From assembly GCF_000014265.1 (NCBI RefSeq), contig NC_008312.1, positions 3,990,001-4,022,000 on the forward strand: a DNA stretch of 32,000 nt, read 5' to 3'. The notes beneath the pieces are model-generated. The model searched no databases. It was not told the origin of the DNA and saw only the letters and a list, made by a program, of their open reading frames with translations. Positions 1-32,000 of this stretch are shown here, one piece after another; within the stretch, counting starts at the first letter, position 1, and each line of letters begins with the position of its first letter. Origin of the DNA: Trichodesmium erythraeum IMS101 (GTDB taxonomy: Bacteria; Cyanobacteriota; Cyanobacteriia; Cyanobacteriales; Microcoleaceae). A program made the translations under genes and the position numbers.

Positions 1-2
1 TG

Positions 3-599
3 GCTCAATCTAATGATGAAAAAATAGCCTATGTTTATAGTTGCGTAAAAAATCTACTCTTAAAAGCAACAGATAACTACAACTTAAGTCTTGTTTTAAA
101 TAATTTGACTGATGAGATTCAAACATCTGTATGGAAAACACTTACTATAGAGGAAAAAAATCACATTGAGTGCGTTCGCGCTTGTCCTAAACTACTTCCT
201 GGAACTTCACTCAGAGAGGTGGGGGTATTAGGAAGTAAAGTTTTATATGTTGGTCATAATGAAAATAAGAAGAAAGAAGCTTATTACATTGGCTATTATC
301 TGAATGGAGAGCATGTAGCAAAAGATAAGAGAGTTGTATTAATAGATGGAGATTTTAAGCCTACTGTTTGTGATCAGAAATATATTAAACCGTTGATGAA
401 GCCTCAACCTGATGAGTTTGATAAAGTACATCAGGAAATGTTGATAGAATTAAAGTCATGGATGGAACCGTCGATATATGGTTTCAAGCCTTTAGTTGAA
501 TCTGATGATATTGTTAATGATAAGCATAACCAGAGGTCTCCTATATTATTAAAGTCCTTGGAAATTAGGATGAAAAAATGGCTAAAATTTCTTGGGTAG
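3..599 (+). CDS. hypothetical protein, 5' end outside the window
   Basis: The track ORF 105..599 begins at a TTG, but the same frame has no stop back to position 3, so the gene most likely starts upstream of the window. I recognise no family motif in the translation. Confidence 0.5.
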   Translation, partial: AQSNDEKIAYVYSCVKNLLLKATDNYNLSLVLNNLTDEIQTSVWKTLTIEEKNHIECVRACPKLLPGTSLREVGVLGSKVLYVGHNENKKKEAYYIGYYLNGEHVAKDKRVVLIDGDFKPTVCDQKYIKPLMKPQPDEFDKVHQEMLIELKSWMEPSIYGFKPLVESDDIVNDKHNQRSPILLKSLEIRMKKWLKFLG

Positions 600-852
600 T
601 CTTGTAGACGTATTGATATTTATAAGTCAGCTCCTTTCACTGTCAGGACTATAACTACAAAAATCACCACTACCTGCATTTTAAAACTTTTGAGCAGGTC
701 ATTTATCAGTTTTATTATACTATTATATCAGAGCATAATATAGTTGAATTTTTTTCAGAGACCAAAAATCAAAAAATCAGTGAAGCAATTGTTTGGTTAA
801 AAAAATTACTTCACTGCTAAATACCACCTTAAATAAAGAGTGTCTCTTGATT

Positions 853-2991
853 TTAACTAACTTGATGAATGAGTGACCAAGCTCGTAAAACTTCTGCAAC
901 ACTCCACGCTTGAGCAATACAACCACGAGGTGTTGTTGGTTCATTACCGTCAAAAATTTCGCTAATACTACCAATACCATGCACCATCAAATGTTTTTCC
1001 ATTGGTTTCAATAACTCTTTAGCTTTTACTGGATCTTTATAAATTCGTAAATGGGCTATAACATAACTACCGATCAACCAACCCCAAACAGTCCCTTGGT
1101 GATAGGCCCTATCACGTTTCTCCATATCTCCTCCATAAATACCCTTATACTCTGGATCATCACTACTAAGACTGCGTAACCCATAGGGAGTTAATAACTT
1201 CTGAGTGCATATCTCCATCACTTGTTTTTCTTGTTCTACTGTCAGAAGGGGAGTATAACTATATTTTTGACTTATTGGTGGTAGTGATAAAGCAAATATT
1301 TGATTAGGTCGCAAAGAAGCATCATTACCACTAGGTGTATCTATGACGTCGTAACAATAACCACTTTTATTATTCCAGAAACGGGGAAAACCTTTATCTT
1401 TGATCAACCTTATTAATTGTTTGTACTTAAGCTCTCTCTTCTTTAACTTTTCGGCAAACCTATACATGATTTGCAAAGCATTATACCACAAAGCACTGAT
1501 TTCAATTGGTTTCCCAATACGCGCTGTTACTGGCGAGTTATCAACTTTGGCATCCATCCAAGTAATTTGACTACCTGGTTCACCAGCAAAGATTAAACCA
1601 TCATCAGTATCTAACTTAACGTTGTAACGAGTACCTTTAGAATAGTAGTCAATAATTTCTTCTAGTACTGGAAATAATTGTGCTAATAATTTGTCATCTT
1701 CGGTGGCTTCATAATACGCACGAATGGCTTCAAAATACCATAGTGTTGTATCTACAGTATTATAAGTTGGTGTTCCACCACTTTCTGGGAAGTTGTTAGG
1801 TAACATTCCCTCTTTGACATATTTGGCAAAGGTTTGAAGAATGGAACGTGCTACATCAAATTGCTTTGTACAGATGGTTAAACCTGGTAAGCTAATCATT
1901 GTATCTCGCCCCCAGTCTTGAAACCAATGATAACCTGCAATGATGGTTTTCCCTTCTGTATGTTCAGGAGATTTGCGATCAACTATAAATTGGTTCGCTG
2001 CTAATACTAACTGCTTGATCCATTCTGGTGTTCCTTTGTCATTAGCAGAGGATATCGATGCAGAGGATATCGATTTTTTCTGGGTTGATATTTTTGATGG
2101 ACTTGATAGTGGATCAATTGTTTTTTTTTGTTGTACTTGGGATATTTGAGGGTTAGCAAATTTTTGTATGATCTTTTGTTCGTAAGCCAGACGAGATGCT
2201 AAAGCTTCTTCACCATTAGTAGTAGGATTTTCTTTTGTGCTAGCAACTATAGTTAGAGATTTTCCTACTTCTAATTGAGCATTGAGGGTGATAGCGTTTA
2301 GGTGGTCTTCTATTTCCTCTAGCCCCCGATATTTTTCTATTGCTAGGTTAAACCCGTAATACCAATTGTTAGCATGTGTACATACTAAGGTTTTTTCGTC
2401 TATTTGAGGATGTGTCAGTAGATATAGGGGTGTAGCTTCAGGAAAAGGTTGTACACATACCCCTTTGTTAGCTTTCTTGATGTTGATATACCAGTCATTT
2501 GCATTATTTGCATAGGTATGATCATGATGCTCTCTATGGTTAATTAATGCTTTTATAACTAAATTTAATGGTTCGCTACCACTGCGTAGGTTATAATGAA
2601 TGTAAGTTGTATTTTCTCCTTGCTCCATCCAGATTCGTTTTTCTAATACTATGTCCGCAAATTTAAATTTCCATACTGCTATTGTTCCTTCTAGATAAAA
2701 TTTTTCGACTTTTTTGTAACCTTCTGGATTTATTGATCCGTTTGCCCAACGGTTACAATATAGTGGGAAGTTTTGATTTTTATATTTAGCCGTTTCGTCT
2801 AATTTTGTTAGTAGTAGTGTACGTCCTAATGGGGGCTGGAGAGCTGCTATTAGTAGTCCGTGATAACGACGAGTTAGGAGTTGGGCTATGGTACTGGAAG
2901 CGTAACCTCCTATTCCGTTTGTGACTAACCATTCTTGTGACTCAGCTATGTTGAGATTACTACAATTTTCTCGTTCAAAACTTATAACCAT
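853..2991 (-). CDS. glycogen debranching enzyme, archaeal-type GDE / amylo-alpha-1,6-glucosidase family
   Basis: 712-aa ORF. The N-terminal part (WLVTNGIGGYASSTI...RRYHGLL) is typical of the GDE N-terminal domain. The C-terminal part carries the amylo-alpha-1,6-glucosidase signature GYHWFQDWGRDTMISLPGL and a (alpha/alpha)6-barrel-like tail. A Ser/Lys-rich low-complexity linker separates the two parts. Confidence 0.9.
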   Translation of the reverse strand: MVISFERENCSNLNIAESQEWLVTNGIGGYASSTIAQLLTRRYHGLLIAALQPPLGRTLLLTKLDETAKYKNQNFPLYCNRWANGSINPEGYKKVEKFYLEGTIAVWKFKFADIVLEKRIWMEQGENTTYIHYNLRSGSEPLNLVIKALINHREHHDHTYANNANDWYINIKKANKGVCVQPFPEATPLYLLTHPQIDEKTLVCTHANNWYYGFNLAIEKYRGLEEIEDHLNAITLNAQLEVGKSLTIVASTKENPTTNGEEALASRLAYEQKIIQKFANPQISQVQQKKTIDPLSSPSKISTQKKSISSASISSANDKGTPEWIKQLVLAANQFIVDRKSPEHTEGKTIIAGYHWFQDWGRDTMISLPGLTICTKQFDVARSILQTFAKYVKEGMLPNNFPESGGTPTYNTVDTTLWYFEAIRAYYEATEDDKLLAQLFPVLEEIIDYYSKGTRYNVKLDTDDGLIFAGEPGSQITWMDAKVDNSPVTARIGKPIEISALWYNALQIMYRFAEKLKKRELKYKQLIRLIKDKGFPRFWNNKSGYCYDVIDTPSGNDASLRPNQIFALSLPPISQKYSYTPLLTVEQEKQVMEICTQKLLTPYGLRSLSSDDPEYKGIYGGDMEKRDRAYHQGTVWGWLIGSYVIAHLRIYKDPVKAKELLKPMEKHLMVHGIGSISEIFDGNEPTTPRGCIAQAWSVAEVLRAWSLIHQVS
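2045..2074. repeat. perfect 15-bp tandem duplication inside the debranching-enzyme CDS
   Basis: GCAGAGGATATCGAT occurs twice back to back (2045-2059 and 2060-2074). It is in frame and gives SISSA-SISSA in the low-complexity interdomain linker. Confidence 0.9.
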
Positions 2992-3145
2992 AAAAATATT
3001 ACTTACTTACAATACATTTACATATAGTTGTTCCAGAGTTTTTTTTGACATCTTCCCCGGCTGTTAGACGCACTTAAACAACTGAGCTATACCTCCGATC
3101 CGGGTTGATATTGCGCAGGCTGCTGCACCCAGCACCTACCCCGAG

Positions 3146-3182
3146 CAGAGGTGAGTTACACTTGCCTCCACCTCTGTTTTTT
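3146..3182 (+). terminator. orphan Rho-independent terminator at the end of a GC-rich island
   Basis: An 8-bp stem CAGAGGTG (3146-3153) / CACCTCTG (3169-3176) with a 15-nt loop is followed directly by T6 (3177-3182). No plus-strand ORF lies upstream, because the neighbouring gene is divergent on the minus strand. Confidence 0.45.
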
Positions 3183-3968
3183 ATCTCCGAATACCGCTTT
3201 GTGATTAATCAATAAACTCAATTATAACATAATGTTTTTGAAAAAACAACTAATTGTATATAAAAAAAACAATTGGGTGATTTTTTTTACTCTATTTTTC
3301 TCTAATATATCTAGGTTTTTTTCTTTCTGATTATTTCTATCTCTTAGCTGCGAGTATTTTTTTTTGCACTTTTATTGTTACACTCTAAGGCTCTTATATT
3401 AAGTTAAATTATACTGATCATAATATTATCTATTACAATTTTTTTGGGAATGCAGTTCTTTTTTTTTTGAGCTTCACAATATCAAGATTCTACTTCTTTG
3501 ATGTTGTTTTTGCTCAGGGATATGAAATTACTTTTTCTTTTTATCAATGAGACTTTTGAATGAGACTTTTGTTAGTTGAATAAAAAGTCATGTGTATAGA
3601 CAGACTTCCCTCATTAACATCTTTATGTTATCAGATTTTTTTGTGATTGCCAAGTGTTTCTTCTTTTTTTGGTGCTTCATACAATGAGAAATAGATTGGG
3701 GTTTTCTTAGTGAATAGCTCCATCAGTTCAATGAGACTTTTGTTTATTGAATAAAAAGTCATATAAAGAAGCAAAGCTATTTTTATAGTAATTAAATCAT
3801 CAGAAGTTAAATTTTTAAAATCCAAGTTTTTTTGAGCTTCAGGATAGAGCTTAAGAAAATAAAAAAACTCCTGGTCAATGACTAGATGTAGATGTGAATT
3901 TTGAGGTTTGCGATCGCTGAATATTGATAGTTTAGTTTCTCAGAGTAGGTTGATGTGCTTTAGGTAAG

Positions 3969-4072
3969 AAAAAAAAAGAGATTGAAGTTCCCTTGGTCGA
4001 TGGTTCCATAAGTTCAATGGGATTTTAGGTGAATTGAATAAAAAGTCATATATAGGGGTAAGTTAATCCTTA
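3969..4072 (-). ncRNA. candidate ~100-nt small RNA / micropeptide transcript (array unit B)
   Basis: Minus strand: TTAAAA (4106-4101), 17 nt, TATAAT (4083-4078). Then follows a conserved block with the 11-codon ORF MTFYSIHLKSH. Then comes the hairpin ATTGAA...TTCAAT and T9 (plus-strand A-run 3969-3977). This is a prediction from sequence only. Confidence 0.3.
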
Positions 4073-4228
4073 TAATAATTATATCATCAGAAGTTGAATT
4101 TTTTAAAATCCTACCCTTTAAAATTTTCTTTTGGGTGCTTAAGAAGATGAAAAAAAGCTAGTCAATGACTAAGGCGGAATGTTGATGGCTTAGTTTTCTC
4201 AGAGCAGGTTGGTATGCTTCAGAGAATG

Positions 4229-4331
4229 AAAAAAAAAAGATTGAAGTTCCTTTGGTCGATGCTTCTATCAGTTCAACGGGACTTTATGTTAGTTGAATAA
4301 AAAGTCATATATATAGTCAAGTAGACCCCTA
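4229..4331 (-). ncRNA. candidate ~100-nt small RNA / micropeptide transcript (array unit C)
   Basis: Minus strand: TTGAAA (4365-4360), exactly 17 nt, TATAAT (4342-4337). Then follows a conserved block with the 11-codon ORF MTFYSTNIKSR. Then comes the hairpin GATAGAAG/CTTCAATC (one mismatch) directly followed by T10 (plus-strand A-run 4229-4238). This is a prediction from sequence only. Confidence 0.35.
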
Positions 4332-4706
4332 TAATAATTATATCATCAGAAGTTGAATTTTTCAAATCCTACCGATTGAAGTTTTTGTTTTGGTGCTTAA
4401 GAAAATGAAAAGCCTATTCCATGACTAGATGTGAATTTTGAGGTGTGCGATCGCTGAATATTGATGGTTTTGTATTTTATCATCAGCCTTTTGAGCTTAT
4501 TGAGTTATCAGTTATATTATGTGTGCTTAAATAGTTACAAATAACGAGTATAGCCAGGAGTTAAAAGTTAGGAGTCGAGAGTTAGGTAGGTGGAGGTATG
4601 GGAGGAAAGAGGAGAAAAAGTAAAGTATAAAAATTTTTTTTGAAAACTAATTAAGTAGATATAATATTAATTATTTATTTGAAAAAAATTTGAAAAAAAT
4701 AAGAGA

Positions 4707-5174
4707 ATGAAACGAATTATTTTTACCTGTCTAATAGGAATAATAACCCTAACTACAACTCCCCTAATATTGTTACTATTACCACAAGGTAGTTATGCTC
4801 AAACTTGAAATTCTCAGGCAGAAAAATTAGATAAACTACTAAAAACAGCACTGTAACAAATAGGGCAATACCAATATCAGAAGTCTATAGAAAGGTTTCA
4901 ACAAGTTTTAGTTATTCCCATGAAAATTCTAGAGGGAGAAAAGGAGGCGATGGCTGACTTTGGTATTGGTTATGTTTCCGACAAAATAGGTCAACCCCAA
5001 AAGACATTAAAATATTATGAAAAAGGTTTACCCATTTTGCCAGAAGTGGGCGATCGCTCAGAAAAAGCTACTACTTTGAATAATATTGTCGTAATTTACG
5101 GAGATAGTAACCAAGCAGAAAAAAACTATAAACAACTAGAAAAAGTCATTTGGGAGGCTAATTTCTTCTTCTAG
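4707..5174 (+). pseudogene. TPR-repeat protein with signal peptide, inactivated by two in-frame stops
   Basis: The ATG at 4707 opens MKRIIFTCLIGIITLTTTPLILLLLPQGSYAQT, a signal-peptide-like sequence. The same frame continues into track ORF 4920..5174, which is TPR-like (KTLKYYEKGLPI...ATTLNNI). It is interrupted by TGA at 4806-4808 and TAA at 4854-4856. Confidence 0.75.
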
Positions 5175-5197
5175 CTGATAGCTGATAACTGACAGCT
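5173..5197. repeat. STRR-like heptamer tandem repeat (AGCTGAT AGCTGAT AACTGAC AGCT)
   Basis: About 3.5 tandem heptamers start at the stop codon of the TPR pseudogene. Short tandem heptamer repeats of this kind are characteristic of filamentous cyanobacteria. Confidence 0.5.
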
Positions 5198-6351
5198 AAA
5201 TGTTGACAAATCATGAATTAATATATTTTATCTGTGAGGGATAATCTTGTCAATAATGGAACAACCCACTTGGGAAAAGGAGAATTATGAATGTCTTGTT
5301 TATCAAAGAGAATTAGTAATAACCAGAAAAAATTAAAGAATGATAAAACCAAAGATATGATTGATAAAATGTTGCTAGAAAAAATTAGCTATTGTAGAAA
5401 GGTTTGTAGACGTCAATAATAGATATACCAAGATTTGTAGATTAGTATAGATAGGTTGTCGGCTAGAATTTATAAATTTTCCCGGATAATAAGTATAACA
5501 GAAAGGAGGCTTACTATAGTGGGTATGTCTATATTTAATGATTTTAGTAGACTAGCACTGAGGAAAGTTCATCTCCAGAAACTTAACTTTATTATCCTAT
5601 TTGAATTTCTTAATATTACGGGAGCAGAACTACTAAAATTTGTCAAATATCCCAGAAGTACCTTTTTTAATTAGTTTTTATCGTTTGAAATTTCCTATTG
5701 CTATTTTACAGATAATTAAACCTATCTGCTTATTTGTAAATTTGTAACATTATTTTTTTACTTTTGGTGTTATGTCTACTTTGAAGTATTATAAGAAACT
5801 AGATCTATAAGAGATATATCTTATAAAATTTGTGAATAGTAATGCTATATTTGGTTGTCATCTCCCCCGGACCCCCGAGCCTCTATTCCCTAATATCACA
5901 AAAATATATAGTAAACTTTTTGATATTTGGTATGAGTATGGTAAGGCATCTATACTTTCCCCGGAATAATATACTTTATTGATACCCATACTATGGGATT
6001 AATATTACCAGGGATATTTGTAAGATTAGGAGATGAAGTCTGCCCTTAATTATCAAACAGAAAAAAAGTTGTTAAATTCAAAAGGTTGTACAAAAAATAG
6101 GTCAGCAAATTTATGCTCAAAACTAATTGGTCATAGTTAATATTTTCATGAATAAAAAAGTTGATAAACCTGGTTTTCTTAACTAATTTGATAGTTGATA
6201 CTTGATTGGCAATGACAAATTTTAAATAGGCATAAATATTATATCAATTATAAAAATTTGGGAATTATAAGGATGATCAATAATTTATAATAATACCAAT
6301 TTTTAAGTCAAAAATATCACCATATCATAATTTTAATTAAGAGGTATAGAA

Positions 6352-9300
6352 ATGGGATCAGCAGGATCAATAACAAATACTCAAATAGTTACAAGGAGAA
6401 TAAATGGTGTTCTCATACGAGGTGTCATTGATGATAATGGTGAGTTTATATCATTACAACCAATACCAACACCGGAACCAACACCGGAACCAACACTAGC
6501 GCCAACACCAGCACCAACACCAGCACCAACACTAGCGCCAACACCAGCACCAACACCAGCACCAACACCAGCACCAACACTAGCGCCAATACCAGCACCA
6601 ATACCAGCACCAACAATAGCACCAACACCACCTGTTGTTACACCAGCACCAACACCAGCACCAACACCAGCACCAATACCAACAACACCAGATGGTAGAG
6701 AGATAATTCAAATAGGTGATATGTTCGGTGTGTTTGATGAAAATAACAATTTTGTCATACTAAATATAGTAGAAGCAACAGAAACAGAGGCACCAACACC
6801 GGAACCAACAACGGAACCAACACCAGCACCAATACCAACAACACCAGATGGTAGAGAGATAATTCAAATAGGTGATATGTTCGGTGTATTTGATGAGAAT
6901 AACGACTTGGTCATAGTAAATTTAGTAGAGGAAACAGACGGAGCACCAGCACCAACACCACCTGTTGTTACACCAGCACCAGCACCAACACCACCTGTTG
7001 TTACACCAGCACCAGCACCAGCACCAACACCACCTGTTGTTATACCAGCACCAGCACCAACACCACCTGTTGTTACACCAGCACCAACACCCACAGCACC
7101 GGGAGGAGGTATTTTGCTTCCAGGGGGAGAAGTAGGGGGCACTGAGGAAGAGGAACTAGTATTTGGCAGTGCTTTCACCGATACATTTTTCGGACTTGGT
7201 GGCAATGATACTGTATTTGGGCAAGGAGAAAGTGACTCTATACTTGGCCAAGGAGGTAACGACCAAATTAATGGTAACCGGGGAAATGATACGGTTAGTG
7301 GTGGTGTAGGAAATGATAGTATACGGGGTGGAAGAGATGCTGACTCGCTTCTCGGTGATGCTGGAAATGATATAGTTTTAGGTGATCGTGATTTAGATAC
7401 AATACGAGGGGGAGAAGGTAGAGATACTATTTATGGTGGTAAGGAAAACGATGATGTAGCAGGAGGAGAAGACAACGATTTTGTTTCAGGAGATGTTGGT
7501 GATGATATTGTAGTCGGTGATGGGGGGAATGATACTCTTCTAGGTCAGAGTGGCTTTGATACAATTTCTGGGGGTTTAGGTTTTGATATCATTAGTGGTG
7601 GTCAAGATGCTGATAGTATTTCAGGAAATGAAGATAATGACTCTCTGTCAGGAAACCAAGGTAATGATACTATTGATGGTGGTACAGGGGATGACTCTTT
7701 ATCTGGAGGTAAAGATAATGATTTGTTATTAGGAGGTGAAGGTAGGGATACTATCAATGGGGAGCGACAAAATGATACTGTTGATGGTATGGAAGAAAAT
7801 GATTTCCTCTCAGGGGGTAAGGGAAATGATTCTGTTGATGGAGGTCAGGGTGACGATCTATTGATAGGTGGTAGAGGTGATGATACTTTGACTGGAGGTG
7901 AGGGTCAAGATAGTTTTGTAATTATAGATTTTGAGGAATCTGATAATTTATATACTGTTACTGACTTTAATACGGCAGAAGACCTTATTAGTTTGGAAGG
8001 TGGTCTAAGGTTTGAAGACTTAGCAATATCTGATGATGGTGGTGACACTGTTATTCGAAATGCCAACGATGATATTTTAGCTATTTTAACTGGAGTTGAT
8101 AGTACAACTCTTAATTCAAGGAACTTTTTTCCTACTCCAAGAGATATAGAACCAGAGCCGGAACCAGACCCAGCACCGGAACCAGAGCCGGAACCAGACC
8201 CAGCACCGGAACCAGAGCCGGAACCAGACCCGGAACCAACACCAGAACCAGACCCGGAACCAACACCAGACCCAACACCAGACCCGGAACCAACACCAGA
8301 CCCAGAACCAGATCCGGAACCAACACCAGACCCAACACCAGACCCGGAACCAACACCAGACCCAACACCAGACCCGGAACCAACACCAGACCCAACACCA
8401 GACCCAGAACCAGAACCAATACCTCCAGATCCAGGTGATATAACGCCACCCGATCTGAATGAACCTCCCACTGACATTCTGTTAGATCGGAACAGTGTGC
8501 CAGAAAATAGTGAAGCAGGTACAGTTATTGGTACATTTACTACAGAAGATTTAGATGTGGATGATTCTCATGAATATAGATTAATTGATAATGCTGACGG
8601 ACGGTTTGCTCTTGATCAGAAGAATAATCAGCTGGTTGTAGGGGAGGGAGCAAATCTTGACTTTGAAAAACAAGAAAGCTTTGATATTCGAGTTAGAACT
8701 TTTGACAGTGCGGCAGAAATTTTCACGAAGTCATTTACTATTAGTTTGACCAATGTCAACGACCCACCAGAAATTATAGTTGCGGAGGAACAACAACCTG
8801 TTAACGAAGGTGAACAGCTAGAAATTGTTGGTATTGAGGTTACTGACCCTGATGTGGGAGAGGAAGAAGTCGAAGTGACTCTAGAAACTACTAATTCCAC
8901 AACTAGTCAGAGTAACTTAACCCTTGACTCTAATTCTAGTATCACTTTTACAACTGGTGATGGGGAAGCAGATAGTCGGATGGTATTTAAAGGAACTTTA
9001 GAAAATATCAATGAATCTATTAAGACCCTCACTTATACTGGAAAAAAATCTGGTAGTGATTTTATTAGTATCACTGTCAATGACGAAGGAAATACAGGGG
9101 AAGGGGATGCTCAAACTGATACTGCATTAATTGATATTAGTATCAATGATTTTCCTGTGGTGGAAACAAATAGGGAGTTGGTAGTAAAGAGAGGGGAAAC
9201 GACAATAATAGAGAATACTTTCCTAGAAACAACTGATAATAGTAAAACTTCCTTAATATATAAGGTGACAGAGTTGCCAAGTCGTGGTAAACTGCTATTT

Positions 9301-12300
9301 AATGGAGGGACTTTCACCAGTTTTACTCAGGATGATATAGATGATGGTTTCTTAAGTTATAAACATACTCAAAAAAATACAAAAAATGATTCCTTTAGTT
9401 TTAGTGTGTCCGATCAAGTGGGAGCAGAAACAACAGATACATTCAATATTCGAGTCAACGTAGCACCAAATCTGACTACCAATAATTTAACTGCTATTGA
9501 AAGGACTGAGGTAGAAATTACTAACGAAAATCTACTGGCAGAAGATCCTGATACTGATACAGATGCAGCAACTCTAATTTATGAACTGACTGAAGTACCA
9601 AATGCGGGAATCTTAAAACTAGATAACGATACTCTAGAACTAGCAAATACTTTCACTCAAAAAGATATTAACCGAGGAAATCTCACTTACGAAGGTGAAG
9701 AAGTTGGTATAGATACATTTAGTTATGTGGTTACAGACCAAGACGGCGGTACTACCAGTGGGTTCTTAAATATTGATGTTGAAGCTGCCAATACTGCTCC
9801 AGAAGCAAAAGATGATGAATTTGAAACAAATGAAGATACAGTAAAAACTATTGATAAATCTGAGTTATTAGCAAATGATGAAGATCTTGAGGGAGGTGAA
9901 CTTACAATTCCTGAGTTTGCTGACAATACTACTAATGGTAGATTAGAAGAAACAGCAGATCAATTCATTTATACCCCTAATCAGAATTTCAGTGGTTCAG
10001 AAAGTTTCACTTATACTGTTGAAGATAACAAAGGGTTAACAGATACAGGGAAGGTAATTATTAATATTATTCCTGTGGCTGATACTCCTAACCTAGAGAT
10101 ATCTACACCTACTGTATCGGGAACAGATCAAGAAGAATTACCACTAGATATAGCTGCTAGCTTAGGAGATACGAGCGGTTCCGAAACTCTATCCATTACT
10201 ATTTCAGGAGTGCCAGATGGAGTAAGTCTTTCAGCGGGAACAGAGCAAGGTGGTGGTACTTGGGAATTGACTCTGGAAGAATTAGATAATTTAACCATTT
10301 TACCTCCTAAAGGCCAAGAGACAGGAACGACATTGCGTTTTGATTTAATAGTGACAGCGACAGCGACTGAAACTGAAACGGCAAATAATAATACCAATGC
10401 TCAAACAGGTACTATATCTGTGGAAGTAGAAGCATTAAACAATGCACCAGTGCTAACAGACTCAGGAGATATAACCCTAAATACTATTAATGAAAATCAG
10501 TTTAATAATGCAGGTACTCGCATTGCCAAAATTATTGATGGTGCAGTCACTGATGATGATGGTGGAGCGAGCAAGGGAATAGCTATTACTGAAATTGATA
10601 ATAGCAAAGGTATATGGGAATATTCAGTTGATGATGGGGACAACTGGGTAGAGGTTAGTAATAGTAGTACTACTTTACTAACAGCTACAGATAGCGATCG
10701 CCTACGTTTTGTTCCTGAAACCGACTTTTTTGGCAAGAAGAGCATTAAATTCCGTGGTTGGGATACGACGGATGGTAGCAGTAACACAACTCAGTTAACA
10801 GAAGTTTTGGCCACAGGTGATACAAATGCTTTTAGTGAAAATATTGGTTCTGCTAACATCTTAGTTAACGACATCCCTGAAATTAGTAGGAATAAGGAAC
10901 TAGTTATCAACTTTGGAGAAACAAAAATCATAGCTAAAAATTTATTACAAACAACTGACGGGGATAACGGTACAAATACCTTTACTTACACAATAACTCA
11001 GGAAGCAACAGCAGGAATATTGCAACTAGAGGATAACCCAACCCAGAGTTTCACTCAAGAAGATATTAATAGTGGTTTAGTTATCTATGAGCAGAAGGCT
11101 AGTAATACAAAGGATGATTCGTTTAGTTTCAGAGTTATTGATGTTGATGGGGGTAGAGTTAAAGACACTTTTAATATTCGAGTGAATGATCCTCCTGTTG
11201 GGACAACCACAGATCTAAATGTTACTATTGGTGAAACTAAGGTTATAGCTCAAGAAAATCTCCTATTTATCGACCCTGATGTGGAAGATGCTCAACCTGC
11301 TTCCCTAGAATATACTCTGACTGAACTGCCGAGTTTAGGGCAACTGCAGCAGGGAGAGGAAATTTTAACAATAGACAGCACATTCACTCAGGAAAATCTG
11401 GATAATGGAGAAATCAGCTATGCAACTACTACTGAGAGTATTGGCACTGATAGCTTGAAATTTCTAGTGACAGACCAAGACGGAGGAATTACCAATGAGT
11501 TGTTAAATATCAATGTCATCCAGGGGAACCGAGCCCCTCGAGTAGAAGAGGATAAATTGGTCACCTTGGAGGAAGATACTACTAAGACCTTGGATATTCT
11601 AGAGCCCATTGACCCTGATGGTGATCTTTTTACTATAACTGTTGACAGTATTCCTGATCCTGAAATAGGGCAAGTAGTATTGAACAATAATACTAATACT
11701 GCCCTAACTATTGGCCAACAGTTAAGGACTGGTGAACTAACATCATTAACGTTTATTCCTGTTGAAAATGCTAATGGAAATGCAGGAACTTTCAGCTATA
11801 TAGTTGATGATGGCAATGATGAAAATAATTCTGCTACTCAAGTTATTAGTATTGATGTCACTTCTATCAATGACCCGCCCATTGCTGTTAATGATGGAGT
11901 AGTATCAGTATTTACTAGCTTGGACAATTCACTAACAATTAATATCTATGCCAATGATAGTGATGGACCAGAACCCCTATCAATTATTGGTCTCAGTAAC
12001 GATGATGATGTTCTGGGTATTTCAGCAATTGTGGAGGGTTCTCAAGTTCAATACACGTCATTAGAAACCAGGGGAACAGGTGTGGATACCTTAGAATACA
12101 CTGTAACTGATGGTATTGATCAAGTCACTGCCAATGCTATAGTGAATGTTCTCAATGTTACTGATGAGGCTGACTCTTTGCCGGGTGGTGAATTTAATGA
12201 TAATTTTGATGGTGATCAAGGGGATGATACTCTTGAAGGTTTAGGAGGTAACGACACCTTGACTGGAAATGATGATAATGACAGCTTAGTAGGTGGTGAG

Positions 12301-12789
12301 GGTGATGACTCTATAGATGGCGGTGAAGGTGATGATACCTTATTTGGCGGTCTCGGAGCAGATATTCTGTCTGATGATAATGGGGACAATACCTTTGTTT
12401 ATACCAGGGCTGATGATGGCAGTGAGGCTAAGTTTAATGCGGCTAATGCTACTTCTATTAGTACTGCTATTGATAATGGTTTGTTTGATCGCATTACTGG
12501 TTTTGATGGCTTAGGTGAAATTGGTGGGGATACTCTTGCATTCTCTAGTGAAATTATTTCATCTCTAGATAATATTGCCACTAACGTACAAACTACGGAT
12601 ATTTCTGAAAATGTTTTAAATTCTGGAACTCCTGGTTTATTTGCGTATGAAGTAGAAGATAAAACTTATTTAATTTATGATGCTAATGGGGATAATACGG
12701 TTGGTGATGATTCCCAAATTCTAGCAGAATTAGAGGATGTAAGTGGAATTACTGTTGTGGATGTAAATGATGATTTTACTATTATCTAA
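6352..12789 (+). CDS. giant secreted RTX / cadherin-like adhesin (hemolysin-type Ca-binding repeats, cadherin, CSPG-like and Ig-like domains)
   Basis: 2145-aa ORF with AAGAGG 7 nt upstream of the ATG. It contains about 27 GGxGxDxxx nonapeptides (roughly 7150-7910) and a second RTX block (roughly 12180-12390). It has a classical cadherin domain ending VNDPPE (roughly 8440-8770). It has repeated modules with the FTQxDIxxGxLxY...DSFSF motif and NxAP/DPP boundaries. Pro-Thr/Ala and Pro-Glu/Asp linkers join the parts. The C-terminus is acidic then hydrophobic (DVNDDFTII), as in type I secretion substrates. Confidence 0.95.
6466..6690 (+). repeat. coding microsatellite-like tract (6/12-nt CCAACA/CCAGCA units) encoding a PT/PA linker
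   Basis: Near-perfect reiteration of CCAACACCAGCA and variants, translated as TPAPTPAPT. Confidence 0.9.
6670..6941 (+). repeat. 156-bp tandem duplication (two copies) inside the giant RTX gene
   Basis: GCACCAATACCAACAACACCAGATGGTAGAGAGATAATTCAAATAGGTGATATGTTCGGTGT... starts at 6670 and again at 6826. The copies are nearly identical over about 115 bp. Each encodes [21 protein letters not shown]. Confidence 0.9.
8146..8412 (+). repeat. coding 30-nt periodic tract encoding an acidic PE/PD/PT linker
   Basis: GAACCAGACCCAGCACCGGAACCAGAGCCG and GACCCGGAACCAACACCAGACCCAACACCA units are reiterated, translated as [12 protein letters not shown]...[10 protein letters not shown]. Confidence 0.9.
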
Positions 12790-12921
12790 TATTATTAGCC
12801 TCAAATATATTTAAGAGGGCTAAAGGGCAATAACTAATACTGTTTTACGAAAGTTAAAAGTCAACCCTCCTTTATCTCCTAAGGGGGGAAGTGATGGGTT
12901 TATGCATTAAGATTTTAATAA

Positions 12922-12970
12922 TTCAAAACTTTGAGGCCCTCAGTTATTTCAAAACTTTGAGGCCCTCAGT
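12922..12970. repeat. perfect 23-bp direct repeat x2 with near-palindromic core
   Basis: TTCAAAACTTTGAGGCCCTCAGT occurs at 12922-12944 and 12948-12970, separated by TAT. The core TGAGGCCCTCA is an imperfect palindrome. Confidence 0.9.
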
Positions 12971-13382
12971 CATTTTAGGAAATTATTTGATATTTAAAGT
13001 TGGAGACTATTTGTAAAATCTTTAAAGTAAATTAGTATTAAGATGTTAAACATAATTGTTTGACCGAAAAATTGGGTTTAAAGCCTCACCCATAACCACA
13101 AAGGGGTGACTTTATATTTGTTTATTTTTAATAAATATGTTATAATTATATCTATTATAATTGCAAGTAAGCAGTCAGAGACAAAAAGAGAGCAAAAATG
13201 GATGTGGAAGCAAGGACAAGCTACTCCAACCCACCCCCATCCCCTCCCAGTAAGAAAGCAAGAGAGGTGTGGCAGACCAGGAGCCAGGAGCTTGGCGCCA
13301 GCAAAATGTCAACCCGTATCAGAGTTTTGGCTCGGTAGAATTTACCTCGTGTCTAAAATTGGGCAGGATCTTAACAAGCTTA

Positions 13383-13600
13383 ATTAGGGCTTCCTCAAAA
13401 GGTTTTTTTAAGGAGTGGGAGCTCCCAGGAGGGGAAGTAGGTCGCAAGGTTGTATGCCACCTCCCTATAAAGTAGGAATTTGTAGAGGACGTAGTCGGAT
13501 ATTTTTGTCCCTTGGTTTTTCTGCTATGGTCAGCCCAAAATGCTAACTTATGTGAGCTTTATGGACAGAAAATCAGGTATTTTTTTGACCTACTAGACCC
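13383..13600 (+). repeat. dispersed GC-rich repeat, copy 1 (degenerate)
   Basis: It aligns, with indels, to the reverse complement of 25540-25790. Shared blocks are TTAGGG.TT..TCAAAA, AGCTC.CCAGG.GG.GGAAGTAGGT, GGTTG.AT.C.ACCTCCCTA and TGAGCT.T.TGGAC. Confidence 0.6.
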
Positions 13601-14574
13601 TAAAAAAGCTTTAGTCTTTATTTGTCAATGCTTTGATATTAATCAGCAAATCCTAACTTAACCATTTCTCAAAAACTTTTCTACTTGGCTATTCATCAGG
13701 GGACTCACTTGATACTCTGACCGTGGAGAGGTACTGAGGTTCTATTGCTTTGTCCGTACTAAAATAAAAAGGTTATTTTGCCTATGTTAATTACTTCATA
13801 ACTAAAGTATTACCTAATTCTTATAGTATTAATAGACAAAAAATAGTATTACTAAAGTTTTAGTTATGAGTATGAAATGATGAATGTAATATCAATTTCA
13901 TGAACTTAAAACTTCACTTCTAAAAATAATGTATCAAGCTTTAAAGTTAAGATTTCAAGTGATGTTTAGCTTGACTTTAAGAATTTAGTATAATTAATTT
14001 ATAAGGGTTTTAAAACAATATTATTTTTAATTTTTTGAGCAGAAAATTAATTTGATTATTTGATTATTTGATGAATTCAGCAATTATTTTAATTGAATAA
14101 AATCACCTATCTATTATCCAAGTTATGCGTTCAGGTATTGAATTTATTATCTAACGACAACATTGATTATTATTTCTATTCCGAAAACCAATAAAAATTT
14201 TTTCTACTCCTAAAATACAATCATTTTAACTACAAAAAATTTTACTTGATGATATCCTTTATTTCATAAAATTTGACTAGTTCTGGTAATTATGGTTGAA
14301 TCAATACGAAAATAGAACATCATTTTTTTGATAAAATTTTCAAATAAGATTTGCTACTTTAGGGAAACTATAAATAATTATTATTAGTGATTTTTCATTT
14401 TCTTGTCTATATTTGAACAAGTTTTAGCTATTTCCATACCAATTTTTTTTAACATTTAACGTTTTTGTGACTTTAGCTATAAATATACCAAAGTTAATCT
14501 AAAATTTTCCGGTTGATAACCAATCTTATATGCTATAACTAAACAGTAAACTAAATTGAAAAGTCAAACAAATC

Positions 14575-17500
14575 ATGGCTACAATTGTTGTTAATACTCT
14601 TGATGATGAAAATGATGGAAGTCTTGATCAAGGAACAGGCAACTCACTCCGAGAAGCTATTAATTTGTCTAATGCAGGAGATACAATCATTTTTGCTGAC
14701 ACTATTGCCGGAAAAACCATTAATTTGAGCAATAGTGAACTTATCATTAATAAAAACCTCACTATTGATGGGGATGAAAATAACCGAGTCACAATAAATG
14801 CACAAGGTAACTCTCGTGTATTTAATATAAATGATAACAATAGCACACAGCAGCAAGTTACCATTGATGGAGTTGTAATCACAGGTGGAAAAGCTTCTGG
14901 TAGTGGGCCAAATGAAAGTGATGGGGGTGGTATATTTACTAATGAAGCACTCACGCTCAGTAACAGTGTAGTTACAGGTAACACAGCATCAGGTGGAAAT
15001 GCTGATGGTGGTGGTATATATATAAATTCCATAGCTAGCGCTGATATTATAAACACTACTATTAGCAATAATACAGCAACTGATGACGGTGGTGGTGTCG
15101 TTGGATTTGGCAATACAAATATTACTAACTCTACTATCAATAACAACGCAACACTTACTTCTACTGGCGATGGTGGTGGTGTCTATATAGTTCGCACTAC
15201 AAATATTACTAATTCCACTATCAGTGGTAACACATCATCAGGTGAAGGTGGTGGTGTCTATGTTAAAGATCAGCGACTCTCCAACGCGACAATAACCAAC
15301 AGTACAATTACTAATAACCAAGCACCTGAAGGTAAAGGTAGTGGTTTAGCTACTTTAGGAGTTCAAACAACAACTGTTACCTCTAGCATTATTGCTGGTA
15401 ATGTTAACAGCGACGTTAACGAATTAACTAGTGGAAGTAACGCCATAGAAAGTGGTGGCAACAACTTAATTGGTACAGGAAACACTGCTGCTAAATTTAA
15501 TGCTACAAGCGATATAACAGGAGTCACTAATCCTGGTCTAGATCCTCTTGCTGATAATGGGGGACCTACTCAAACCCATGCTTTACAAAATGTTAGTCGT
15601 GCTATTAATGCTGGCAGCAATCTTTCCAATCTGGATACTGACCAACGTGGTGCAGGTTTCTCCCGCGTTTTTAATGGTGTAGCCGATATTGGTGCTTTTG
15701 AGTTTGGCAACCCCATACCTACACCTGAACCTACACCTGCACCTACACCTGAGCCAACACCTGCACCTGAGCCAACACCTGAGCCAACACCTGAACCGAC
15801 ACCTGAACCGACACCTGAACCGACACCTGAACCGACACCTGAACCGACACCTGAACCGACACCTGAACCGACACCTGAACCTACACCTGAACCTACACCT
15901 GAACCGACACCTGAACCGACACCTGAACCGACACCTGAACCTAATTCTGGTAATGACACTCTTGACGGTAATGGTAGGAATAACTCTATCGATGGCGGGG
16001 ACGGAGATGATTTCATAAATGGTAAAGGAGGCAACGACGAACTATTTGGTGAAAATGGTGCAGATACCCTCTTGGGTGACCTTGGCAACGACGAACTATT
16101 TGGTGGTAACGGTGGAGACAGCCTTGTCGGTGGTCCTGGTCGAGACCTTCTTGATGGTGGGACTGGTAACGACAGCTTAAATGGCTCATCTGGTCCAGAT
16201 ACTCTTGATGGTGGTGCCGGTGAAGATAACCTCGTCGGTGGTCCTGATGGAGACAGACTATTCGGTGGTCCTCGTAATGACACCCTAGATGGTGGGTTAG
16301 GTAGAGATAGTCTTATTGGTGGTAACGGCAACGACAGTCTGATGGGTGGTAATAGTATAGATACAATTGATGGTGGTATTGGTAATGACACTATTGACGG
16401 TGGCCGGGGTCCTGATGTTATAAGTGGGGAAGACAACGCTGACACTTTTGTATTGCGTTCTACCTATGGCAACGATCAGATTCTAGATTATGTAGATGGT
16501 ACAGATAATTTCTTTTTAGATGGTCTGGCTTTCAAAGACTTGATAATAGAACGTGACCCAGATAACCGTAAGAATACTATTATACAGACTAAGGTAACTG
16601 GCTCGACAGAAATTTTAGCAACTTTGGTTGACTTTACAAGAACTGATAAGCTAACTGAGGCTGATTTTGAGTCTTCAACACCAACACCAACACCAACACC
16701 AACACCAACACCAACTTCAACACCAACACCAACACCAACACCAACACCAACAACTATTTCTCCTACTATTAATAATGACACTCTTGATGGTGATGATCAG
16801 AATAACGAGATCAAAGGTTTAGGAGGAAATGATTTAATAAGTGGTAAAGGAGGCAATGATCAACTATTTGGTGATGACGGTGCAGATACCCTTTTAGGTG
16901 ATGATGGTAAAGATACTCTTAATGGGGGAGTAGGTAACGATAAGCTTGATGGTGGTAAAGATGATGATCGTTTAATAGGTGGTGCAGGAAATGGTGCAGA
17001 TATCCTCTTAGGTGGTGATGGTAAAGATACTCTTATTGGTGGAGCGGGTAACGATAAGCTTGATGGTGGTAAAGATGATGATCATTTAATAGGTGGTACA
17101 GGTAATGATGTCTATACAATTAACTCCCGCAAAGATATTATTATCGAAAGAGCAAGACAAGGTAACGACCATGTCATGTCTTCAGTCACCTATAATCTCA
17201 GCAACAACTTAGAAAGACTGACTCTGCTCGGAAAAAACAATCTTACCGGAAGAGGTAATGATCGCGCTAACATTATTCGAGGAAACTCTGGAAATAATAA
17301 CCTCGAAGGTAAAGGAGGCAACGACCAACTATTTGGTAATAACGGTGCAGATAACCTTTTGGGTGGTGATGGTAAAGATACTCTTATTGGTGGAGCAGGT
17401 AACGATAAACTTAATGGTGGTAAAGATGATGATCGTTTAATAGGTGGTACAGGTGATGATGTCTATACAATTGATTCCACGAAAGATATTATTATCGAAA

Positions 17501-18168
17501 GAGCAAACCAAGGTAACGATCATGTAAGATCTTTAGTTACCTATAATCTCAACAACAACTTAGAAAAACTGACTCTGCTCGGAAAAAACAATATTATAGG
17601 AAGAGGTAACGATCGCGCAAACGTTATTCGAGGAAACTCTGGAAATAATAAACTCGAAGGTAAAGGAGGCAACGACCAACTATTTGGTAATAACGGTGCA
17701 GATAACCTCTTGGGTGGTAATGGTAACGATGCTCTTAATGGTGGTGGAGGTTTAGACATTCTCAATGGTGGCTCTGGTCAAGACACCCTCATCGGTAGCT
17801 CTGGTCGAGATACCCTCATCGGTGGCTTGGATGCAGATAGCCTACTCGGTGGTAGCGATGTGGACACCCTCAATGGTGGTTCTGGTCGAGACACTCTTGA
17901 CGGTGGCCGAAACCCTGATCGTCTAACTGGTGGAAGCGACGCTGACAGTTTCGTATTACGTTCTGGCGATGGCAATGATAGGATTCTAGATTATGTAGAT
18001 GGTACAGATAACTTCTTGTTAGATAGTCTGACTTTTGAAGACTTGACAATAGAACTTGACTCAACTGGTAATAATACTGTCATAAAGACCTCGACAGAAA
18101 CTTTGGCAACTTTGGTTGGCGTTACTGATATTACTGATCTAGATAATGGTGATTTTGTCATCGTCTAA
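14575..18168 (+). CDS. secreted RTX protein: N-terminal CSLREA-type parallel beta-helix plus three beta-roll cassettes
   Basis: 1197-aa ORF. The N-terminus (DDENDGS...[18 protein letters not shown], reiterated GGGIY/GGGVY turns, ...[18 protein letters not shown]) matches the CSLREA / choice-of-anchor-Q beta-helix family. Then come a (PEPT)n linker, RTX nonapeptide blocks, a PT linker, more RTX blocks, and a C-terminal acidic-hydrophobic tail (NGDFVIV). Confidence 0.95.
15715..15941 (+). repeat. coding 12-nt microsatellite-like tract encoding (PEPT)n
   Basis: ACACCTGAACCG/ACACCTGAACCT/ACACCTGAGCCA is reiterated about 18 times. Confidence 0.9.
17011..17712 (+). repeat. 351-bp (117-aa) tandem duplication, two near-identical copies inside the RTX gene
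   Basis: GGTGGTGATGGTAAAGATACTCTTATTGGTGG starts at 17011 and 17362, and the next related start is at 17713. By eye the copies differ at only a few percent of positions. Confidence 0.9.
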
Positions 18169-18211
18169 TTAGTATTAGGACTCTTTTTTCCAATCTCAGT
18201 TTATTCTTGAA

Positions 18212-18250
18212 GCGATCGCCTCTTTTAAATTAAAGGGGCGATCGTTTTTG
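18212..18250 (+). terminator. Rho-independent terminator of the 1197-aa RTX gene, built on HIP1-containing arms
   Basis: GCGATCGCCTCTTT ... AAAGGGGCGATCG forms a ~12-bp stem (one bulge) with a short AT loop and is followed by TTTTTG. It lies 44 nt after the stop codon. Confidence 0.7.
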
Positions 18251-18301
18251 TCAATATCCTCGGCACTATTTTGCCACATCAACTCCCCTGTAATATCGTC
18301 T

Positions 18302-18955
18302 TCAGGAAACGTACTTGCTTCTTTTCCTGTTCACAAAAAAACTCCAGTACGCCCCAAAGCCAAAAAATTCTGATTGAGGTATAACCTTTCCCTTAATTTG
18401 TTCTAGAGGTGCATAATATGTAGCAACTTTTGTTAGTTGATTATCATTTCGTTTGGCAAAAAAAATAAGTATAGTTAATTTTCCTCGCAGTACCAAAATC
18501 AATTGGCACTAAATCTAGATTTGCTTTGACTATAATATTAGTAGGTTTAATATCCCGGTGAATATAATTCTGGTTGTGCAAATAATCTAGAATTTCTAAT
18601 AATTGTTTTAACCAATTTATTACTAACTCTTCACTAATAAAAATTTTCCCTGTTTTTGACATCCAAGTTATTAAATTATCTCTTGCTATTTTTTCTATAA
18701 TTAAGAAGTGATAAATGTTAGTTTTAACATCCCAAATAAAATATCCATCTGATACTACTTTGGGAACTATAGGATGATTAAGTTGCTGCAAAATTTGGCT
18801 TCTTGCCAAAATAGACAGATCTGTTTTTCTTCACAAAAACTACCTATCACTTTAATCACTTTTTTTCTCGTACCTCTTTCTTCCACTTCCCATACTTCAC
18901 CACAGCTACCCTCACCAATTTTTCTGGTTGCCCGATAGGGATTTTTTACAATTTA
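18302..18955 (-). pseudogene. Ser/Thr protein kinase (Hanks-type) relic, frameshifted and truncated
   Basis: Minus-strand pieces lie in different frames. Piece 1 is the glycine loop IGEGSCGEVWEV (about 18930-18895). Piece 2 is ARSQILQQLNHPIVPK...YLHNQNYIHRDIKPTNIIV...LVPIDFGTAR (track ORF 18444..18809). Piece 3 is ATYYAPLEQIKGKVIPQSEFFGFG (track ORF 18302..18502). There is no start codon upstream of the G-loop, where an in-frame TAA is found, and no C-terminal domain. Confidence 0.75.
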
Positions 18956-19052
18956 ATTTTGTTGAATTATAGCTGCTATTCTTCACCGTCTGAAAAATCT
19001 ACTTCTTGATAAATCTAATTGAAAGGAATTTCTATTTCAACAGTAGCTAAGT

Positions 19053-19509
19053 TTAAAACATTATTGTCTCTATTCTACTCGGTAAATAACCATTTATTTT
19101 CTTGTGGTTTTTTTTAGGTTGAATATTGTCTGGGTTGGTAGTGGTGGGCGATCGGCTTTTTGTCGCTTTTTTTGCTTTAGGATAGGGGCAAATTTTGCTA
19201 CAGATATTAATGTCACCAAAAATTTGTGTATCAGAACCAAAATTGGAAATATGGGAAAATTCGATTCGTTCTAACTTAGATTTAATATTTGATTTTTTGG
19301 CGTTGGTGAATTAGGGTATGATTTGAGGATAAGGCGATCGCTGTGAGCATTTACAAGGAACTGGAACATCCAAAAATTTTAGATAATGAATGAGTAAGCG
19401 AATTGAATGCTTTAACATTTCATGATTACTTGGAATAGCAAAGAGTTTTTCTATGTAATCTAGCTTTGGGGTGCCTCAATCTCGTATTTTCTCCAACTAC
19501 AATGGTCAT
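19053..19509 (-). pseudogene. possible PPP-family metallophosphoesterase (Ser/Thr phosphatase) relic
   Basis: On the minus strand an ATG at 19509 opens MTIVVGE. A shifted frame then gives ..IRD*GTPKLDYIEKLFAIPSNHEML, which reads as DRG (TGA in place of CGA) followed by an (G)NHE motif at roughly the spacing seen in PrpA/ApaH-like phosphatases. There are multiple stops and frameshifts. The motif match is weak. Confidence 0.4.
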
Positions 19510-19523
19510 ATTAGGATAGGATA

Positions 19524-20216
19524 GTGCTATATATTTGTCAGTATTATGAGTCAAGCAAATTTAGCGACTCCCTTCTACCATTCCCACTCAAATTTCCCAA
19601 ATATGGAGATAGAACCAATAATTGCCCAACCACAAATCTAACCAATGACCCCCAAAAAGATCTCAAATGGGAGGAACAACAACCGATTAAATACGAATAT
19701 GTTAACGGAAAAGTCTATGCCATGACCAGGGGCAGTCTTGGACATAACTCAATTGCATTAAACTTAGCCTCTGGGCTGAAAAATCACCTCTGCAGTAAAG
19801 AGTGTAAAGTTTTCATAGCAGATGCCAAAGTAGGCATTTCCGAAAAAGGTCCTTTTTATTATCCTGATGTCATAGTCACTTGTGACGATCGCGATCTAAG
19901 CGCTAGAAAAATAGTCTATCATCCTTGTTTAATTATAGAAGTATTGTCTCCCGGTACAGCACATTTCGACCAAAACAAAAACTTCAGGAATTATCCTCAT
20001 ATTGATACCTTAAAAGAATATGTTATGATTGAAGCGGAAACTATGAATATAGATACCTACCGACTCAATGACAAAGGAAAATGGGAACTTACAACTTACT
20101 CAACAGAAGAACCCACTACCAATCAAATAGACCAAGACGTTCACTTTACCAGTGTTGATTTCTACTGTTTGCTCTCCTTAATTTATAAAGACGTAGTTTT
20201 TCCTGAATTAGTTTAA
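19524..20216 (+). CDS. Uma2 family (DUF820) putative endonuclease
   Basis: KYEYVNGKVYAMTRGSLGHNSIALNLASGL, ...YYPDVIVTCD... and ...PCLIIEVLSPGT...D..K...Y match the conserved Uma2 / PD-(D/E)xK core that is abundant in cyanobacteria. The start is uncertain (GTG at 19524; see findings). Confidence 0.8.
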   Translation: MLYICQYYESSKFSDSLLPFPLKFPKYGDRTNNCPTTNLTNDPQKDLKWEEQQPIKYEYVNGKVYAMTRGSLGHNSIALNLASGLKNHLCSKECKVFIADAKVGISEKGPFYYPDVIVTCDDRDLSARKIVYHPCLIIEVLSPGTAHFDQNKNFRNYPHIDTLKEYVMIEAETMNIDTYRLNDKGKWELTTYSTEEPTTNQIDQDVHFTSVDFYCLLSLIYKDVVFPELV

Positions 20217-20533
20217 TTCAGGACTTGCACCCAGACAAGAAACCGAGCTTATTGCCACGATTTGGGATTGAAAGTTACCAACGCTAATTTACTAATTGTA
20301 GCACTTAATGTACTATATATTATAATCTAAAATTGCTATTTTTTTATGAAAAATCTAACTTTACTATCTGCTAAATATGTATTAGTTTTTGGAAAAATAC
20401 AAGCTACCTTTGCTTAGACAAATGCACGGACTTTTTTTACCGAAGATCTCCATTTGTTTTGTATTAAGTTTGACACAATTGATGAGATAATAAAACTGCC
20501 CAAAAATTAACTCAAATTTTCAAATTACAAATT

Positions 20534-22861
20534 ATGTCACAAACTCCCTTTTCTCCAGAAGAAATAGCATCTGAAGGCATCAAACCAGAAGAATATCAAG
20601 AAATTCTGAACCGCTTAGGTCGCCACCCCAATAAAGCAGAACTAGGAATGTTCGGAGTTATGTGGTCAGAACACTGCTGCTACAAAAACTCTCGGCCTCT
20701 CCTCAAACAATTTCCCACCACAGGTAAACGTATCCTTGTTGGACCAGGAGAAAACGCCGGAGTCGTAGACTTAGACAACGGACTCCAACTTGCTTTCAAA
20801 ATTGAATCCCACAACCACCCATCCGCTGTCGAACCATTCCAAGGAGCTGCCACCGGAGTCGGGGGTATCCTCCGAGACATCTTCACAATGGGTGCCCGAC
20901 CCATCGCTGTACTCAACTCTCTGCGCTTCGGTTCCCTAAAAGATGCCAAAACCAAACGCATTTTTACTGGAGTTATTTCCGGCATTTCTCATTACGGTAA
21001 CTGTTTCGGAGTGCCTACCGTAGGAGGAGAAATTTACTTTGACCACGCCTACACAGGTAACCCCCTAGTCAACGTGATGGCATTAGGACTAATGGAAACC
21101 CCCGAAATTGTTAAATCTGGTGCATCTGGTATTGGTAACCCAGTCTTATATGTTGGTTCCACCACAGGTAGAGACGGTATGGGTGGAGCCAGTTTCGCCA
21201 GTGCTGAACTGAGCGCACAGTCAATAGACGATCGCCCCGCCGTGCAAGTAGGAGACCCATTCTTAGAAAAATGTTTAGTTGAAGCTTGTCTAGAAGCATT
21301 TAAAACAGGGGCAGTAGTCGCAGCGCAAGATATGGGAGCTGCTGGCATCACCTGTTCCACCTCCGAAATGGCAACAAACGGAGGTGTGGGCATTGAATTC
21401 GACTTAGACAAAGTACCAGTCCGAGAAACTGGTATGGTTCCATACGAATACTTGCTATCAGAATCTCAAGAACGGATGTTATTTGTCGCCCAGAAAGGTC
21501 GCGAACAAGAATTAATTGATATTTTTAAACGTTGGGAACTTCATGCAGTAGTAGCAGGTACAGTCATTGAAGAACCTATTGTGCGAATTTTATTTGAGGG
21601 CAAAGTTGCTGCTGAAATACCTGCTACAGCTTTGGCAGACAATACTCCTATTTATCACCGGGAGTTATTGAGCGAACCGCCAGAATATGTCAGAAAAGCT
21701 TGGGAGTGGAGTGTGGCGTTACTACCAGCATCTACAGAACGTGGTATTGAAATTAAGGGAAATTTCCAAACCTGGAATGATATTTTACTGACTTTATTAG
21801 ATACTCCAACTATTGCTTCTAAAAATTGGGTATATCAACAATATGATTATCAAGTACAAAATAATACTGTTATAATACCTGGTGGTGCTGATGCTGCTGT
21901 AATTCGGTTACGCTCACAAATTTCTAATATTAATAACCCAATAACAAATTCTGGTGTTGCTGCAACAGTTGACTGTAATTCCCGTTTAGTTTATCTCGAT
22001 CCATATACAGGGGCAAAGGCAGTAGTTGCAGAAGCAGCAAGGAATCTCAGTTGTGTGGGTGCAGAACCTGTAGCGGTTACAGATAATCTTAATTTTGGCA
22101 GTCCGGAAAAACCTGTGGGATATTGGCAACTAGCAGAGAGTTGTCGTGGTATTGCTGAAGGTTGTCGGGAGTTGGGAACCCCTGTTACTGGGGGGAATGT
22201 CTCTTTATATAATGAGACTTTAGATGCTGATGGTCATCCCCAGGCAATTTATCCGACTCCAGTGGTAGGAATGGTGGGGTTAGTTCCTGATATTACTAGT
22301 ATTTGTGGTCAAGGTTGGCAAACTGAGGGTGATGTTATCTATTTAATAGGGAATTTAGTGGGTGCATCTTTAGCTGCTTCTGAATATTTGGCAACTGTTC
22401 ATGATGTGGTTGCTGGTAAACCGATCGAAGTAGATTTTGATTTGGAAAGGAGGGTACAGGCTGTTTGTCGTCATGGCATCCGACAAGGGTGGGTGCGTTC
22501 TGCCCATGATAGTGCTGAGGGTGGTTTAGCGATCGCTCTAGCTGAGTGTTGTATTAGTGGGAAGTTGGGCTCTGAAATTATTTGGGAATTGTCTGATTTT
22601 TCTAGTTTTCGATGGGATGAGTTTCTGTTTGGTGAGGGTGGTTGCCGAATTTTGGTTTCTATTGCGCCGGAAAATCAGATAATTTGGGAGTCATATCTTC
22701 AGGAAAATTTGGCAGATTTTTGGCAGAAAATTGGTCTGGTGGGTAATGCTGAAAGTGGTTTGCAAATTTTAGTTAATCAGGGTGTGTGTTTGATTAATAT
22801 AGATATGGGAGAAATGAGCGATCATTTTAAAAATGCTATTGAAAGACGTTTGGATTTTTAG
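20534..22861 (+). CDS. purL: phosphoribosylformylglycinamidine synthase subunit PurL (FGAM synthase II)
   Basis: 775-aa ORF with the hallmark N-terminus ([18 protein letters not shown]..., [34 protein letters not shown]) and a duplicated AIR-synthase-like fold throughout. Confidence 0.97.
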
Positions 22862-22909
22862 CTTGAAGTAGGAAATATAACACTACACAAAAGTTAAATA
22901 AAATTTAAT

Positions 22910-22970
22910 CCCCCTACTCTTTGGGGGGGGGAAGTAAAAAGTTAAAAGTAATCTCACGAGTGAGTTTTTT
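22910..22970 (+). terminator. possible purL 3' hairpins (C5/G9 hairpin, then small hairpin plus T6)
   Basis: CCCCC TACTCTTT GGGGGGGGG lies at 22910-22931, 49 nt after the stop. It is followed by CTCA-CGAG-TGAG plus TTTTTT (22953-22970). Neither is a strong canonical terminator. Confidence 0.3.
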
Positions 22971-23956
22971 CTATATTGAAAAGATATAAACTTGTATAGG
23001 ACCTTACCTAAGTACACTACATATAACGTACATTATTAGTGAAGTTACCTTAATTCTAATTCTTAGTTTTTCTAGACAGATACTATCTTTAATGCCAGTA
23101 ATTTTCTAGTAGTAATCAGAGAATAAATCCTGGGAAAATCTTGTTTAATTTTATTAAATAAATCCACTAAAAAAATATAGTTTTTATAATCAAAATATCT
23201 AAATATTAAGCATAAAGATTTAAAATATGTTGATTATTTTCAATATTTCACAATTATTCAAACTAACTATACTAGAACCAATTTAGCACTATCTAAATCG
23301 ACAATATTAATCATGATGCAATCAACTGTTATTTAAGATATGAGTCTTTAAATTCACAATATTTATAGTGAAATATTAAAGGATAAATTGTCCTAAATAC
23401 ATCCACATATCTAATTTTTTATCACATAGTAATTCACAAAAGGTATGGATATAACATTTAACTTGGGCGACGACAATATAATGCCAGGGTACATAAGTTT
23501 ATTTGCGGGCACTTCAGCGATGAAGATCCTGGTATAGAAATAGTTAATTGTATATATTTCAATAATTATGCTGGAATATTCAGTAAAATTATTAACTCAG
23601 GCTTCTTAAATTCAGAAATTTTCCTGTACCATTAACTCAAAAAACTCTGACTGTTTAACTATCGTATTCTTGCCTCATCATACCTTCATTTACTAACGCC
23701 CAATATACAAATCAAATTATGTCCTAATTTTGATGATTTTTCATTATGTAACAATCAAACAAAAACTTAAGATACTGAACTATTCCCGATTTCTAGAAAA
23801 ACCGAAATTGATGTCTTAACCTATCCTTCCACTTCTAGATCAATTAGAAATCTGAATATTAGTAATATAACTATTTACTTTATATATAAAAACATTCCTT
23901 AAATGCTACATAAAAGTTTACTACAATTATATTTTTTTCTCGACATCTATGATCTT

Positions 23957-24658
23957 TCAAAAACTTTTTTTGTGTAATTGTTTTAGAGAAAGCTCTATAT
24001 TAGTAGTAAGTTCTTGTGAAGCTTGCTTTGTAGAATCACCCAAATAATCTTTAACTACTAAAGGAGAACCAATATTAACCTGTACACCACATCGCCAGGG
24101 TGGTGGTGCAGGATGATCGTATAAAATACTAATAGGAACAATTTTAAGATTGAGTTCAGCACGACTTGATATTACCTGTAATGCTATACGGGAAACTCCT
24201 GGTTGAATAAAATGAATTTCATTATCTTCAGGATATATTTTTCCTTCAGGAAATAATACCAAAATTTCCTGATTTTTTAGGATTTTAACACTATGACGAA
24301 GAGCAGATATTCCTGGTGACTCGCGATCAATGGGAAAACCACCCAAGCGACGAATAAACCAACCTTGAAAACCTTCTACTTGTTCTTGGGAAACCATATA
24401 TCGCAGGTAACGTTTAGTAACCAAACTTACGGTATAAGCGATAACTAGGGGATCCCAACGAGAACGATGAGTCGGCGCCAGAATAATTGCCTCCTCATCA
24501 ATAGGAATTTTTTCTTGACCCCTGACTTCTATTTGGAAATAAAAGGGCAAAAGAATCTTAGACGTAATAAAGTAACTCAAGGGAGTTAGCCAAGGTGAAA
24601 ATCCAGATATAATTTCTGGAGATGCTGAATAGTTTTTAGGTTTATTGTCTTGAGTCAT
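23957..24658 (-). CDS. 1-acyl-sn-glycerol-3-phosphate / lysophospholipid acyltransferase (PlsC family)
   Basis: 233-aa ORF with the acyltransferase H(x)4D motif (PTHRSRWDPL) and the FPEG block (VLFPEGKIY). Confidence 0.85.
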   Translation of the reverse strand: MTQDNKPKNYSASPEIISGFSPWLTPLSYFITSKILLPFYFQIEVRGQEKIPIDEEAIILAPTHRSRWDPLVIAYTVSLVTKRYLRYMVSQEQVEGFQGWFIRRLGGFPIDRESPGISALRHSVKILKNQEILVLFPEGKIYPEDNEIHFIQPGVSRIALQVISSRAELNLKIVPISILYDHPAPPPWRCGVQVNIGSPLVVKDYLGDSTKQASQELTTNIELSLKQLHKKSF

Positions 24659-24708
24659 TCCTAATATAAAAATAAGAAGAAGTTAAGGCTAGAAAGACTG
24701 TTACTCTC

Positions 24709-25342
24709 CTAAGAACAGGACAAAAAGCTTGACTCATAGAACAGGAAAAGGTTTCATAGAACTTAAACCATAATGTCCATCAACCTGAATATTTGGGAAA
24801 TTAGTTGATTACAAATAACTTCTAAATTACCACTTTTCTTGCCATGGAGCCAGAATTCAATTTCTCCCTTTATTTATGTAGGCTGTACTTAGAGAAATAT
24901 CAACTTGCTACAAATAGCAACTGCATTTTCATCTAATGCCCAAGTAAGTTATAATTACAAACGCCTACAAAGGTTTCTCCCCCCACTTTAACATAGATAC
25001 TAGGGAATTTGTCCAGGCTATGATTGCTATCATGGACTGCTTGAAAAAATGGGTAACGTTGTTTGGTTGCCTTAAAAGTAGAGCTTTTGACCTTGAGTTT
25101 ACTCATATAAATGAACCAGAACGTCTAACTAAAATGATATTTTTATTAACTTTGACACTGTGTTGAGTACACTGAGTAGGTGTTTGCTTAAATCAGCATC
25201 GTCCTGTGCTAGTCAAAAAAGATGAGGGTAAAGCTCAAAGTTTTTTTCCCTATGGTCTAGATTTTTGGTATAATATTCTCTTCAATATACCTAGCAAAAT
25301 AGCTGATTTTCATATGGCTTGAAAATTTTTTCCTGTACTTAG
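24709..25342 (+). mobile_element. decayed, internally deleted IS4-family insertion sequence (copy 1)
   Basis: Terminal inverted repeats are CTAAGAACAGGACAAAAAGCTT (left) and GAAAATTTTTTCCTGTACTTAG (right). The internal frame gives the transposase C-terminal relic ..WVTLFGCLKSRAFDLEFTHINEPERLTKMIFLLTLTLC*VH*VG.., in which TGA stops replace Trp codons. It aligns along its length with copy 2 but lacks about 185 bp. Confidence 0.75.
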
Positions 25343-25539
25343 AGAAATCCTATCTCAAAAGTGAAAGACATGAGCGACTAGAAGGCACTTATGTTGAAAG
25401 CAGAAAGAAAAAAGTAAAAGGAGCAGGAGCTAGAGCTATTTTTCAAGAAAACTAGTGATTTTCACAAGTGATTTAGAATTGCTATGATACAGTTGTTAGA
25501 AATTATTGATTAATATTGGTTTTAGCCTTTTTATAGCCT

Positions 25540-25790
25540 GGGAAAATGCTTAGTTTTCCGTCCGTCCAGAGAGCTCATGGATACTAGTATTTTAATTAGG
25601 CCTAGGTAGAATAATCTTAGGACAATTCTTCCAACTACCACCTCAGCTTGACCAAGAGGAGTGAGGGAGCGATAAATTCCCTACTCCTCTGTAGGGAGGT
25701 TGTATGCAACCTCCTTACCTACTTCCTCCCCCTGGGAGAGCTTAGGGGGAGATACCCTACTCTGATACTTTTTGAACAAACCCTAATAGA
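25540..25790 (-). repeat. dispersed GC-rich repeat, copy 2 (better preserved), immediately 3' of the aldehyde dehydrogenase
   Basis: This is the reverse-complement homologue of 13383-13600. It contains two strong hairpins: CTCCCCC-12 nt-GGGGGAG (25726-25751) and GGAGGTTG-TATG-CAACCTCC (about 25696-25715). Confidence 0.6.
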
Positions 25791-25797
25791 TCACCAA

Positions 25798-27270
25798 CTA
25801 CATCTTCATAGTCACAGTCTTAATCTCCGTATACTGCTGTAAACCATACTCACCTAGCTCCCGACCAAGACCAGACTGTTTAAAACCACCAAAGGGCGCA
25901 GCAGCATCAAACACATCATAACAATTTACCCAAACAGTACCTGCCCGCAGCCTATGAGCCAAAGTATGAGCTTTAGTCACATCTTGTGTCCATACTCCTG
26001 CAGCCAAGCCATACATACTGTTGTTAGCTCGTTCTACCAATTCATCAATATCCTTAAACTTAATAATGCTCATCACCGGACCAAAAATTTCTTCTTGAGC
26101 AATTTTCATATTATCTTGCACATCAGCAAATACAGTTGGTGCAATAAAATAACCGCGATCGCCAACCCTTGAACCACCACATAACATCTGGGCACCATCC
26201 TGCTGACCAGACTCAATATAACTCATTACTTTATTAAACTGTTCTTCATCAACTTGAGGTCCTTGTTCCACACGTTCAGTAAATGGGTCGCCTACCATCC
26301 GAAGTTTTGCTCGTTCTACACTCTTGTTAACAAATTCATCATAACATTTCTCTTCCACAAACAGACGAGAACCCGCACAGCAACACTGACCTTGATTAAA
26401 GAATAAAGCAAAATGGGAGCCCTCAATAGCAGCATCCATATCCGCATCCGCAAACACTATATTTGGACTCTTGCCACCTAGTTCTAAAGTCACCCGCTTT
26501 AAGTTACTTTTGGCAGCAGCTTCCATAATTAAACGACCTACTTCTGTCGAACCAGTAAAAGCAACTTTATCAATATCCTTATGGTGGGAAATGGCAGCAC
26601 CAGCAGTTGGGCCATAACCAGACAAAATATTGACCACACCAGGAGGAAAACCAGCTTCTATTACCAGCTCACCCACCCGCAAAGCTGACAATGGTGTTTG
26701 TTCAGCAGTTTTCATAACTAATGTATTACCCATTGCTAATGCTGGAGCGAGTTTCCATGCTTGCATTAATAGAGGAAAATTCCAAGGAATGATTTGACCG
26801 ACAACCCCCACTGGTTCGTGGCGGGTATAGCAAAAGTAGGGGCCACTAATAGGGATAGTTTTACCTTGAACTTTGTCAGCCCATCCTGCATAATAGCGAT
26901 AACAAGCGATCGCTAAAGGTAGATCTGTATTGAGAGAGTCTTTGAATGGCTTACCATTATCCAAGGTTTCCAGTCTCGCCAACTCTTCTATATTTTTTTC
27001 TATCAAATCTGCCAATTTGTATAGAAGTTCCCCTCGTTTGGCAGCAGAGATTTTTGGCCATTCGCCACTGGTAAATGCTTTGCGGGCTGCTATTACAGCT
27101 TTATCTACATCAGGTGCATCTGCTTCTGCAACGTTACAAATAACTTCTCCTGTTGCAGGGTTAATAGTTTCAAACCTTTTGCCAGAGGCACTTTCTACCC
27201 ACTCGTTATTAATTAAGAGTTTAGTGGGACCAATTTTCACTTTTTGTTCTGGTTTTGTAGCAGTTACCAT
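25798..27270 (-). CDS. NAD(P)+-dependent aldehyde dehydrogenase (ALDH1/2-like)
   Basis: 490-aa ORF with the catalytic Glu motif (LELGGKSP), the catalytic Cys motif ([13 protein letters not shown]), the cofactor-binding GxxxxG region (FTGSTEVG) and the C-terminal [13 protein letters not shown]. Confidence 0.93.
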
Positions 27271-27491
27271 ATATTTTTTCTAAAATTTGTGATAAATATT
27301 ACTCTAACCCATTTACATTTTATATAGTTTTAAATCCTAAAAACTTTAAATATTTTTAAGAATTTTGAGTACATACAGCAATTACTCTTTCTTGCTTTTT
27401 CTCAATTTGAACCTATGCAATAACTTGTGTCTAACATTCAAAACTTCTAATACTATATCTAGATAAAACTTCATAAATTTAAGTGATGAAC

Positions 27492-28310
27492 CTAAGTACA
27501 GGACAAAAATTTTAAAACCCTATGAAAATCAGATATTTTACTAGGTATATTGAAGAAAATATTATGCCAAAAACCTAGACTATAGCGAAAAAAAACTTTG
27601 AGCCTTACAGCCATATTTTTTGATGAATAGAAGACGATGTTCATCTAGCCAAACACCTACTCAGTGTACCCAAAAAAATGCTAAAATTAATAAAAATATC
27701 ATTTGAGTTAAACGTTCTGCTTCAGTTATGTGAGTAGACTCAAGGTAAAAACCTCTAATTTTAAGGCAACCAAACAACATTTCAATCTGCCAGCAACGAT
27801 CATAATAGTGAAATTCACTTCGTTTAGTAGTTTAGGAATTTCCTTTTTTCGGCAAAATCTCCCAAATTATGGGAATTGCCAAACCGTGATCAGCAATTCC
27901 TAACATGAGAATATTGTATCTATGTTTTCCAAGCTGCCATTAAGTTCAGTAATTACTCAAAACCCATTTTTGTGAGCAGTTCATAATGGCAATTACAGTC
28001 TAGAGAAATTCTCTGGTATCTATGTCAAAGTGAGGGAAAATCTTTGTAAGGGTTTGTAATGAAAACTTACTTAGGCATTAGATGAGAATGCAGTTGCTAT
28101 TTGTACCTGGTTAATACTTTTAACTTGAAATATAGCCTAGATAAATAAAAGGAAAAATTTGATTCTAGCTCCGTGGTAATAAAAGTGTTTTTTTAAAAGT
28201 TTTTTGTAGTCAACCAATCTCCCAAATATTCAGGTTTCATAGACATTATAGTTTAAGTCATATAAAACATTTTTATATTCTTAAATTCCAGCTTTTTGTT
28301 CTGTACTTAA
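27492..28310 (-). mobile_element. decayed IS4-family insertion sequence (copy 2), inverted relative to copy 1
   Basis: Inverted repeats are CTAAGTACAGGACAAAAATTTT (27492-) and AGCTTTTTGTTCTGTACTTAA (-28310). The minus-strand relic reads ..NILMLGIADHGLAIPIIWEILPKKGNSKT..YYDRCWQIEMLFGCLKIRGFYLESTHITEAERLTQMIFLLILAFFWVH*VGV.., the IS4-type C-terminal Y..R..E......K region. It carries stops and frameshifts. Confidence 0.8.
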
Positions 28311-28527
28311 GTTGCTCTATTACTGTATTTTAAAAGATTTTTCAAACAAGTTATTAATAGAATTTATTGTGGTTCTTTAGCAGTAGTATTACACCGATAT
28401 CCAAATATTTCCCTAAAAATATTCCAGTCAACTTAACTAAAAAAAAACTAATTTTTAGATAATCTAAATTGAATTTTACTTAAGGCAATAAATATTTCTA
28501 TATGAAGTTAGGCTATTGTTTCTCAAA

Positions 28528-29160
28528 CTATCGGAATTGAGGACCGCAAACCCAACAAACAAGTGCCCATCTTTTTCCTTTAATAATTGGTGTAACTTCA
28601 TGGAGAACAAAAGAAGGAAATAAGATCATTGTTCCTCTAGCTTTTGGCAAATTTTCAGCTTCTCTTCGAGTGTATAACTTCAGTTCTGAACCTTCATAAT
28701 CTTGGGGGTCAGAAAGTTGAATTGAGATAGAAATTTTGCGATAATAATAAGCTTCTCCAACGTCTATATGCTTATTGTAGTGATCTTGAATACTTTCCTG
28801 ATTTTTACTAGCTTCATAACATAAAAGTTGCATACTATCCATGATACCATAAATATCATAATTCCACCACTTATTGTTAGCATATTTAACACTGTTTATT
28901 AACTTTTCCCAAAGCCATCTTGTTGACTCTGAATAACTCAGACCCCACACATTTACTTGGCGAATTTCAGGCTTTATTTTTCCATCTACAATTCCCTTTG
29001 ATAACTTCATTTCTTTTGATAAAGAAATCACCCTTTCACATTCTTGTGCTGTAAAAGCTCCCCAATTTTCACCTGGTTGACAAAAATGCTCTTTTTGACT
29101 AGCGTCATAATAAGCATATTTAATTTGACGATATTTTTGTTGAGGATAAATCCAAACCAT
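28528..29160 (-). CDS. 2OG-Fe(II) oxygenase, PKHD/PiuC-like hydroxylase (paralogue 1)
   Basis: 210-aa ORF with the HxD...H facial triad (KHIDVG; FVLHEVTPI), the 2OG-binding Arg (GKRWALVCW) and the YEGSEL / ILFPSF blocks typical of the family. Confidence 0.85.
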   Translation of the reverse strand: MVWIYPQQKYRQIKYAYYDASQKEHFCQPGENWGAFTAQECERVISLSKEMKLSKGIVDGKIKPEIRQVNVWGLSYSESTRWLWEKLINSVKYANNKWWNYDIYGIMDSMQLLCYEASKNQESIQDHYNKHIDVGEAYYYRKISISIQLSDPQDYEGSELKLYTRREAENLPKARGTMILFPSFVLHEVTPIIKGKRWALVCWVCGPQFR

Positions 29161-29273
29161 ATTGTCTTAATTTCACTTTTTAAAACGATTTATACACTTT
29201 TGGCGTAGGCAATACAATCAGCAGTTTTTCTCACCTAATCCCCATAATCTATTCCCTACTTAAATTGTAGAAA

Positions 29274-29906
29274 TCATCTAAATTGAGGTCCTCCTACCCA
29301 ACCAATAAGTGCCCATCTTTTACCGGAAATAATAGGTGTTACTTCATGCAAGATGAATGAAGGGAACATAATCATTGATCCTCTACTTCTAGGTAATATT
29401 TTCTGATTTTTTTGTACATATAAATTTAGTTCTGCGCCCTCATAACTATTAGGTTCTGATAATTCCACAGAAAAAGAAATTTTCCGAAAAGACAAAGGAT
29501 ACTCATTATCTATATGTAGATCGCAATTATCTTGAATCTTCTCAGAAGTATTTGTGCTGTCATAACAAATGAGTTGTATAGACTCTAAAATCCCTACAAT
29601 ATCATAGTTCCAGCAATGGTTATTTCCAGATATAACATTATTAATTAATCGTTGCCAAACCCAATTTGTTTCTTGAGTTTGATATATTTCCCAAGCACTA
29701 ACCTGACGATAGCTAGGGTTAGTAACTTCAGCGATATAATTTTGAGATGTTGCTACATTTTGTGAAAGTGAAATAATCCAGTCACATTCATCTGCCGTAA
29801 ATACTCCCCAATTTTCACCTCTTTGACAAAAATGACTAGGCTCACTAGCATCATAACAGGTGAATACAGTTTGATTATATTTTTTTTCAGGATACATCCA
29901 AAACAT
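29274..29906 (-). CDS. 2OG-Fe(II) oxygenase, PKHD/PiuC-like hydroxylase (paralogue 2)
   Basis: 210-aa ORF that aligns without gaps to paralogue 1, with 109/210 identical residues by my manual count. All catalytic motifs are retained (LHIDNE; FILHEVTPI; GKRWALIGW). Confidence 0.85.
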   Translation of the reverse strand: MFWMYPEKKYNQTVFTCYDASEPSHFCQRGENWGVFTADECDWIISLSQNVATSQNYIAEVTNPSYRQVSAWEIYQTQETNWVWQRLINNVISGNNHCWNYDIVGILESIQLICYDSTNTSEKIQDNCDLHIDNEYPLSFRKISFSVELSEPNSYEGAELNLYVQKNQKILPRSRGSMIMFPSFILHEVTPIISGKRWALIGWVGGPQFR

Positions 29907-30220
29907 TTTTTATGAGTTGTCTATTATCCAATCAATAATTACAGTTTTTGACATTCTCACGACCCTACTCTACAAGATAGTAAATAATTTTATAACATCA
30001 AAAAGTCAACAAGTGGGAAGACAAAATAGAGGAAAAAAGTTAAAAATAGAGCAGTCGCTAGGGTAGTGAGGGTCTTCTCAAACTCTCAAATTTATTCCGT
30101 ACTGCGAATGTAAAGGCAAAAAGCAAATATCCCCTACTGACTTTCCCTTCTAGAGGTAAGGGTCTGGTTGACTTACAACTTCCGCTGTAATACATATCCC
30201 GCCTCTCATTTTCGTACTCG

Positions 30221-30817
30221 TTAAATAGATCCATAACGTTCTTCTGACCAAGGCTCACCACGTTTGTGATAACCATTACGTTCCCAGAAACCTAATTCTT
30301 CATTGTCTAGAAATTCTAGTCCATTAATCCATTTTGCACTTTTCCAAGCATAGAGATGAGGAACTACTAATCGTACAGGACCACCATGATTATAAGGTAA
30401 TGGTTCATCAAATAGAGTGTGAGCAAAGAAATTTTCTTCTCGAAGGAAATCAGACAAAGAAATATTAGTAGTGTAACCTCCATAGCAATGTTCCATAATA
30501 TGGATAGCTTTGGGGTCTAACTCTACATGAGCCATCAAATCTATAACTTTTACCCCTGTCCACTGAACATCAAGTTTTGACCAACGAGTCACACAATGAA
30601 AATCTGCTTTAAAGTGATTTTGTGGCATTGCCATTAAATCTAACCAATTAAAAGTAATTGGTTTAGCCAAACCCCATACTTTTAACTGCCATTTGTCCTG
30701 ACTAATATTAGGAGTCTCACCATAAGTTAGTACGGGGAAACCTTTAGCCAAGTGCTGACCAGGAGGAACGCGATCGCTTAATTCTGCTTCTGGTTTTCGG
30801 AAAAATTTACCTAACAT
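30221..30817 (-). CDS. sulfite-oxidase-like molybdopterin-dependent oxidoreductase (small single-domain form)
   Basis: 198-aa ORF. DRVPPGQ...FPVL, DFHCVTRWSKLDVQWTGV and GGPVRLVVPHLYAWKSAKW match the Oxidored_molyb (YedY/MsrP / SUOX) fold, including the Mo-ligand Cys context. Confidence 0.88.
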   Translation of the reverse strand: MLGKFFRKPEAELSDRVPPGQHLAKGFPVLTYGETPNISQDKWQLKVWGLAKPITFNWLDLMAMPQNHFKADFHCVTRWSKLDVQWTGVKVIDLMAHVELDPKAIHIMEHCYGGYTTNISLSDFLREENFFAHTLFDEPLPYNHGGPVRLVVPHLYAWKSAKWINGLEFLDNEELGFWERNGYHKRGEPWSEERYGSI

Positions 30818-31399
30818 GGTTAACTATTTTCGGTTACTTGCTTAATTATTTCTATAATTGACTTAGTTCACTGATAAATAAGCTTTATAAGCTTTGTCAT
30901 TATACTTCTCCCAAAATTAATATCAAACGAGGCAAAACAAAGCAAAAACTCAGTGATCCCAAATACATATTAACTATACTATATTATCAATTTAACTAAT
31001 TCCAAGAAACTACTATAAATAGAATGAATCTTACCTATATAATTCCCTTAAGTCTTTTTTTCTAGCTACTTTTATCAGTTTCAATGCTGAGATCAAAACC
31101 TTGGATAGCATTCCTAGGATATTGACACCTTGTATAGAGTTCATTAGATCAACTTGGTTTTTTAACATAATTTCTTGGTTATTTCAGGTTGGATATTCAC
31201 TACTGTTACTTTCTACCGGTGAAACTTACTCACCAAATAAGCGACTATTCTCATACTCACCAGGTAATATAGTGTGGACTTCTCCCTTCTCAGTCCTGGT
31301 ATTCCGTAGGACTTAGGCGTACCTTCAATACAGGATACCCAACTGCCCTATTTTTTTCTATTTCTAGCTACATTTTGACCACAACAAATCACAATTTTC

Positions 31400-32000
31400 C
31401 AGGGCAAGAATAAACTTTCTGTGATCATCATTTAGGGACTGTTTCTCAAAAAATTAACCCATCTTGACTGATACCATTTGGATTTACATTTATCATGTTA
31501 TGTCCAATATTTCTAGAGGTTTAGACTTTTCTAATATAAAGCTTCTGACTGCCTCATAAGTGCATAAATACCTTTAAGGCAAAATTTCTGTATTCAAGAA
31601 TCATAAAAACTGGTAGAAGTCCCAGGGATAACCTTACCCTAAAGCTTTGACAGTTAAAATACTCAGCAGTTGACTCCCACCTGGATCATAGATTTATTTG
31701 CTCAATCTTGTTTTTGCTAATTTTTTAACATTTAAGTTTTCGTAGACAATAATTTTAGACTTTTGAGCATAACCTATTAGCAGGAGAGAAACTGAAAATC
31801 CTTTCTTTTTTCCTCTGCTATTTTTTGATTCTGTTTAGAAACTGCCATCAGAGCCTTCAACCTGCTTTTACTTCCTGATTAATTTTTATTATAAAAACAT
31901 AAACTTTTACTATTGAGGTAAAAAGCATTCATTATCAATTAATGGCACCAAAAAGTCTCATGAACTTATCCTCTATTCATCTCACATCAAATTGAAAATT
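31400..32000 (-). pseudogene. IS200/IS605-family TnpB (OrfB) relic, 5' part outside the window
   Basis: The minus-strand translation around 31770-31600 gives ..GYAQKSKIIVYENLNVKKLAKTRLSK*IYDPGGSQLLSILTVKALG*GYPWDFYQFL*. This matches the TnpB RuvC-II region (..iaiEdLnvkgm..LaksI.DagWgqf...L.YKA...G). Stops and frameshifts run throughout. Confidence 0.55.

Follow-up and report, generated by a model that had tools for sequence, protein, structure and literature searches.

The window, the whole 32,000-nucleotide stretch of Trichodesmium erythraeum IMS101 DNA that was analysed, carries a minus-strand gene identified by Pfam as encoding a glycogen debranching enzyme (GDE_N, E 2e-70; GDE_C, E 4e-131). 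Upstream of this gene and on the same strand, as originally predicted, lies a tandem array of repeated units at a distance of 600-1,300 nt. The anchor of the repeats, TTGAATAAAAAGTCAT, had been reported at four positions, and exact matches were found at 3576, 3747, 4034 and 4293 of the plus strand; no extra copies appeared in the window when up to two mismatches were allowed. The number of matches expected by chance is 0.08, and at least four matches occurred in 0 of 100 shuffled sequences. Units B and C can be aligned, as had been claimed, in the form of a 199-nt repeat pair (3936-4134 and 4195-4393; 81% identity, spacing 259), and a repeat search connected units A and 0 to the array through shorter repeat families. 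Of the four, B and C alone are complete, and A and 0 are partial. Tandem Repeats Finder missed the array because its copies have diverged too far and contain insertions and deletions.

An independent check was made with an nhmmer profile that was built only from the copies of other organisms, with the window excluded, and run on the 32 kb. This profile recovered unit 0 (E 3e-15), unit C (match 4414-4290, E 2e-14), unit B (match 4153-4032, E 6e-12) and unit A (match 3806-3747 only, E 3e-3), together with a fifth, promoter-only remnant at 3489-3430 (E 4e-3), and there was no further match anywhere in the 32 kb beyond these five units. The spacing of the units in the window is 171-287 bp. The features are as follows.

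853..2991, minus strand: glycogen debranching enzyme gene (glgX; amylo-alpha-1,6-glucosidase, ABG51786.1)
3430..3489, minus strand: fifth remnant, with box attgtgaagctc, A10, -35 CTGCAT (3455-3450) and a degenerate -10 (profile positions 8-86)
3575..3691, minus strand: unit 0, with box and A-run (3689-3664), predicted promoter and core (3591-3575)
3746..3862, minus strand: unit A, with doubled box, decayed promoter and core (3762-3746)
3969..4032, minus strand: unit B tail, ending in T9 (3977-3969), then box 1 at 3970-3952
4033..4049, minus strand: unit B core 17-mer ATGACTTTTTATTCAAT, located by anchor match and sequence
4078..4107, minus strand: unit B predicted promoter, -35 TTAAAA or TTTAAA, 17/18-bp spacer, TG, TATAAT (4083-4078)
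4134..4156, minus strand: unit B upstream box ttttttcatcttcttaagcaccc, beside the nhmmer match
4229..4291, minus strand: unit C tail, with S2, S3 and an imperfect eight-pair hairpin, ending in T10 (4238-4229)
4292..4308, minus strand: unit C core 17-mer ATGACTTTTTATTCAAC, located by anchor match and sequence
4309..4330, minus strand: unit C leader aggggtctacttgactatatat, a fast-evolving segment
4337..4365, minus strand: unit C predicted promoter, TTGAAA (4365-4360), 17-bp spacer, TG (4345-4344), TATAAT (4342-4337)
4391-4381, minus strand: unit C A-rich tract, directly after the upstream box
4392..4412, minus strand: unit C upstream box cttttcattttcttaagcacc, which resembles the family box AACATTTTCATTYTNTGAAGCTCC plus an A-run, within the nhmmer match

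The minus-strand promoters proposed for units C (TTGAAA-17-TATAAT) and B (TTAAAA at 4106-4101, 17 nt, TATAAT) are present as described. Both have the TG of an extended -10 promoter, and in a promoter scan they were the top two promoter-like sites in the region, with scores of 11/12 for C and 10/12 for B including TG and with predicted starts near 4330 and 4071, respectively. No promoter was found on the plus strand of the region scanned. The unit C promoter occupies the position of the family promoter, TTGCAT-17-TGnTAnnAT, and is unchanged in the Trichodesmium orthologues except for one G>T in the -35 hexamer in loci L040-42, while the hexamers of unit B show no change in the orthologues. Each of units B and C has the appearance of a short transcription unit of its own. 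The promoter of unit A, TTTAAA-17-TTTAAT, is missing the A of -10 position 2, and this unit has also lost the 3' tail and T-run of the B/C type. Unit 0, the core-bearing unit nearest to the debranching enzyme gene, has TTGGCA (3653-3648)-17-TAACAT (3630-3625) with TG and a predicted start at about 3618. The fifth remnant has neither leader nor core. In sequence, a cassette of about 130 bp, consisting of predicted promoter and leader, is repeated four to five times in tandem; units A and 0 and the fifth remnant are decayed copies, and B and C are intact as far as their predicted elements go.

The cassette family in other cyanobacteria

The anchor proved to be the 3' end of a module of about 130 bp, in which the order of elements is box AACATTTTCATTYTNTGAAGCTCC, A-run, -35 TTGCAT, 17-bp spacer, TGnTAnnAT, a leader of about 24 nt and the near-invariant ATGACTTTTTATTCAAC. 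The motif is carried by 29 genome stretches and more than 111 metagenome stretches; the genome scan matches do not include IMS101's own copy of the locus, and the family counts therefore give no total of cassettes for IMS101. In about 100 fetched loci from Okeania, Trichodesmium and other Microcoleaceae-like DNA, a promoter-only profile detected 191 units. Since this profile excludes the 17-mer, it was used to count core conservation: the core is matched at 17 of 17 positions in 141 of the 191 units, at 16 of 17 in 41 and less well in 9. Because all of these loci had been located by means of the core motif, both the breadth of the family and the invariance of the core are partly biased, and the promoter-only profile corrects that bias only inside the same loci. 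The upstream box is conserved nearly as well as the core. When 11 chance matches were discarded, 160 units with an exact core were left; for 51 of these the next unit downstream is no more than 450 nt away, with spacings mostly of 165-404. Cassettes occur both ahead of ordinary genes and as tandem arrays that have no gene and are probable sources of short non-coding RNAs.

The promoter is the part of the cassette in which conservation can be resolved position by position. TTGCAT is present in 82 of 124 units and TG in 114 of 124. Among 130 non-redundant copies from other organisms, the -35 hexamer, the 17-bp spacer, the TG and -10 positions 1, 2 and 6 are each kept in about 80% of units or more, and -10 positions 3 and 4 vary freely; the column frequencies are at least 80-90% for the -35, TG and conserved -10 positions and 30-60% for -10 positions 3 and 4. 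Such position-specific conservation is, at the sequence level, a signature of selection on promoter function. Past the 17-mer, homology splits into about 60 tail clusters, of which 21 have two or more members, and by this clustering the tail type of units B and C is found at the window locus only.

The same four units were present in nine of nine syntenic Trichodesmium loci; in these, promoter and core do not change, and the leader is hypervariable. The unit C leader has 8-10 differences between Trichodesmium species, as against an estimate by eye of roughly 2-3% for the flanking sequence, and in two of the syntenic loci, L040 and L042, the B and C leaders have been homogenised with each other. 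The units undergo concerted evolution, as traced in these alignments. In Okeania, other small repeats insert in the cassette or replace parts of it.

The association of the cassette with the debranching enzyme gene was also found outside the window: orthologues of the gene, at distances of +133, +318 and +359 from the core, are preceded by a cassette in three other contigs (L092, L047 and L142), and the link between cassette and gene is conserved in the sequences compared. A TGnTATAAA motif about 50 nt upstream of the orthologues, conserved by eye only, was also noted, and these genes may be served by their own extended -10 promoter close by. An Okeania cassette precedes Rubisco activase, and other cassettes head genes for a metallophosphoesterase, a ThiS-family protein, a STAND NTPase, a thioredoxin, a peroxiredoxin, a GHMP-family kinase and an RTX protein. 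The cassette is apparently undescribed and, judged by its distribution, lineage-specific and portable.

Transcript ends, RNA structure and competing readings

The T-runs were found where they had been placed, T10 at 4238-4229 and T9 at 3977-3969. Despite these tracts, no terminator-like site passed the scan, and the stable G+C-rich hairpin followed by a U-run that defines an intrinsic terminator was not found in the window units, although the S2:S3 pairing beside the T-run had been said to look like a terminator. The T10 of unit C adjoins box 1 ttcattctctgaagcatacc (4230-4211), and I read this T-run as a probable expansion of the ATTTT of box 1. In the family as a whole, only 19 of 160 units have a T-run of at least six in the 200 nt that come after them. 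Single-sequence folds of the four predicted transcripts gave z-scores of +0.6, +1.9, -1.3 and +0.3, and therefore no structural signal. As the terminators are weak and the folds are no better than those of shuffled sequences, the existence of discrete 100-nt RNAs is uncertain. A GACUUUU/AAAAGUC hairpin was seen by eye in the window, L047 and L142.

Three short segments of the unit had been proposed to pair in mutually exclusive ways, S1 with S2 or S2 with S3, and S1 and S2 to covary. The counts gave the covariation no support: of nine orthologous units, one closes the helix with C-G, two with U-A and six have a C.A mismatch there. The result was at least matched by 393 of 500 shuffles, one double change was seen in 180 cells, and most pairs never vary. 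Core nucleotides 11-17 are paired to an extent of 0.34 across the family, compared with 0.39 in controls in which the downstream sequence was shuffled. The S2:S3 helix, which adjoins the U-run, is 98% paired across orthologues, but it is almost invariant and its counts are therefore uninformative either way; the imperfect eight-pair helix is 68% paired. Of promoter, hairpin and T-run, the promoter is the element conserved through the family copies, T-runs being rare and pairing of the core no greater than in the controls. Overall, the repeat module itself is real, and the interpretation of it as an array of sRNA genes, micropeptide genes or attenuators is only partly borne out.

With moderate confidence, the array is best read as tandem duplicates of a portable extended -10 promoter and leader cassette, of which units B and C probably give short minus-strand non-coding RNAs. 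According to this model, B and C would be active extended -10 promoters with starts near 4330 and 4071, and in their non-coding transcripts the 17-mer would lie some 23 nt from the 5' end. The transcripts would either terminate incompletely at the U9-10 tracts, as RNAs of about 100 nt, or continue through the decayed units A and 0 and the fifth remnant toward the debranching enzyme gene. The 17-mer would be a sequence-specific recognition element for a protein or RNA partner, although its role could also be at the DNA level, and it would be present as well in mRNAs that have the cassette as their 5' UTR. Since the orphan units and the cassette mRNAs would have the 17-mer in common, the orphans might serve as promoter dosage, as decoys, or both.

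The model can be extended, with a small chance of being right, by supposing that the 17-mer is the tag of a factor acting in trans, whether RNA-binding protein or complementary RNA, that co-ordinates the cassette genes, and that the orphan arrays are decoy or sponge RNAs. If so, the gene set of the factor would include the glycogen debranching enzyme, Rubisco activase, thioredoxin, peroxiredoxin and others in Trichodesmium and Okeania, and the sponge RNAs would account for part of the large and highly transcribed non-coding fraction of Trichodesmium. Transcripts containing GUUGAAUAAAAAGUCAU would be candidate partners of the 17-mer.

The possibility was considered that the cassette acts at the DNA level, with the 17-mer, perhaps together with the box, being the site of a regulator, recombinase or nucleoid protein and transcription being secondary. 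The near-invariance of a non-palindromic 17-bp block that has neither supported RNA structure nor coding constraint is consistent with such a site, as are the strength of conservation of the upstream box, almost equal to that of the core, and the gene conversion between units. However, the 17-mer always lies at a fixed distance downstream of a promoter that is conserved at its functionally critical positions, which argues that it is read within the transcript or acts on that promoter, and no candidate protein that might bind the 17-mer was linked to the cassette loci examined. A DNA site of this kind is unlikely to be the main explanation.

According to the original prediction, the array is a set of paralogous sRNA genes, about 100 nt each, in which the 5' seed varies from unit to unit and the 3' scaffold and terminator are constant. 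The promoters are strong, the differences between B and C lie mainly in the 22 nt past the predicted start, the tail and T-run are common to both, and the leader evolves much faster than its flanks, which could reflect diversifying selection on a seed. Family-wide, however, the arrangement is reversed: promoter, leader and 17-mer are constant and the tail is the variable part. Because homology breaks after the 17-mer, the constant part is the promoter and 5' end and not a 3' scaffold; the B/C tail was found at this locus only. The near-identity of the B and C leaders in L040 and L042 means that there are no stable unit-specific seeds, and neither the folds nor the pairing counts support a structured scaffold. 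The seed model is accordingly quite improbable.

Equally doubtful is a functionless repeat, whether MITE-like or otherwise mobile, or produced by decaying duplications of the region upstream of the gene. The high copy number, the diversity of contexts, the visible decay of units A and 0 and of the fifth remnant, and the small repeats that invade or replace parts of the cassette in Okeania would all fit selfish or neutral DNA. In a repeat search, however, no inverted repeats were found to bracket the units in 3200-4800; the units have no flanking terminal inverted repeats and abut as whole-unit tandem duplicates with whole-unit periodicity. Moreover, the four units are kept in all of the orthologous Trichodesmium loci, the link to the debranching enzyme gene recurs in three other contigs, and position-specific promoter conservation would not be expected of neutral DNA.

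A reiterated attenuator, in which the alternatives S1:S2 and S2:S3 control read-through into the debranching enzyme gene, possibly by way of mini-ORF translation, is very unlikely. The array is suitably placed upstream of the gene and on its strand, S2:S3 can pair in 98% of cells next to the U-run, and the mini-ORF stop codon falls within S2 in units B, C and 0. However, the S1:S2 closing pair is lost in six of nine orthologous units and does not exceed shuffles, the helices consist of six A/U-rich pairs with a 27-nt loop and fold no better than random sequence, the units closest to the gene (A and 0) are without S3 and the U-run, and the feature is not common to the family.

The mini-ORFs are present as described, with MTFYSTNIKSR in unit C, MTFYSIHLKSH in unit B, 15 codons in unit 0 and 43 codons in unit A, the last being in frame with the listed ORF 3631..3825. 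An exact-protein look-up returned no record for this 64-aa ORF. That the units are genes for MTFYS-type peptides can hardly be maintained: the conserved ATG does start a short ORF in every unit, but among 141 non-redundant units ORF lengths are spread between 6 and more than 50 codons without any favoured value, and the ORF therefore does not encode a conserved peptide; by our own translation the core 17-mer is invariant at wobble or synonymous positions and its common variants are non-synonymous; and no ribosome-binding motif was seen by eye upstream of the mini-ORF in the family consensus.

Comparison with known elements

No Rfam family matched the window at the gathering score, and a search of 2950-4750 at E<=10 gave chance-level matches only (best E 0.53). 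When Rfam was run on five related loci, no family was assigned to the units, Yfr1, the Yfr2-related models, riboswitches and ribozymes included, and a tRNA/tmRNA scan was negative. A CRISPR array was rejected, the period being 171-287 bp and homology extending through most of the unit; the single nearby match to a CRISPR-repeat model was at chance level (E 1) and outside the array. Integron attC sites and Fur, NtcA, CRP and Pho boxes, judged by eye against their consensus sequences, misfit in length or spacing. An IS200/IS605-type end was considered, as the cassette ends in TCAAC and a TnpB gene is present at one Okeania locus, and was rejected as there is no consistent linkage. Logan contigs that end at 4101 were not taken as marking a transcript end and were attributed to assembly breaks at the segment shared by B and C. 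A full-text literature search with a 16-mer, in DNA and RNA spelling and on both strands, found no paper.

Among the closest published parallels is NsiR1, which is described in PMC6596454 as a tandem direct-repeat sRNA array upstream of hetF in heterocystous cyanobacteria under NtcA/HetR control (Ionescu et al. 2010). Both are cyanobacterial tandem direct repeats upstream of a protein-coding gene, and NsiR1 is transcribed from its repeats. The window array likewise consists of tandem direct repeats, each with a promoter of its own, albeit predicted, upstream of a gene; as the intact units carry their own predicted promoters, each could, like NsiR1, give a short non-coding RNA. Unlike NsiR1, the array is found in a non-heterocystous host next to a debranching enzyme gene and not hetF, it shows no sequence or structure match to NsiR1, and its promoter is of the generic extended -10 type TTGCAT-17-TGnTAnnAT. 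Furthermore, the window cassette is also the 5' region of many unrelated genes, and its terminators are weak or absent.

The actuaton (Yfr2c; PMC6596454) is similarly a non-coding unit, short and with a promoter, that lies in sense orientation ahead of a gene and terminates incompletely, and its members are free-standing or attached to genes and vary in copy number. The cassette too, as a putative sRNA-type unit, lies in sense orientation immediately ahead of a gene, its copies at the orthologues being 133-359 nt upstream. In contrast to the actuaton, however, the window units and their relatives match neither a Yfr2-related nor any other Rfam model, and the debranching enzyme orthologues seem, by eye, to keep their own proximal promoter, TGnTATAAA. 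Reuse of promoters is also known in prokaryotes, highly similar promoter regions having been described ahead of non-homologous genes within and between genomes (PMC3575422). Compared with those reused promoters, the cassette adds a fixed transcribed leader, a near-invariant 17-mer and an upstream box, and forms tandem orphan arrays; no mechanism of mobility is evident.

IMS101 itself has an array of more than 6 kb with seven tandem repeats of 736-973 bp that yields its most abundant non-coding RNA, of about 260 nt (PMC4143802). That array shares with the cassette the organism and a promoter in each unit, the non-coding RNA being demonstrated for the seven-repeat array and predicted for the cassette. 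However, it lies at another locus and, according to its authors, has no similar sequence elsewhere, whereas the window units are 171-287 bp long and belong to a dispersed, multi-genus family. The same transcriptome paper does not mention the window locus, and the published dRNA-seq excluded RNAs under 300 nt. About 40% of the T. erythraeum genome is non-coding, and its share of non-coding transcription start sites, which number 1,621, is the highest reported for any bacterium studied (PMC4143802). For the question of what this non-coding DNA does, the cassette is a concrete and easily searchable element. Should its predicted transcription be borne out, it would make up a new family of multi-copy non-coding RNAs or promoters. 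It would then also offer a way into promoter reuse and concerted evolution in a nitrogen fixer of ecological importance, and would supply a strong native promoter module, ready for use, in a group that is difficult to engineer. If silent, the cassette family would still be a clear case of a propagating regulatory repeat.

A plus-strand reading of the units was also considered and rejected by eye, a 24-codon ORF (MKKKRLKF...) being found in unit C only and broken in B. In the Okeania units a hairpin and T-run were seen by eye on the opposite strand, a feature absent from the other lineages.

The array and its family

The anchor 16-mer TTGAATAAAAAGTCAT recurs at 3576, 3747, 4034 and 4293, as originally predicted, and no further copy was found in the window at up to two mismatches; four matches were reached in 0 of 100 dinucleotide shuffles. 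A repeat search aligned 3936-4134 with 4195-4393 (199 nt, 81% identity, spacing 259) and joined units A and 0 to the array through shorter repeat families. The array was not called by Tandem Repeats Finder. The two minus-strand promoters that had been named proved to be the two best promoter-like sites within 2950-4750 in a promoter scan.

Promoters of units C and B and the gene downstream of the array
4365-4337, minus strand: unit C promoter, TTGAAA-17-TATAAT, 11/12, TG extended -10
4106-4078, minus strand: unit B promoter, TTAAAA-17-TATAAT, 10/12, TG extended -10
853-2991: debranching enzyme gene, Pfam GDE_N and GDE_C, protein identical to ABG51786.1 of Trichodesmium erythraeum IMS101

Only B and C are complete units. 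Unit A lacks its 3' part and carries TTTAAT as its -10 equivalent, while unit 0 retains the core and a promoter, TTGGCA-17-TAACAT with TG. Of the partial unit claimed near 4480-4510, a box-like fragment, aataagctcaaaagg, is present at 4486-4497 (minus strand), on the upstream edge of the array; it was absent from the profile search results. Contigs encoding ABG51786.1 contain array sequence 100% identical to that of the window.

The anchor is part of a large family. In a genome scan, the core plus TTGAA was found in Okeania (five loci in four assemblies), Trichodesmium sp. MAG_R02, one Microcoleaceae MAG and one unclassified cyanobacterial MAG; the other matches look like chance. A metagenome scan gave more than 111 stretches with the motif. 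Among the matches listed, 160 exact-core units (141 non-redundant) remained after 11 chance matches were dropped, and all 160 share about 115 nt 5' of the core. The family consensus, from 130 non-redundant units with the window left out, is AACATTTTCATTTTcTGAAGCTCCTAAAAAAA...GGATTTTCgGTTGCATCCTCAcAAAAATTgTGATATtATAAAAATTATttGGGGTTgTTCGCCCATACGC-ATGACTTTTTATTCAAC. This cassette runs from a box and an A-run through the -35, spacer, extended -10 and leader to the core.

A profile without the core recovered 191 units among the matches listed, and the 17 nt after the profile match were the exact core in 141, differed at one position in 41 and at more in 9. By this comparison the core is the most constrained element of the cassette, and homology stops there. 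The tails 3' of it, taken from 171 fully flanked copies (160 from the family plus the 11 chance matches), fell into 60 clusters, 21 with at least two members and the largest with 40, 35 and 17; the B/C tail of the window forms its own cluster. Such varied tails beside a near-invariant core indicate that the constant part is the promoter and 5' end. The variable 5' seed and constant 3' scaffold of the original prediction are thus reversed in order across the family.

Promoter conservation and evolution at the locus

Of 124 units, 82 have TTGCAT as their -35 hexamer and 114 have a TG ahead of the -10; the spacer measures 17 bp. The -10 takes forms such as TATCAT, TATTAT, TAGTAT, TATGAT and TACAAT. 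Unbiased column counts are at least 90% for the TG and for -10 positions 1, 2 and 6, about 80% for position 5, about 60% for position 3 and about 30% for position 4. In sigma70-type promoters, such a pattern is expected where promoter function is the selected trait. Judged by this pattern, the part of the cassette 5' of the leader is a promoter under selection, which fixes the transcribed strand as minus in the window. About 24 nt separate the predicted start from the core downstream of it.

Two Okeania loci carry altered promoters. In L026 (Okeania sp. SIO1I7), the units with cores at 1528 and 1223 retain leader and core, and all sequence 5' of the predicted start (cATTGGG) is swapped for another repeat. 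In three units of L007 (Okeania sp. KiyG1; cores 3129, 2064 and 1683), -35 and -10 are split by an insert, palindromic and about 45 nt long, gcgagtgtgtaattccgagg...cctcggaatgaaagacacac; it should inactivate the three promoters and has the look of a small mobile repeat in its own right.

In nine syntenic loci of other Trichodesmium lineages, all four core-bearing units recur at the same places, with promoter hexamers and cores unaltered. The leader (22-24 nt) has 8-10 differing positions, against about 2-3% in flanking DNA, the latter estimated by eye. In two of these syntenic loci, L040 and L042 (units at about 2664-3025), B and C have almost the same sequence, whereas in IMS101 they differ. 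This near-identity points to gene conversion, with another unit or a copy elsewhere in the genome as donor, and so indicates concerted evolution within the array. What sets the B and C leaders of IMS101 apart is therefore not a stable unit-specific seed.

Peptide, fold and terminator

The possibility was considered that the units encode a micropeptide. The predicted mini-ORFs exist, and that of unit A is in frame with the ORF 3631..3825; the ORF opened by the conserved ATG, however, varies between 6 and more than 50 codons without a favoured length, which argues against a peptide. Nor was alternative pairing of short segments (S1:S2 or S2:S3) supported. Mean pairing probability of core nt 11-17 (S1) was 0.34, against 0.39 with the downstream sequence shuffled, and that of core nt 1-10 was 0.55 against 0.52. 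Across nine distinct B/C sequences from five Trichodesmium lineages, the closing pair of S1:S2, said to covary, was C-G in one, U-A in two and mismatched in six, and 393 of 500 shuffles matched the observed S1:S2 values. S2:S3 is pairable but invariant in the B/C orthologues and hence uninformative. Single-sequence folds were no better than shuffles.

The T10 (C) and T9 (B) runs are present as claimed, but no terminator-like site passed the scan. Among the matches listed, a T-run of at least six follows within 200 nt in 19 of 160 units and an A-run in 89 of 160. T10 and T9 occupy the place of ATTTT in the family's second box copy, and our reading is that the homopolymer within that ATTTT has expanded.

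Linked genes and a possible role

Among the matches listed, 51 of 160 units have the next unit within 450 nt, mostly at spacings of 165-404 nt; Okeania arrays hold four to six units. A metallophosphoesterase gene starts 8 nt past a core. Other cassette-headed genes encode a ThiS-family protein, an RTX/DUF192 protein, a STAND NTPase, a peroxiredoxin, a GHMP-family kinase and a thioredoxin-TPR protein, and in two Okeania assemblies a gene downstream of the arrays encodes Rubisco activase. Three metagenome contigs carry debranching enzyme orthologues with a cassette 133, 318 and 359 nt upstream. The link is thus kept in other, presumably related, organisms, which supports growth of the array by tandem duplication of the cassette upstream of this gene. 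The orthologues also have, by eye, a proximal TGnTATAAA some 50 nt ahead of the start codon, so the cassette is probably an extra upstream promoter of the gene and not its sole one.

Every intact unit would be an independent extended -10 transcription unit, with predicted starts near 4330 (C) and 4071 (B). In the B and C RNAs, about 23 nt would precede the 17-mer; these RNAs would either stop leakily at the U-runs or read through A, 0 and a fifth, promoter-only remnant (3489-3430) toward the gene. Transcription of the units is our inference; the published IMS101 dRNA-seq left out RNAs below 300 nt (PMC4143802). Constraint on the 17-mer acts at the nucleotide level and depends neither on coding nor on any fold that could be detected. 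Its best explanation is a putative sequence-specific recognition element for some partner, acting as RNA or as DNA.

The architecture resembles the cyanobacterial NsiR1 tandem sRNA array and the 'actuaton', in which an sRNA unit precedes a gene (PMC6596454), and the cassette resembles reused promoters (PMC3575422). Rfam searches gave the cassette no match to NsiR1, Yfr2-related or any other family, and a full-text search found no paper on the motif. The array already described in IMS101, with 736-973-bp repeats, is a different one (PMC4143802).

Several neighbouring features were observed. In L008, a match to group II intron domain V/VI (Rfam RF00029, 46.9 bits, 49-126) lies directly 5' of the Okeania array preceding Rubisco activase. 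At three loci, two from Okeania and one from Trichodesmium, the array begins shortly past the 3' end of a gene whose product has a C-terminal FGE-sulfatase domain.

FGE-sulfatase-domain genes and matching ORF beside arrays
L017, 3344-5188: FGE-sulfatase domain match; the protein additionally carries a kinase domain
L022, 4831-5781: FGE-sulfatase domain match
L026, 2327-4294: matching ORF, counterpart of the L017 ORF (domain scan covered L017 and L022)

The diversity-generating retroelement of IMS101 targets this domain class (PMC4143802). The adjacency may be coincidence, such genes being common.

The interval that separates the array from the start codon of the debranching enzyme contains a GC-rich 143-nt block (3040-3182, minus strand) that folds with three hairpins (MFE -51.3 kcal/mol, z -3.5; none of 200 shuffles did as well). 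Conservation of the block is 99-100% in every syntenic Trichodesmium locus, and it has a 79%-identical counterpart on a metagenome contig (L054:1-175), just 5' of another cassette copy. Part of it appears by eye like a tRNA 5' half; the block had no Rfam match and may be an undescribed structured RNA or a repeat remnant. On the plus strand, an ATG-started frame at 4708-5174 with a signal-peptide-like start is seemingly interrupted by in-frame stops (by eye), its last 84 codons alone (4920-5174) forming an ORF; it is probably a pseudogene. Further along the same strand, a 2,145-codon ORF (6352-12789) is packed with 12-, 27-, 30-, 33- and 156-bp tandem repeats, and the neighbouring gene in syntenic contigs has HemolysinCabind and cadherin-type Pfam matches.
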